From Candidatus Latescibacterota bacterium (GTDB lineage: Bacteria > Latescibacterota > UBA2968): a DNA stretch of 64,000 nt. The stretch's first letter is position 1; every line of letters starts with the position of its first letter. Below are positions 1 to 64,000 of the stretch, one piece after another. Location of the stretch: NCBI GenBank assembly GCA_965222605.1, contig OZ244960.1, positions 5,440,001 to 5,504,000 of the forward strand. Reading direction: 5' to 3'. The translations under genes were made by a program, and so were the position numbers. The notes under the pieces are model-generated. The model was given only the letters and a program-made list of their open reading frames with translations. It ran no database searches and was not told the origin of the DNA.

Positions 1-1242
1 TTTTGATGTTTGTAGGGCTTCACACGCTTGTTTCCAGACAAGGTGTTCTGCCATCATCTTCTCAACTTTTTCAGGGGTGGTGGCGCGCAGATCGCGTTGT
101 TCTTCGGGATCAGTACTCAGATCGAACAGGCCGTCTGGTTTGCCGTCTGTGGCGTGGAGTTTTAGATTTCCCTCACGGACCGCGTCCTCTGTTCTATACG
201 TCCAGTGCATGGGGCGGTCCAGGCACTGCTCTTTGCCTTCGAAAAGAGGCCACACGTTTTGGGCGTCAATGACGCGATCGTCGGGCACAGTTGCACCGGC
301 GAGAGCGGCGAATGTCGCGTAGAGATCATAGTGTATCCAGGGCGTGTTGATTTTTGTATTTGGAGCGATTGTTCCCGACCAGACCGCGTTGCAGATGACC
401 CTGAGCGAACGCTCCCAGAGGGTTCGACCATAACCATTGGTCCGGCTGCCTCCCTGATCGCTCAGGAATACGATGAGCGTATTTTCCGCAATACCGGCAT
501 GGTGTACCGCATCCAGCACGCGCCCCACGCACAGGTCCAGGTATTCGACCATATATTGGTAGTTTACCATTGGATCGTCGCTGTGATAGTATCCGGGCGG
601 GGCCTGATAGGGACCGTGTGGGGCATAAAAGGCGAGATTCAGGTAGAAGGGCTCGGGCTTTTGGGATTGACGGTTGATAAATTTGATGGCTTCATCCGTA
701 AACAGGGTGTCGAAGTAGCCCTCGTGCGCTATGGGTTCCAGACCGCGAAAAAAGTGGCTCTTCATGTCGCGGTTGTAAAGGTGGGTGTAGTAGTCGGCAT
801 GGCCAGCGTTGCTCCCGTAAAATTCATGAAAGCCGTGGTGTAGCGGGTTGAATGTTGCAGCATATCCCAGGTTCCATTTTCCAAACAGCCCTGTTGTGTA
901 TCCGGCATTTCGCAAAAGTCTGGCTATAGAGACTTCCTCGAGCGAGAGTCCGGATTCCGGATTATCTGGACGGGTCTGTGAGTTGATGCCAACCCGATAC
1001 GGATGCCTGCCTGTGTTCCAGGCGCAACGCGCTGGTGAACACAGAGGGGTTGCGATCAGGCAGTTGTCGAAGACAACCCCTTCGCTCGCCATTGTGTTCA
1101 ATCTGGGAGTTTCGAATATCCCTTCGCCATAATAATCGACTGCTTCGCAACCGAGGTTGTCGGCGACCATGAAGATGATATTGGGATTGTTTTCCATCAA
1201 CACTTTCCCGGGATGAACAGGAGCCAATTTCTGAGCACACAT
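1..1242 (-). CDS. Sulfatase (formylglycine type), runs off the left edge
   Basis: Hand translation (absent from ORF track): ...MENNPNIIFMVADNLG...ETPRLNTMASEGVVFDN...LCSPARCAWNTGRHP; CxPxR motif. RBS AAGGAA precedes ATG 1242; alternative in-frame ATG at 1197. Confidence 0.9.
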   Translation of the reverse strand, partial: MCAQKLAPVHPGKVLMENNPNIIFMVADNLGCEAVDYYGEGIFETPRLNTMASEGVVFDNCLIATPLCSPARCAWNTGRHPYRVGINSQTRPDNPESGLSLEEVSIARLLRNAGYTTGLFGKWNLGYAATFNPLHHGFHEFYGSNAGHADYYTHLYNRDMKSHFFRGLEPIAHEGYFDTLFTDEAIKFINRQSQKPEPFYLNLAFYAPHGPYQAPPGYYHSDDPMVNYQYMVEYLDLCVGRVLDAVHHAGIAENTLIVFLSDQGGSRTNGYGRTLWERSLRVICNAVWSGTIAPNTKINTPWIHYDLYATFAALAGATVPDDRVIDAQNVWPLFEGKEQCLDRPMHWTYRTEDAVREGNLKLHATDGKPDGLFDLSTDPEEQRDLRATTPEKVEKMMAEHLVWKQACEALQTSK

Positions 1243-1443
1243 AGGTCTATTTCCTTTTAGAGTGCGTATGTCGTGTCGATCCACGAGTGAAGGATGTTGG
1301 TCTTGTGCTGTTCATACGCATGCGATGCCTGTATCGGCAGGGATGGTGCTTAACGTTCCTATTTTTTTGACAATTCGGCTTGCGAGACGTATTTTCGGCC
1401 ATAGACCTTGCTCTGCTTTTAACCGCCCAACCGAGGAGAAATC

Positions 1444-3060
1444 ATGTTGCGAGTCAGCGACCCCGACCTGATCGCCCACTGGCCGTTCCGGGAAAATCTG
1501 AAAGACCATTCCGAAAGTGGCCTGTCCATCCAAAATCACGGCGTTGAAATTGGGGAATCAGGCGGACAAAAAAGCGCCCAATTCAACGGGGCGGAAACCT
1601 TTCTGGAAGTTCCCTGCAACCTGTCTATAGGGACAGGCGATTTTTCATGCGCCGGATGGATCCACACGGAAGAAACCGAAGTGGTCGGCGACATCCTCAG
1701 CCAATTCGATCCGAAAACCCGCCAGGGGTGGCAGATCTCGGTCCTCACCCATACCGGAATGACCTCCACCGCCCAATCGAATTACCGCAACCTCCACTTC
1801 GGCATCGACAACGGGCATCTCGGGTCCTGGACCGATTGCGGCCGTCCCGGTCAGGCAGTCAAAATATCTGCACTTTCAACACTGGGGGGACACCTGTACG
1901 CCGGCACCTTCGAGAACGGCAAAGAAGAGGTCGGCCACCTGTGGCGCTACGAAGGGGAAAAACGCTGGACCGACCTGGGCAATCCAGTCGGATGCAACAC
2001 TGTCAACGCCGTCGTCGAATTTAAAGGCGCGCTCTACTGCGCCCTCGGCCGGTATAATTGCAACGGCTCCGCCCTGGGCGATCCCCTGAACACCACACCC
2101 GGCGGCCAGGTCTATCGAGTCGATGCCGACGGCCAATGGACCTTCTGCGGGCATCCAGGCATCGAAGACGCCACACCCGAAGAGACACCTACCACGGGAC
2201 ATGACACGGGCAAAGCCGACAACGCCACCGCCCTCACAGTCTACCAGGGTCGGCTCTACGCCACCAGCCTCTATCGCGAGGGCGCCTTTGTCTATGATGG
2301 CGGCACCACCTGGACGCCCATAGGTCCAGACGTGCGGCTGATGAGTTTCACCATCTATCGGGACCGGCTCTACACCCTCGTCAACGGCGGCCCGGTTCTT
2401 CGCTACGAAGGCAGCACCGAATGGACCGACTGCGGCTGTCCCGAAACCTCCACCCAGACCTACTCGGCGGTCACTTTCAAGGGCCAGCTCTATGTCGGCA
2501 CCTGGCCTCAGGGCGAAGTCTATCGATATGACGGCGACACGACCTGGACCTGTCTGGGCCGGGCCGGGTACGAACGCGAAATCATGGCCATGGGACTTTA
2601 CAACGGCAAAGTCTATATCGGCTCGCTCCCAATGGCCAACGTCTGGCGGATGGACGGCAATCAGTTCACATTCCTGGAGTCTCTGGACCGCACGCCCGCG
2701 CCCCTGCGGCGGGTCTGGTCCATGGCCGTTTATCAGGGCCGCCTCTATGCCGGCACCCTGCCGTCCGGACATGTCTATTCAGTCGAAGCCGGCAAAGTCG
2801 CCACCTGGGACCACACATTTCCCGAAGGATGGCGACACGTAGCCGCAGTCAAGCAAGGCGGCGTTCTGACCCTGTACGTCGATGGAACCCCTGTCGCTAC
2901 AACAGACAGCTTCAATCCAAAACGCTACGACCTCAACCCCAACTGTCCCCTCTTAATCGGCTTTGGTGCCCACGACTATTTCAAAGGTGCCCTGCGAGAC
3001 ATCCGTATCTATCGCCGGGGCCTCACACAACAGGAAATCCAAAACCTTGCCAGGGACTGA
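1444..3060 (+). CDS. LamG-like jellyroll protein with inserted beta-propeller
   Basis: LamG N-half (LIAHWPF..GDFSCAGWI) and C-half (WRHVAAV..LYVDG..FKGALRDIRIY) flank repeated 'G.LY.GT..G.VYRY.G..W' blades; GAGGAG RBS. Confidence 0.75.
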   Translation: MLRVSDPDLIAHWPFRENLKDHSESGLSIQNHGVEIGESGGQKSAQFNGAETFLEVPCNLSIGTGDFSCAGWIHTEETEVVGDILSQFDPKTRQGWQISVLTHTGMTSTAQSNYRNLHFGIDNGHLGSWTDCGRPGQAVKISALSTLGGHLYAGTFENGKEEVGHLWRYEGEKRWTDLGNPVGCNTVNAVVEFKGALYCALGRYNCNGSALGDPLNTTPGGQVYRVDADGQWTFCGHPGIEDATPEETPTTGHDTGKADNATALTVYQGRLYATSLYREGAFVYDGGTTWTPIGPDVRLMSFTIYRDRLYTLVNGGPVLRYEGSTEWTDCGCPETSTQTYSAVTFKGQLYVGTWPQGEVYRYDGDTTWTCLGRAGYEREIMAMGLYNGKVYIGSLPMANVWRMDGNQFTFLESLDRTPAPLRRVWSMAVYQGRLYAGTLPSGHVYSVEAGKVATWDHTFPEGWRHVAAVKQGGVLTLYVDGTPVATTDSFNPKRYDLNPNCPLLIGFGAHDYFKGALRDIRIYRRGLTQQEIQNLARD

Positions 3061-3089
3061 CCTGGACCTCTATGGGTGTCAGACAGGTT

Positions 3090-4505
3090 CTAAGGCTCGG
3101 GGTGGCTCGCATAGGCCAGTTCGCGCAGTACATCGACCGCGAGGAGAACATCCTCCCTGCGGCAGTCGAATTGCCCGACCTGGAAGCGAATGACGAACTG
3201 TCCTTCATGGATCGTCTGCGTCAGGTAGATTCGGCCGTCATCATTGACCGCGCGGAGCAGGCGTTCGGTGGCGTCGTTGGCGTTCTCACCGTCGGGGGCG
3301 TACTGGAACGTGAAGAGCGAAAGATGGCAGTCCGTTGTCAGGCGAAAGCCGTCCAGCAATGTGATCGCGGCGGCGGCCTCCTCAGCCCAGGCAATATGGT
3401 TCCGGATGCGTTGTCGGAGGTCTTTGAGACCGTGGGCACGGAGCAGGAACCAGAGCTTGAGGGCTCGGAATCGGCGCCCCAGGGGGATCGTCCACTCGCT
3501 GTAATTGGTGATCTCGGTTTGGCCGAGGGTCTGGAGGTAATCCGGACGGATACCGAGGGTGCGAACCTGTGCTTCCGGGTCCGCAAGAAACTGGATCGAG
3601 CAGTCGAACTGCGCACCGAGCCACTTGTGGGGATTGAAGGCGATGCTGTCAGTTCCCTCGACACCCTCCCACAACTCCCGTAGCTCAGGACAGATCATCG
3701 CGGAACCGGCCCACGCGGCGTCGATGTGGACGTAGAGATCATGCTCTCGTGCCACTTCGATGGTCTGGTGCACATGGTCGGACGCACCAATTGACGTGCC
3801 TCCAACACAGAGGACGACACCGGCCGGAAGAAAACCCGCGGCACGATCAGCGTTGATCGCCCGGCGGAGCGCCTCCGGGTCAAGTGCCCAGGAACCATCA
3901 GTCGGGACTTTGACCAGATTCCGTTGGCCGATACCGGCGATGCGAATCGCCTTGTCAACCGACGAGTGGGTCTCCGGCGAGGCGTAGATCCGGAGTTGTT
4001 TCTCTCCCGCTATTCCAGAATCGATTCCTCGCCAGCCGAGTGTGCGCTCGCGCATCGTTAGTACAGCACAGACATTTGCCGACGTTGCCGTATCCTGGAT
4101 AACCCCCTGGAATCCTTCTGGTAGCCCGAGTGCCTGGCGCATCCAGTCGACCATCCGAGTCTCAATTTCCGTAGCTGCGGGTGAGGTCTGCCAGAGCATG
4201 CACTGGGCCGCCATGACCGCCGTCAAATTCTCGGCGATCATCGAAGCCGGCGCAGCGTTGGCGCTGAAGTACGCAAAAAAGCACCGGTGTTGCCAATGCG
4301 TCATGCCGTCCGGCACAATGCGCTCGAAGTCGGCGAAGATCGTCTCCATGCCTACCGGTTCTTCTGGTGGCGATAGAGGCAGCATCGCAGCGATCTCGCC
4401 CGGTGCGGTCTGCGCCCGAACGGGCCGCTCTTCAAGCGTGGCCAGGTATTCGGATCCCCACCGTGCAGCTCGTTCAGCCCATTGAAAGTAGTCTTCTCGT
4501 TTCAA
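3090..4505 (-). CDS. PLP-dependent aromatic-L-amino-acid decarboxylase family
   Basis: THWQH..FFAYF, SPAATEIE, HIDAAWAG, FNPHKW (PLP Lys), LGRRFRALKLW. Upstream ATG 4539 is put out of frame by a 16-bp duplication. Confidence 0.9.
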   Translation of the reverse strand: MKREDYFQWAERAARWGSEYLATLEERPVRAQTAPGEIAAMLPLSPPEEPVGMETIFADFERIVPDGMTHWQHRCFFAYFSANAAPASMIAENLTAVMAAQCMLWQTSPAATEIETRMVDWMRQALGLPEGFQGVIQDTATSANVCAVLTMRERTLGWRGIDSGIAGEKQLRIYASPETHSSVDKAIRIAGIGQRNLVKVPTDGSWALDPEALRRAINADRAAGFLPAGVVLCVGGTSIGASDHVHQTIEVAREHDLYVHIDAAWAGSAMICPELRELWEGVEGTDSIAFNPHKWLGAQFDCSIQFLADPEAQVRTLGIRPDYLQTLGQTEITNYSEWTIPLGRRFRALKLWFLLRAHGLKDLRQRIRNHIAWAEEAAAAITLLDGFRLTTDCHLSLFTFQYAPDGENANDATERLLRAVNDDGRIYLTQTIHEGQFVIRFQVGQFDCRREDVLLAVDVLRELAYASHPEP

Positions 4506-4532
4506 TTTAAGGTTTTTTCAATTTAAGGTTTT
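4501..4532. repeat. Perfect 16-bp tandem duplication
   Basis: TTCAATTTAAGGTTTT x2. Confidence 0.95.
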
Positions 4533-4568
4533 GGGGCATCGCGTCCGGTTTTTTAGAAATCCAGTTCT

Positions 4569-5546
4569 TCAAAGGTAGTCGCTGATGTCCATTTCTGGAT
4601 ACGCGTTTTTTATCAGTTCAACGGAGATGGGGGTGTACATTGCGTCACCGGGTTTTGGCCAGCCGAAGAGACTTCGAACCCTTGATGTCGTTTTTGCCAA
4701 AAAGGGTTTCAAGCGCCGACTCACTCCAGCTTCCCTTTTTGCTGTCGATGTCCATGCCATGGTGTCTCTGCGTCCTATCGAGAAGAAAATAACCGCACGC
4801 TGTCTGTCCTTGTCTGCAAAAGGTTGTGCTGCGTGTGGCGTGTGTGAACTATAGAATAGAACGCTGCCAGCTTTCCCAGTGATTGAGACGGGTTCCTGCG
4901 CGTGAAGAATTTTGCGGATATCGGCAAAGCGGTAAGAGTGAGGCACCTTGCGGATGTCGCCAAAGCCCAAGCCGTGGTCCTCAATCACGCGCAAGATATC
5001 GCCCATTTTGTCGTGTACTCTTGGGACCAACCGAACAGGCGCACAATCTTCATCAATATCGTCCAGAAAGACCCAGGCCTGAATATGACCATACCGCTGC
5101 CAATCTGGGTGAGGAGGAATAAAGGGTTTGGCCCAATCCAGGTGAAACTCGGTTTCTGGCTTCGTTGGGGTCCGTCTATCTATTCTGCCGTTTCGGACAT
5201 AGACGTAACCATGGTGGTAGTGTATATCAGGCGTATCCAGAACCTGTTCCAGAGCATCCAGAAAAGGATCGTGTTCCAGGATCTGGTCAATGGATTCTAC
5301 ACCTGTTGGAATGTCACCGAACTGCGATCTGGGGCCGCCAAACCCGAGACCTCCTCCGGGTAGGCGCAGCTTCTCCTCAAGGTCAGGATTGGCCTTCATT
5401 TCGGCAATGAACTCGGGAAAAGACTTTCCATAAGCGTTTTCTTCCACGGCCTCAAGCACCGCTGACAATTGGCTGGTCGAGAACAGATCCGGGACTAAGA
5501 GATAGCCCTCTTGTTGAAAAAATTCATACTGTTGTGGCGTCAGCAT
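4569..5546 (-). CDS. Phytanoyl-CoA dioxygenase (PhyH) family
   Basis: MLTPQQYEFFQQEGYL start after AAGGAG; HxD (FHLDW) and distal His (TPHAA). Confidence 0.85.
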   Translation of the reverse strand: MLTPQQYEFFQQEGYLLVPDLFSTSQLSAVLEAVEENAYGKSFPEFIAEMKANPDLEEKLRLPGGGLGFGGPRSQFGDIPTGVESIDQILEHDPFLDALEQVLDTPDIHYHHGYVYVRNGRIDRRTPTKPETEFHLDWAKPFIPPHPDWQRYGHIQAWVFLDDIDEDCAPVRLVPRVHDKMGDILRVIEDHGLGFGDIRKVPHSYRFADIRKILHAQEPVSITGKAGSVLFYSSHTPHAAQPFADKDRQRAVIFFSIGRRDTMAWTSTAKREAGVSRRLKPFLAKTTSRVRSLFGWPKPGDAMYTPISVELIKNAYPEMDISDYL

Positions 5547-5580
5547 TTTCGATCTCCTTTCATAAAATGAGCTATATCGC

Positions 5581-6468
5581 CTAAATTTCATCGTCATCCA
5601 GAGTGCGCTGTCCTTCAAACGGTCCCCATTGAATACGCTCTCTGGTTTTTTTATCACTCTTGTAAATCTCCGGATCATAATCCGGGTTTACCTTCGGAAA
5701 TCGAGCCCCGACCTGTTCAAAATAGCCCATCATCTCATCGTAGAGTTTCTGGTGTGTTTCCGGATTCTGCTTTGCAATATTGGTAACCTCGCCAATGTCG
5801 CCAGAAAGGTCGAACAACATCGGAATATTCGGTCGTTCGTAAAAATGGATCACCTTGGACGAACCAGAAATAATGACCGAATGTGGCACAGATCTCCGAT
5901 AATGAGGATAATGAAAATAAAGATAGCGATTCAGAAAGCCCCTGTTAGGCTCTTTTCCAGCCATGTAATCCGCGAGGCTGACACCGTCAATGTTCTGCAA
6001 TTCTTCCGAGTCGCCACCAGCCCAATCAACGAAGGTGGGTAAGAAATCATAGTTGATCACATTGCCGGTAAAAACTGAGCTCGGTTTATCAAAATCCACA
6101 TCCTGCCACTTATTTTTATAGTGCGGATAAATATCGACGCCGATGCGATAGACATCGTCCAGTGCCACCTCGGGATAGTCCTCCAGCTTGATAATGGAAG
6201 GAAAGGGATGACAGGCTCAGCACATTGTAGCGATAGCGCGCCAGGTCATCGAGATAGGCTTTCCAGAAATCAAAATCCCAGACCGTTTCAATATTGTTCT
6301 GCGCCGAATCTCCCGCCCCGCCTCTTTTAATGCCTCGTTTAGTTCCTGCGCCGCGAACACCAACTGCGGGATCTTTGCATCATATTCGACCGAAGCCGCG
6401 AGACGACCCGGTAAAAGAATGCCCAAAACGAGTAACCAATAGAGAAATGAACGAGGTCTCTTTTTCAT
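5581..6468 (-). pseudogene. Chimeric relic: fragments of a secreted carbohydrate-active-like protein joined to a sulfatase C-terminus
   Basis: Signal peptide MKKRPRSFLYWLLVLG...; frameshifted [33 protein letters not shown] / [20 protein letters not shown]; then in frame [28 protein letters not shown] (sulfatase tail). Confidence 0.75.
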
Positions 6469-6527
6469 TGTCTTAATCCTCTAATTTCAACGGATACAAC
6501 TCCAGGATCCCCTCATTAAAATAGACA

Positions 6528-7802
6528 TCAGCTCGTCTTCAATTCATCAACATTATCCCGCAATTTTTGGAACGCTTCGAGAATGAGGTCCATGTTTTCG
6601 CGCGGTCCGAGAAGAATGCGGTGCGTGAGATCAAGGGCTTCGGTTTCGTGAATGCGCTCGGCTTCGGGACAATAGACTTTGGTGTAGTCGATGGGATCAG
6701 CCTGGTACAACGGGCAGCGGATTGGACAGCCTGTTTCGCCCCATTTGCCGCTGGCAAACATGCTAAATTGATAGAGGGGCTTTGTCGGGCCAATGCCACA
6801 GGGCACGCCTTCGGCCTGGAGCGCTTTGCGGAATCGGTCGCGGTGGATGCCTTCAAATTCTTCGGAGATAAATTTGAAGTGCCAGCGATAGGGGTTCCAG
6901 CGGGTGACGCGCTCGTCAATGTCGAGACCAGTGAGTCCGGGAATAGATTCCATTCCTTTGTGGAAATACTTGAGATTTTTCCACCGAATTTCTGCCTGTT
7001 CTTCGAGGCGGGTGAGTGCGATCAGGCCGATGGCCGCTTCAAATTCGCCCAGTCTTAAGGTTGTGGCAGGCCAGGTGAAGTTCAGACTTTCTTCGCCTCT
7101 GTCTCGGCCTGCGTGATGATACCGAAAGGCTTTTTCGTACAGGCTTTCGTCTTTGGTCATCACCACGCCGCCTTCGCCTATGGCGAGTACCTTGCCGGGC
7201 ATGCAGGAGAAACCAGCAATGTCGGCGTGAGATCCCACGCCTTTGCCTCTCCATTGCCCGCCGTGCGCATGAGAACAGTCACTGACCAGGCCGATGTTGT
7301 GTTTGCGGCAGATGTCACCTAAAGCATCTGTATCGCAGGGCATGCCGCCCATATCTACGGCAACCACTGCCCGAGTGCGCGGCGTGATGAGGGCTTCTAC
7401 GCTTTTGGGATCGATGGTGTAGTTGCGCGGGTCGATGTCGGCAAAGATGGGAATGCCATTGCAAATCATGACGCAGGAAGCAGACGCAATGTAAGTTGAC
7501 GCAGGGACAATGACTTCACAGCCAGCTTCGACGCCGAGGGCTCGCAAGCAGGTTTCGAGTGCTGTGGTGCCTGTGGAGACAGCAAGGGCGTATTTGCTGT
7601 CGTGAAATTCTGCAAAGGCCTGTTCAAATGCGTAGAGTTTGCTGTCGCCATGGTTGTAATAGTCAAAGCCACTGCGCCCCCATTTGTGACTGCGAAGGAC
7701 GTCGATAACAGCTTTTTCTTCGCGTTCATCGTGAACCGGCCAGGGTTGGCGCAGGTCTTTAGTAACCGTTTTTGAACCACCGTTGATTGCGAGTTTAGGC
7801 AT
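6528..7802 (-). CDS. DegT/DnrJ/EryC1/StrS aminotransferase
   Basis: LAINGG, AVSTGTTAL, DCSHAHG, FSCMPGKVLAIGEGG (PLP Lys). Confidence 0.9.
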   Translation of the reverse strand: MPKLAINGGSKTVTKDLRQPWPVHDEREEKAVIDVLRSHKWGRSGFDYYNHGDSKLYAFEQAFAEFHDSKYALAVSTGTTALETCLRALGVEAGCEVIVPASTYIASASCVMICNGIPIFADIDPRNYTIDPKSVEALITPRTRAVVAVDMGGMPCDTDALGDICRKHNIGLVSDCSHAHGGQWRGKGVGSHADIAGFSCMPGKVLAIGEGGVVMTKDESLYEKAFRYHHAGRDRGEESLNFTWPATTLRLGEFEAAIGLIALTRLEEQAEIRWKNLKYFHKGMESIPGLTGLDIDERVTRWNPYRWHFKFISEEFEGIHRDRFRKALQAEGVPCGIGPTKPLYQFSMFASGKWGETGCPIRCPLYQADPIDYTKVYCPEAERIHETEALDLTHRILLGPRENMDLILEAFQKLRDNVDELKTS

Positions 7803-7840
7803 TGAAGCGCTCCTTGCGGGATGAATATTTGCAGGTTTTT

Positions 7841-9058
7841 TTATTGATCGTGCAGTTTTGTGAGTAAGGTTTGTGTTTCGTCAATCCAGCGTTCACCTGT
7901 GCCGGGAACAACGCAGGCGCGGTTGTATTCGAGTGGGTCGTTTGGGTAGGGGGTAACGCCGTAGCCACCGAAGTTATACGCGCGGCGATTTGGTACATAG
8001 CCACATGAACCTTGGGAATAGCCCATGACAATCGTGCGCGCAAAGGGCGATGACGATTGGGTGGATAGAGATAGCTCGATGAAGGGTTCACCCTGCCAGA
8101 AGACGAGTGCCAGGTCGTCGCTTATGCGGATGGTGGGGATTTCGATTCGGATGGTTTTTTCGTTTGTGTATCGGTTGGGAAGTGTGTCTTGCCAGCGCTC
8201 TACTTTAAGTGAAAGATTTGTTTCTGGCGTTGCTTGTATCCAGGCAACGATGGCTTCTCTGGCGAGCGCTTTGCCCATTTCTTCGACCGTATCATAATTG
8301 TCTCTGGGTTCCTGAATCGGAAGTATGTTGCCACATGCCCCTTGTAGAAATATTGAGAAAGGTACAGGTGTGCCTGCTTCAAAGTGGTGACGGGTTGCGC
8401 CGGGATATTCGGCGGTGAAGAGACGATTAGCGGTCATCATGATGACGGGATGAGCGGTAAAGTGGATTGCGGTCGTGATGGGTTGGCCATTGGGTGTGTC
8501 GAATCGCAGGACAGTGACTGCAGGGTCAACAGGGCCGTTGGGCAGTTTTTCAGGATTGCGGTTAAACGATTTAAAGCTTCCGTCGGGCAATATCTGGCGT
8601 CTGTTGTAGGCGAGGTCGGTGTTGACAGAGCCTGTTGAGAGTGTGGCGGGTTTAAGATTGGTTATAGACTCGACAGCAGCATCGACAACCTGCTTTCTTA
8701 TGTGAACAATCGCATCATCTTCGGGGCTCCCGCCAAAGTAATAGATGCATTCTGGGCCACTGTGATTGTGGGTGCCACACAGGATCAGGTTTTCGGGTGG
8801 AAGATCGGATTGTGCGGCAAAAGCATTGCGCATGGCATCCACGTCGATCCACTGAAAGCTCAGGAGATCTGCCGAGCAAATGACGATAGTGGTCGTATCG
8901 TCAGATAGTGCCAGCGCTTTGACGTATAATGGGTCATGGATACCTTCTGCAATGCGAGGTTGCATGGGCGAGCGGTTTACAGGAAAAGCACCCATAGCCG
9001 ATCCTGTAGATGGTGTGATGTCTCGTTGTGCTGTACCAATCTTTATTATATCTGCCAA
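7841..9058 (-). CDS. Neutral/alkaline ceramidase-like amidohydrolase
   Basis: DITP..HDPLYVKAL, THNHSGP, NRR, FTAHP, FLQGACGN, GEPF..GYVP. Confidence 0.8.
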   Translation of the reverse strand: MADIIKIGTAQRDITPSTGSAMGAFPVNRSPMQPRIAEGIHDPLYVKALALSDDTTTIVICSADLLSFQWIDVDAMRNAFAAQSDLPPENLILCGTHNHSGPECIYYFGGSPEDDAIVHIRKQVVDAAVESITNLKPATLSTGSVNTDLAYNRRQILPDGSFKSFNRNPEKLPNGPVDPAVTVLRFDTPNGQPITTAIHFTAHPVIMMTANRLFTAEYPGATRHHFEAGTPVPFSIFLQGACGNILPIQEPRDNYDTVEEMGKALAREAIVAWIQATPETNLSLKVERWQDTLPNRYTNEKTIRIEIPTIRISDDLALVFWQGEPFIELSLSTQSSSPFARTIVMGYSQGSCGYVPNRRAYNFGGYGVTPYPNDPLEYNRACVVPGTGERWIDETQTLLTKLHDQ

Positions 9059-9118
9059 GGCTCAGATCTCCTGTGCGGGCATAGGGGTCACTTCATCTTT
9101 CTCCTATTGAAACTCTAT

Positions 9119-10528
9119 TTAAAGCGTCATCACATTCCACTGTTGTGTCGGATAATCCACCCACTGTTTTGATCCGCGCTCAAACGCCTTCCGATACTCA
9201 GCCATTGCGCCTGCTTGTAGTTCTGTAATTCGCGGTGAATGTGCCGGGTCATTTGCCAAATTCACAAACTCATACGGGTCTTCAGCAATGTGATAAAGCT
9301 CTGGTCCATAAGGTCCATGAATATATTTCCACTCCTGCGTGCGAATGCTCAGGTTCAAATCTCGCTGACGCTGTAACTCCGTAATCGCCACCTCACGTTC
9401 AAGTTCACGACCATCAACCAGCGACTTCAAACTCATGCCAGGTAAATGCACAGGAATATCCATCCCCGCAAAATCGAACGCTGTAGGTAGTACATCCAAC
9501 AGATTCACAAGTGAATCGCTCACCAAACCCGTTTGAAATTCCTTTGGCGGTTTCACAATGAATGGAATGCGAATGGCCTGTTCGTAGAGATTGTATTTCG
9601 AAAATGCGGTTACCCCTCGCGATCCCAACAGTTCACCGTGGTCAGAAAGAAAAATGATCAGCGTGTCATCGTACAATCCATTGCGATCCAAAGCGTCTAT
9701 CACTTGCTGATGACACCGGTCGCAGGCCGTGACAAAAGCCATGTAATTTGCAATCGCATCTCGTAGTTCTTCTCGCTCTAATCCGACAAAATTGGGATAA
9801 GCATCCCGATCGGGTAAATTATCCGGCGGTTCAGGTGGTAACGCAACGTCAGCAGGGTCATATAAATCTGCCAAATTAGCTGGCGTTACATGAGGTGCAT
9901 GAGGCCCTGACAAACTGCAAATCATGAAAAACGGATTGTCCTTGTTCTCTTCCACAAAGGCAGCAGCCTGTCCGCCAACCCACCAGTCGCGCGTTTGCGC
10001 TAACCTCAAGCTTGTCGTAAACCCCTTAAATGCCGCCGCACAATTGTCTCCACCCTGACTAATCCCACGCGCTTCCCGCTCGCCCATCACCGTCTCCACC
10101 CAATCCCGATGCTCCGCCACAAAATGGCTGTCCATGCGCTCGCCCGTCTCGTGAAACGGCCCTGCCCGATGATCAAATCCGTAATAGTTGTTGCGTTCAA
10201 CAGCCGCCTGATACGGCATTGTATGCATCTTGCCAAAGGCACCCGTTACAAAACCTGCCTGCCCAAACGCCTTTCCCATTGTCCACTCGGGGATTTGTGC
10301 AGGATCTAATAAATGCCGATTGGAATAAATCCCAGACTGAAACGCATATCGCCCGTGCAACATCGAATGGCGACTCGGCAAACACGGCGACACAGCACAC
10401 GTTGCCTGCGTAAACCGAATGCCCTCCTGAGCCAAACGATCATACGTTGGTGTTTGCAACCCCGGATAACCCGCACACCCGAGAAAGGAATGCGCGTGCT
10501 GATCGGTCATTAAAATCACAACATTCAT
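9119..10528 (-). CDS. Sulfatase
   Basis: MNVVILMTDQH, CLPSR, GKMH, PHAP, SDHG, LYHIAEDPYE. Confidence 0.9.
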   Translation of the reverse strand: MNVVILMTDQHAHSFLGCAGYPGLQTPTYDRLAQEGIRFTQATCAVSPCLPSRHSMLHGRYAFQSGIYSNRHLLDPAQIPEWTMGKAFGQAGFVTGAFGKMHTMPYQAAVERNNYYGFDHRAGPFHETGERMDSHFVAEHRDWVETVMGEREARGISQGGDNCAAAFKGFTTSLRLAQTRDWWVGGQAAAFVEENKDNPFFMICSLSGPHAPHVTPANLADLYDPADVALPPEPPDNLPDRDAYPNFVGLEREELRDAIANYMAFVTACDRCHQQVIDALDRNGLYDDTLIIFLSDHGELLGSRGVTAFSKYNLYEQAIRIPFIVKPPKEFQTGLVSDSLVNLLDVLPTAFDFAGMDIPVHLPGMSLKSLVDGRELEREVAITELQRQRDLNLSIRTQEWKYIHGPYGPELYHIAEDPYEFVNLANDPAHSPRITELQAGAMAEYRKAFERGSKQWVDYPTQQWNVMTL

Positions 10529-10553
10529 AACTATTCTCCAGAAAGTCGAGCGA

Positions 10554-11198
10554 TCAGTAAATATATCGCACCCGCCTGAACTCACCGAGCATCGGATCCT
10601 TCACGCGTTCCATGTGATCTTGCATACATTGCATCAGCGATTCCTGCAGCGCCTCGTGTGTCTCGAGACCGTAGAGGTTGTGCAATTCGTGCGGATCGTT
10701 TTCGAGATCATAGAGCTCTCCAAGATCCGATTGATTAAACACAAACTTGTGCGTCCTGGTGCGCACCATACGAGACTTGTGCTCCTGAATCTGACCGTTG
10801 AACTGACAATACACGCTGTCGCGACCCGTTGGTTCATCCTCCCCCTTCAACAGCGAAAGAATGCTCTGCGTGTCGGGTACAATATCAGGTGTTAGACCTG
10901 CGACTTCCAAAAAACTCGGAAACAGATCCTGCAGATAGACAAATTCGTCGTTCTCTCGGCCTGGCTGTTGGCATTCGGGATGCGCTGCAATCAGAGGCAG
11001 GCGAAAACTCTCCTCATCAAAAAAAGGTCCTTTTTCAAACAGCTTGTGTGCCCCCATATTGTCTCCGTGATCTGTGGAAAATACAACAAGCGTGTTTTCC
11101 GCCAGGCCGAGCGTTTCCAACTCAGAAAGCATACGCCCCACCAGATCCCAGTGCTGTTGATCCGTAAGAATGAGCAGAATATTCGGTTTTTCTTGCAT
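10554..11198 (-). pseudogene. Sulfatase with large in-frame internal deletion
   Basis: MQEKPNILLILTDQQHWD joins directly to LVGRMLSEL..TDHG; CxPxR and GKxH motifs are absent. Confidence 0.85.
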
Positions 11199-11234
11199 AC
11201 TCGCGTCCTCTTCAAAAACAGGAATCAGATTTCC

Positions 11235-11507
11235 CTAACTCGCCATCGCCAGTACTTGATCTTCATTAATCAGGAATTCTTTCGGTAAATCGAGGGGGTG
11301 GCCATTTTCACACACGGGCAAATAATCCAGATATTGATTTTTTGGCCTGATCGCCCGCATCCAGGGCACATCGCGTTTGGCGATAAACCGAACGCGCTCT
11401 TTGATCACGGGGATATCGTCCTGGTTCAACAATCCCTGAAAGATGAAATATCCCTTGTCCAGCACTTCCTGTTTCCAATTCTTATCGCGTATCTCGTCTC
11501 TTTTCAT
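11235..11507 (-). pseudogene. PhyH-like relic (N-terminus plus short tail)
   Basis: EVLDKGYFIFQGLLNQDDIPVIKE is a PhyH-type start; no HxD or His motif in 90 aa. Confidence 0.55.
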
Positions 11508-11538
11508 AGCAGGGTTCCTTTGTTAAGGGCCTAATCCG

Positions 11539-12567
11539 CTATATGTTCTCCATAGCCTGACGGCGGCGGCGGCGAGCAAGTTCGCGCAGATCCACAACCT
11601 CATCTGTCTCATCCACAATTTCACGTCCAATTATCTCTTCAAGCACGTCTTCCAGGGTCACCACGCCAGCCAATCCACCGTATTCATCAATCACGACAAA
11701 CAGATGTTGCCTGCGCTCAAGAAACATGTGCAACACCCGATCCAACGTCAGCGTTTCCACCACAAAGTGCGCGCCTCGCGAAAGATTTTGAATGGGAATA
11801 TCTTCGCGACCTTCGGCAGCCGATGACAAAATATCCCGACGGTACACGATCCCAACAACATCTTCTGCATCTTCATCTACTATGGGAATGCGATTATATG
11901 ATGGAACACCAATTTGTAACACCTCACTTACTTTTTGCTGGGCTTGAAGCGAATAAATGACCGTGCGCGGTGTCATTATTTCCTGCACTGTTTTCTCTTT
12001 TAACAATAGAATATTTTGAATGGCACTGCCTTCTTCTGCATCAATGGTTCCCGCCTGTCGCCCTATATTTACCAATGCTATGAGTTCCTCTGAAGATACG
12101 ACATGTTCGACTTTTCCAGGAGATATTAGCTGTGTCACTAATTGGCACAGCCAGATAAGCGGTGCTTGTATCCAGATCAAGAACTGGATGGGATAGGCAA
12201 TCAAGGATACAAGATGCCGGGCATAAACCACGCCAATCGTCTTTGGAATAATCTCAGAACATAAAAGAATAATCAGGGTAAATACCACTGAAAAATGCGG
12301 CAACCACGGCTCACCCAGAACTTCTGCCGCTGCCGCTCCAGCAAGGGCGGCTCCACCTGTATGCGCAATTGTGTTAAGTGATAGAATACCCGCAATGGGC
12401 ACATCTACATTTTCTCTAAACTTTTTCAATAACCGGCCAGAAACACTGCCAGTTTTCGCCAGCGATTCGATATGACCAATAGGAACTGAATACAATGCCG
12501 CTTCAAAAAGTGAACACATAAAAGAAAAGAAAACGGCAAAGCTCATAAAAAAGATCAATTCAAACAT
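11539..12567 (-). CDS. CNNM/DUF21 plus CBS-pair membrane protein (CorC/HlyC-like)
   Basis: CSLFEAAL, SEIIPKTIG, IMTPR, VIDEYGGLAGVVTLEDVLEEIIG. Confidence 0.9.
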   Translation of the reverse strand: MFELIFFMSFAVFFSFMCSLFEAALYSVPIGHIESLAKTGSVSGRLLKKFRENVDVPIAGILSLNTIAHTGGAALAGAAAAEVLGEPWLPHFSVVFTLIILLCSEIIPKTIGVVYARHLVSLIAYPIQFLIWIQAPLIWLCQLVTQLISPGKVEHVVSSEELIALVNIGRQAGTIDAEEGSAIQNILLLKEKTVQEIMTPRTVIYSLQAQQKVSEVLQIGVPSYNRIPIVDEDAEDVVGIVYRRDILSSAAEGREDIPIQNLSRGAHFVVETLTLDRVLHMFLERRQHLFVVIDEYGGLAGVVTLEDVLEEIIGREIVDETDEVVDLRELARRRRRQAMENI

Positions 12568-12769
12568 CTGATTACTCCTCTCTATAATCTGTAAGGTTCG
12601 AATCGACTTCGGTTTGGTTGCTCTCGTTACAATATAGCTTCCGATACTGGTTATTTCCAGCGTATTTTTTTTATGCCCAAGAACATTAGAAAGGGTAGGA
12701 ATTGATCACATGGGCCAATACGATGCGAAATTGAATTACCCAAGCTAAATTCCCCTTGCTTGAGAATGA

Positions 12770-14992
<2,223 letters not shown>

Positions 14993-15004
14993 TCTCAGTG
15001 GATA

Positions 15005-16846
15005 TCATCGGTCACTCGGTTCGTCGCCGGAGACCAGATTCACGAGATCGCCCGGTCGAAGGGTCAGATCCGGGGAGATGTGGAGCGCATCCCCTATTGG
15101 GTCAGGGTCTGCTTCGGTGTACGGGAAGCCGATGGCTGGCAGGTCGGGATGTTCTGCCCTGATCTGGACCGGGTCCCCAGAGAGATCCTGCGAGAGCGAC
15201 CAATGGGAAAGGGACTCCGCGAAGGCAGCGAAACTCCCATCCGGTTCCTGAACATCTACGAGGACGATACAGTCGAGGGGATGATCACCACGCTGTAATG
15301 ACTCTCCTCCGTAGAGTCGAAGGTGCAACCTCAACTCGGTGTCCTCGCCATAGGCCAGACGTGCGTGGCCCTGCCGGGCTTCGCCATCCTCAGTCAGAAG
15401 CAGAGGTACGATCCCATAGTAGAGATCGCCGTAGGAGACGGCGACCGACTGACCCGGCTGGAGTTGTATGTCACCGCCACCCCAGTCCACGTTGCCGATG
15501 CGCACTTCCCGGATGGCGTCCCGCAGGCCGAACAGCACGCGGGGTTCGCAGTAGAACGTCGGGTCGTTCAGGAATCGTTCCTCTTCGTCTTCCGGTCTTT
15601 CGTAGTGGAGGCACCCCACGACGCGAGCGCCTTCCTGGCGAGACGTGAATGTCGCGCACGGCATATGCAGGAACGATTCGTCTGGGATGAGGGGGACGCT
15701 GACGCGCTCCTCGGTCTTGTTGCGGACGAGCAGGATGTAGGATGGTGGGGAGTGGCCGCCCACGGTTTGCAGACACTGGGAGGCCAGGCTCCAGTTGGGG
15801 GTCAGGAAGTGCGTTCGTCGCGAGCTAAGTGAAACGCCGCGATCGTGGATTTCGCTGATGCCTGCCTTTTCTTGAGCGAGGGTGCGGACGGCATCGGGAG
15901 GCACGTAATCAAACACAGTGTGTCTGATAAAGATCTCATTATTTAAAGCCCCCACGTAGATGTTGCCCGCGTCGGGTGGACACGGGGTGCCGAATTTGAT
16001 GTGGCCGTAAAACGCCGAGGCCGTGCTCGTGCCGTGTAGCGCGTCATTTTGATACGCCCGGGAAGGCGACCCTGCCAGGAATCCGTTGGGCAACATATTG
16101 AGTGCAAGCTGATAGGTGATGAGATCCATCGTCCGTTTTAGCTGATCGCGGAACTGGCTATCTCGCGCGTAGTTCCATGCCGCTTCCAGGCCGTGGAGGG
16201 TGACCGGGGTGTACCCCGGGCTGTTGAATTCGTGGAACCCGTCCTCCGAAGTGCCTCTGACCCAGACGTCGAAGGCTTCGGCTGCCTCGGCTTCGATTGA
16301 GGCATCGTTGAGGGCGTGCGAGAGGGCGACCCGGCCACCAATATTCAAGGAATATATGTTGGAGTACTGCCACCTCGCGGTGTGGTTGCGGATGCCCTCT
16401 ACGACATTCGGAAACGCGGCCTCCATTGCGTTCTTCGTCTCGGGTGTCAGCTTGTCCTGGAAGTCGAGATAGGCGTAAACGAGCGGAATGGTGATAAATG
16501 AAACCGCGTTTCGATCCTTGACGCGGTCCCAGTGCGTCATCCAGAAGAAATTGCCGAAGGTCTCGGAGCCCGGTTCGAGGTCCTGGCCCTCGAGTACGCT
16601 GTGGATGATGCGATTGGCCTCACCGGCGTCATCCGTGCCGTATGTCCGGTCGTCCGATAAAAGGAGCAGTACGGCGTACCAAATCGAAGCCGTACGCGTG
16701 TGTCCTGTGAAGCGGGGAAAGAACGGATCGAAGTTCCGAAGAAGGGCGACGTCCGGATCGTAGTTCTGGGCGTCTTTCTTGCGGAATCGGTCGCGCAGAA
16801 ACGCAACACGGGCGCGTTGCTCGCGAAGGATGGGATCGATGTTCAT
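15005..16846 (-). CDS. Hypothetical protein, possibly heparinase II/III-like lyase fold
   Basis: 613-aa ORF with AAGGAG RBS; helical N-half with DRNAVSF, YSNI and EFNSPGY motifs, beta-rich C-half. The fold is an inference. Confidence 0.5.
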   Translation of the reverse strand: MNIDPILREQRARVAFLRDRFRKKDAQNYDPDVALLRNFDPFFPRFTGHTRTASIWYAVLLLLSDDRTYGTDDAGEANRIIHSVLEGQDLEPGSETFGNFFWMTHWDRVKDRNAVSFITIPLVYAYLDFQDKLTPETKNAMEAAFPNVVEGIRNHTARWQYSNIYSLNIGGRVALSHALNDASIEAEAAEAFDVWVRGTSEDGFHEFNSPGYTPVTLHGLEAAWNYARDSQFRDQLKRTMDLITYQLALNMLPNGFLAGSPSRAYQNDALHGTSTASAFYGHIKFGTPCPPDAGNIYVGALNNEIFIRHTVFDYVPPDAVRTLAQEKAGISEIHDRGVSLSSRRTHFLTPNWSLASQCLQTVGGHSPPSYILLVRNKTEERVSVPLIPDESFLHMPCATFTSRQEGARVVGCLHYERPEDEEERFLNDPTFYCEPRVLFGLRDAIREVRIGNVDWGGGDIQLQPGQSVAVSYGDLYYGIVPLLLTEDGEARQGHARLAYGEDTELRLHLRLYGGESLQRGDHPLDCIVLVDVQEPDGSFAAFAESLSHWSLSQDLSGDPVQIRAEHPDLPAIGFPYTEADPDPIGDALHISPDLTLRPGDLVNLVSGDEPSDR

Positions 16847-17016
16847 CGGAGACTCCTTTGAGCGAGGGTGGGTAGGCTTGACGCTTCCATTCAACCGAAC
16901 TCAAGAATATATGAGAGCGTTAATTTAGCCGATTTTCTGGCTTTTGTGTCAAGATATGATATTAATGGATTAAGATAATCATATCAAAATTATTAACCTT
17001 ATGAGAAATTGACGCG

Positions 17017-17410
17017 ATGAGTGAACAACAACTTTTTCAGGAACGAGTAGTCAAGGTCTGTCAGAGTGTCACTGTTGGCAGGGCGGTCACGGAGCCCGTC
17101 TCCCTCTGGCTGATCAGGCAGTATATGCAGACCCGGGATTTACACCTGGGGCATCCGCCGGGCTTTAGAGTGCTGGACCCGGACGATGGCAAAAGCAAAG
17201 TTGGAGGTTGGCACTCTGATATTCCCTATACGTCGTCGACCGGTGGGGGAGACATTGCCGATCGGAAGGGACCCATCAAGGCGGTGCAGCGCAATGTTTG
17301 CGTGTCCGACTTCACCAAGATTCGCGGTGCGACTTTATAACGAACTGAATGCCAGGGAACAGCGGGAAATAACGGACCTTCTAACCAATCAGCCAGCAAT
17401 CGCTGGCTAA
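17017..17410 (+). pseudogene. Doubly deleted paralogue of the PhyH gene at 35743
   Basis: MSEQQLFQERVVKV|CQSVTVGRAVTEPVSLW..GGWHSDIPY..VQRNVCVSDF..GAT| then other frame YNELNAREQREITDLL; each block aligns by eye to 35743..36927. Confidence 0.85.
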
Positions 17411-17427
17411 TAACCTGAGGACACACC

Positions 17428-18261
17428 ATGCAAGTAGGAATTATGTCAGGTCACATCGCTCGGCCGACCCTGGAGGAAACGCTCGACGCCATACTTGGGC
17501 ACGACATCAGGCATCTTCAATTCAATTTGGAATCCCTAAATGTGCAGGGTTCGCTATCTGATAAACTCGCAAAGGCACCTGCGGTTCGGGCAGAGACCGA
17601 AAAGCGCGGCATGGTCATCGCGGCGCTGGGTGGTCCTGTCAATATGGTTCACCCCGATGAAGAAAAACGTCAGGAAGCTATCGAGTATCTGAAATCGCTC
17701 ATCTCGGCGTGTGACCCGATGGGTACCTCGGTGATTGCCACCTGTACCGGATCGCGCGATTCGGAGAGCATGTGGCGTAAACACCCGGATAACGAAACAG
17801 AAGAAGCCTGGCAGGTGTTACACAATACCCTGGAACAGGTACTGCCGGTTGCCGAAGCGGCCGGCGTCACCATTGCGTTCGAACCGGAAGTCAACAACGT
17901 CGCCAATACGGCGAAAAAGAGCCGGCGTCTGATTGACGAGATGGGTTCGGCAAATCTTAAAGTGGTCATAGACGCAGCAAATCTCTTTGGTGAGGGCGAA
18001 TTGCCGCGCATGACCGAAATTCTTGACGAGGCCTTTGAGTTGCTGGGTGATCATATCGCCATTGCCCATGGCAAAGATCTGGATCGGGACGGTGATGCAG
18101 GCCATCTCGCCGCTGGTACCGGCAAGCTCGATTACGCCCATTATGTATCGTTACTCTGTGGGCTACCCTTCGACGTGCCGGTCATTCTGCATAGCCTTTC
18201 CGAAGATCAGGTGGATGAAAGTGTTGCGATGCTCCGGCGTCACGCTGCAGCATACCAGTAA
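17428..18261 (+). CDS. Sugar phosphate isomerase/epimerase (xylose-isomerase-like TIM barrel)
   Basis: AFEPE, IDAANL, AHGKD, GTGKLDY. Confidence 0.85.
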   Translation: MQVGIMSGHIARPTLEETLDAILGHDIRHLQFNLESLNVQGSLSDKLAKAPAVRAETEKRGMVIAALGGPVNMVHPDEEKRQEAIEYLKSLISACDPMGTSVIATCTGSRDSESMWRKHPDNETEEAWQVLHNTLEQVLPVAEAAGVTIAFEPEVNNVANTAKKSRRLIDEMGSANLKVVIDAANLFGEGELPRMTEILDEAFELLGDHIAIAHGKDLDRDGDAGHLAAGTGKLDYAHYVSLLCGLPFDVPVILHSLSEDQVDESVAMLRRHAAAYQ

Positions 18262-18273
18262 GGAATTAACGAC

Positions 18274-18854
18274 ATGAAAGCCAAAAGTACCGGTCGGATC
18301 CCAGGAGTATCCATGAAGACTGGGCGCATGCAATGATCGATTTTCAGAACGGTACCGTGGGTATCTACGAGACGTCGCGCCTTGGTGAGGCACAAAAATA
18401 CTGTCAGATAACGGGGACCCTTGGCAGTATTCTCGATACCGACTATTTCGGCCCGGAGATCCCCCTGCGTTTGCGCATCGGCGAGGAGATGCAGGACATT
18501 CCTGTCGAAACCGAACGTCGTCAAATTGATGGCGTGGATGTGCTGCAGCGGATCGTCGCGCACACGGACCCTGAGACCGTCTATGAGAATCCGTTTCGCG
18601 ACTATGCCATCGACGATTGGTGTATCGGTCACGCTTCCGAGATTATGAGCATCGCCAATGCGGCGCTCAATGATGAACCGGCAGAATATGGCGTGGAAGG
18701 ACGCAAGGATGTTGAGATGGCCATGGCGATTTACGAGTCTTCTCTGAACAATATGGCTCCGGTGAAACTGCCGATTGAGGGACTGACCACCTACGAGCAG
18801 ATGCTGCATGAGGATTACCTCGAAAAGTTTGGCCAGCCCATCGATCAGTTTTAG
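18274..18854 (+). pseudogene. Gfo/Idh/MocA oxidoreductase relic lacking the Rossmann domain
   Basis: RBS+ATG (MKAK) at 18274, then out of frame HEDWAHAMIDFQNG..ITGTLG..GRKDVEMAMAIYESS..PVKLP (C-terminal domain). Confidence 0.75.
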
Positions 18855-18957
18855 CAGGTAATTCACCCCGAAACACACATAAACCCGAACTTCGCGACCG
18901 GGCAAAGTCAGAGATGAGGTTCACAAACACATTCGTTAGATGGGAGGAGGAAAACCC

Positions 18958-20010
18958 ATGTACTTTCTTGTATTCGAGACGGATTTCCATCGACAGCGGA
19001 AGTACACCGAGGAAGGCTGTGCGCTCCTTGAGACTCAGAGCGAAGTCGAAATCGTCCGCCAGATTGACCAACAGGACAAGGAAGCATTCACGCGATTCCT
19101 CGAGCGCGTTCCCGTTGCCGATGGCATTGTGATAGGCCCCTGGCACCGTCCTGCAACCACCCCTCAAGACTGGCAATCTGCTGAGCGGCTGAAGGTTTTG
19201 GCGGGGACGTTTGACAATCGCTTCGATGGTTGGGTTGACATACAGGAGTTGGCAGATCGCGACATTCCGCTTATTGATACTTCGCGCGGCATGACGCCAT
19301 CGGTTGCCGAGTTTGCGCTGGCCATGACACTCAATCTTATCCGCGATATCCCAGAATCGCTCTACCTCGCACGCCAGGGCAAATGGAAGTCTCACGCGTG
19401 GGACAAGCCAGGCTTTGTCCATGGTGACCTGACAGGCAGGCGTGTGGGACTCGCCGGATTCGGCAGCATCAACCGGCGTTACGCCGAACTGATTGCGCCA
19501 TTCAAGTGCACCACGAGAAGCTACGACCCCTATGTCGCAGATGCCACACTTGCAGCACACGGTGTCGAGCGTGCCCGATCACTTGAGGAACTGGCTGCGT
19601 TCAGCGAAGTCTTCGTCGTCGGCCTTCCTCCGACGCCAACAACCCAGCAGATTATCAGCAGAGAAGTTATCAACGCCTTGCCACGGGGTGCTTTGTTTGT
19701 GCTTGTCACGCGCATGGCAGTGGTTGAGCAGGACGCGCTGTGGGAACGCATTAAGGCCGAAGAGATTGCTGCGGCGATTGATGTGTTCGCACCTGAACCT
19801 CCGCCACCAGATATCTGGTTTCGTCAGCATTCCAATGTGCTGGCAACCCCTCACATCGCAGGTGGCACGGATTTCTGCCATCGACGTTGTTTCACCGATG
19901 CGTGCAAGGATGCGATTGCGGTACTAACGGGTAATGAGCCACGCTTCCGCGCGACCCTGTGGGATGATGCCTGCTATCAGGGGAGACTCGACCAGGAGGG
20001 CGTCTCATGA
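18958..20010 (+). CDS. D-2-hydroxyacid dehydrogenase family
   Basis: SVAEFAL, VGLAGFGSIN, YDPY, IDVFAPEP, TPHIAG; GGAGG RBS. Confidence 0.85.
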   Translation: MYFLVFETDFHRQRKYTEEGCALLETQSEVEIVRQIDQQDKEAFTRFLERVPVADGIVIGPWHRPATTPQDWQSAERLKVLAGTFDNRFDGWVDIQELADRDIPLIDTSRGMTPSVAEFALAMTLNLIRDIPESLYLARQGKWKSHAWDKPGFVHGDLTGRRVGLAGFGSINRRYAELIAPFKCTTRSYDPYVADATLAAHGVERARSLEELAAFSEVFVVGLPPTPTTQQIISREVINALPRGALFVLVTRMAVVEQDALWERIKAEEIAAAIDVFAPEPPPPDIWFRQHSNVLATPHIAGGTDFCHRRCFTDACKDAIAVLTGNEPRFRATLWDDACYQGRLDQEGVS

Positions 20011-20077
20011 CGGTCGGACTCAGGGATAAATAAAATATAATCTCCAGAGATTAATCCTGCTGTAAAGGAGAGTAGCT

Positions 20078-20974
20078 ATGAGGCCGCTACGAGAGATCAG
20101 TATGTCATCAAACATTCACTTTGCTATGGGCGGCGCCATTTTCGGAGCCTTCACGACTGAATCCGCGGAGCTGATTGCTAAGCACGGTCTGCCGGGTGTC
20201 GAACCTTACCGCAGTGGCCTGACCGCCTGGCTCGACGACCCGCAAACTCTGAAGGCCCTCCTCGACGAGTACGGTTTACGGCTCATTACCGCTTCGAACG
20301 GCGGGCCCGGTCAGTCGATGGCGTTCATCGATCGGTCAAAGCGTCGTGAAACAATCGCCGACCATGTCGCCTTCTGCCGCGATTTCCTGAAGATCTTCGG
20401 CTGCACGCACTTCAAGATCAACATGGGTAGCCGCCCGCAGAACGGAACAACCGCGGATGACATCAAAGCGATCTCGGAAACTGTGTCAGAACTCGGCAAG
20501 CGAACGCTTGAGATGGGTGTGACGATCGCTCCACACCCGCATATCTGGGGGCCGATCGAGCGGCCGGAGGAAGTTCGCGCCCTTCTTGATCAGACCGACC
20601 CAGATATCGTGTCCTGGATTCCCGACACCGCACAGCTCAACCTCGGAGGAGGCGATCCCGTTCAGCTCATCGACGATTATTACGACCGACTGGCCGCCGT
20701 CCACTGGAAGGATTCGAAGGCGTCGTATCGCGGTTATACTGGCCCGACACCGACGAAGGAGATGCACGCGGAGGAAATTCTGTACAAAGATCTGGGATCC
20801 GGCGGCGTCGACCACCCTGCGATTTGGGCCATGCTGAATGAGCGAGGCTACGACGGATGGATCACGCTCGATCTCGATCCCCCGCGTCCAAACGAAGGCG
20901 AAGGTTCAGTTGACGACAAAATTGAGATCAACTGTAGGTATCTGATGGAAACATTGAAAGTTTCCCGCCTTTAG
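20078..20974 (+). CDS. IolE-like sugar phosphate isomerase/epimerase
   Basis: HPHIWGPIE, PDTAQL..GGGDP, VHWKD, LGSGGVD, GYDGWITLDLD. Confidence 0.85.
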   Translation: MRPLREISMSSNIHFAMGGAIFGAFTTESAELIAKHGLPGVEPYRSGLTAWLDDPQTLKALLDEYGLRLITASNGGPGQSMAFIDRSKRRETIADHVAFCRDFLKIFGCTHFKINMGSRPQNGTTADDIKAISETVSELGKRTLEMGVTIAPHPHIWGPIERPEEVRALLDQTDPDIVSWIPDTAQLNLGGGDPVQLIDDYYDRLAAVHWKDSKASYRGYTGPTPTKEMHAEEILYKDLGSGGVDHPAIWAMLNERGYDGWITLDLDPPRPNEGEGSVDDKIEINCRYLMETLKVSRL

Positions 20975-21498
20975 TGTGTCAACCCCGACAGGGTTGAAGA
21001 ACATGGTCTGACTTTATCGAGGAAGAAAACAGGTTTACCGTGCGGCTTTGGAAGGAGCCAGAAGATACGCCAGCGCAGCTTGGAAGCCAGTGACTAAGCC
21101 TATACAGTCCCCGTAGTTTGCTCTAAACTTCTCCTTTTCCTTTCGATCTCTCTTTCTACAATATCGCGTAAATCATGGTGTTCCAGAGCATTTGATCTAA
21201 AACCACAACGTGGGCAGGAGGGCAATGCCCATGAATCAAATGTTACTACGTACGGGTTTCGGTCTTTCGTTAATTCGTAATCACACTTCGGACAAAAGCA
21301 TTGAAGATTATATATTGAATCTTTAGACTCTTTCCATCTAAATTTAAGACCTGAGATCACACCTTCTTTTTTTCTATATTTATCCCTACTGTTTTTGTTA
21401 TATATAGTCTTAATTACAATAAATACCCCCACAAATGCAGGGATTCCGATAATTAGCCATAACCATCCATATAAAGAAAAAGAATGATTAGATAAAAG

Positions 21499-23062
21499 GT
21501 AACTATTTAGGTATGTGAGTAATCAAGGGTATAGTTGTGTTCTTTCAAGACCAGTGCAAGTTCTTTCAAGACAGGGATGCGCTGTTTTCTCAAGGTTGAG
21601 AGGAAGGCTTGGAGGCGTGCATATCTCTTGGCCCCTGCCAAGGTGCGAAAGCATGTGGCGACTTTCTGTTTGACTTTTGCCGGGCGCAAGTCTCGTTCGG
21701 CTTGATTATTGGTGAACGGGACAGCATGGTGAAAGGCAAAGGCCAATACCGCGTCTTGATGTGTGATGAGCCGTTGGAGTAAGTTATAGGCACGACTACC
21801 TTTTGCCCGTCCCTTCTTGCCAGTCTTCTTGACAGGTGGCGGTTCCTTCTTTTGGGCATAAAGGAGCAGACGTTGATAGATTTGGCGGGCTTTGGGCTGC
21901 TTCGCTTCGGGCAGATTGGTTGTGCCTTGCACACTCATGCGATAAAGGGCTAAGAGGAAGCGGTGCATGTGCTTGGCCCATCGGCTCCCATTCTCATAGG
22001 CATCGGTGAGTTCGCGCAGGAGATGTGCACCGCAAAGACTATGGCGACAAGGCCAAGAGGTGAAATAGCTCGCATAGCTATCGTGGACGGCCCAACCGGG
22101 GAAGGTGTTAAGCACCGAATCGGCTCCTTGCAACGCCTCACGTCCCCGTTTTTGATGCACGAACAAATGTGTCTCGTGTCCTGTGCTTGAGACATGCAGC
22201 CAGTGCAGGCGGCCTGCTACCCTCAGTCCGGTCTCATCAAAATGCGCCACCGGACTTGCCATCAGCCGTTTCTTAATCACCGATTCGGTCTTTTCTAAGC
22301 CCCGATAGGCCAAGTCCAAGGCATCCTGTTGCGTGCTTTCATTGATGCCATGCCCAAACAGGTCTTCAAACAGATGCTTGATTTTCTTGAACGGAAGCCG
22401 ATAGTCCACATTGAGCAGACAGGATAAGGCACGAACACGCGACCCATATTGCACCGGCGCAGAGATAGGAGGTGGAAAGCGAGAAGTGTGATAGGCGCCA
22501 CAGCGCGAACAAGAACACCCAAAGGTCTGATATTCGGTCACCACCATACGAGGCTCTGGCAGATCAAAGCATTGGCGACGCGCAAGCAGACTTTGGGCAG
22601 CGGTGGACAAATCCTGACCGCAAGAACACTTTTCAACCCGCAGGGGAACCACCACATCCGGGGTCTCAACCTGCGACAACGTTTGACCCTTATGACCGCG
22701 CAGACCACCGCGCCGACGCTTCTGACTCGACTTGGGAAAGGCTGGCTTTTTGCGATATCCCTCGCTGGATGGGGGACGATGGCTATTCTGGCTATCTTGA
22801 CCTACTTGCCGCTTGAGGCGGGCATTTTCTTCGCGTAATTGCACGTTCTCTTCGCGTAATTGCTCAGTCTCAAGACTTAAGCACTCATGCCCTGCTTCCA
22901 AGTGCTCAATGCGACTTAATAACTCATCTATGAGGTGATGAAGGCCAACAATATCTTCTGGACGACGCAATTCCACATCCTTTCATTAAACAAAACATAA
23001 ATCACTCACTCAGACATAGGATAGACTTTTATAACCCTAAACGCAACAACCTAAATAGTTAC
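21499..23062 (-). mobile_element. IS66-family element (single-ORF, ISBst12-like)
   Basis: TIR GTAACTATTTAGGT / ACCTAAATAGTTAC; 8-bp target duplication GATAAAAG (21491-21498, 23063-23070). Confidence 0.95.
21507..22976 (-). CDS. IS66 transposase
   Basis: Coiled coil, NSHRPPSS, Cys pairs, HFDETG, CGAHLLREL, FTNNQAERDLR. Confidence 0.95.
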   Translation of the reverse strand: MELRRPEDIVGLHHLIDELLSRIEHLEAGHECLSLETEQLREENVQLREENARLKRQVGQDSQNSHRPPSSEGYRKKPAFPKSSQKRRRGGLRGHKGQTLSQVETPDVVVPLRVEKCSCGQDLSTAAQSLLARRQCFDLPEPRMVVTEYQTFGCSCSRCGAYHTSRFPPPISAPVQYGSRVRALSCLLNVDYRLPFKKIKHLFEDLFGHGINESTQQDALDLAYRGLEKTESVIKKRLMASPVAHFDETGLRVAGRLHWLHVSSTGHETHLFVHQKRGREALQGADSVLNTFPGWAVHDSYASYFTSWPCRHSLCGAHLLRELTDAYENGSRWAKHMHRFLLALYRMSVQGTTNLPEAKQPKARQIYQRLLLYAQKKEPPPVKKTGKKGRAKGSRAYNLLQRLITHQDAVLAFAFHHAVPFTNNQAERDLRPAKVKQKVATCFRTLAGAKRYARLQAFLSTLRKQRIPVLKELALVLKEHNYTLDYSHT

Positions 23063-23293
23063 GATAAAAGGAAATACCAAACCCATGAATTTAAGTCTAA
23101 AACAGGATTTAGGACGGCAAGGATTCCTTCAAATTTATCAACAAATCTCAATACCAATCCAGACAAGATCCCCGATATTGTCGATAATGCAACCACTACA
23201 AATTTTGATTTATTCGTCATCGTGATTGCCAATCCTCCGACCTTGTATGGATCTGTAACCCAAAATTTGAACCAGTTAGGAGGCTAATTCACG

Positions 23294-24196
23294 CTAAGGA
23301 TCAGCCGTGATATTTCTCATAAGAATGGCCTGCACCACTTCTTGTGGCGTCTGGTAGCTCAGGGCAGAATGCCGTCGGCCCTGATTGTAATACGTCATTT
23401 GCTTCTGTGTCACACAGATAAGTTCTGTCAAAGATTCTGCTTGTATAATCAAACTATGGTTTTCGGTCTTAAAACGTCCCCAAAAGGACTCAATCCACGG
23501 ATTATCTTTTGCCCCATTCATCGCAAAAGAAATCCGGGCACCTTCTTCAATCAACACACGATGTAACCAGTCGTATGAGGTGTAAACCGAATCGCGGTCG
23601 TGATGGATGAGGATGTCCGAAAGCCTCCTGTCCAAAAGAGCCAGGTTATTTTGCAACTGATCCAAACAATAAATCGCCAGCGCACGATTGCGATGTGCCC
23701 CCACGCCAAAGCCTGCGATCCATCTGGTGCGGATGTCTAAAAAGGCCATCAACCACGCTTTTTTCTGACCCTGACAATAGAGCAATTCTGTAAAGTCGGT
23801 GCAAAATACACACAGCGGATCAACGGTGCGGTTCTGAACTAAATTAGCGTCTTGTCCGACTTGGCTTATCAGCTTCAATACCGGATTCTTGCCACGTTTT
23901 GGCAGATGACGCGGTAAGTTCAACTCATAAGTTGACAATATCTTACGCAACCGCTTATGATTGACCACGATGCCGGTACGGGCTTTTATATCTTCCTTGA
24001 TGCGGCGATACCCATAATCGGGATGATGCCTGATCGTGGTGACGATCTCATCCTTGATCTGCTCATCTACTTGTGAACAAGAGGCCCGACCGCGACGATA
24101 ATGAAGCGTCCCTTTGGACAAGCCTAAGGCACGGCAGCACATATTTAGACCATATTTGTCCTTATGCTTTTCGGCCAGTTCTACTTTGTCAGACAC
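23294..24196 (-). CDS. IS3 OrfB (rve DDE domain)
   Basis: YGYRR, TDFTE, HHDRDS, IESFWG, YNQGRRHSAL; frame stays open back through the slippery AAAATTTTTTTA near 24211-24222. Confidence 0.9.
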   Translation of the reverse strand: MSDKVELAEKHKDKYGLNMCCRALGLSKGTLHYRRGRASCSQVDEQIKDEIVTTIRHHPDYGYRRIKEDIKARTGIVVNHKRLRKILSTYELNLPRHLPKRGKNPVLKLISQVGQDANLVQNRTVDPLCVFCTDFTELLYCQGQKKAWLMAFLDIRTRWIAGFGVGAHRNRALAIYCLDQLQNNLALLDRRLSDILIHHDRDSVYTSYDWLHRVLIEEGARISFAMNGAKDNPWIESFWGRFKTENHSLIIQAESLTELICVTQKQMTYYNQGRRHSALSYQTPQEVVQAILMRNITADP

Positions 24197-24198
24197 GC

Positions 24199-24483
24199 TT
24201 AACGGTTGCCTAAAAAAATTTTGAGCAAGGCCAGTTCTACTTCTTTCTGACCCAGCAGGCGCTCCAGTTCAGAAAGACGTGACTCATACGTTTTGACCGT
24301 ATCATTACCTGAGAAAATCTCGGCACCGCTGTCTATAAACTGACGTTTCCATTTTGACAGACTCACCGGATGCACATCGTAAGCGCGAGCGACTTCTGCG
24401 TCCCCTTTATCCGAGGTCAGTGCTTCTAACACGACCTGGAATTTGAGTTTAGCGGAATAGGACTTCTTGGATCTCTTCGACAT
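24199..24483 (-). CDS. IS3 OrfA (HTH)
   Basis: YSAKLKFQVVLE..VARAYDVHP..LSKWK..LERLLG. Confidence 0.9.
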   Translation of the reverse strand: MSKRSKKSYSAKLKFQVVLEALTSDKGDAEVARAYDVHPVSLSKWKRQFIDSGAEIFSGNDTVKTYESRLSELERLLGQKEVELALLKIFLGNR

Positions 24484-24912
24484 GGTATCTCCTCCTGTTG
24501 GTGAGAAAATACCACGCTGATACCCAATGTCAAGCGGTGTAAAACGGGGCGATGTCCAGCCCCGTTGATTAGCCTTTATACCGGTTCAACTATTGGGGCG
24601 CACCTCAAGACGACCGATCGGAAGCGGTTCAAATAGTACTCTCATGCCTTTCATTATCATACCTTTGGTTTAACTTATACAATACCTGATAAACTCCAGG
24701 AGCTCTTTTTTATTTCACATATCTACGTTATTCACGCACCTGTTCGGTTATAACATCAATATAATAGTATAATGTGAAAGTGTGCAATGCGTTTTCGGGT
24801 GGAGAATTTGTGAATAGATTTAGGCAGAGTCACTCTTTTTGGATTCCCCTCTTTGATACATTTTGAGGGGCTTAAATTTTGAGTATAATAATCTTTATAT
24901 TCAAAAATGACC

Positions 24913-25010
24913 TTGAAAACCCCTATTTTTTCGAGTAAATTGCAAATAGGCATTTATCGTTATATTCAAAAAGTGGAGGGGCGAATCGCCCGTTTTGACA
25001 GCGCGTTTAT
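24913..25010 (+). promoter_or_regulatory. Repeated sigma70-like promoter/leader, copy 1
   Basis: TTGAAA-17-TAAATT, then leader with GGGCGAATCGCCC hairpin; homologous copies at 31184 and 33063. Confidence 0.65.
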
Positions 25011-25024
25011 GGAGACACGACGCA

Positions 25025-25294
25025 ATGAAGAGAACATTGACCATTGATTACGGTGACGAAGTCCTGCTGGCTCTCGGATATACACCCAAGCAGTTCAGCG
25101 AAGAGGCCAAGCTCCTCATCGCCGTCAAGCTCTACGAATTGGGCCGTTTGTCCTCGGGAGGGGCAGCCAAGCTGGCTGGCATTCCCAAGCCCTTATTTCT
25201 GACAAAACTCGCCGAATATGGCGTTGATACTTTCCAACTGACCGAGGACGACCTCCAACAGGACTTAGACAGTGCCCGTCGTCTTGCGAACTAA
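25025..25294 (+). CDS. UPF0175-family putative antitoxin
   Basis: LYELGRLSSGGAAKLAGI...FLTKLAEYGV..EDDLQQD. Confidence 0.8.
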   Translation: MKRTLTIDYGDEVLLALGYTPKQFSEEAKLLIAVKLYELGRLSSGGAAKLAGIPKPLFLTKLAEYGVDTFQLTEDDLQQDLDSARRLAN

Positions 25295-25388
25295 AGAGCA
25301 CGGCATTCTCGACGCGATTCAGCCCGTTTTGGATCGTCTTCGAGCACTGCGGTGCCGGCTGAACACGCGGTGGAGGCGAAATCTTTAG
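25272..25388 (+). pseudogene. DUF3368 PIN toxin relic with internal deletion
   Basis: GTG-PVV joined to LRTKEHGILDAIQPVLDRLRAL (DUF3368-like tail), directly after UPF0175. Confidence 0.6.
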
Positions 25389-25412
25389 CCAAAAGTAGGA
25401 AATGCTTAGTGT

Positions 25413-25751
25413 ATGAATGCGAAAGAACAAAAAATAACAGAATCGCTTTTGGATGAGATCGCAAACAAAATTGTCGAACACTTTCATCCAGATCAGATTA
25501 TCCTCTTCGGCTCTTATGCTTATGGCGAGCCAAAGACCGATAGCGATTTAGATTTGCTCGTCATTATGGATACAGATTTGCGTCCAACAGCGCGAAGTGC
25601 CGCAATTGCTCGCATTTGTCGTCCCAAATACGTTGCGATGGATATTGTCGTGCGTACACCTGAAGAAATTCAAACCCATCTGCAAAACTTTGATCCATTT
25701 CTCGAGGAAATTTTCAAACTTGGACGCACCCTCTACAAATCCGCCGGGTGA
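25413..25751 (+). CDS. Minimal nucleotidyltransferase (MNT antitoxin)
   Basis: ILFGSYAYG..DSDLDLLVI..DIVV. Confidence 0.9.
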   Translation: MNAKEQKITESLLDEIANKIVEHFHPDQIILFGSYAYGEPKTDSDLDLLVIMDTDLRPTARSAAIARICRPKYVAMDIVVRTPEEIQTHLQNFDPFLEEIFKLGRTLYKSAG

Positions 25752-26130
25752 TATACAAGCGTGGGTCTATAAAGCAGAAGAAGACTTTCGCACTGCCACG
25801 ACAATGGTTCGGAAACGCAAAGAACCTGTTCCCGACAATGTGTGTTTTTGCGCGCAGCAGTGTATAGAAAAGTATCTCAAAGCCTTTCTGGTCCTTCATC
25901 GCATTCATTTTCCAAGAATTCACGATCTTTTGGCACTGTTAGATTTCGCTGTAGATATTGATACTGAACTTGAGATACTTCGAGATGATCTGAACTTCCT
26001 GTCCCCATTTGCCGTTGAATTTCGCTATCCTGGGGAAAATGCCACTGTTGAAGAGTCAAAAGAGGCGGTTAAAGTTATGCGGCGTGTTCGACGCACTTTA
26101 AGGGCAAAATTGAAGCTCGAAGATGCATGA
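25720..26130 (+). CDS. HEPN domain protein
   Basis: WVYKAEEDF, CFCAQQCIEKYLKA, RIHDL, EFRYP; TTG start overlapping MNT is inferred. Confidence 0.85.
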   Translation: MDAPSTNPPGDIQAWVYKAEEDFRTATTMVRKRKEPVPDNVCFCAQQCIEKYLKAFLVLHRIHFPRIHDLLALLDFAVDIDTELEILRDDLNFLSPFAVEFRYPGENATVEESKEAVKVMRRVRRTLRAKLKLEDA

Positions 26131-26320
26131 TGTCATAGCTTTCGTGGCATACACACTGGATTATCTGGTCACTTGGTATTGTGCCTATATTGCGAATGGC
26201 GCAATCATTCGTTCTGCGTCTTGACGACTCTGCTATCGTCGGTCAGAAGAGGTCTCGCCAGGCGTGGTGCCCGATTACAATATCGCTTTTGGATGAGATG
26301 GAAAGACAAAGGTGCATGAT

Positions 26321-27868
26321 ATGACCAAACGCAGATTGCCTATTGGTATTCAGACCTTCCGCGAAATCCGCGAGGAAAATTGCTACTATGTCGATAAAAC
26401 TGCCTACATGCAGCGGCTGATCGACGAAGGTAAGCACTACTTTTTATCGCGTCCACGGCACTTTGGCAAAAGCCTGTTTCTGGATACGCTGAAGGAACTG
26501 TTCGAGGGCAATGAACCGCTGTTCGAGGGGCTGTACATCCACGACCACTGGGACTGGTCTGTTCGCTATCCTGTCCTGCGCCTCGACTTCAGCAGCGGAA
26601 ACTATCAGGGGCCGGACGACTTGCGGAAGGAAGTGGCGGTGCAATTGGACGCCCTGGAGAACGAAGCAAAGGTCAGCCCGCGCGACGAAAACGCATCAGC
26701 TCGCTTGCGCCACTTGATGAAAGTTCTCCACGAGCGCAGTGGTCAGCGCGTTGTGCTACTGGTTGATGAAAATGACAAGCCGATCCTGGACGCGCTGGCG
26801 GTGCCCGAAGTCGCCCGGGCCAATCGCGACTTTTTGCACAGCCTGTACGCCACCACTAAAGACTGCGACGCACACATTCACTTCACCTTCCTCACGGGCG
26901 TCAGCCAATTCTCCAAAGCGAGCATCTTCTCTGGCCTCAACAACTTGACCAACATCACGCTGGATACGCGCTACTCGGCTATCTGTGGCTATACCGATGC
27001 GGACCTGGACACGGTGTTCGCGCCCGAGCTTCCCGGCCTGGATCGAGAAGAGATCCGCGACTGGTACAATGGCTATAGCTGGCGAGGAGAGGAGAAGGTC
27101 TATAACCCCTTCGATATTCTTCTGCTCTTCGACAGCCGCGAGTTCGGAGCCTACTGGTTCGAGACCGGCACGCCGACATTCCTCATCGAAACGCTGTTCA
27201 ATCGCCGTGTCAGTTCCCTCGAACTCGACGAGATGATCGGCAGTAGCGATTTGCTATCGACCTTTGATGTGGATGAAATCGCGACCGAGGCCCTGTTGTT
27301 TCAAACCGGGTACCTGACCATTACTGGTGAAGAGAACCTGGGCGGCAAGTCCTTCTATCGTCTGGGCTATCCCAACCGTGAGGTGCGCCAAAGTCTCAAC
27401 GAGAGCCTATTGGACTATCTGGTGAAAGACTCAACGCGTCTTATGGCGAACAGCGTTCAACTCTATCGTCTGCTCGAAGCCAACGACTTCGCCGGTCTCG
27501 AGATCTTATTCCACGCCTTTTTTGCCAGTATTCCTTATGAGTGGTACACCAACAACGACATCGCCAATTTTGAGGGCTACTATGCCAGCGTGTTCTATTC
27601 CTATTTCGCGGGACTGGGACTCAATATTACGGTTGAGGACAGCAGCAGCCATGGACGTGTGGATATGACTGTGTACTTCAACGATAACATCTACCTGTTC
27701 GAGTTCAAAGTGGTAGAGTTGGCGTCTGAGGGAGCTGCGATGGCGCAATTGCAGGAAAAGGGATACGCAGACAAATACCGGGGCCTGGACCAGCCTATTC
27801 ACCTGATCGGGGTAGAGTTTAGCAAGGATACCCGCAATATAACGGCCTTCGAGGTGGCAGGTGCGTGA
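26321..27868 (+). CDS. AAA-ATPase-like protein with C-terminal PD-(D/E)XK nuclease (DUF1703 type)
   Basis: LPIGIQTF, YVDKT, SRPRHFGKS, LVDENDKP, WYNGY, YNPF, YWFETG, GRVD..FEFK. Confidence 0.9.
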   Translation: MTKRRLPIGIQTFREIREENCYYVDKTAYMQRLIDEGKHYFLSRPRHFGKSLFLDTLKELFEGNEPLFEGLYIHDHWDWSVRYPVLRLDFSSGNYQGPDDLRKEVAVQLDALENEAKVSPRDENASARLRHLMKVLHERSGQRVVLLVDENDKPILDALAVPEVARANRDFLHSLYATTKDCDAHIHFTFLTGVSQFSKASIFSGLNNLTNITLDTRYSAICGYTDADLDTVFAPELPGLDREEIRDWYNGYSWRGEEKVYNPFDILLLFDSREFGAYWFETGTPTFLIETLFNRRVSSLELDEMIGSSDLLSTFDVDEIATEALLFQTGYLTITGEENLGGKSFYRLGYPNREVRQSLNESLLDYLVKDSTRLMANSVQLYRLLEANDFAGLEILFHAFFASIPYEWYTNNDIANFEGYYASVFYSYFAGLGLNITVEDSSSHGRVDMTVYFNDNIYLFEFKVVELASEGAAMAQLQEKGYADKYRGLDQPIHLIGVEFSKDTRNITAFEVAGA

Positions 27869-27871
27869 GGG

Positions 27872-28126
27872 GTGAGAAATGCGGATGGAAGCGCGTATTA
27901 TCAATGGATAGAGCTGTGTGAGCAAGCAGGTGTCAAATGCGAAATTCACCAGCTTCGGCACACAGCCGCGACGGAGCTGGTGAACAGTGGCGTGGGTGTT
28001 GGCACAGTGCGCTGGCTACTGGGTCATCGCAATTTGCAGACAACTCAGCGATATGCGAATCTATCCACTGAGACTGTCCGGCAGGAGCTGGATACCTTCG
28101 CGCGTAGAAAAACGCGGACCCGGTGA
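27872..28126 (+). pseudogene. Tyrosine recombinase C-terminal fragment
   Basis: HQLRHT..LLGH..TTQRY present; N-terminal part missing. Confidence 0.8.
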
Positions 28127-28267
28127 TCGCGAATGGACTTCTGAGCAGTAATAAAACGCTTTGTAGATGCATTAATAGGCAGGCGTTGCATGTAAACCGG
28201 ATGTGTTGGTGGCACAGTGGGGATCCTATTTAACAACAGATAAGGTCCCCACCGAATCTCGTCTTCA

Positions 28268-28411
28268 GCAATCGCACACCAATGTAGTTTTGCGTCCTTA
28301 TCAGATTTTAGCAAGGTTTTCAAAAAGCAGTATGGAGATAATCCAACCAAATATCACAGAAAATGGAAACTGGGACAAATTTTGAACTTTAGGACAAATT
28401 TTTGGGGTTGA
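28268..28411 (+). pseudogene. AraC-family HTH C-terminal relic
   Basis: Hand translation AIAHQCSFASLSDFSKVFKKQYGDNPTKY matches the AraC signature. Confidence 0.65.
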
Positions 28412-28583
28412 CATCACGAGGCATTATAGAATATTAAAAAGTGGAGTTACCCCGTTTTGGATGCTGTTGCCGAATTCCGAATACTGTTCTCAGTGCAACT
28501 AAACATAGGGCTTGCAGAGTCTGTATTCAGGCCACAAACAGCCATCTTTTTAACCGCAGGTCCCTCTTGACCAATGGAGAACT

Positions 28584-28751
28584 ATGAAACGCGATCCTAT
28601 TGTCGAAGAAATTCACCAGACGAGACAGAAACTCCTAAAAGAGTGCGGCGGCGACCTCAACCAGTTAATGGACCGCTTAAAAGCCGCTGAAGTACAAGAC
28701 CGAAGTCGTGTGGTCAGCACCATCTCTGTCCGCAAAACTTCATACTCATAA
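28584..28751 (+). CDS. 55-aa small protein of a type often paired with PIN toxins
   Basis: MKRDPIVEEIHQTRQKLLKECGGDLNQLMDRL; GGAG RBS; missed by ORF track. Confidence 0.6.
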   Translation: MKRDPIVEEIHQTRQKLLKECGGDLNQLMDRLKAAEVQDRSRVVSTISVRKTSYS

Positions 28752-28760
28752 CGACAGTCA

Positions 28761-28899
28761 GCAGGCGTCAAATGCGGGATCCATCAGCTTCGGCACACGA
28801 CCGCGACGGAGCTGGTGAACAGTGGCGTGGGCACGGTGCGCCAGCTACTCGGTCATCGCAATTTGCAGACCACGCAGCACTATGCGAAACTATCCACTG
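28761..28899 (+). pseudogene. Second, diverged copy of the integrase C-terminal fragment
   Basis: Aligns to 27926-28070 (CATCAGCTTCGGCACAC..GGTCATCGCAATTTGCAGAC..TATCCACTG). Confidence 0.85.
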
Positions 28900-28949
28900 G
28901 AGCGGGGTACAATTACGCAAGTAGTTCAACCGTCCTGCATGAACCGGAT

Positions 28950-29106
28950 GCCGACGTGGAAAGAGGTCAGAAAATTGGGCATTGTCATAAATGGAGCCTA
29001 ACTCATCGCGCATCTTCATATAGATATTGCCTTTGGGAAAGGCAGCTTGGGCAATACGAACGGTCTCTTTGGGCACGGGTTCAATTGGATCTTTGGATAG
29101 GGACAT
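28950..29106 (-). pseudogene. IS1182-family transposase N-terminal fragment
   Basis: MSLSKDPIEPVPKETVRIAQAAFPKGNIYMKMRDELGSIY..FSDLFP, then truncated. Confidence 0.75.
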
Positions 29107-29231
29107 GGATTACCTCGGTAAAAGGGAAGAGGTACACGGAACCAGAAACCCTACATGATATGGTCATTATTTAATTCGGCAACAGCATCGTTTTGGTGGG
29201 TACCTTATGAATAGTTAGAAAGGAGGGTGAA

Positions 29232-29708
29232 ATGTCACAGAAATTTAAGATGGGGGTTATTTTTCTTTTATTGGCGTCGTTATTGGGGGTGAATGCTGGA
29301 TGTTTTGGCCTTTTCCGAAAGAGGTATCAGGAGTTAAGTCTTAACTCTGTTCCTACGGGCGCGGATGTTTATAGGACGGCCCCTTATATAGGCTATGTAT
29401 GGGTTGGCAAAACACCTATTACTTTGACTTTGGACCGAAAGGATAAAACTTATGTTTATGTAACGTTAAAACATGTTGGGTATAAAGACTATGTGCTTAC
29501 TATAAAGCACTCTCAAAGTGGAGAGGGTTCTGAAAAAGATAAATTTAGTAATTGGGTTGATACTGGCGGCTCTGGTGACCCGCTCGACGCTCTTGTCGTA
29601 TTAATTGGAGCCGTGGGTTATCTTGTGTATAAGGCGGGGGAAAGCACAGGTAATAGTTTGAAAAAAAGTTTCACTATACAGATGGAAAAATTAGACGTTG
29701 ATTCTTGA
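29232..29708 (+). CDS. PEGA-domain lipoprotein
   Basis: Lipobox NAGC; NSVPTGADVY..VGKTP..KHVGYKD; AGGAGG RBS; AT-rich. Confidence 0.75.
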   Translation: MSQKFKMGVIFLLLASLLGVNAGCFGLFRKRYQELSLNSVPTGADVYRTAPYIGYVWVGKTPITLTLDRKDKTYVYVTLKHVGYKDYVLTIKHSQSGEGSEKDKFSNWVDTGGSGDPLDALVVLIGAVGYLVYKAGESTGNSLKKSFTIQMEKLDVDS

Positions 29709-29721
29709 ACGTCCACGGAAC

Positions 29722-30130
29722 TGGAGTTGCCCCGCTTCAGATGCTGTTGCCGAATTGGTCGAGAGGGAGGTCAGCAGTTGTAAAAACGGCTGTTTGTGGC
29801 CTGAATACAAGCTCTGTATGGACAGAATTCGGAATTCGGCAACAGCATCGCTTCAGTGGAGTATTTAGGGCTTGGGTTTCAAGCCTGTGATTGATGCAGC
29901 TTGCCGTATAGAATCATTACGGCACATGCTTCGTAAGCCATCGGCGCGTGATAGGCGATGGAAGAATGCCTGCGATGCAGATTATACCACCCTTCAGTGT
30001 CAGTTCACATTCAAGGGTGGTGAAGAAACTTGCGCACATCACGTTGTCATAGCAGTCTCCCGCACTCCCATTGAAGGACGCACGCCAGCTTCACGATAAC
30101 GCTTTCCAAATGTGAGGGATATATACGGAT
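29722..30130 (-). mobile_element. Degenerate IS3-family right end with OrfB C-terminal relic
   Basis: Frameshifted FGKRYREAGVRPSMG..GDCYDN..FFTTLECEL..GWYN..RRHSSIAY; TIR TGGAGTTGCCCCGCTTCAGTGGA once the MITE is removed. Confidence 0.8.
29740..29849. mobile_element. 110-bp MITE with IS1182-type ends
   Basis: Same 17-bp TIRs as 28460/29189; 6-bp duplication GCTTCA; body homologous (inverted) to 28460-28575. Confidence 0.9.
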
Positions 30131-30271
30131 TGACTCGGAATACCGCGACACTTCCAGAATGGTGCTCATCTGAACACCATCACCATAAATACCTTCCAAA
30201 ATGCCCTGTGTTTTTCAGGGCTTTTTTTGTGTAATCTCCCTAATAGTCCAATTATTTAATTCTAATCAAAC

Positions 30272-30380
30272 TGTTTCATTTGAAACACTTTTCCGCATGT
30301 CCATTTTTGGGCATTTTTTAAAAACACGCTCTCCTGCAAGCAGTTACGGGATTTTTGAAAATTTTGGCACGATTTTTGCA
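30272..30380 (+). promoter_or_regulatory. Sigma54 promoter with putative upstream activator sites
   Basis: TGGCACGATTTTTGCA (30365-30380); palindromes TGTTTCATTTGAAACA (30272) and TGTCCATTTTTGGGCA (30298). Confidence 0.75.
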
Positions 30381-30440
30381 CTATATAAAGGGCACGAGAT
30401 CAAAATTTTCAGTTCCAAACCCGCACAGGAGGGCATTCCC

Positions 30441-31079
30441 ATGGTTCACCAGTCACTCGTAACCCGTCCAGCAGTACCATCCCGTACAGCCCCACCAGAA
30501 ACCCATCCTAAACCCGATGTCCTCGATGTCTTCGGATCCAGAGACAATGCGATTTGGGCGCACTTTCAGCGCGTTCTCGGTCTCTCTGCGCCAGCGATGA
30601 TTGCCATTTTCGCGCTCTATGCGACGCTCGTGGATATGGCACTGGGATTCATGCTCGAGGCTCTGCCGTTTTATTCGATTGCCGATGATCCCGCGGCTAA
30701 AGCCATCGACCCGAGGGCGATGATTGCCGACAACGGATTTTGGATAACGTTCATCGCGGCAATCTTCCTGGCACCGCTTCTCGAGACGTTGATGAACCAG
30801 TGGTTCCCGATCTGGCTTGCTATGAAGGTGACACACAGGCCCGTTGTTGCGGTCTGGTTTTCGACCGTGCTCTTTGGCGTCTTTCATCTGCATGCCGGGG
30901 TGTACGGGTTTGTGGCGACCGTTGGTGCTGGCTTCTTCCTGGCGGTTGCATTTCTGCACGCGCGTCAGTTTGGCCGCAAGCGCGCGTATTGGACGACCGC
31001 AGCGATTCACGCAGGTGTCAACGGCATTGCGCTGACGGTGGCTTTGATCCTCATCCGCCTGGGGATACAAGGACCGTGA
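30441..31079 (+). CDS. CPBP/CAAX-Abi family membrane protein
   Basis: Multiple TM segments; APLLET, FGVFH, HAGVN; AGGAGG RBS. Confidence 0.75.
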   Translation: MVHQSLVTRPAVPSRTAPPETHPKPDVLDVFGSRDNAIWAHFQRVLGLSAPAMIAIFALYATLVDMALGFMLEALPFYSIADDPAAKAIDPRAMIADNGFWITFIAAIFLAPLLETLMNQWFPIWLAMKVTHRPVVAVWFSTVLFGVFHLHAGVYGFVATVGAGFFLAVAFLHARQFGRKRAYWTTAAIHAGVNGIALTVALILIRLGIQGP

Positions 31080-31183
31080 AGATATCCGGTTTATCGGGAT
31101 TTCAGGCAGAAAAAGATATAGACATAATACGAATTATGTCAGGAACACTTCCCAAAACGCCTACATTATACGCCAAAATGCCA

Positions 31184-31280
31184 TTGCAAACCCCTGTTTT
31201 TTCGAGTAAATTGCAAATAGGCATTTATCATTATATGCAAAAAACGGATGGGCGATTCGCCCGGTTCGACAGCGCATTTT
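31184..31280 (+). promoter_or_regulatory. Repeated promoter/leader, copy 2
   Basis: TTGCAA-17-TAAATT plus GGGCGATTCGCCC hairpin. Confidence 0.65.
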
Positions 31281-31296
31281 AGGAAATACTCAGGCT

Positions 31297-31366
31297 ATGA
31301 ATGCGAAAGAACAAAAAATAACAGAATCGCTTTGGGGTGAGATCGCAAACAAAATTGTTGAACACT
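31297..31366 (+). pseudogene. 5' fragment of a second copy of the MNT gene
   Basis: Near-identical to 25413-25482 (ATGAATGCGAAAGAACAAAAAATAACAGAATCGC...). Confidence 0.85.
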
Positions 31367-31369
31367 GCA

Positions 31370-31530
31370 TTGCGAGCGCATCTGTTCTACCAGCCGTATT
31401 CACCTGAGCAAATTCCGCAGACAGTGTCTGCAGAATCTGAATCCAGCGAAATTTTCCAAACAGTGTCTGGAGAATTTGATCAATCCCCTCAACAACCGAT
31501 TTGCCAGACGCTGTCTGGCAAAAAGAAAAC
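31370..31530 (+). pseudogene. DUF1016/YhcG-like internal fragment with three palindromic units
   Basis: FYQPYSPEQIPQTVSAES..IFQTVSGEF..ICQTLSGK; DNA core CAGACAGTGTCTG. Confidence 0.55.
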
Positions 31531-31544
31531 GGGTAAAGAATATT

Positions 31545-32592
31545 ACGCGATGTGTGACTTCAAAATTTTACGAGACCGTCAAAATCCAGCGGGTCTCTGT
31601 AATTGATAATATTGAGAAAGACACACATGGTATGGGTTAAGATTTTGGTATGCCACAGGTTCAATAAGTGCCATGCATCTCGCACTTTCATGCGGGCAAT
31701 ATGTAAACGTTCTGTCAATTGTGCATAAACGGTTTCGACTAATCGCCTTGTGGCTTTCTTCGCTTTGGGCAAAATGAAAGGGGTGCGTTCAGGATTTTCT
31801 TTCATATTGGACTTTAAGGGTGTCTTTATGCGTATGCGGTAGGTATCAAAACACCTTTTTTGCCAGTCCAAGTCCATAAATGCCGCATCTGCCAAGACGG
31901 TTGTCTCTCCCATCGTACCATTCAGGAGTGCGTCTCGGCAGTTCTTGTCGTGTCCATACGCTTGCAGGATCGGCGCGTGGACAATAAGACCATAATCCGT
32001 GATCCTAAGGCCACCCTTAAAGCCAAAATATGCTTCACTTTTGGCGGCACAAAAGCCTTTTGAGGGGGGAGGGAACTCAAAGACTGGCTCTCTTGTAAAT
32101 ATCTTGCGATAATGTCGCCTTGCCAGTTTACAGATCGGTAAGGGTAGCGTATCTATGATCTGGCAGGATGCCTGATGCCCTTCCAAGCTGGCAACAATCC
32201 GCTGTTGCATCCACATCTTGACAACCCACAAATTGGCACATTGACGCACAAAGGCAGGACGGTCTTTCAAAGTGGGAAACCAATCTATGAAGTGTTCTTT
32301 CATCTGCTCATAAAGTTTTTTCTGGCTTGAATATCCCAAAAAGTGACCCACGATTTCTATGGTGAGGCATTCGGCATCACTTAAACCGGGGTCAAAGCCT
32401 GCCCGACGGGGCTTGCCATGCACCTTACAGAAAGCCGGATAGAGTTCGTCTTCAATAAAACAGTAGATTGCAATGACAAAAAGGTCTAAATTATACATCG
32501 GAGGTTCCTTTCGTTGAATGGCTTCTTGTTTAGTGAACAATTCAAGATAGCCGAGGAACCTCTTTTTCGCTATTTAAAGTCACACATCACGT
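31545..32592 (-). mobile_element. IS982-family element
   Basis: TIR ACGCGATGTGTGACTT / AAGTCACACATCACGT; 8-bp duplication AGAATATT. Confidence 0.92.
31560..32498 (-). CDS. IS982 transposase
   Basis: LSDAECLTI, IIDTLPLP, YFGFK, LADAAF, RRLVETV. Confidence 0.9.
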   Translation of the reverse strand: MYNLDLFVIAIYCFIEDELYPAFCKVHGKPRRAGFDPGLSDAECLTIEIVGHFLGYSSQKKLYEQMKEHFIDWFPTLKDRPAFVRQCANLWVVKMWMQQRIVASLEGHQASCQIIDTLPLPICKLARRHYRKIFTREPVFEFPPPSKGFCAAKSEAYFGFKGGLRITDYGLIVHAPILQAYGHDKNCRDALLNGTMGETTVLADAAFMDLDWQKRCFDTYRIRIKTPLKSNMKENPERTPFILPKAKKATRRLVETVYAQLTERLHIARMKVRDAWHLLNLWHTKILTHTMCVFLNIINYRDPLDFDGLVKF

Positions 32593-32672
32593 AGAATATT
32601 ATAATTCTCTACTCGTTCTTTTTTCTTAAACCGATACCCTCACGTCAATCGGGGATCAACTCAATCAGGTTC

Positions 32673-32945
32673 TCACATTACATCCAATATCGCTTGAGGA
32701 TTTTTGTCTGCGATCATCAGTAGTGTCCGGGCTGCACCCGACGGACGACAGCGGCCCTGCTCCCAGTCTTGCAATGTTCGAACAGATACACCCATCAGTT
32801 GGGCAAACTGAGATTGAGAAAGACCCACTTTCGCTCTCGTTTGGGCAATGTCAGGTACTGTGATGATACGACCGTGTTCGCCTCGCTTGATTTCCTGTAG
32901 GCCGGATAGAATCTCTTGACCGATATTTCTATTCCTTTCATTCAT
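32673..32945 (-). CDS. XRE-HTH antitoxin (HigA-2-like)
   Basis: GLSQSQFAQLMGVSVRTLQDWEQGR..PSGAARTLL. Confidence 0.88.
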   Translation of the reverse strand: MNERNRNIGQEILSGLQEIKRGEHGRIITVPDIAQTRAKVGLSQSQFAQLMGVSVRTLQDWEQGRCRPSGAARTLLMIADKNPQAILDVM

Positions 32946-33015
32946 TTTCGATCTCCTCACGGATTTGTTTGAGAATTTGGATAGGAATATTATCTCTCAC
33001 GTTTTTCGTATAGAT
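32938..33015 (-). pseudogene. RelE/HigB-like toxin C-terminal remnant
   Basis: IYTKNVRDNIPIQILKQIREEIENE* overlaps the antitoxin ATG; rest missing. Confidence 0.7.
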
Positions 33016-33062
33016 CTTTTGTCCACTGATTTTTGCAATAATCTTTATACGCCAAATTGCCA

Positions 33063-33108
33063 TTGCAAGCCCCTGTTTTTTCGAGTAAATTGCAGATAAT
33101 TGCAAATA
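33063..33108 (+). promoter_or_regulatory. Repeated promoter, copy 3 (truncated)
   Basis: TTGCAA-17-TAAATT; shares upstream TTATACGCCAAA.TGCCA with copy 2. Confidence 0.6.
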
Positions 33109-33110
33109 TC

Positions 33111-33187
33111 GAAAGAAAAAGGTGCATAATATGACCAGACGCAGACTGCATCACGGCCTTTGAGGTCGTATCTGCGTGAGAAATGTG
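33111..33187 (+). pseudogene. Collapsed paralogue of the AAA-ATPase gene (only first and last codons left)
   Basis: 33111-33149 matches 26301-26339 (35/39), then continues with sequence resembling 27839-27885. Confidence 0.85.
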
Positions 33188-33188
33188 G

Positions 33189-33224
33189 GACGATTATTAC
33201 GACCGACTGGCCGCCGTCCACTGG
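33189..33224 (+). repeat. Exact 36-bp copy of 20672-20707
   Basis: GACGATTATTACGACCGACTGGCCGCCGTCCACTGG at both sites. Confidence 0.95.
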
Positions 33225-33287
33225 GGGGACGGCGACGGGGGGTTTGGGGGTGATGGACTACGCGAATAAAATATGGAGGCAAAACCC

Positions 33288-33971
33288 ATGACACATACAC
33301 TTGATTTGTACGGCGGCACAACCCAATTGAAGGGAAAAAGCACCGGCTGGTTCCATCTCGAGGAACTGGACGGGCGCAGATGGTTCATCACACCCGAGGG
33401 CAATGCCTTTTTCCCCGTGTCGCTGTCCCATATCTACACCGGGAACAGTCAGCCGACCGTGCAAAAGCTTTACGACTGCGACAAGGATGCGTGGATTGAA
33501 AAGTGGTTCGACCAGATGCGCGCGCTCGGGTTTAACTGCGCACTCGCAGGCGCAACGAGCCAGTGTCGGGACCCCAGGGGCTATGTCGATGTCGAGAAGG
33601 TGGTGGCGCTGTTTCGCCGCGAATCTTTCCCTTACGCTGCCGGACTCTTCCTGATCCCTCACCCCAACGAGTTGCCGGAAGGTCAGGAACGACCAGATAT
33701 TTTCGCCCCTGCTTACCAGGAGTGGGTAGAAGAGTTGGTAGCCGATGTTTGCTCGCGGTACGCCGATGATCCGTTGATGAAAATGTCCGGCATGATGGAA
33801 GGCCTGTACGATTGGGACGGCAACCCAAAGCCCGGGCTCGTGGATGCCGTGAGGGAGGCCAACAAGGAAATCTATGAACGCGCAACAGATCCCTATGGTT
33901 CTTCTGAAATCGTCGAGTTGGATGAAAATCTGTGCCGCGTCAGAGATGAGGTCCACAAACATATTCGTTAG
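33288..33971 (+). pseudogene. Agarase-like glycoside hydrolase, probably internally deleted
   Basis: TGWFHLEELDGRRWFITPEGNAFF..ALGFN..PDIFAP..YADDPL jumps to GLYDWDGNP; expected catalytic region missing. Confidence 0.6.
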
Positions 33972-33981
33972 GTGGATTGAA

Positions 33982-34738
33982 ATGATTTCTGTACAACAAT
34001 GGGATTTTTGTACAACAATGGGATTTTTTTCAAGAACACGGTTATCTGATCGTTGAAAATGTGCTCTCTGTGCAACGATTGGCAGCGTTGCGAGAGGCCC
34101 TGGAAAAGAGATATGATCTGGAGGGCGAAAAGGCAGGATCAGAAGGAGCGAACCCTCCGGGCGTTCGCAGATTGTGCAATCTCATTGGTAAAGGCCGCGT
34201 CTTAGAAGAGCTGGCAATCGAGCCGATTGCATTAGAAATGGCCAGGCTGGCGATTGGAGAGGATATGCGCTGGCAGGCCATGAATTTTCACGATCCCATG
34301 CCCGGTGATCCGCGTCCTCATCAGGCAATCCATGCCGATCGATCGTTCTTTAAGAATTGTACTGCATACCTCAATGTGGTGTGGGCACTTGATGATATGA
34401 CAGAAGAAAACGGTGCGACTCGCCTTGTGCCAGGATCGCATAAAAAACCCTGGCCCCGAGATGTTCTGGACGATCTCAAAGAGGCAGTTGCTGGAGAAAT
34501 CTACGTGACCTGTACGGCTGGAACTGGCATTTTTTGCCATGGTGATGTCTGGCATGGCGCACGTGCAAACCGTTCAAAATCGCCCAGGCGTGTGATCCAT
34601 ATGGGATACAGTTGTCCAAACACTGCGCCTCAATATGAAATTGCAGGCTCTTTGACGCAGGATATTCGCGAGCGGTTGGGCGAGCATTGTGCGCTCATTC
34701 CAGATCCCCTGGCGTCATTTGGTTTGGAGAAACCCTAA
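33982..34738 (+). pseudogene. PhyH dioxygenase frameshifted by a 19-bp tandem duplication
   Basis: TGTACAACAATGGGATTTT x2 (33990-34027); removing one copy gives MISVQQWDFFQEHGYLIVENVLS in frame with IHADR..WHGA. Confidence 0.85.
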
Positions 34739-34858
34739 GCATTGGGTTTTGCGCCACGGATGCATGTCTCAGGTGTTTAGGAGATCCAAGGGGATTTTGA
34801 GGGTTTTTTTTGTAGCGGGCAAGCTGTTTAGGGACACGACACTGGAGGAGCACAGGTT

Positions 34859-35665
34859 ATGGAACAAGCATTGACGGAGCGTGAAATCGAAGCCATCGTC
34901 CGGGAGGTCACAGACGAAGAAGTGGCCTTCTACCAGGAATACGGATGGGTCATGATAAAGCAACTCGTAGCCCCGGAGTTCGTCACGGAGCTCCTAACTG
35001 TCGGCCAGGATTGGCTGGAACGCTATGGCGCAGACGAGGACCGCAGACGGGCCGTCGGTCTGGTACTGCAGGAAGAGGCTGAGCCATTCCGCTCGTTCAT
35101 GTTCAGTGAGCGCATGTCAAAAAACGCGATGCGACTCGTGAATAGGAAGCGGCTCAAGGGCGTAGATATCCCACTTCGCTATCGCGCTGACGTCATCAGA
35201 GAAAAGCCCCCAGGGGCAGCCAGAACCCATTATCATCAGGACTCGTCACAGCACGGCTCTGATCGCGTGGGTGAGCTCCAGTTCTGGCTTGCTCTGGTGG
35301 AAGTGACACCGGAGATGAGCGCCATGCGATTCGTCAGTCGCTCGCATCGCGAAGGACCGCTTGGCTCGGTAGGCGGCGATGGCCAGGGCGACCTGCTCGA
35401 GCAATTTCCAAATCTGACGTCTGTGCTGGAGCTTTCTCCGCCTTTGCATTACCAGACAGGTGATTGCACAGTGCATCACGGGTACACGATCCATGGCGCT
35501 CCAGTCAACAGCACCGACAAGTCGCGCTGGTCATACCTCTTCTCATACTCTCCATCCGACACCCGATACTGGAATGGCACAGCAGGCAACTGGGGCAACG
35601 AGCGAAAGCATCTGAGTGACCGGGATAATCCAACGGTCCATTTTCCCGATTCAGACGCGGTATGA
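34859..35665 (+). CDS. PhyH dioxygenase
   Basis: FYQEYGW, YHQD, FWLAL, TIHGAPVN..R. Confidence 0.88.
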   Translation: MEQALTEREIEAIVREVTDEEVAFYQEYGWVMIKQLVAPEFVTELLTVGQDWLERYGADEDRRRAVGLVLQEEAEPFRSFMFSERMSKNAMRLVNRKRLKGVDIPLRYRADVIREKPPGAARTHYHQDSSQHGSDRVGELQFWLALVEVTPEMSAMRFVSRSHREGPLGSVGGDGQGDLLEQFPNLTSVLELSPPLHYQTGDCTVHHGYTIHGAPVNSTDKSRWSYLFSYSPSDTRYWNGTAGNWGNERKHLSDRDNPTVHFPDSDAV

Positions 35666-35742
35666 CCTCATGTTTCTAAATGCAGGCGATGAGGTGGTTG
35701 ATCAGGATACCCTAAGAACCACATGATTGAAAGGAGTGCCAC

Positions 35743-36927
35743 ATGCCCCCAACTCAGAAATTTGAAGAACGCGTCGTTCGTGTGGAGAAACCTTCCGCTC
35801 ACTTCACGCTGTTGAGGAACGAAAAGGGTAATTTTTTAGGCACATCGGAAGGCAAAACAGCCGTCTTCGGCCACGTTGACGACAAAGCGATCTGGAAAGA
35901 AGAAGGCGACACCTATCGCCATGTGGTGTCAGACCTGACACTCGATGTGTCTGCCGCGAATGACGAAGGCGTGCATCTCGCCCTGAATGGGAAAGCACTG
36001 GGCGAAGATGGCTGCCAATCGTCCATACCGTGGCGTTTTCAGCCGGGTCACGGTCCTGCCCATCTCCCATCTGAATACCTTCAACAAATCCGCGAGAACG
36101 GATGGGTCTGCCTTCCGAGCATCTTGTCTCCCCACGCGATCGAAGAACTGCAAAGGGTGAGTTGCACCGGCAAGTGGGACCATGAAGAATTAGACAAAAG
36201 CCTGCCGACCCTCACGCAGTCTGTAGAAGTGGCGAGAGCCGCAACCGAGCCCGTATCCCTCTGGGTGATGCGGGAGTATATGCAGTGTCGGGAAATTCGG
36301 CTGGCTCACAGGCCCGGTTTCGCCGTCGTGGTCCCGGATGACGGTGAACGCAAAGTGGGGGGGTGGCATTCGGATTATCCGTATCTCTGGGGGATCGCCA
36401 GGAATTCCTCTGATGGCAATCGGATCGTACCGCACAATGCGTTAAATCTTGTGCTTGGCGTTCAGCGAAATTTATGTGTGACCGAATTTAAGCGTGAAAA
36501 CGGCGCAACCTGTTTCAAACTCGGATCGCATACGCTTGGGGAAGGACCTCCTCGGGAATGGGGGAGTGGGAATACGTACAGGGAGGAGGGATCTCGCAGA
36601 GCAAAGGGCCTCCCCTATACTGGCTCCGAAGCAGACGTCGTCGAGGCGCCGGCGGGCAGCTACGTCATCTATGATGCCCGAACCTGGCATCGGGCAGGCG
36701 TGAACCGTACGAACAAAAAGCGGGCAGCGATGCTTCAGTCCGTCGTTCCCATGTACATCATGCCTTTTATGGAGACCGTCCGTCCTTACAAAGAATTCCT
36801 TGCGAGTCCTCTGGCGATTCAACTGACGGAGCGGGAGCATATCGAGCTGGAAAACCTCCTGGTAAGCCGAATCGATGGGCCTCAAGGGCGTTTTGCGATT
36901 ACCATGGATGAGGAACTTTCCAGATGA
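35743..36927 (+). CDS. PhyH dioxygenase with an extra beta-rich N-terminal domain
   Basis: About 105-aa N-domain, then RENGW, WHSD, ENGAT, TWHRAGVN..R. Confidence 0.8.
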   Translation: MPPTQKFEERVVRVEKPSAHFTLLRNEKGNFLGTSEGKTAVFGHVDDKAIWKEEGDTYRHVVSDLTLDVSAANDEGVHLALNGKALGEDGCQSSIPWRFQPGHGPAHLPSEYLQQIRENGWVCLPSILSPHAIEELQRVSCTGKWDHEELDKSLPTLTQSVEVARAATEPVSLWVMREYMQCREIRLAHRPGFAVVVPDDGERKVGGWHSDYPYLWGIARNSSDGNRIVPHNALNLVLGVQRNLCVTEFKRENGATCFKLGSHTLGEGPPREWGSGNTYREEGSRRAKGLPYTGSEADVVEAPAGSYVIYDARTWHRAGVNRTNKKRAAMLQSVVPMYIMPFMETVRPYKEFLASPLAIQLTEREHIELENLLVSRIDGPQGRFAITMDEELSR

Positions 36928-37706
36928 ACGAATACAAGACGCACTTTGATACCCCGGAAGATGCTTACTTCGGCTTTTTTGAAGCCGACGCATCCCAAAA
37001 TGGAGATGCCTGGGCTGCCGTGATGAGCTATCCCCATGTCCGCGTTGACGCATCGGGACAGACCGTCTATTACGATACGGCACGGGACTACGCCGATGCC
37101 GCCGACTGGACGTCAAGGGTAGCGACGGGTTGGGTCCTGACGAGGGGGCGAGAACCTGTCCGGCTGCACGAGTCTCCCAACAAGGTTCACCTCGTAGGCG
37201 GGTGGACGCGATATAACGCAGACGATGATCCCATCTTGTGGAACCGCGTCACTTATATTGTCACCAAACCTGCTGATTCGTGGGGGATCCAGGCGCGGTT
37301 TGCGCTTGGTACTTATTACGATGGGAGTGACGACGAAACAGCTATCGCCCAGGCTACCGAGGCGGCAATTAGTCAGGTGCGACGCTATTGCGATGCACTG
37401 GACAAAAACGATGGCGATGCTTGCGCCAACCTCTGTCGTTTTCCGCTGATTGAGGTCGGCGTTGGCGCAGTAACACGGATCGAAGACGGCACCAAACTGG
37501 TGCAACAGGTCAACGAAAGAACCACATCGGTCAGCAATCTAAAAGTCGAGGCAGCACAGTCTGGTCCTGATGGCGTCCTTGTAGCGGTGACTGCTGACGA
37601 TGCCTCTGGCAACAGCGAGCAATCCATCGTGGTGGTCGGCAAAGAGGCTGACGCATGGCAGATTGCTGGCATTTCGAGAATGATTGAGGCAGAAAATACG
37701 AAGTAG
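36924..37706 (+). CDS. Hypothetical protein with two NTF2/SnoaL-like repeats
   Basis: Internal repeat (FFEADASQNGDAWAAVMSYPHV / YCDALDKNDGDACANLCRFPLI; WGIQA / WQIAG); ATGA overlap with upstream gene. Confidence 0.6.
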   Translation: MNEYKTHFDTPEDAYFGFFEADASQNGDAWAAVMSYPHVRVDASGQTVYYDTARDYADAADWTSRVATGWVLTRGREPVRLHESPNKVHLVGGWTRYNADDDPILWNRVTYIVTKPADSWGIQARFALGTYYDGSDDETAIAQATEAAISQVRRYCDALDKNDGDACANLCRFPLIEVGVGAVTRIEDGTKLVQQVNERTTSVSNLKVEAAQSGPDGVLVAVTADDASGNSEQSIVVVGKEADAWQIAGISRMIEAENTK

Positions 37707-37717
37707 GGAGGTATATC

Positions 37718-37792
37718 TTGAAGATTACATCGGTAAAGGCTGTCCCCGCATCATCTTCGCCGCAAGGCCGCGTTCCACCGTATCCGCACTGA
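37718..37792 (+). pseudogene. 24-aa scar of an enolase-superfamily-like gene
   Basis: GGAGG RBS + MKITSVKAVPAS, then stop after 24 aa. Confidence 0.5.
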
Positions 37793-37801
37793 AAGGACTT
37801 T

Positions 37802-39049
37802 ATGAATCGTTCTGTTCTGGACTGGCCAACAGGCGTTACCGTCTACCACCCTGACCGATGTTACAACGGGTACACGCTCGTTCACGGGCGAGGGCCCTGG
37901 GATCCTGTGCGTGGTATTTCGGCCGAACAGGTTGATCGATGGCACTTGATAGACATGAAGGGTCAGGTGGTTCACGAGTTCTACGGAAACCCGGCGACGC
38001 AGCGCGGCTCTCAGCTATTTGAACGCGTCGCAAACGGCCACTATATCAGCAATGGGGCCTCCATCACAGAACAGGACTGGGATGGAAATATTGTCTGGTC
38101 TCTGTCCTCAGACTTCCGCAAGGATGCGCGACCAACGAGTTTCCATCACGACATCCAGAAGACTTCTGAACACACCTATCTCGCTATGGTCGCGGATCGC
38201 GTCGAAGCCCCCCAGGTATCGCGCGTCACACTCCAAGACGATCACATCATGGAAATAACTTCGGAGGGCGAGATCGTCTGGGAATGGTGGGGGCATCACC
38301 ACCTGGAAGAATTCGGATTCAGCGATCGTGCGAAGCAGATCATATTTGAAACTGGCGGGGGGCAACAGCCCAGACAGGAAGGAGACTGGCTCCATCTGAA
38401 TACGCTTCACACACTTCCCGACAATCCCTTATATGATCAGGGCGACACGAGATTCAAGCCGGGAAATATTCTCAGCTGTTCCAGAAATGGAAATCAGATA
38501 TTCATCATCGAGAAATCGACTGGAAACATTGTCTGGAAGTGGGGCTATTTGGACCAGATGGAAACTATGTGGTTGAACGGGACCGAAAGGCAGAATCAAT
38601 ATCTGGTAGGTCCACACGATCCCAAAATGCTGCACAACGGAAATATCCTGATCTACGACAATGGAGGCGGTACGGGCTATCCTCCGATTAATCGATTCTA
38701 CACTCGGCTTGTAGAAATCAATCCCGTGAGTGGAGAAGTCGTGTGGGAATATGCTGCGGGGCCTCAGGCCAGCAAATTCCTGAGCATTGTTACCGGCGGC
38801 CTGCAGCGCCTCCCGAATGGGAACACGCTAAGTCTGGATACGGATAAGGGACGGATCTTCGAAGTGACCTGGGAAGGTGAAATCGTGTGGGAGTACATCA
38901 ACCCGAGAGGCGGATTCTACAGAACCCAGCGCATTGCCTACCCCGATTGCCCACTGGACCCCCCTGACCTGAAGCCCGCAGACCTCCCGGTTCCCGATCA
39001 CCTCGGCCTACCTGTATCAGACACCCTGGATTACTCCCCATCTCCCTAA
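37802..39049 (+). CDS. Aryl-sulfate sulfotransferase family
   Basis: YNGYTL, FHHD, DWLHLN, GPHD..GNILIYDNG, QRLPNGNTL. Confidence 0.85.
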   Translation: MNRSVLDWPTGVTVYHPDRCYNGYTLVHGRGPWDPVRGISAEQVDRWHLIDMKGQVVHEFYGNPATQRGSQLFERVANGHYISNGASITEQDWDGNIVWSLSSDFRKDARPTSFHHDIQKTSEHTYLAMVADRVEAPQVSRVTLQDDHIMEITSEGEIVWEWWGHHHLEEFGFSDRAKQIIFETGGGQQPRQEGDWLHLNTLHTLPDNPLYDQGDTRFKPGNILSCSRNGNQIFIIEKSTGNIVWKWGYLDQMETMWLNGTERQNQYLVGPHDPKMLHNGNILIYDNGGGTGYPPINRFYTRLVEINPVSGEVVWEYAAGPQASKFLSIVTGGLQRLPNGNTLSLDTDKGRIFEVTWEGEIVWEYINPRGGFYRTQRIAYPDCPLDPPDLKPADLPVPDHLGLPVSDTLDYSPSP

Positions 39050-39084
39050 GATTCGATGTCACCCTTCATCCCGACTACAGGATT

Positions 39085-40023
39085 ATGCTCATGTCCGATT
39101 ACACGTTTAAACTTGCCATGTTCACGACCGAACTGAGACTGCCCTATGACCGGGCATTTCCCAAAGCGAAAGAGATCGGCGCGGACCGCCTCTGGTACGC
39201 GCCTTCGGCGGGCGACCTTCCGTTCGAAGCCATGACCGACGCGGATATGGACCGCATCGGCGAGTGCGCCGAGCAGCATCAAACGGATATCTTCCTGCTC
39301 TGCGGAGGCCGTAAGTTCAAAAAAGTGCATCTCTGCGATCTGGATCTGGACCATATGGCCGAACACCCCGAATTTCAGGAAGCCCGGAGGGAACTGACCG
39401 CCGCCATGAAGATGGCCGCCCGGCTCAAAATTCCGGCAGTGGCCACGTTTACATTCGCCTGGCCGGGTGAATATACTGCCGGTAAGCCGACCTGGCCCAT
39501 GCGATGGATGACCCGCGGCGGCGTCATTTCCGGTCTGGACATGGACAAACTGGTCCGGGCGTTTACGCTGCTGGCCGAAGACGCTGACCGCTACGATGTG
39601 GATCTGCCGCTGTGCATGATGCCGTGGAATTACACGAATACCACGGAACACATGCGGCAGGTGATCGAGGCGGTCGGCTCACCTCGCCTGAAAACGGTCT
39701 GGGGGCCAGCGGATACCATGAACTGCGGTGAATCGGACACCGCCACCCGCGGATTTCAGAATGTCCGTCCGTATCTTCATACGCTCCACATAAAAGATCT
39801 GAAAGTCATAGACGGTCTGAAATGTGAGTTTGAATACTATCCCATCGGCGAAGGGGACGTGGATTTTCCGACGGTACTGCGGAACCTGCGTGATCATCAG
39901 ATCGACGCCGCGATATCCATCGCTACCCACTTCAGGCCGGAAAGCGGATCGGCGGAAGAAGCGATGCGTATCAACTTTGCCAATATGAAAGCGTTGATCG
40001 ATGGGTTAAACGATAGGGGGTAA
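39085..40023 (+). CDS. Sugar phosphate isomerase/epimerase (TIM barrel)
   Basis: VGSPRLKTVW, LHIKD, IGEGDVDF, SIATH. Confidence 0.8.
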   Translation: MLMSDYTFKLAMFTTELRLPYDRAFPKAKEIGADRLWYAPSAGDLPFEAMTDADMDRIGECAEQHQTDIFLLCGGRKFKKVHLCDLDLDHMAEHPEFQEARRELTAAMKMAARLKIPAVATFTFAWPGEYTAGKPTWPMRWMTRGGVISGLDMDKLVRAFTLLAEDADRYDVDLPLCMMPWNYTNTTEHMRQVIEAVGSPRLKTVWGPADTMNCGESDTATRGFQNVRPYLHTLHIKDLKVIDGLKCEFEYYPIGEGDVDFPTVLRNLRDHQIDAAISIATHFRPESGSAEEAMRINFANMKALIDGLNDRG

Positions 40024-40074
40024 AAACAATCGGAACCCCCATCTCGACGCAAATTCGATCCTTTCCCTACGTAT

Positions 40075-41130
40075 TCATGCTTGTGGTACAGCGCTACTCA
40101 TGAACCCTTCGTCTCTCACCAGAACCTGGAGATCCAGGTTTGTCATAGGGAAATCCACCCGCGCGTTGCCCAACCGCTCCGATTCGTGAAGAGAAAGCAC
40201 CATTTCCAGCGCAGCCCGTCCGTCTTCTCCAGTGGATATTGTATCCTGATCGCGGTCGAGGCTTTCTACAATCTCCTCTGCCGACAACGGGATCACACAT
40301 CGGCCTGCGTTCGTTGTATTCAGCTTATGTTCCTCTGGTATTTCGGGGAATTTCTCCTCTTTATTTTTAACGAAGAGCTTGAACTGATGTGGCCGTGTAT
40401 TGACCACCGTTATCCGTCCCCTGGATCCAATCAATTCAAAGAGGTGCTGAGCCCTCGCTCCGGTAGATCCATTCACAATGCATTGTACGCCATTCTGAAA
40501 CTGAAAGTACCCGGCGCCACGGGGATCCAGCGCATCCGGATCCAATAGGTGACCAGTTGCCCACGCTACATCGCCTGCGAAGAAGCGCAGCATGTCAAAA
40601 AAGTGGGTTCCATTGTTGGCAAGCCCCGCGCTGTACTGAAGCGTCATAGCCTGAAGGGAGCCGATTACCTGCTGATCGATTATCTCCTTAATTTTTCGAA
40701 ATTGCCAATCCCATCGGCGCGTGTGGTTAATGCTCAGCTTTACATTGTTTCTCCGGCAAGCATCAATCATTTCGTCTGCCTCTCGCAAAGTAGTCGCCAT
40801 CGCCTTCTCACAGAATATGGCTTTCACACCTGACTGAGCCGCGGCAACAACGATATCTCGATGCGGAATGGGATAGGTGCAAACACTCACGATATCCAGC
40901 TTCTCAGTATCCAGCATTTCCTGCCAATCTGTGTACAGACCCGGAACATCCCATTTGCCTCCAAAACTCTGTCGGCGTTCATCGTCCCGATCTGCTGCTG
41001 CGACAATACGGGTTCGATCACAGTGATCGTAACAACCCGCATGAGTATTTGGCGTTCCGCGATGTATTTCCTGCTCCAGTAAACTCGCAATCCTGCCACA
41101 GCCGATAACACCAACGTTATAAACTTGCAT
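40075..41130 (-). CDS. Gfo/Idh/MocA oxidoreductase
   Basis: VIGCGRIA, FCEKAMA, GTHFFD, GRAALE. Confidence 0.9.
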   Translation of the reverse strand: MQVYNVGVIGCGRIASLLEQEIHRGTPNTHAGCYDHCDRTRIVAAADRDDERRQSFGGKWDVPGLYTDWQEMLDTEKLDIVSVCTYPIPHRDIVVAAAQSGVKAIFCEKAMATTLREADEMIDACRRNNVKLSINHTRRWDWQFRKIKEIIDQQVIGSLQAMTLQYSAGLANNGTHFFDMLRFFAGDVAWATGHLLDPDALDPRGAGYFQFQNGVQCIVNGSTGARAQHLFELIGSRGRITVVNTRPHQFKLFVKNKEEKFPEIPEEHKLNTTNAGRCVIPLSAEEIVESLDRDQDTISTGEDGRAALEMVLSLHESERLGNARVDFPMTNLDLQVLVRDEGFMSSAVPQA

Positions 41131-41195
41131 AGAAAAGCTCCGAAGAAAATCGTGGGAAGAACTCATTGTCGAACGTTCAAGGTCTCAGATCACAA

Positions 41196-42077
41196 TCAAA
41201 CCGAACGAGATCCGGCCATGCTGGGTGATACGCCATTGTAATCGTAGGGCCGGTTTCGGAAGAGGTAGTCTATTGGTTCGTCCACAAAAATTGTGTTTGG
41301 GTCCAGGTCGCTTTCTGCAAAGGCGGTTTCACAACCGGTATTGAACCGGAGAGGGGAAGGGCGACGCAGCCAGTGGCAGGCGTAGATCGTTGCGATCATG
41401 AACCGCGGTTGGTCGGAAAAATTTGGCATTCCCCGGTGCCAGAGCCGGGGGTCGCGGATCAGAATGCTTCCCTTTTTTGTATTCCCCCGAACCGGCGGTG
41501 CCACTTTCCGGCGTGCTTCCTGCAGGTGTGCTTCGACTTTGATATCATCTCCAATTACCTTTTGCGTTTCCAGATGGGAGCCGGGCCAGAGTTCGATACT
41601 TCCGTTGGCTTCGGTCACCTCGTCCAGGGCAATATTGACAATGACTTTGGCCGACGGGTGCGCAACATCCAGGTTCGGCCAGAGTTGTCCCGAGTCGACG
41701 TGTACCGGTTGGAGCTCGCTGCCCGGCAAGTTTGTGTTGCCGGTGTAGCGATTGTTGAAGATCCCCTCGCCGAGTAGGGCTTTCGAGACCTGGACCACCC
41801 AGGGGTTCGCTATAACGTCGCGAAAGACGTACGGGGGGCAGGGGGGCGGATCCTGCTGGACGTTTCCCCAAACGAAGTTATGGGGTGGCGCAGGGGCATT
41901 CATGATCTTCTCCAGGTCTTCGGCCATCCGCTCACGGAGAAGGTCGAGGTGTTCGTGCGCGACCACTGCATTGAGGACGATGTAGCCTTCCGTTCGAATG
42001 GTATCGAGGGCCTGTTTCAGGTGCGCGTCGGTGAGAGACTCGGCTGCGTGCTCTTCCGGTGTGACGGTGATTTCCAC
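41196..42077 (-). CDS. PhyH dioxygenase
   Basis: QPVHVD, NGSIELWPGSH, LWHRGMPN..PR. Confidence 0.88.
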   Translation of the reverse strand: MEITVTPEEHAAESLTDAHLKQALDTIRTEGYIVLNAVVAHEHLDLLRERMAEDLEKIMNAPAPPHNFVWGNVQQDPPPCPPYVFRDVIANPWVVQVSKALLGEGIFNNRYTGNTNLPGSELQPVHVDSGQLWPNLDVAHPSAKVIVNIALDEVTEANGSIELWPGSHLETQKVIGDDIKVEAHLQEARRKVAPPVRGNTKKGSILIRDPRLWHRGMPNFSDQPRFMIATIYACHWLRRPSPLRFNTGCETAFAESDLDPNTIFVDEPIDYLFRNRPYDYNGVSPSMAGSRSV

Positions 42078-42097
42078 GGCTACTCATCTCCCTGTCA

Positions 42098-42170
42098 GTG
42101 ATTACTCCCAACGCTAAATCAGTTGGGCTTCTTGGCGATCAAGCCGCCTGACTTTGTAATCCCAAAGTCA
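42098..42170 (-). mobile_element. Orphan IS200/IS605 right end (omega-RNA 3' remnant)
   Basis: Minus strand GAAG-CCCAACTGATTTAGCGTTGGG-AGTAATCAC; hairpin 19/21 identical to the right end at 51566. Confidence 0.7.
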
Positions 42171-43327
42171 ATATTAACCTCCACAAGAATCATCTGAGCG
42201 ATTTCTTCTATGGTTCGATTATCAGTATCAATGCACAGGTCGCCGATCGCGTTGCGTTGTAGAGATTCTGCGGCCTCAATCGCCTTTTCAGCGATCTGCT
42301 GGAGGGCCGTGTCAGGCTTTCCTTTTAACTCGTCACCAGGTATCCCTGGGCCGAAGCCTTGACCTCGCAGTCTGATTCTATGCCTCAATTGCTCTGATCC
42401 AGCATGAAGCCGACATAACCTCAGAGTTGTTTCTGGTAGCGCTTCGGTATAGGTCTGGATAGCGTCGAGGTGGTTGATTGGACCGACGACAATGAGACAT
42501 CGCGCGCCGCTCTCGTGAAAGGTCTGCCACATAGCAGCGAGGTTGTGCGCCTTGATCTGGTGGTTGTCAGGATCGTTGTCCGGGACAGGCCGGTAGAAAC
42601 TGATCTGCTCAAGGTCGACAAAAGCTGCTGTGATACCAGCCCGCCTGACTTCCTCAAAGATTCGCCATCCGACAGTTGACTTTCCAACACCAGTCGTACC
42701 GCAAAGCCATAAGATCGATCCGGGAGTGGTGGGCAACTTGGGGAAGCGCGTCGAGGCGTGGCTGTTGGATAAGCAGGTTCTCTTGGGGAGAGTTGGCCAT
42801 CCGCCGGTCTTCCCATCCAGGAGCTGAATTACCTCAGAGACAGTCAATCCGCTGGTGTCGATGCATACGTCAGCGAAGTCGCTGCGATCCAGAGTATCTG
42901 ATTCACGCAGCATTGCATCCATCTGGTAAGATTCCAGACTGCGATTGGCCAGCCGCTCTGCCAGTATGTCGCGATCCGCTCGGAGTCGGCACAAGGTGAG
43001 ATCAGTATGCGATATCTGATCAACATAGTCGCGCACTCCGTGGATCTCGTCGACAACGCCGGACACAAGGACGCAATAGGCGCCCGCTGCTTTGAAGGTA
43101 GCTACCATCGCGCCGAGATTTTGCGCTTTTATGTGGTGACGCTCTGGGTCCGAAACTGGTGCGGGATAACACATGCCAAGTTGATCGATGTCGAGATAGC
43201 CAATTCTGATTCCATCCTGTGCTAGTTGAGAGAAGAATTGCCACCCAACTGTGGATTTACCGACACCACACGGACCGCACAGCCATAACAAAGGGATCGG
43301 ATCGCTGGTCTTCATTCCATTCATCAT
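42119..43327 (-). CDS. Tandem-duplicated P-loop kinase-like protein
   Basis: Two homologous halves LWLCGPCGVGKSTVGW / LWLCGTTGVGKSTVGW, each followed by IKA.NL.AM and LCRL.A. Confidence 0.8.
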   Translation of the reverse strand: MMNGMKTSDPIPLLWLCGPCGVGKSTVGWQFFSQLAQDGIRIGYLDIDQLGMCYPAPVSDPERHHIKAQNLGAMVATFKAAGAYCVLVSGVVDEIHGVRDYVDQISHTDLTLCRLRADRDILAERLANRSLESYQMDAMLRESDTLDRSDFADVCIDTSGLTVSEVIQLLDGKTGGWPTLPKRTCLSNSHASTRFPKLPTTPGSILWLCGTTGVGKSTVGWRIFEEVRRAGITAAFVDLEQISFYRPVPDNDPDNHQIKAHNLAAMWQTFHESGARCLIVVGPINHLDAIQTYTEALPETTLRLCRLHAGSEQLRHRIRLRGQGFGPGIPGDELKGKPDTALQQIAEKAIEAAESLQRNAIGDLCIDTDNRTIEEIAQMILVEVNIDFGITKSGGLIAKKPN

Positions 43328-43335
43328 TCTGTTTT

Positions 43336-46300
43336 TTAAAATCCGTCCGTCGAACGGCTCAAACTGTACCGGGCATTTGTGACCAGAGAGACAACATCCT
43401 CCAGAATCATATACAGACAGGGCACTAACAAAAGAATTATAGACGTCGCGAAAACAATACCAAATCCGAGAGAGATTGCCATAGGAATGAGATAATAAGC
43501 CTGGCGGGATGTCTCCAAAATAATCGGTGTCAAACCACCGAACGTTGTCAACGTCGTCAAAATAATGGGCTTGAAGCGCCGAAGCCCAGCAGTATGAATC
43601 GCCTCAAAAGCCGAGTACTGGGCACGCCTTTTATTTGCATAATCGATCATAATCAGTGAGTCATTTACCACAACACCCGACAAGGCGATCACCCCCATCA
43701 AACTGATAAGCGACAAATCATAACCCAGCAAAATATGACCGATCACAGCGCCCACAATCCCAAACGGAATCGCCGCCATCACAATCAAGGGCTGGACATA
43801 GCTACCAAATGCAATGGCGAGTAACATATACACAATGGCCATCGCCATGGCAAACCCGCCCCATAGCGCCTGCGTGGACTCGCGCATCTCAGCCTGCGTC
43901 CCCTGAAACGTCCAGGTTAATCCCGGATAATCAGCGCGAATTTGTGGCAACACATCGGTTTTAATCGCTTCCATAACGCGCGTCATCGCTCGCTTGGGCT
44001 CCACATCCATACTCACCGTCACCACGCGCCGACCATCTCGCCGATTAATACTTGTAAACGCTTCGCCACGCTCAATGTCTACCACATCCATCAAAGGCAC
44101 TTCTGTGCCATCAGGTGTACGCACAACAAATTCTTCGAGATAGCGAATATCCTTTCGCTCTGCCATCGGCAATTTCACGCGCATTTCAACTTCATTTGTA
44201 CCGCGCAACTGACGCATCGCCAGTGCGCCGTAAAACGCATCGCGCAACTGACGCCCTACCTCAACCGCCGTCAATCCCAAATTTCGGCCTTCGGGACGCA
44301 ACACAAAATCAAACTGCGCTTTACCTTTATTGTAATTGTCACTCGCATCGTGCGTCTCTTCAAACCCTTCGGCGCGCTCTAAAAATGCCCGACTGGCTTT
44401 GGCCAACACGTCAATATCCGAATGGCTCAAATCGACGCTGATATCCTGTTGCCAACCGCCCGGCCCACTCTCGGCCTCAAACGTAATCTGACTGACACCA
44501 TCAATATCCCCGATGTTATCGCGCCACAGTGAGATGATCTCTCCTGTCGTCATATCGTGTTCATCGGGCGGTTTCATCACAATTTCTACATCAATAAAAC
44601 TCCCCCCGCGCACATTGGTTTTAATCCCTTCGGCCACGCGATAAAGGTTGTGCGCTTCAAACATGCGATGGGTCGATTCGGTCACCTCATGCGCAACCCG
44701 CGCTGCTTGATCCCGCGTGGTCCCCACAGGCAATCGGATACCCGCTTCAATCTCATCGGCAGAAACTTCGGGCATCATAATCATACCCATATGATCGCTG
44801 TATCCATAACCGCCCACCACCACCAGCAAAGCAACAGCAGATGCAATCGTAACGTACCGATGCCGAATGCATAGATCCAGAAACCTGCGATAGTGTTGGT
44901 CGATAAACCGATTGAAATGGCTGGCAATAGATTGTTGCCAGCGATGCGCAGTGCCATTTACCGGCGAAACAGCACGTTTTGAAAGGTGCCCGAGATGCGC
45001 AGGCAAAATAAACAGCGCCTCCAAAAGAGACACGGCCAGCACAGTGATCACAACCGCAGGCAATGGCCACCAGAATTTTCCCGTGGTGCCGGGCATAAAC
45101 AAAAGCGGCACAAAAGCCACAATCGTAGTCAAAATGCTGAACGTAACCGGTCCGGCAATATCGCGGGTACCCGCAATGGCCGCCTGCATCGGGCTCATAC
45201 CTTGTTCCCGATATTCATGCACATTTTCACCCACAACAATCGCATCATCCACCACAATGCCGAGCACCACCAAAAATGCAAACATAGAAACCATATTGAT
45301 GCTCACATCAATAGCAGGCAGAAACACCAGACTGCCAATGAAAGAAATGGTCATCCCCATCATCACCCAAAACGCAAGCCGAAACTCGAGGAACATCGCC
45401 AGAATAAGCAAAACAATCACAATAGCCAGCACCCCGTTTTTGATCAGCAAAAACAACCGATCTTTGTAATCCTCTGCACTGTTGCTGTCGATCCGATACT
45501 TCACACCAGGCGGCAGGGTGGTCTCAAAATCTGCCATGATATTTTCAACAGCCTCAGCAATCTCAAGTGGCGATTGATTCCCAATCCGATAGATATCCAC
45601 ACCAACTGTAAGCTGCCGATTAAACCGTTCGTGAAATCCGCCTTCTTCAAAGCCATCTGTGACCTCTGCCAAGTCCGCCAGTGTAACCCCACCACCTCCT
45701 TCTGAAGGGATAATCACAATACGACCATATTCATCGGCCCACTGCTTGCGCTCTTTCATGCGCAACAAAATTTCCCCCGTACCCGTCTCCACAGAACCCG
45801 CAGGAATGTCTTCACTCGACGCGACAATCACGCGTGCCACATCGCGTAGTGTAATACCGTATTCACGCAACCTGTGCTGAGGAATTTCAATATGCGTCAT
45901 GTATTCTGGCACATTGCCAAGCTCAACCTGTGTAATGGCCGGATCGCTCAGCAATCGATCCCTTAGCTGTTCGGCCAGACTTCTCAGCGTACCGATATTC
46001 ACATCGCCATACAGCCCAATATCCATCACATTGCGCTGTTGTGCCCTCAGGCTGACTTCGGGTTGTTCTATATCATCGGGAAATGTCCGAATCCGATTGA
46101 CTGCCTGATCAATATCCTGAAAGGCTTTCCCGCGATCGGTGCCTGCCACCAGTTCAATGGTCACACTCCCACGCCCTTCGCGAGCCTGCGACGTCAGTTC
46201 CATGATCCCTTGCACACCGCGCACAGCTTCTTCTATCGGCTGTAAAATCCCCTGCTCCACCTCCGCAGGTGCCGCACCCGGATAGCCCACACTGACCGAG

Positions 46301-46470
46301 ACGATATCCAGTTCATACTGCGGATAGACCTCCTTCTGGATATGAAAAGCCGTCCAGATCCCGCCCACAACGAGGATGATCATAAACAGATTGGCCGCAA
46401 TAGCATTGCGCGCCATCCAGGCAATCGGACCTCGTGCTTCTTCAAATGTATCCTGTGTCTCATTCATCAC
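43336..46470 (-). CDS. RND efflux permease (AcrB/AcrD/AcrF family)
   Basis: 1044 aa; [29 protein letters not shown]. Confidence 0.95.
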
Positions 46471-47666
46471 TGGGTGTCTCCCAGGGTTTTAGGATCTTCC
46501 TTTCCAACGCTTTTCACACGCAATTCTGCACCCTCAGCGACTCGAGACAAATTGGTCGTAACCACCCGATCCTTATCCTGCAACCCATCCGATATATAAG
46601 CATAGTCGGTATCTCGAAAAACGATCTCAACAGACCGAATCTGCAACAGATCATCTTTCATCACCCAGACCGTATTGTCAGCCCGGATATAATCGCGTGC
46701 CAGACGCACCACATTGGGAATTTCGTTGGCCGCAATATGCGTCTCAACAAATGCGCCAATCATCAACGGAGACAGATGATCAGATCCATCCTGATGAGCA
46801 AGCGGATCAGAAACAGAAACCAGTACCCGCGCCATACGCGTCTTTTCTGCCAAAGCACCAATGAGTCTGTGAAGAGAGCCTGTGCGATAAGCACCTTTCT
46901 TTTCGGTCACACGATTGCGAATCTGCACCAACGATCCCTTTTCTGCCTCGCTGTTGGGAAAAGAAAGCCACGGAATTTTGGAAAGCGGAACGGTCGTCAC
47001 CACCCAGTATGTATCCAGACCAACCAGACGCCCGAGATTATCGCGTGGAGAAACCAGAGAACCCACATTGGCATTGCGACTTAAAATGTGCGCGTCAAAA
47101 GGCGCTTTAATGGTTGTTCTCTGCAATTCCAGTTCAGCCTGATTCACTGCCGCCTGCGCCGCTTCTACCCGTGCCCGAGCTGCATTGAGCTGAGGTTGGC
47201 GCAGCACAAGCGCCTCAAGCTCACCCGACAGCGTCTCTTCTAAAATCTGATAATCTTTTTGCGCCACATTCTGCCGTCCCATCTCAATATTCAAATCAGC
47301 AGTGGCACGACGCAGATCGCTCTTTTTCTGCAAAAGTGCATTCTGATAATCTGCCGGATCAATCTGCAACAGTACCTGACCCTTTTTGACAAACCCACCC
47401 GGCGTAAAAGTCGATGACAGCGAAAGTACCCGTCCACCGACTTGTGGACTCAAGATGATATCCTGTTCTGCTTCAACCGTCCCCGTCGCCACAATCACAG
47501 GGCGATACGTACCGCGTTGCACCTCAACCACATCAACGAGCATCGCGGTTTTCTTAGTCGCCGCAACGCGAGTCGCCGTAGGCTCCGTCATAAAAATCAG
47601 CGCAGTAACACCTGCACCCACAATCAAAACACAAAAACAAATAATCAGCGTTTTTTTGCTATCCAC
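46467..47666 (-). CDS. RND periplasmic adaptor (MFP)
   Basis: N-terminal [13 protein letters not shown], coiled coil, IKAPFD. Confidence 0.92.
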
Positions 47667-47701
47667 GTTATGCCTATCCGTTTATTATGATTTATTACAA
47701 T

Positions 47702-49090
47702 TCAACGCGCGTTGAACTTACGCGCTATTTCAAAACCACCTGCGAGTGCCCGATAAAGCGCAATGCGGAATTCCAGCAAATCGAGTTTCGCAGAGATCAA
47801 CGCTCGCTGGAGCCTCTGTTCGTTTGTCAGCGCGGTAAGCACGTCAAGATAATCGCTGATGCCATTTAAATACTCCAGCCTTAACTGATCATACGTCTGC
47901 CTCACCAGATCGACCTGCGCTTCGAGACTCGCGATGCGTTCAACCTGTTTTTGTTCTTGAACCAATGCATTTTCCACTTCGGCAAATGCCGTCAAAATCG
48001 TCTGTCCATAAGCCGAAAGTTGCGCGCTTTTGTTGGCTTTATTGCGCTTGATTTCTGCCCCCCGTTCACCACCATCGATAACAGGCAGCAAAAGATTGCC
48101 TATCAGATTGCCCACCCAATCTTTAAATAGACCACCGCGATCATCACCCGATGCCAATGCTGTCAGGCTCAAACGCGGATACCGATTGCTGATAGCAACC
48201 GCCACATCGCGATCCGCCGCCAGCAGCAGGTTATAAGCCCTTTTGACATCTGGACGTCGCTGAATCAACTCAACAGGCAAACCCGTATCCGGCAGAGGTG
48301 GCAGATCTGGCAAAGCGCGATGCGTATAGGCAATTCCATCCTGAGGGGCGTAACCCAACAAAACAGCGAGCTGGTGTTCCAACACCTCGATTCTGGATTC
48401 TGTCGCGATTTTTTGTTCGCGTGTGGATTCGAGCAATTGCCTTTGTCGCAAAATATCTACACTGCGAATCTGCCCACTGCCAAAACGCGCTCGGATCAGA
48501 CTCAGCACTTGCTGATTGGTCTCAATCTGATGCTCAAAAAGTTCGTGCTGATTTTGTGCTTCCATCAACTGAAAATAAGTACGCACGACCTCTGCAGAAA
48601 GCGACAATGCCGCAGTCTGATAATCCGCCTCAGTCGCCCGTGCTCGATAACGCGCGGCATCCACACCCGAACGAATTCGCCCCCACAGATCTATTTCGTA
48701 TTCAGACGTGATGCCCAAACGGATCTGCGCATCATTTCCAGAATCTGGACGTTGAACCTCACCGCGCCCGGATACTTCCAGCGTTGGAAACCGGCCAGCC
48801 CCTTCGCGATCCACAACAGCCTGTGCACTTCGCAACCGATGCCACGCCGTCTCCAAACTGAAATTGGACTGCAATGCGCGATCGACCAGGCTGTCCATAC
48901 GCGCATCTCCAAAAGCGGTCCACCACCGTTCAGAAAGCGCATGTGAGGCATGACTGGAAAAAGCTTTGGGAGGTTCAAAAGGAAGGGTAAGATTTGCAGA
49001 CCTGGGCGAACACCCAAAAACAAACACGGGCCAGATCAAAAGAAACAAGCGAACATATAGCATGTGTAAGATAATTTCCATTCGTTGCAA
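47702..49090 (-). CDS. Efflux outer-membrane lipoprotein (NodT/TolC family)
   Basis: VFGC lipobox, WWTAFGD, EIDLWGR, RRPDV, LYRALAGG; start codon uncertain. Confidence 0.92.
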   Translation of the reverse strand: MQRMEIILHMLYVRLFLLIWPVFVFGCSPRSANLTLPFEPPKAFSSHASHALSERWWTAFGDARMDSLVDRALQSNFSLETAWHRLRSAQAVVDREGAGRFPTLEVSGRGEVQRPDSGNDAQIRLGITSEYEIDLWGRIRSGVDAARYRARATEADYQTAALSLSAEVVRTYFQLMEAQNQHELFEHQIETNQQVLSLIRARFGSGQIRSVDILRQRQLLESTREQKIATESRIEVLEHQLAVLLGYAPQDGIAYTHRALPDLPPLPDTGLPVELIQRRPDVKRAYNLLLAADRDVAVAISNRYPRLSLTALASGDDRGGLFKDWVGNLIGNLLLPVIDGGERGAEIKRNKANKSAQLSAYGQTILTAFAEVENALVQEQKQVERIASLEAQVDLVRQTYDQLRLEYLNGISDYLDVLTALTNEQRLQRALISAKLDLLEFRIALYRALAGGFEIARKFNAR

Positions 49091-49302
49091 AAGTTACTGT
49101 AATGTAAACCGCCAAAATATAATAACCAAATAGAATTATGGAGTCAAGTAACCACTTACTCACTTATGTGTTGATTCCGAAAAACAAAATGCATTCCTCC
49201 ACTCGTAAACGCATTTTATGGCTTTTTGCAGCTCTTTTAATGTCGTTTATTCTATTTCTGTTCCTGCGGAGCTCGCATCGTGCCATTAAAAAAAGATGAG
49301 AG

Positions 49303-50337
49303 CTATTTTGTCGGATCGTCCGACACCCGAATAACAAGCTTACCAAAATTTTCACCCTTGAGCAGACCAATCAAAGCTTCGGGCGCGTTTTCCAAACCAT
49401 CGACAATATCTTCCTTGTAGCGCAATTTATCTTCACGAATCCATCCGCCTAAAGTGCTAAAAGCTTCTTCCGTTTGGTCCGCAAAGTCCGAGACAATGAA
49501 ACCCCGAAAGGTGAGTCGTTTGGTGAGAATCTGGCGCAGCATATAATGCATCTGGTTGGGACCGGGTGGCAATCCCGTATCATTGGCAATGGCGATGGTG
49601 CCACATACGGGTATCCGGGCAAAGGGGTTGAACAGCGGCAACACCGTCTCAAACACCTTGCCAGCCACATTCTCAAAATAAACATCAATCCCGTCCGGAC
49701 AAGCACCAGCGATTTGTTCTTCAAAATCGTCGGCTCTGTGGTTCACACACGCATCGAATCCCAACGCATCGGTAACATACTGGCATTTTTCTTCAGACCC
49801 CGCGATGCCTACGGCCCGCGCGCCTTTGATCTTGGCGATTTGCCCAACCACCGAACCCACCGCTCCCGAGGCAGCCGCCACGACGACTGTCTCATCGGGT
49901 TGCGGTTTGCCGATATTGAGCAGCCCCGTGTATGCGGTCATGCCCGGCATGCCCAGCACGCCCACTGAGGTAGAGATCGGCCCCCAGGCCGGATCGATCT
50001 TGCGCAGCACCTTTCCAGGGAGAGCGAAAAGGGACTGCCACCCGCCCTTGCCCTCCACGATGTCGCCCTCAGCAAATTCCGAATCGTTTGAGGCGATCAC
50101 CTTTCCTACGCAGCCGCCCTCCATCACCATGCCAAGTTCGACCGGTTTGGCATAGTTTTTCGACTCATTCATCCTTCCGCGCATGTAGGGATCCAGCGAA
50201 AGATAAATCGTCTGGCACAAAACTTCACCCTCACCAGGGGCAGGCACGTCGGATTCCACCAACTGGAAATCACTCGGTTTCGGTTCTCCCTCGGGACGAG
50301 CAACCAGCAAGATTTGACGGTTTTTTAGATCGGACAT
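49303..50337 (-). CDS. NADP-dependent oxidoreductase (CurA/YncB-like)
   Basis: YLSLDPYMRGRM, LGMPGMTAY, AASGAVG, GENFGK. Confidence 0.92.
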   Translation of the reverse strand: MSDLKNRQILLVARPEGEPKPSDFQLVESDVPAPGEGEVLCQTIYLSLDPYMRGRMNESKNYAKPVELGMVMEGGCVGKVIASNDSEFAEGDIVEGKGGWQSLFALPGKVLRKIDPAWGPISTSVGVLGMPGMTAYTGLLNIGKPQPDETVVVAAASGAVGSVVGQIAKIKGARAVGIAGSEEKCQYVTDALGFDACVNHRADDFEEQIAGACPDGIDVYFENVAGKVFETVLPLFNPFARIPVCGTIAIANDTGLPPGPNQMHYMLRQILTKRLTFRGFIVSDFADQTEEAFSTLGGWIREDKLRYKEDIVDGLENAPEALIGLLKGENFGKLVIRVSDDPTK

Positions 50338-50360
50338 ATGTATTCCTTTATAAGTGAAAG

Positions 50361-51464
50361 CTAAAGCGTCAACACACCGCGATTGATTTTACCGGCCAGC
50401 ATATCGGCATAAACCTCATTGATCTCTTCCAGGGGAGACTGGCGCGAGACCAACTCGTCGAGTTTGAGACGACCGGCTTTGTAGAGTTGAATAATCCTGG
50501 AAAAATCTCGATGATAATTACCGGTGCCGTAAAAACAACCCAGTATCCGAGTTTCCTGATGGTGCATGCGAAAGGTATCGAACGTAACGCGTGCATCGTG
50601 AGGTGCAACGCCTACCAGGGTGAGTGCACCGCCTCGTCGTAGGGAGTAGATGGCTTTTTCTTGAACGCCTGGATTGCCGGTGGCATCCAGGATGTGATCA
50701 AAACCTCTTCCATCGGAAAGGTCGAGCAATGCCTGCTGCACATCCTCTTTCCCATCTAAGGTATGCGTGGCGCCAAACGTGCGAGCGCTTTCGAATTTGT
50801 CGGGCACCGTATCGATTGCCACAATGGTCTCTGCGCCACAAAGAGCAGCGCCTTGCAAGACGTTGAGACCGATCCCACCACATCCAAACACGGCCACCCT
50901 TTCGCCAGGCTTGATCTGGGCTGTGTACATGGCGGCACCCACGCCCGTCATCACGGCACATCCGACCAGCGAAGCAGAGACCATGGAGACATCTGGATCA
51001 AGGTGGACACACGCCTGCTCGGGCACCACAGCATATTCGGCAAAGGTGGAATGGGTAGAAAATTGAGTTAACGCCTCTCCTTTCAGCCGTAGCCGAGTGG
51101 TGCCATCCATCGCGGTGCCTTTTTCAAGACCGGGCCGGTACGTTTCGCACATGTTCGCGAGTTCCCGTTGACAATAAAAGCACGTTCCACAAGCGGGCAT
51201 CCATGACAACATCACATGATCCCCGGGCGAAATTCGGGACACACCCTCACCCAACTCTTCAACCACCCCCGCGCCTTCGTGGCCCAATACGGCGGGTAGG
51301 GATTTGGGGATTTCTCCCATCACCTGATGCCAGTCGCTGTGACAGGCCCCACTGGCGGCAATCCGAACAAGGACTTCTCCTGGCCCCGGGTCTTGTACTT
51401 CAATATCCTCAATAACAAATGGCCCTCCTCGTTGATGAACTACGGCAGCTTTTGCTATCTTCAT
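50361..51464 (-). CDS. Zn-dependent alcohol dehydrogenase
   Basis: CHSD, GHEGAG, C..C..C.......C, GCGGIG. Confidence 0.92.
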   Translation of the reverse strand: MKIAKAAVVHQRGGPFVIEDIEVQDPGPGEVLVRIAASGACHSDWHQVMGEIPKSLPAVLGHEGAGVVEELGEGVSRISPGDHVMLSWMPACGTCFYCQRELANMCETYRPGLEKGTAMDGTTRLRLKGEALTQFSTHSTFAEYAVVPEQACVHLDPDVSMVSASLVGCAVMTGVGAAMYTAQIKPGERVAVFGCGGIGLNVLQGAALCGAETIVAIDTVPDKFESARTFGATHTLDGKEDVQQALLDLSDGRGFDHILDATGNPGVQEKAIYSLRRGGALTLVGVAPHDARVTFDTFRMHHQETRILGCFYGTGNYHRDFSRIIQLYKAGRLKLDELVSRQSPLEEINEVYADMLAGKINRGVLTL

Positions 51465-51565
51465 AATGTATCCCTCACATTTAATTGCTGTCTTCACCGT
51501 CGGCTTCACATCCAGTATATCTGCTCCGAAGATTTGAGAAATACTGGACTCTTTCTCAAATTCGT

Positions 51566-51680
51566 GTCAACTACCCAACGCTGAAGCAGTTGGGCTTGTC
51601 GCTCGTGCATAAATGCACTCGGCAACTTTAGGCTTGTTGACACAAAGCCCTTGCTCGGATATTCCGAGCGGCGTTGCGGT
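51566..51680 (-). ncRNA. Putative TnpB omega-RNA scaffold (5' boundary approximate)
   Basis: Overlaps tnpB 3' end and right end; GTCAAC can pair with terminal GTTGAC; two hairpins. Confidence 0.6.
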
Positions 51681-52719
51681 CAGCATGGTCTTTATGACCA
51701 CACACTTTGCACAGGAAGGATGCCTGGGTATGTCTATTGTCTTTCTCGCAATGTCCACACTCGGCACAAGTTTGGCTGGTGTATTTCGGATCCACAGGTT
51801 CTATGTGGATACCAGCACGCTTTGCCTTGTATTCGACGAATGTGCGGAGCTGGAAGAAAGACCACCCAGACATTTTAGCACGCTGAGGCTTGCGAAACCG
51901 TTTCTGGCTCTTGCGTATGCCTTTCAAGTCTTCAAGGGCAATGGCCTTGCCAGTGTCTTTAGCCTTCTCAACGATACGTTTGGAAATGATATGGTTGGTA
52001 TTTCTACGAAACCTGCTCTCTCTGCCAGAGATAACAGAGAGTTTTCTGCGAACATTCTTGGGTCTCTTGCCTTGCTTGACAAAGGCAGACGCTTTCTGTT
52101 GGAGCGACTTTTTCAGATCGTGCATCTTCTGTCGGACATTTTCAACAGTGTCGCCAGAAAATGTTTCACCATCGTCTGTTACTGCAAGGTTTGTTGTCCC
52201 GAGATCGACGCCAATAAAGTCAGTGGTAGGTATTGGCGTGCCATCAGGAACATCTACAGAGACAAGCAAGAACCACTTGCCGTCTTTGCGGAGCACAAGG
52301 TCTGCCTGTCCTTTGGCATAGCCGAACTGCTCACGCTGATAGTTGCCCATCAACATTGGCACAAACACGCGGCCTTCAAGGGTAAGCAGAGATACCCTGT
52401 CTATGCCCTTAAAGCTATACAGTCGCTGATCGTAGGGCATAGTAGCATGGCGACGGAACGACGGCTGCACCTTTTTGTCCCGCTTGTATGCTTCAACGAC
52501 TTGAGCAATACAGCGAATAGTCATTTGTGCGGACAATCCGAATTGGCTACGCAAGTCCTTGTAGTATAGCTTTTGTAGTGCAAACTTATTCGCCAGCTTG
52601 CGCTCATAAGCCTTCGGAGCAAGCCAATTGGCAGCTTCGTTGAACCGCTCAACAGTAGCTTTTAGCTTCTCGCCTGTATTGGCGTCCGGTAACAGTTGTA
52701 TTTGAAGTGTCAGTTTCAT
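51628..52719 (-). CDS. tnpB: RNA-guided endonuclease TnpB
   Basis: RuvC GVDLG, ALEDL, HADRNAARNI; TSQTCAECG..CKVCG zinc finger. Confidence 0.95.
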   Translation of the reverse strand: MKLTLQIQLLPDANTGEKLKATVERFNEAANWLAPKAYERKLANKFALQKLYYKDLRSQFGLSAQMTIRCIAQVVEAYKRDKKVQPSFRRHATMPYDQRLYSFKGIDRVSLLTLEGRVFVPMLMGNYQREQFGYAKGQADLVLRKDGKWFLLVSVDVPDGTPIPTTDFIGVDLGTTNLAVTDDGETFSGDTVENVRQKMHDLKKSLQQKASAFVKQGKRPKNVRRKLSVISGRESRFRRNTNHIISKRIVEKAKDTGKAIALEDLKGIRKSQKRFRKPQRAKMSGWSFFQLRTFVEYKAKRAGIHIEPVDPKYTSQTCAECGHCEKDNRHTQASFLCKVCGHKDHADRNAARNIRARALCQQA

Positions 52720-52844
52720 ATTGAGAAATATACTCAGTATATTTTCGGTCATCAAGGTGGTTTTCCAGCCTTGTTATACGCTAAAGCTATAACGGGAGAG
52801 CCACTTACACTCCCACAGCTAAAGGCTGTAGGCTTCACGGGCTG

Positions 52845-53684
52845 TTAGGTGAATTTTTGCAGTCGGTTGGGTTGGTAGGGCACTTCGGTGACGTAAATAT
52901 CACCGCGACTATCAACACAGATGCCGTGCGCAGGATCGATAAACTGCCCGGGATCTGAGCCTTCCTCACCCCATCGTGCCAGCAGAGCACCTTCCAGGTC
53001 AAAAATGCTGACGCGATGGGGCGCTTCGGCAATATAGACAATATGATCTGCATCGATGTGAATATTATTCGGAGATTGGACATCGGTCCACTCCTCCAGA
53101 AAGTTCCCATCAAAATCGAAAAGCTGAATGCGGTGGTTTGTCCGGTCGCTTACAAGCACACGGTCGCGTGGGTCAATGCATAAATCGTGTGGCAGGGCAA
53201 ACTGGCCGGGTCCTGTGCCTTCCTCGCCCCAGGAAAGAATCCGTTCGCCTTTCGCTGAAAAACGATGCACCCGGTGCTGGCCGTATCCGTCCGAAACAAA
53301 AATCTCACCTGAGGGAGCGGCCATTGCCTTGGTTGGCCTGTTGAACGGCTCGCCCGGTGAACCTGTCTGGCCTGGCATACCCAGGGTCTGAAGCACTTCT
53401 CCATCTGTGCTGAAGATACGCACAGTATGATCGTCAACATCCGCACAATAAATCCGATCCGCCGGGTCGATCCAGATATTATGCGGATTTAAGAGCACAT
53501 CATCACCCCATGCACCGAGAAAGCGACCTTCCGAATCGTAAACCAGAATACCCGCAGGCTCTCGCCGGGTGACATAAACGCGATCCTGCGAGTCAACTGC
53601 CACATCGGGCACGACTCCCCCCATCTCTTTCCCTTCAGGACCTCGCCCCCACCCTTCAACAACGCGGTATTGATAAGTTGCCAT
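52845..53684 (-). CDS. NHL-repeat protein (peptidyl-alpha-hydroxyglycine lyase-like)
   Basis: Repeated GPGQF..PH.I.VD..D.VYV.D..NHRIQ; IFVSDGYG. Confidence 0.88.
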   Translation of the reverse strand: MATYQYRVVEGWGRGPEGKEMGGVVPDVAVDSQDRVYVTRREPAGILVYDSEGRFLGAWGDDVLLNPHNIWIDPADRIYCADVDDHTVRIFSTDGEVLQTLGMPGQTGSPGEPFNRPTKAMAAPSGEIFVSDGYGQHRVHRFSAKGERILSWGEEGTGPGQFALPHDLCIDPRDRVLVSDRTNHRIQLFDFDGNFLEEWTDVQSPNNIHIDADHIVYIAEAPHRVSIFDLEGALLARWGEEGSDPGQFIDPAHGICVDSRGDIYVTEVPYQPNRLQKFT

Positions 53685-53710
53685 CGTGCACTCCTTTCAG
53701 ATATGCCTGA

Positions 53711-54538
53711 CTACCTGTCCAGTCTAACCCAATCGGGCCAAACTCTGGCAAAAAATGCTCGCTGGATGCCTCGTACGCTCTCCCCGCCGTCAACAACAAG
53801 ATTGGAGCCTACACTGAAGTTGCCTGCTTGCGAAGCGAGAAAGATGGCCATGCCTGCGATGTTTTCCTTCTCCCCAACCCGCTTGCCCGGAATGTTTTTC
53901 TTCATCTCGTCTGTGTGATCCCGAGCCACCTTATTCAAATCGCTGGGAAAATCACCAGGGGAGATGGTATTGACTTGAATCCCTTCCCAGGCCAAACTAT
54001 CACCTAAGTGTCGGCCTAAATGGATCACACCTGCTTTGCTGGCTCCGTAGGCATAATTGTAAGCTGTGTTGAGTTTACCACAGCCGTCGATAGACGCGAT
54101 ATTGATCACATTGCCTGGTGTTTCTGGAGAAGCCCCCACGCGCAGGAATGGCAGAAACGCCTGGGTCATAAAAAAGATGCTTTTGAGATTGAGATCCATC
54201 ACCGCGTCCCATGTTTCCTCCGTCACATCCTCGATCTCCCTGCGACCATCACTGATTCCGGCGTTGTTGATCAAAATATCGAGCGACTTTTCTCGTTCAC
54301 CGTAGGCCTTTGCCAGCGCCTTGATTCCCGAGACTGAACTTACATCGGCTGCGATATACTCGCAGGAGCCGATTTGTGCCAGCTCCTCCTGTTTCTTTTT
54401 CAAGACCTCTTCTCTGCGCGCGACAATGTAAACCTTCGCCCCAAAATTGACAAAGCCTTCGGCTATCATCGCCCCGATGCCAGTCGAACCACCAGTCACC
54501 AGTGCGGTTTTTCCCTCCAGTGAAAATAGATCTCTCAT
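53711..54538 (-). CDS. Short-chain dehydrogenase/reductase
   Basis: TGGSTGIG, NNAG, YGASK. Confidence 0.92.
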   Translation of the reverse strand: MRDLFSLEGKTALVTGGSTGIGAMIAEGFVNFGAKVYIVARREEVLKKKQEELAQIGSCEYIAADVSSVSGIKALAKAYGEREKSLDILINNAGISDGRREIEDVTEETWDAVMDLNLKSIFFMTQAFLPFLRVGASPETPGNVINIASIDGCGKLNTAYNYAYGASKAGVIHLGRHLGDSLAWEGIQVNTISPGDFPSDLNKVARDHTDEMKKNIPGKRVGEKENIAGMAIFLASQAGNFSVGSNLVVDGGESVRGIQRAFFARVWPDWVRLDR

Positions 54539-54595
54539 TTTCGATTCTCCGTGAGGATAATGATTATGTTGGGTCTTTTCATTCTTAATTTGCTC

Positions 54596-55942
54596 CTAAT
54601 TCTGTTGCGCAGGTCTGTTTCTATTTCTCCGAGGTCTTCTAATCCTTGGCGCCATCTGGCTTCTCCAGGCCTTGAATTTTTTTTCTAACCGCTGAACAAT
54701 TTCCGGTTGTTGGTTTGCCAGATCATTTTTTTCACCTATATCTGCATCCAGATCGTACAATTCCAGCTTCTTAGACCTGCTAAATGTAAGCTTCCATTTC
54801 CCTTCTCGAATCGCCCAGGTTCCTGAATCGCCATCCCAATACAACGCATCGTGCAATGCCCCTTCTGTTTTACCTTGCAAGACTGGCAACATATTTTTGC
54901 CATCGTAGATACGGTCTTCGGGCAATGGAATGCCAACAGCTGCACAGACAGTCGGCAAAACATCCATACAAATAACCGGTTCATCACACACACTACCTGC
55001 TTCCAAATGCCCTGGCCAGGATACAAGAAACGGCACACGTAGCCCCCCCTCATAGACACTCTGCTTGTAATCGCGCAGGGGCATATTGTTTGCATTTGTG
55101 GCCCTTGCACCACCATTATCTGAAAAATAAAAGATGAGTGTATTTTCCCACACGCCATTGGTCTTGAGCGCTGCCACCACATCGCCAACAGCGATATCCA
55201 TTCTTTTGAGCATGCCCATCAAAATATCGCGTTTGGAATCTCCTGTATTAAATTGTTTGATATCCTCTTCGGGAGCTTGCAACGGCGCATGCACAGCATT
55301 AAAAGGAAGATAAAGAAAGAATGGGTCGTTTTTGTTTCGTTCAATGAAGCCAACAGCCTCTCGAGCCAGATTATCGGTCAAGTACCCGGTATCATTGATA
55401 ATCTCTTTATTTCGATATATCGCATTATGGGCGTTGTCCTCTTTATAATTCAAATCAAAATAGTCGTGCCCCCCATGCCCTAAAAATCCGTAAAATTCAT
55501 CAAATCCACGGTTGTTCGGATGATATTCAGGCTTCAAACCCAAATGCCATTTTCCAAATATACCCGTCCTGTACCCCGCTTTTTTGAGTAGATCTGCAAG
55601 TGTAATTTCATCAACCGGCATACCGGCGCGTGAGTCACTGGCCGTATAAAAACCAAAGCGCTGTTGGTATCGACCGGTCATCAAACCTGCCCTGGTGGGC
55701 GCACATACAAAGGCACTGGCATATCCATTTGTCATTCGAATGCCCGCGTTGGCCAGTGCGTCGATATGTGGTGTATAGACTTCTGCGGGATGTTCCTGGT
55801 AACTCACATCTCCAAAGCCCTGGTCATCTGACAAAATCACCACAATGTTTGGACGTTTGGCATCTTCGGCCCATACAAATGGGTTTGCTATCATTCCAGA
55901 TACTCCTATTCCCAACGCTTTTAAAGCTGCGCGTCGATCCAT
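54596..55942 (-). CDS. Tat-exported sulfatase
   Basis: MDRRAALK twin-arginine leader; CAPTRAGLMTGRY, GKWHLG, SDNGG. Confidence 0.92.
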   Translation of the reverse strand: MDRRAALKALGIGVSGMIANPFVWAEDAKRPNIVVILSDDQGFGDVSYQEHPAEVYTPHIDALANAGIRMTNGYASAFVCAPTRAGLMTGRYQQRFGFYTASDSRAGMPVDEITLADLLKKAGYRTGIFGKWHLGLKPEYHPNNRGFDEFYGFLGHGGHDYFDLNYKEDNAHNAIYRNKEIINDTGYLTDNLAREAVGFIERNKNDPFFLYLPFNAVHAPLQAPEEDIKQFNTGDSKRDILMGMLKRMDIAVGDVVAALKTNGVWENTLIFYFSDNGGARATNANNMPLRDYKQSVYEGGLRVPFLVSWPGHLEAGSVCDEPVICMDVLPTVCAAVGIPLPEDRIYDGKNMLPVLQGKTEGALHDALYWDGDSGTWAIREGKWKLTFSRSKKLELYDLDADIGEKNDLANQQPEIVQRLEKKFKAWRSQMAPRIRRPRRNRNRPAQQN

Positions 55943-55958
55943 ATAGCTTATCCTTTGA

Positions 55959-56678
55959 TTACGCATCCCACCGCCACGTATTGCGACAGGCAAGCCGTGG
56001 ATAATCATTCATATTCTTGCTTCCCGCGTGTACAAAAAAGTTTTGGTAAAACAGAATGTCTCCACGCTTCGCCACCAATTCCACACCTTCGCCAATAACC
56101 ACCGTATGCATATCCGAATTCACATCCCACAGATAGGGATACTTCTCTGGATTGCTCTCTGCAATACCCCGCATCTTTTTATGTGAATCCGGCCATCCAA
56201 ACGTGCAACCCCCATGCGATTCTGTATCACTCAAATACAAAATTGAATGCACACTGATTGGAATCGGAAACGTCACATTAAACTTCTCCCGGTTGGTTCC
56301 GCCATCGAAGTGAGGTCTCTGGTGGCTCCATTCACCTTCCGTCGGAAACGTGTTCTGCGTCAGAATTTCCTTTGGCGCGTAGATCTCCTCGCGACCCACA
56401 CCCGTCAATTCAGAAAGTGCGGTCAAAATATCATCCGTATAACACACTAAGATATCCGGCGAGCCCATTCTTCGATTTTCCGGCAATGCGCGATGCCGTT
56501 GATTAATCGCATGCGCTGACACACGGTCCCAGGTTTCAGGATCGTCACGGTCCATTTCTAAAGCCGCCCACATCGCGTCTTCACCCTTGCGAGCTACATC
56601 CTCAGGAATCAAACCCGACGCCAGCAAATACCCTTCTTCGCGAAACTGCTTCTTCTGCTCATCTGTGATTAAGCCCAT
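55959..56678 (-). CDS. PhyH dioxygenase
   Basis: FREEGYL, PHFDG, WPDSH, FVHAGSKN..PR. Confidence 0.85.
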   Translation of the reverse strand: MGLITDEQKKQFREEGYLLASGLIPEDVARKGEDAMWAALEMDRDDPETWDRVSAHAINQRHRALPENRRMGSPDILVCYTDDILTALSELTGVGREEIYAPKEILTQNTFPTEGEWSHQRPHFDGGTNREKFNVTFPIPISVHSILYLSDTESHGGCTFGWPDSHKKMRGIAESNPEKYPYLWDVNSDMHTVVIGEGVELVAKRGDILFYQNFFVHAGSKNMNDYPRLACRNTWRWDA

Positions 56679-56770
56679 AGATCACTCCCAGGAATTAAGA
56701 CCAACCAATTTTCTGCCCACTTCATCGCCTGGTGCTCTGAGGCCGGAACGGGAACCGCATAACTAAAGCC

Positions 56771-57931
56771 CTACTCATAGACCATCTCCCCGGTCTTGTG
56801 GCCCTCGATCCAGTCCTGGTCGAACTCCACCCCCAGCCCCGGCCCCTCCGGCACTTCGACGCAGCCGTTCTCATCCACTGAATCCAACTCGTCGAGCCAG
56901 CGTCTTTCTGCGTAGACCGCCGGCTTGGTATCGCTGACCAGAGGATGCACCAAACCCAATTCGTAGTAATTGGCATTGCGCAAGGTCGCCATGATGTGGC
57001 GGTGCACCAGACTGCCGCCGTGCAACTCCACGTCCAGCCCGTGTGCCTCGGCCATAGCAGCGATCTTCATTACCCCGGTGATGCCGCCGTCGGTCTGGGC
57101 GTTGGCGCGCACGAAGTCGGTGGCACCGGCGGTAATCGTATCGGCCTTGGCCTCCAGCCCGCGCACGTGTTCGCCCATCAGCATCGGCGTATTGATCAAC
57201 TCGCGCAACTTGGCGTGGGCAAAGCGCGAAAACCCGCCGCCCCTGAACGGATCTTCATACCACATATAGCGCGCCTCGTCACAGGCGCGACCCACCTTGA
57301 GCACATCCTCGAATGTGGGAAAACACCCGGCCGGATCGAGCAACAGATCCATATCGTCGCCCACCGCTTCGCGGATGGCTAATACCGCCGCTACCTCGCG
57401 GTCGATCGGCCCGTTGATCCAACCGTGGATCTTAAAGGCCGGATAGCCGTATTGCTCCTTGCAGCGCAGCGCGAATTGCGCAAAGTCGTCCGGCGTCGTC
57501 AAACCGCCGTTTTCGTCGCCGTGGTAGGTCGAAGCGTAGGCCGGCAACTTCTTGCGCCAACCCCCGCCCAAAAGTTCATAGATCGGCGCGTCGTAGAGTT
57601 TGCCGGCGAAATCCCACAGCGCGATGTCCACCGCGCCCGGCGGCGTGCCGTCCTGCCCGCGGCGCGAGCGTTTGAGGTCGTGCCAGATGATCTCGCGGTC
57701 CAGTGGGTTGCGGCCGAGCAAGTACTGCGCCGGGCGGGAATCGATGCCACCGGACGCAATGCCGCTGATGCCGACGCTGGTCTCGATGGTCAGCAAGCCG
57801 CCGCCCAGAGTCAGGCGGCCGCCCTTGCGGAAGACCGTGTCGAAGCCCAATTGTTCCTCCAACTCCATATCGGCGATCTCATAGGCGAAACTCGTCGAGG
57901 TAATGCGGGTGATCTTGATATCTCGCGCCAT
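56771..57931 (-). CDS. Mandelate racemase/muconate lactonizing enzyme family
   Basis: VDIALWD..GK, FKIH, LLD, WYEDP, GE, GPGLG. Confidence 0.9.
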   Translation of the reverse strand: MARDIKITRITSTSFAYEIADMELEEQLGFDTVFRKGGRLTLGGGLLTIETSVGISGIASGGIDSRPAQYLLGRNPLDREIIWHDLKRSRRGQDGTPPGAVDIALWDFAGKLYDAPIYELLGGGWRKKLPAYASTYHGDENGGLTTPDDFAQFALRCKEQYGYPAFKIHGWINGPIDREVAAVLAIREAVGDDMDLLLDPAGCFPTFEDVLKVGRACDEARYMWYEDPFRGGGFSRFAHAKLRELINTPMLMGEHVRGLEAKADTITAGATDFVRANAQTDGGITGVMKIAAMAEAHGLDVELHGGSLVHRHIMATLRNANYYELGLVHPLVSDTKPAVYAERRWLDELDSVDENGCVEVPEGPGLGVEFDQDWIEGHKTGEMVYE

Positions 57932-57960
57932 GGTGCTCTCTCCTTCGCTGTGTGTTCGGC

Positions 57961-58191
57961 TTAAACTTCCGCAATTGCGTGATTATTCATGTGTACCTCA
58001 TACGGCCGAACGGACCGAATAAACCGCCTCGAGCGAACCGACGTTCGGGCGGCGGTTCTCATCGCTTTGCCGGATGAATTGAGGTCGTTTCGGGTCATGC
58101 ACAGTACTTTTTCTATGCTCTCGGGTTCACCCCACTGCAAATCGGCAAATGCACTGAACTGAATCGACCCAACTCTTACGAATCGTGCCAT
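57961..58191 (-). pseudogene. Probable carbon-nitrogen hydrolase 5' relic
   Basis: GGAGAG RBS + MARFVRVGSIQF..EKVLCMTRNDLNS, then unrelated sequence. Confidence 0.45.
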
Positions 58192-58237
58192 GCCTCTCTC
58201 CTTTTCAATCACAATGCTAATCGTGCCGGACAGTCCA

Positions 58238-59527
58238 TTAGAGCGCGGCGTTGCCCACCTCCGTCCGCAAGCTGTGCCGGCCCTCCATATGCGCGTGCCA
58301 GTCCATGCCGATCTCCGGTCGCGGCCGGGTCGGTCCGGGTAGCGCATTCGCCTGCTTCGCCACGATCGCCGGCACGCCCACGTCGCTCAGCAACTGCGCC
58401 AGATACTCCATCCGCACCAGCGTCTCGCTCTGATACAGGCTCATGCCGTCGACCCCCGCCGCGTACTGCCGCGCCGCCAGCGCATAGGCCGGTTGCGGCG
58501 CGTAAAAACCCGTATTCTTCTCTACCCGGCTCTCGATCAGCCCCTTGGATCCCACACCGCCAATGCACAGTTTGCCGTGTCGGTGCGCCACCGCTGCGTG
58601 ATAGCCGACGTGCAGGTCCAGATCCTCGCGGGTCAGAGGAAAGGGACTCAACATCAATCCGTCGACCAGGTCCTCCTTGCACCAGCGCTCGCTGTCCAGC
58701 CCATAGGCCAGCATCAGCCAGCGCGCGTTGTCGGGCACCCGGGCGATGATCGGGCAGCGCCGACCCAATTTGCCCTCCTGGACGCGCACCGCCCGCCGCA
58801 GTTCGGTCATAAATCCGGTCAGCACGTCGGCCCGGTACTGGAACCACGTCCGGTACTGCTCGAAGTCGTCCGAGTCGATTTCGCGCGGATCCATCCCCGT
58901 CTCCGCCATAAACGGCTCGACCAGCGTCGGATGGTATAGCAGCATCGGCATCTGCCGGCAGAAGTCGAGCACCAGCCCGTCGACGCCGATCCTCTGGCAC
59001 TCGAGCAAAATCTCGATCCGCTCGCGCCGCACTTCCGCCAGCGCGTAGCACAGCCGGCTGGCGTCCTCGTTGCCCGGCTTGGTCACCTCCCTGAGCGCTG
59101 GATTGTCCAGTGCGAACCTGGACGTGACCCCTATCCAGTCCATCTGGCCGTAGTGGCGATTCATCCCCAGGCGGCCCCATAGTCGCGTCCCACGATCGCG
59201 GCACAGCGCCAGCGCGTGCCGCAGCGGACACACCTCGTCCATCACTTTGCGAACGAAGCTCCAGGAGATGCCTCCAACCTGGTCGCCATTTTCGCACATC
59301 CACGTGATATGAGGCAACTCGGACCAGTAGTCCACCACCGAACGCCCCAGGTTCCAAACCAGATGGTCGCAGCCCGCTTGCAGGTGCAGGTCGACGCACT
59401 CGTCCAGTGCTTTAGGTCCCGGGCACGGCTTGTCGTAGTTGGCGTAGTAGCACATCCACTCCGAGATGCCGAACACCGGTTTTTCGTTGCCGCTTGCCTC
59501 GCGCAATTCGAGTTGCTCTTGCGCCAT
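58238..59527 (-). CDS. Glycoside hydrolase-like TIM barrel (GHL10/DUF187-like)
   Basis: LGMNRHY, LCYALAEVR..GVDGLVLDFCR, LDSERWCKEDLVD, GVDGMSLY. Confidence 0.65.
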   Translation of the reverse strand: MAQEQLELREASGNEKPVFGISEWMCYYANYDKPCPGPKALDECVDLHLQAGCDHLVWNLGRSVVDYWSELPHITWMCENGDQVGGISWSFVRKVMDEVCPLRHALALCRDRGTRLWGRLGMNRHYGQMDWIGVTSRFALDNPALREVTKPGNEDASRLCYALAEVRRERIEILLECQRIGVDGLVLDFCRQMPMLLYHPTLVEPFMAETGMDPREIDSDDFEQYRTWFQYRADVLTGFMTELRRAVRVQEGKLGRRCPIIARVPDNARWLMLAYGLDSERWCKEDLVDGLMLSPFPLTREDLDLHVGYHAAVAHRHGKLCIGGVGSKGLIESRVEKNTGFYAPQPAYALAARQYAAGVDGMSLYQSETLVRMEYLAQLLSDVGVPAIVAKQANALPGPTRPRPEIGMDWHAHMEGRHSLRTEVGNAAL

Positions 59528-59592
59528 CTAAGGTGACCTCCTGATCGGGTGTATTTATTGAAAGCCGCATGGGCCCATAAATCCAAGCGACC

Positions 59593-59621
59593 TGTACGCC
59601 GAGCCTTTGGGTCGGCGTACA
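59593..59621. terminator. Stem-loop just after the stop of 59622..60557
   Basis: TGTACGCCGA-N9-TCGGCGTACA; no clear U-tract. Confidence 0.4.
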
Positions 59622-60557
59622 TTAAGCGGGCCATCGCGCGGTGCCGATAGCGTAATACTTGTGTACGAAAGGTGGTTTGGTGCGCGAAGCGTACCACAGG
59701 CGCAGGGAGCCGTCGGCCAGGCGCAAGAGCGAATGGCTGGTGGTAAAGTGCGATTCCCAGGGCCGCGAAGGGGCGGGGCCGAAGATCGGATTGTGAGGGC
59801 TTTTAGTCCAGTTGAGGCCGTCTTCGCTGACGGCAAATCCGATGGAGGTTTTCATGACCTCGGGCGGATAGCTGCTATAGCTGCCGTACCACATCAGATA
59901 ATAACCGTCCTCTTTGAGAACGGTAGGATAGACCAGGCGCTGGAACTCCCATTCCTGGTCCAATTCCAACACAGGCTGGGGATGGATTTGCCACCCAAAG
60001 CCATCGTCGCTGTGGGCGGCGCGTATGGTCCAGGGATCGGCGCTCACATCGGTGTACCACAGGTGGTAGCGGTCGTCTTCCCAAAACAGGGTGGGGGCGT
60101 AGGCATTTTCTAATAGGGGCTGGGAGGGCGCCTCCCAGCGAAGGCCGTCGTCGCTGGTCATGGCGTGCAGGGTGTGGCGTGTGTCGCCAGAGGGAAAATC
60201 GGTCGAGGAAAAAAACATACGCAGCTTGCCCGCCTCGCGCCGCAGGGAGCCGTCTGGGTGGCGTACCAGGGTGGGGGTGAGGATGGAGTGGTCGGCCACC
60301 AGGGTGCAAACCGGGGAGGCGGGGTGTCGCGTAAAATGCAGGCCGTCGTCGCTGATGGCCAGCCCCAGAGCAAAAACCCGCAGATCCACTTCGCCTCGCG
60401 AGCCGCTGTACCACATGTAATAGCGCTCGTTTTCCAAAGCGACACAGGGAGCAAAAAGGTGGGTGTCGTCAAATTGACCGGCAGCGCCCAGAGACAGACA
60501 GGGTGCATCGACGTCTCGTTCCCAGGGTTGTGGATCCAGCCATTGGTTTTTGTCCAT
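59622..60557 (-). CDS. Five-bladed beta-propeller glycosidase-like protein
   Basis: Repeated P.V....Y.MWY.G..A.S.DG..W..P blades. Confidence 0.75.
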   Translation of the reverse strand: MDKNQWLDPQPWERDVDAPCLSLGAAGQFDDTHLFAPCVALENERYYMWYSGSRGEVDLRVFALGLAISDDGLHFTRHPASPVCTLVADHSILTPTLVRHPDGSLRREAGKLRMFFSSTDFPSGDTRHTLHAMTSDDGLRWEAPSQPLLENAYAPTLFWEDDRYHLWYTDVSADPWTIRAAHSDDGFGWQIHPQPVLELDQEWEFQRLVYPTVLKEDGYYLMWYGSYSSYPPEVMKTSIGFAVSEDGLNWTKSPHNPIFGPAPSRPWESHFTTSHSLLRLADGSLRLWYASRTKPPFVHKYYAIGTARWPA

Positions 60558-60584
60558 GATCTATTTTCTCCATATATGAACCAT

Positions 60585-62003
60585 TCACCTCGCCGTATAA
60601 TCCCCCTCCAAAATACAGGGGCGACCATCGCGGGCCATCAGTGCAATCCGCGCCAATCCATGCTGTAAAAAACTCGGCCCCATCTGCGACTCGTACCAAT
60701 CAATTCCCGACGCACCTCTCGGCAAATCGCCGTCCATATAGATGGCCATAAGCTTCTCGGCAAGGGCCATGCCCCCGTCCAGCCACCTGGCCTCTCCCGT
60801 CAGATCATATAAATCTGCCAACAACCCCAACCCCAATCCGGCATCCATCGCCGGTACGGCAATGTCATCCGGGAAATCGGTTTCCAAATAGCTCTTTCCA
60901 ACCGCGACGGCCCACGCAAAAAGCCCTTGATGGGTCCGAATGCGATGGCCACACAGGGCAAACAGTGCGACATAACAAGCGGGCCAGTTTCCATATACGC
61001 TGCCCCAAACCGACATCGTTCCATTCGCCTCGTTGGAACCCCGGTGAGAGGAAATCACATAAATACCCCGTTCCAGATCGTGGGGGGCCTTTAAAAATCC
61101 GTCGATATAAACGGCCGCCCGTTCTCTCATGCGAGTGGCCAGATTTGGTAACGCACCTGCAATCAACTCGGCGGATTCAAGCAGGCTCACCCCCAGGGAG
61201 AGCGTCTGCCCAGGCGCATTGATTTGATAAAAATCCTCATCGTCCTCGGGCGACCGGCTCTCCGACTGCAGCAGGCCCAGGTCGTCCCGCTTCTCCCACC
61301 AGTAGTCCAGCATGGTTTCGATCTGTTGTACAAAATCCGTCCGACCCGTCTTCAAGTGGGCAAACGCCCAATCGAAAATGTAAAATCCCCCATGCCTCGG
61401 GAAATCGCAGGACCGCGTCCCTCGGGCATAGGGGCGTTTCTCATCGATATAAGCATGTCGAATGTATTCCAGCGGCTTCCCTTCGGTCCAATGTCCGTCG
61501 ATCCCCTCGGCAAAGCGCTCGACGCATGGCGGATTGAAGGCATACAGTTTTTCCCACAGCCAGAGCGGTGCCTGTCGCAGGTGATCGTGTGTCGTCTTAC
61601 TGGGCCTTGCCCCCTCCCGCAACTGATAGCTGTCTGCCACCCGATTTTCCACCAGGTGCCAGTACGCGTGTTCTCCCCAGGGAAAAATACCCGTTATCGT
61701 ATCCGTGCAGTGGGTCGCAAACCGCTGCAAATACCGGTCTGCCGCCTGTGCATAATCCGGACGGTCCAACGCCTCGGCAAGCGCGTACATCGTCTTCAGC
61801 GCCGTCTGATCGTGGATCAGATTGCTGCCCAGGTGTGACCGATCGCCGTCTCGCTGTCCCGCAATCCCCGGCGGCATTTCCGTCATCATCTGATGGGTCG
61901 ATCTATCAATGATCGAAGGGAACAACCCCTCATAGGTCGCTCCCAATGCGATCAGAATATCCAGCGAACAGCACACCTTCTCAAGCATGGTTTCGGGGTT
62001 CAT
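60585..62003 (-). CDS. Alpha/alpha-barrel protein, possibly PL2 pectate-lyase-like
   Basis: GSNLIHDQ..YAQAADRYL..TGIFPWGEH, DFPRHGG; family call is an inference. Confidence 0.45.
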   Translation of the reverse strand: MNPETMLEKVCCSLDILIALGATYEGLFPSIIDRSTHQMMTEMPPGIAGQRDGDRSHLGSNLIHDQTALKTMYALAEALDRPDYAQAADRYLQRFATHCTDTITGIFPWGEHAYWHLVENRVADSYQLREGARPSKTTHDHLRQAPLWLWEKLYAFNPPCVERFAEGIDGHWTEGKPLEYIRHAYIDEKRPYARGTRSCDFPRHGGFYIFDWAFAHLKTGRTDFVQQIETMLDYWWEKRDDLGLLQSESRSPEDDEDFYQINAPGQTLSLGVSLLESAELIAGALPNLATRMRERAAVYIDGFLKAPHDLERGIYVISSHRGSNEANGTMSVWGSVYGNWPACYVALFALCGHRIRTHQGLFAWAVAVGKSYLETDFPDDIAVPAMDAGLGLGLLADLYDLTGEARWLDGGMALAEKLMAIYMDGDLPRGASGIDWYESQMGPSFLQHGLARIALMARDGRPCILEGDYTAR

Positions 62004-62087
62004 CAGCGTCCTCCGGTCTAAAGAAAAGAATTATATAGGGTCTTTTAGGGGGCAGGTCAAGCGGTGTAGGGTGTGGTTGGAGCGGCC

Positions 62088-63176
62088 TTACCTGGCCAGA
62101 CCTCGCTCGACCTTCCGCTCAAACTCGCGCATCTGATCCGCCCCATCTAACACGCCGATTTCCATGTTGAACTCGCGCACTTCGTCCGGTTCAATGTACT
62201 GCAAGGTCCCGTGCTTGCGGTTCCAGGCGCGACCGAGCACCGAGCAGTTGCCCGGCTCAATGCCGGTGACGTAGGTGCCCTTGTGGAAGTGCTGCCAGTG
62301 GTTGACGATGGGGATCTCGCTGTGCTTGAACTGCCAATACAATCCCAAACCGAGCTTTTCGTTGAGCAGGCCGATGTGGACGCGTCCCTGGCGATCAGTG
62401 CGGGGCCGATGCACGTACACATCGTCGTGGGCGCGCGGTTGCGGCCCTTTGGCCACAGTGTAGGCCTCGGGGCCGACGGGGCGGTCCGCGGTCCACTCGG
62501 TGCTCTCGCGGCTGTGGAGGACGAGGCGCGTTCCTTCGTCGAGGAGGGGGAAGCCGGGGTTGCAGTGATACACGAACATGAGGGGCGAACGGTCGACGGC
62601 GAGGTTTTCGATGCGGTCGCGGATGTGGATGCTCCGCTCGCCGAGCACGGTCGAAATCTCGCGCGACAGCTCTAAATTCTCGGCAAAGACCTCGGCCTGG
62701 CGCATTTGGCCGCGGATGCGCACGACGTAATCCGCGCCCTCCCAGCCAGCCTCAATGCCGACGTTCTTCGCCGGTATGTACGAGAGGCGACCGTGTAATG
62801 GCATCTCGGCGTTTTCTTCTTCGGGATCAACTTCTGGGTGGCCGACAAAGTCGAGGCCGCAAGAGGTTACTAGCCCGCCGAACCAGCCGCGCCCCCATTT
62901 GAAGCCCTCTGGCTCGTAGAAGGCCGGCCCGACGTCTCCGGGTCCGGAACGGAAGCACAGCGACTGGCCCTTGTAGTGGGCCGAGGCAATGTCGAGGGCG
63001 CGGCCGGGCAATACGGAAAACCCCAGGCCCGAAGCGTTGAATACGTCGATGAGATCGGCGCCGCGCTCGAATCCTTCGCTGCGCTCGGCGCGGCGGGCGT
63101 ACATGAGTTGGCTGATGTCGCCGACGCGGTTGAGCAGTTGGCGGCGAGTGAAGTTGCGGCCGAAGAGCTTGGGCAT
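62088..63176 (-). CDS. Aldose 1-epimerase family (DUF4432-like)
   Basis: LPGRALDI, GGLVTSCGL, PLHGR, YHCNPGFP, GIEP. Confidence 0.85.
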   Translation of the reverse strand: MPKLFGRNFTRRQLLNRVGDISQLMYARRAERSEGFERGADLIDVFNASGLGFSVLPGRALDIASAHYKGQSLCFRSGPGDVGPAFYEPEGFKWGRGWFGGLVTSCGLDFVGHPEVDPEEENAEMPLHGRLSYIPAKNVGIEAGWEGADYVVRIRGQMRQAEVFAENLELSREISTVLGERSIHIRDRIENLAVDRSPLMFVYHCNPGFPLLDEGTRLVLHSRESTEWTADRPVGPEAYTVAKGPQPRAHDDVYVHRPRTDRQGRVHIGLLNEKLGLGLYWQFKHSEIPIVNHWQHFHKGTYVTGIEPGNCSVLGRAWNRKHGTLQYIEPDEVREFNMEIGVLDGADQMREFERKVERGLAR

Positions 63177-63209
63177 GAGGAACCTCCTGTAGCAAATGCT
63201 GATCGTTAA

Positions 63210-64000
63210 TTAACGGACAAAGATCTGAAATTCGACCTGAACCGGTTTATGGTCGGATGGATAAACACCGTCGACATTGTAGTCCACGACCTCATACGAG
63301 CGGACTTCAACGTCCCCTCTGAACAAAATCCAGTCGATTCCGCTGCCGCCTTCTATACTGTCTTTCAGTACGCCAGGCTCTCCCGAGCCTTTATCTCCGA
63401 CAAATGCTCTATAGACATCGCTCTCCGGTCTTGCGTTGAAATCTCCCAACAGAAACACAGGGCGCGGCCTGGTCCATTCACCAAACCGGTCGAGCGCACG
63501 GACCCGCTCGACAATTAGTCTTGCACTATTCAGCCTTGCCAGAGCCATTCCCTCGCCTGGGGCCAGATGCGTGTTGAAGACATACAACTCCTGAGTATTC
63601 TCCCAGTGCCCCCTGTAGTCCATTGGGTAGGGACTCGTTTCTTTAGCTGCCGGTCTGTTGATGATCGCGAGGCGGGCCCATGTGACCATACGAGGATTGT
63701 CAGTAGGGCCGCTACCGATGACTTCCGGCGTTTCCGATAGCTGAAAACTGCCCATTTCCCTGAGGCGGAATCTCTCGCGCTTGAAGAAGATGGCCATATG
63801 CTCGTCATCATCCCCACCCTTTCGGCCTTCTCCGATGACCACGTATTCAGGCAAATGATCCATCAGATAGTCGATCTGCTCCTTCAAGCCTTCCTGGCTA
63901 CCAATGATGTCAGGACTGTGTTTGCGAATCAGCGCCACTTGCATATCGCGCCGTACTTCCCAGGGTGGCTCAAACATGGGACTGGCATACTTCAGGTTGT
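63210..64000 (-). CDS. Endonuclease/exonuclease/phosphatase family, 5' end outside the window
   Basis: NLKYA, PDIIGSQE, FNTHL, GDFNA, IDWI, PSDHKPV. Confidence 0.9.
   Translation of the reverse strand, partial: NLKYASPMFEPPWEVRRDMQVALIRKHSPDIIGSQEGLKEQIDYLMDHLPEYVVIGEGRKGGDDDEHMAIFFKRERFRLREMGSFQLSETPEVIGSGPTDNPRMVTWARLAIINRPAAKETSPYPMDYRGHWENTQELYVFNTHLAPGEGMALARLNSARLIVERVRALDRFGEWTRPRPVFLLGDFNARPESDVYRAFVGDKGSGEPGVLKDSIEGGSGIDWILFRGDVEVRSYEVVDYNVDGVYPSDHKPVQVEFQIFVR

Follow-up and report, generated by a model that had tools for sequence, protein, structure and literature searches.

The locus studied here raises a simple question: why do two IS1182-type elements, found near each other in a genome of the Latescibacterota, both interrupt the end of an IS3-type element at the same position? 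They lie in the window, by which we mean the whole 64-kb stretch of DNA that was analysed (G000:C1:5440001-5504000), taken from a 6.34-Mb single-contig genome. The explanation that we favour, and that we consider very probable as a whole, is that an IS1182-family insertion sequence (IS), together with MITEs borrowing its 17-bp ends, would integrate site-specifically into the terminal inverted repeats of IS3 elements. Integration would take place between repeat positions 12 and 13, by cuts staggered by 6 bp that duplicate positions 13-18 (GYTTYR), and would affect either IS3 end, with the inserted element in either orientation. This explanation draws on direct observation for the element, its family, its target, the fixed position, the duplication, the independence of the events and their recurrence across genomes.

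Target and inserted element

At site A, the sequence TGGAGTTACCCC is followed by the hexamer GTTTTG, element A, a second GTTTTG and then GTGGG; at site B, the order is TGGAGTTGCCCC, GCTTCA, element B, GCTTCA and GTGGA (Table 1). Both elements are bounded by perfect 17-bp inverted repeats, GATGCTGTTGCCGAATT, and at both sites the insertion point falls after position 12 of the TGGAGTTRCCCC tip, with GTGG following the right hexamer. The letters, hexamers and boundaries given for the two sites in the preliminary description of this DNA agree with the window sequence. The 17-mer occurs four times in the window for 0.02 occurrences expected, a number reached in none of 100 shuffles. The 12-mer TGGAGTTRCCCC taken alone is unremarkable in 64 kb, with two matches, as many as were reached in 11 of 100 shuffles; the weight of the two sites comes from the exact register of the tip with the element ends, recurring genome-wide, and not from the 12-mer alone.

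Table 1. Positions of the features of sites A and B and of their surroundings, numbered from the first letter of the window.
Feature	Position	Strand	Basis
Tyrosine recombinase, C-terminal fragment	27872..28126	+	Pfam Phage_integrase, 4.3e-13; context only
Short remnant like the IS3 left-end region, without tip	28199..28256	+	blastn
Site A, outer 12 bp (tip) of IS3-type terminal repeat	28442..28453	+	matches intact IS3 tips
Site A, left GTTTTG target duplication (IS3 repeat positions 13-18)	28454..28459	+	
Element A, 730 bp, non-autonomous IS1182-type, perfect 17-bp inverted repeats	28460..29189	-	
Site A, right GTTTTG target duplication	29190..29195	+	
Site A, inner part of IS3 left-end repeat and leader remnant	29196..29225	+	blastn
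Site B, outer 12 bp (tip) of IS3 right-end repeat	29722..29733	+	
Site B, left GCTTCA target duplication	29734..29739	+	
Element B, 110-bp MITE, same 17-bp inverted repeats, without notable ORF	29740..29849	.	
Site B, right GCTTCA target duplication	29850..29855	+	
IS3 relic: inner part of right-end repeat, then decayed C-terminal part of OrfB	29856..30164	-	

The target can be compared with two nearly identical 1257-bp IS3 copies present elsewhere in the genome (3223-4479 and 2371335-2372591), which encode OrfA (HTH_Tnp_1, 1.8e-9) and OrfB (rve, 1.1e-26) in overlapping frames. A scan of the overlap for a -1 frameshift motif of the A6G/A7 type gave only AAAAG, at position 307. OrfB scores 305.4 bits on the IS3 family profile NF033516 (cut-off 160). 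The intact right end starts with TGGAGTTACCCC (extended, TGGAGTTACCCCGCTTCGGTGGCG...) and the left end with TGGACTTGACCC (extended, TGGACTTGACCCGTTTTGGTGGGTACC...); both have the 5'-TG start and the imperfect terminal inverted repeats of IS3 ends, and the start of the right end agrees with the tip of the IS2 right end, TGGATTTGCCCC, at 10 of 12 positions. The OrfB score and the match of the site tips to the intact ends show that the insertions lie in IS3-family terminal repeats, on the left or on the right, as had been proposed.

Site B is assigned on its sequence to a relic of an IS3 right end. The DNA behind it aligns to positions 12-136 and 197-318 of the intact copy (blastn), residues 214-263 of the intact OrfB match 30001-30164 (tblastn), and the OrfB tail, on the minus strand at 29882-30090, gives a weak rve_2 match, so that the IS3 relic reported there is real. 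Site A, which the preliminary description had not recognised as such, is by the same kind of comparison also an IS3 end, of the left-end type: by blastn, the segment 29189-29225 aligns with 97% identity to the leader at the left end of the intact copy (its positions 1210-1246). The short remnant preceding site A is 81% identical to positions 1186-1243 of that copy (blastn). Also preceding site A is the tyrosine recombinase fragment of Table 1, one of four alike in the genome.

The inserted element has a sole full-length copy in the genome, at 1096713-1098446, which is 1734 bp long and bounded by perfect 17-bp repeats. Its transposase is split over two frames of 277 and 301 codons, the two halves scoring 124.1 and 189.6 bits on the IS1182 family profile NF033551 (profile positions 9-215 and 245-488), with the Pfam domains DUF772 in the N-terminal half (4.1e-13) and DDE_Tnp_1_6 in the C-terminal half (3.6e-27). 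With the C-terminal half as query, the closest database homologue is P0001, an intact protein of 546 aa with 87% identity, which scores 336.7 bits on NF033551 (cut-off 270). Since the database homologues are single ORFs (542-579 aa) and P0001 passes the family cut-off, the local full-length copy is a frameshifted pseudogene. IS1182-family elements measure about 1.3-1.95 kb (ISfinder ranges), with a single long transposase ORF between short terminal inverted repeats; the 1734-bp length and the perfect 17-bp repeats fit the size and ends of the family, with the ORF broken here into two frames. The profile, the two domains and P0001 all place the inserted element in the IS1182 family, in line with its initial identification.

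Much shorter copies, of 108-135 bp, have the 17-bp ends in common with the 1734-bp element and interiors unrelated to the insertion sequence. A perfect 6-bp duplication surrounds 13 of the 15 short copies found among the listed matches in this and other genomes. Being non-coding, with IS ends and a target duplication, these copies, element B included, are classified as MITEs. Element B is 95.5% identical to a copy at genome position 4382732-4382840. Element A is a four-part chimera, composed of 116 bp of MITE-like sequence, a region with a 55-aa ORF, a tyrosine recombinase fragment and a 242-bp IS end. The last is the transposase-proximal end, with the first ~53 transposase codons on the minus strand, and this start is 91% identical to residues 1-53 of P0001.

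The preliminary description had called for the autonomous transposase to be found, and the search succeeded in part. Its intact form was found only as the database protein P0001. None of the five genomes reached through the listed loci contains a full-length close match, and among 168 genomes of the phylum the close relatives are the copies in the source genome (G000) and in G091 only, both broken. With the sole full-length copy frameshifted and the copies 77-95% alike, the IS1182-type family looks extinct in the source genome. The two IS3 copies are 99.4% alike and the MITE copies 77-95%, from which IS1182 activity probably predates the IS3 copies now present.

Recurrence and independence of the insertions

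Allowing up to one mismatch, the 17-mer is found at 19 places in the genome, of which 18 are ends of the IS1182-type element family. The nineteenth match, at 2381751, has no element-like interior and no IS3 flank and lies within a 357-aa ORF; it was rejected as an element end and is taken as a chance match. Every one of the 18 element ends is flanked either by an IS3-type tip (TGGAGTTRCCCC or TGGACTTGNCCC, plus six bases) or by a hexamer, GTGG and the inner repeat. These ends belong to seven complete elements and four solo ends, to which two degenerate loci are added, one with a 3-nt insertion in the element end (87449) and one where the tip directly adjoins internal insertion-sequence DNA (2785746). 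In all 13 loci the insertion lies at the same point of an IS3-type end. The 22-bp end consensus, used as query, matched 37 places, about 24 of which are clear empty ends, in which the tip, a single hexamer and the inner repeat are contiguous.

The flanks are conserved at nearly every copy, as they would be if they belonged to the mobile unit itself, as longer composite ends, and not to its target. We regard this reading as scarcely credible. Neither flank is an inverted repeat of the other, and the reading is refuted by the existence of the ~24 empty IS3 ends; in the two near-intact 1257-bp copies, all four ends are among these.

The same pattern extends beyond the source genome. When one genome per species was scanned for exact matches to the 17-mer, at least 121 loci were obtained. 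Thirty-five ends were classified among the matches listed (33 from Latescibacterota records, one from a Poribacteria and one from an Anaerolineae record): 16 are of the tip type, 15 of the inner type and 4 of other types. IS3-type flanks (tip or inner) are therefore present at 31 of 35 ends, against 0 of 95 control matches (17-mer matches in other records, without element-like interior), these counts being among the matches listed and, across related genomes, coming from kin and not from independent trials. Three of the four other ends listed are still recognisably IS3-like, with an indel, an offset or extra mismatches, and one (L037) has a flank unrelated to IS3. In a scan of metagenomes (at least 120 loci), the matches listed include one true copy, in an IS3 left end, and one chance match that passed the loose threshold for the inner type. 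The site-specificity first suggested from two sites is borne out by the 13 loci and by these ends elsewhere, the flanks of the collected ends being anything but random.

Could the common offset have been inherited from a single ancestral insertion into one IS3 end, the composite then being copied by IS3 transposition or segmental duplication? The flanking motif common to all sites is what such a history would leave, and some copies in different genomes do have identical flanks, L051 and L114 on their inner side among them. Against it, identical hexamers are found on both sides of 14 of the 17 complete elements listed from the source and other genomes, and these 14 carry eight different hexamers. 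Of the 17, six have a GGTCGAG-type end next to the IS3 tip and most others a CCGAAT-type end, so that both orientations occur. Left and right IS3 ends have both been hit, with at least five different inner sequences behind position 23; outside tip position 1 there is no conservation between sites; and the inserted copies span 108-1734 bp. Such a pattern of flanking sequences cannot be reconciled with a single inherited insertion and argues for separate insertion events, as the preliminary description had supposed from two differing hexamers; the single origin that it had named as the result that would overturn it is largely refuted, and appears to us highly improbable. The three complete elements without a matching duplication are the full-length copy (GCTTTA/GTTATG), L028 and L037, and the full-length copy of G091 lies between two IS3 tips that face each other, again without duplication. 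These unmatched or rearranged flanks suggest that rearrangements after insertion are common.

Recognition of the target

In the 31 tip-side flanks of the listed copies, positions 2, 3, 6, 11, 12, 13, 15 and 16 are invariant, and in the 27 inner-side flanks of the listed copies GTGG is found at positions 19-22 in 21-25. The conservation of tip positions 1-8 may reflect only constraints on IS3 itself. A short core was rejected as the full explanation, CCCC-N6-GTGG (248 times in the genome) and CCCGYTTYRG (181 times) being far too common. A stem-loop target was likewise rejected: when 13 natural empty IS3 ends were folded as DNA, their energies (0 to -2.3 kcal/mol) were no better than those of shuffles, differing from the shuffled means by no more than about one standard deviation. 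The arms CCCC and GTGG have a weak symmetry, at 3 of 4 positions, and, given the lack of any hairpin advantage over shuffles, it is this weak symmetry only that links the IS3 ends to palindrome targeting.

Such targeting is found in relatives of the element. An intact relative with 50% identity (L131), in another genome of the phylum, has the ends GATACTGTTGGTAA and a 6-bp duplication, ATGAAT, and its insertion site is a perfect palindrome with 8-bp arms, GCGAGGAA-ATGAAT-TTCCTCGC. According to passages of PMC5678879, some IS1182 members are reported to target palindromes, and inverted repeats with spacers of 4-6 bp are the reported targets of IS1272, which also belongs to this family. Seen beside these relatives, the specificity for IS3 ends looks like a sequence-specific specialisation of the palindrome-spacer habit of the family. 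We infer that the DDE transposase would itself read about 22 bp of the double-stranded IS3 end, CCCC (positions 9-12) and GTGG (positions 19-22) enclosing the 6-bp spacer with imperfect two-fold symmetry, and that this targeting would have been derived, as a specialisation, from insertion into the spacers of short palindromes.

One might instead suppose that the choice of target depends on DNA structure or on a protein, and not on a sequence read by the IS1182 transposase. Either a cruciform or hairpin would be captured, as has been suggested for IS1272, or the IS3 end would be bound or bent by its own transposase. The palindromes used by relatives (L131, and those described in part of PMC5678879) are in keeping with this idea, as are the presence of both orientations, the bending of IS2 ends in complexes that is reported in passages of PMC3299598, and the many unused occurrences of the short core motif elsewhere in the genome. 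The hairpin stability of the 13 folded ends, no greater than that of shuffles, speaks against the first version; many of the occupied ends are short solo relics, which speaks against the second, although an IS3 transposase could act in trans. On balance we find direction by structure or protein unlikely, and retain reading of the sequence by the IS1182 transposase.

Consequences for IS3 and relation to known systems

By analogy with the anatomy of the IS2 end, as described in passages of PMC3299598, the insertion point would fall between two parts of the IS3 end, one serving cleavage and the other the binding of its transposase. Parting the outer from the inner part in this way would probably disable the IS3 end concerned: a separation of at least 108 bp between the two, with loss of end function, is plausible, and it is from this IS2 anatomy that the immobilisation of IS3 is inferred. 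None of the 13 occupied ends is in either near-intact IS3 copy, where all four ends are empty. The comparison of occupied with empty ends in near-intact copies (0 of 13 against 4 of ~24) is not significant, most of the empty ends also being relics. In five other genomes, two occupied left ends (L045 and L114) precede a nearly full-length but broken OrfB, and the rest are relics. The association of occupancy with IS3 decay is suggestive only.

The closest parallels in target choice are IS4321 and IS5075, which target the end-repeats of Tn21-family transposons and insert in one orientation. The likeness lies in an IS occupying one fixed position inside the end-repeat of another transposable element. 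The differences are several: IS4321 and IS5075 are of the IS110 type, with a DEDD recombinase, whereas the element described here has a DDE transposase (DUF772 and DDE_Tnp_1_6), makes a 6-bp duplication, inserts in both orientations and targets an IS3-family end in place of a Tn3-family end. In the IS110 family the recombinase is guided by a bridge RNA, according to passages of PMC11208160. The DEDD recombinase and guide RNA that mark the IS1111/IS110 type are replaced here by a DDE transposase of the IS1182 family, and on this evidence the element resembles these end-repeat targeters in target choice and is not one of them.

IS231A, of the IS4 family, has a hot spot in the end-repeat of Tn4430. 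It too is a DDE IS, and its target motif, short and symmetric, happens to sit in another transposon's end; it differs from the present element in its family, in its 11-bp duplication and in showing a preference rather than near-exclusive use. The palindromic target motif of IS231A is given in part of PMC2577343 as GGGNNNNNCCC.

IS1272 and the other palindrome targeters of the IS1182 family share the transposase family and, in the description given in part of PMC5678879, insertion at a central spacer of 4-6 bp with symmetric arms on either side. L131 has exactly this IS1272-like habit, with a 6-bp duplication. In comparison with IS1272, the arms of the IS3 ends are weakly symmetric (CCCC against GTGG, 3 of 4) and have no hairpin stability, and the target is one specific sequence of another mobile element. 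Moreover, IS1272 is reported to replace the target repeat without duplication (in passages of PMC5678879), whereas the 6-bp duplication here is clean.

Searches of the full text of articles turned up no paper in which IS1182-type elements are described in IS3 ends. The earlier suggestion of an undescribed system says too much: the pairing of IS1182 with IS3 appears new, but palindrome targeting (in part of PMC5678879) and end-repeat targeting (IS4321 and IS5075) are known. What appears to be new is the pairing, the DDE enzyme family involved and the almost exclusive insertion into another IS at its functional end.

Most DDE transposases pick their targets loosely, and near-exclusive use of a ~22-bp site is rare. 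One might speculate that this IS1182 lineage is an obligate hyperparasite of IS3, with a transposase re-tuned from palindromes to the junction of cleavage and binding parts, each insertion killing an IS3 end. We hold this to be possible, if rather doubtful. Within such a reading, the IS3 end may be captured while the IS3 transposase is bound to it, and, if the reading is true, the element would be a natural brake on IS3 expansion in the Latescibacterota. Apart from this speculation, an element that inserts almost only at one point of the IS3 ends is in itself an uncommon instance in nature of specific parasitism between two unrelated transposons, and a concrete example of antagonism between two insertion-sequence families inside one genome. 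The two related transposases, of which one targets palindromes and the other IS3 ends, offer a way into the evolution of target choice by DDE enzymes, in a family about whose transposition little is known and whose mechanism is listed as 'Unknown' in one review (PMC6199540). As to annotation, tools that seek intact repeats will overlook IS3 ends that have been split by inserts.

Make-up of element A and its surroundings

Element A, the 730-bp non-autonomous IS1182-type element inserted in an IS3 left-end relic (window 28460-29189), is a chimera of several source segments (see table), one of them a recombinase fragment. At the full-length copy, the sole 1734-bp IS1182-type element of the source genome, the recombinase fragment is found next to the element instead of within it, and it runs in the orientation opposite to that in element A. 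Taken together, the composite structure and this displaced, reversed fragment point to an inversion or deletion that the element end would have driven.

Four C-terminal fragments of a tyrosine recombinase, about 85% alike mutually, were found, and IS3 or IS1182 debris adjoins the three examined (window 27925-28070, window 28760-28952 and genome 1098555-1098753). In window 29196-29708, a PEGA-domain lipoprotein-like ORF begins directly behind the IS3 left-end remnant; its ribosome-binding region is similar to the IS3 OrfA leader, and many mobile and defence-type genes are present near the sites.

Locations of the segments, fragments, genes and nested tips
Feature	Location	Remark
Element A segment	element positions 1-116	MITE-like
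Element A segment	element positions 117-278	85% identity to genome 5696379-5696540; contains 55-aa ORF
Element A segment	element positions 301-493	recombinase fragment
Element A segment	element positions 493-730	transposase-proximal end
Tyrosine recombinase C-terminal fragment	window 27925-28070	
Tyrosine recombinase C-terminal fragment	window 28760-28952	
Tyrosine recombinase C-terminal fragment	genome 1098555-1098753	
Tyrosine recombinase C-terminal fragment	genome 160877-161017	
PEGA-domain ORF	window 29232-29708	
Nucleotidyltransferase/HEPN pair	within window 25413-27868 / 31563-32960	
AAA-ATPase_like + PDDEXK_9 protein	within window 25413-27868 / 31563-32960	
DDE_Tnp_1_3 transposase	within window 25413-27868 / 31563-32960	
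MqsA-like HTH protein	within window 25413-27868 / 31563-32960	
Nested IS3 tip in IS3 right-end relic	genome 447099-447161	
Nested IS3 tip in IS3 right-end relic	genome 5283699-5283759	locus L003

IS3 elements at IS3 ends

Twice, a second IS3 tip (the outer 12 bp) starts 60-62 bp within another IS3 right-end relic; IS3 ends may be preferred as sites by IS3 elements themselves. An IS3 relative (OrfB identity 69%) occurs in 10 identical copies at 10 places in G174, the genome of locus L108, each copy carrying one in-frame TGA.

IS1182-type copies in other genomes

Locus L130 (1400-3180) of genome G091 holds a 1740-bp IS1182-type copy. Its transposase frame shares 92% identity with P0001, an intact database homologue of 546 aa, but is broken close to the C-terminus. 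Two IS3 tips, facing one another, flank this copy, with the hexamer GCTTTA on one side and GTTTTA on the other, read from that side's tip. The arrangement looks like the product of recombination between two insertions. At locus L100 (180-235), on a 512-kb contig titled Anaerolineae, a 27-nt stretch is identical to the tip/element-end junction; it is a solo relic in a phylum other than Latescibacterota.
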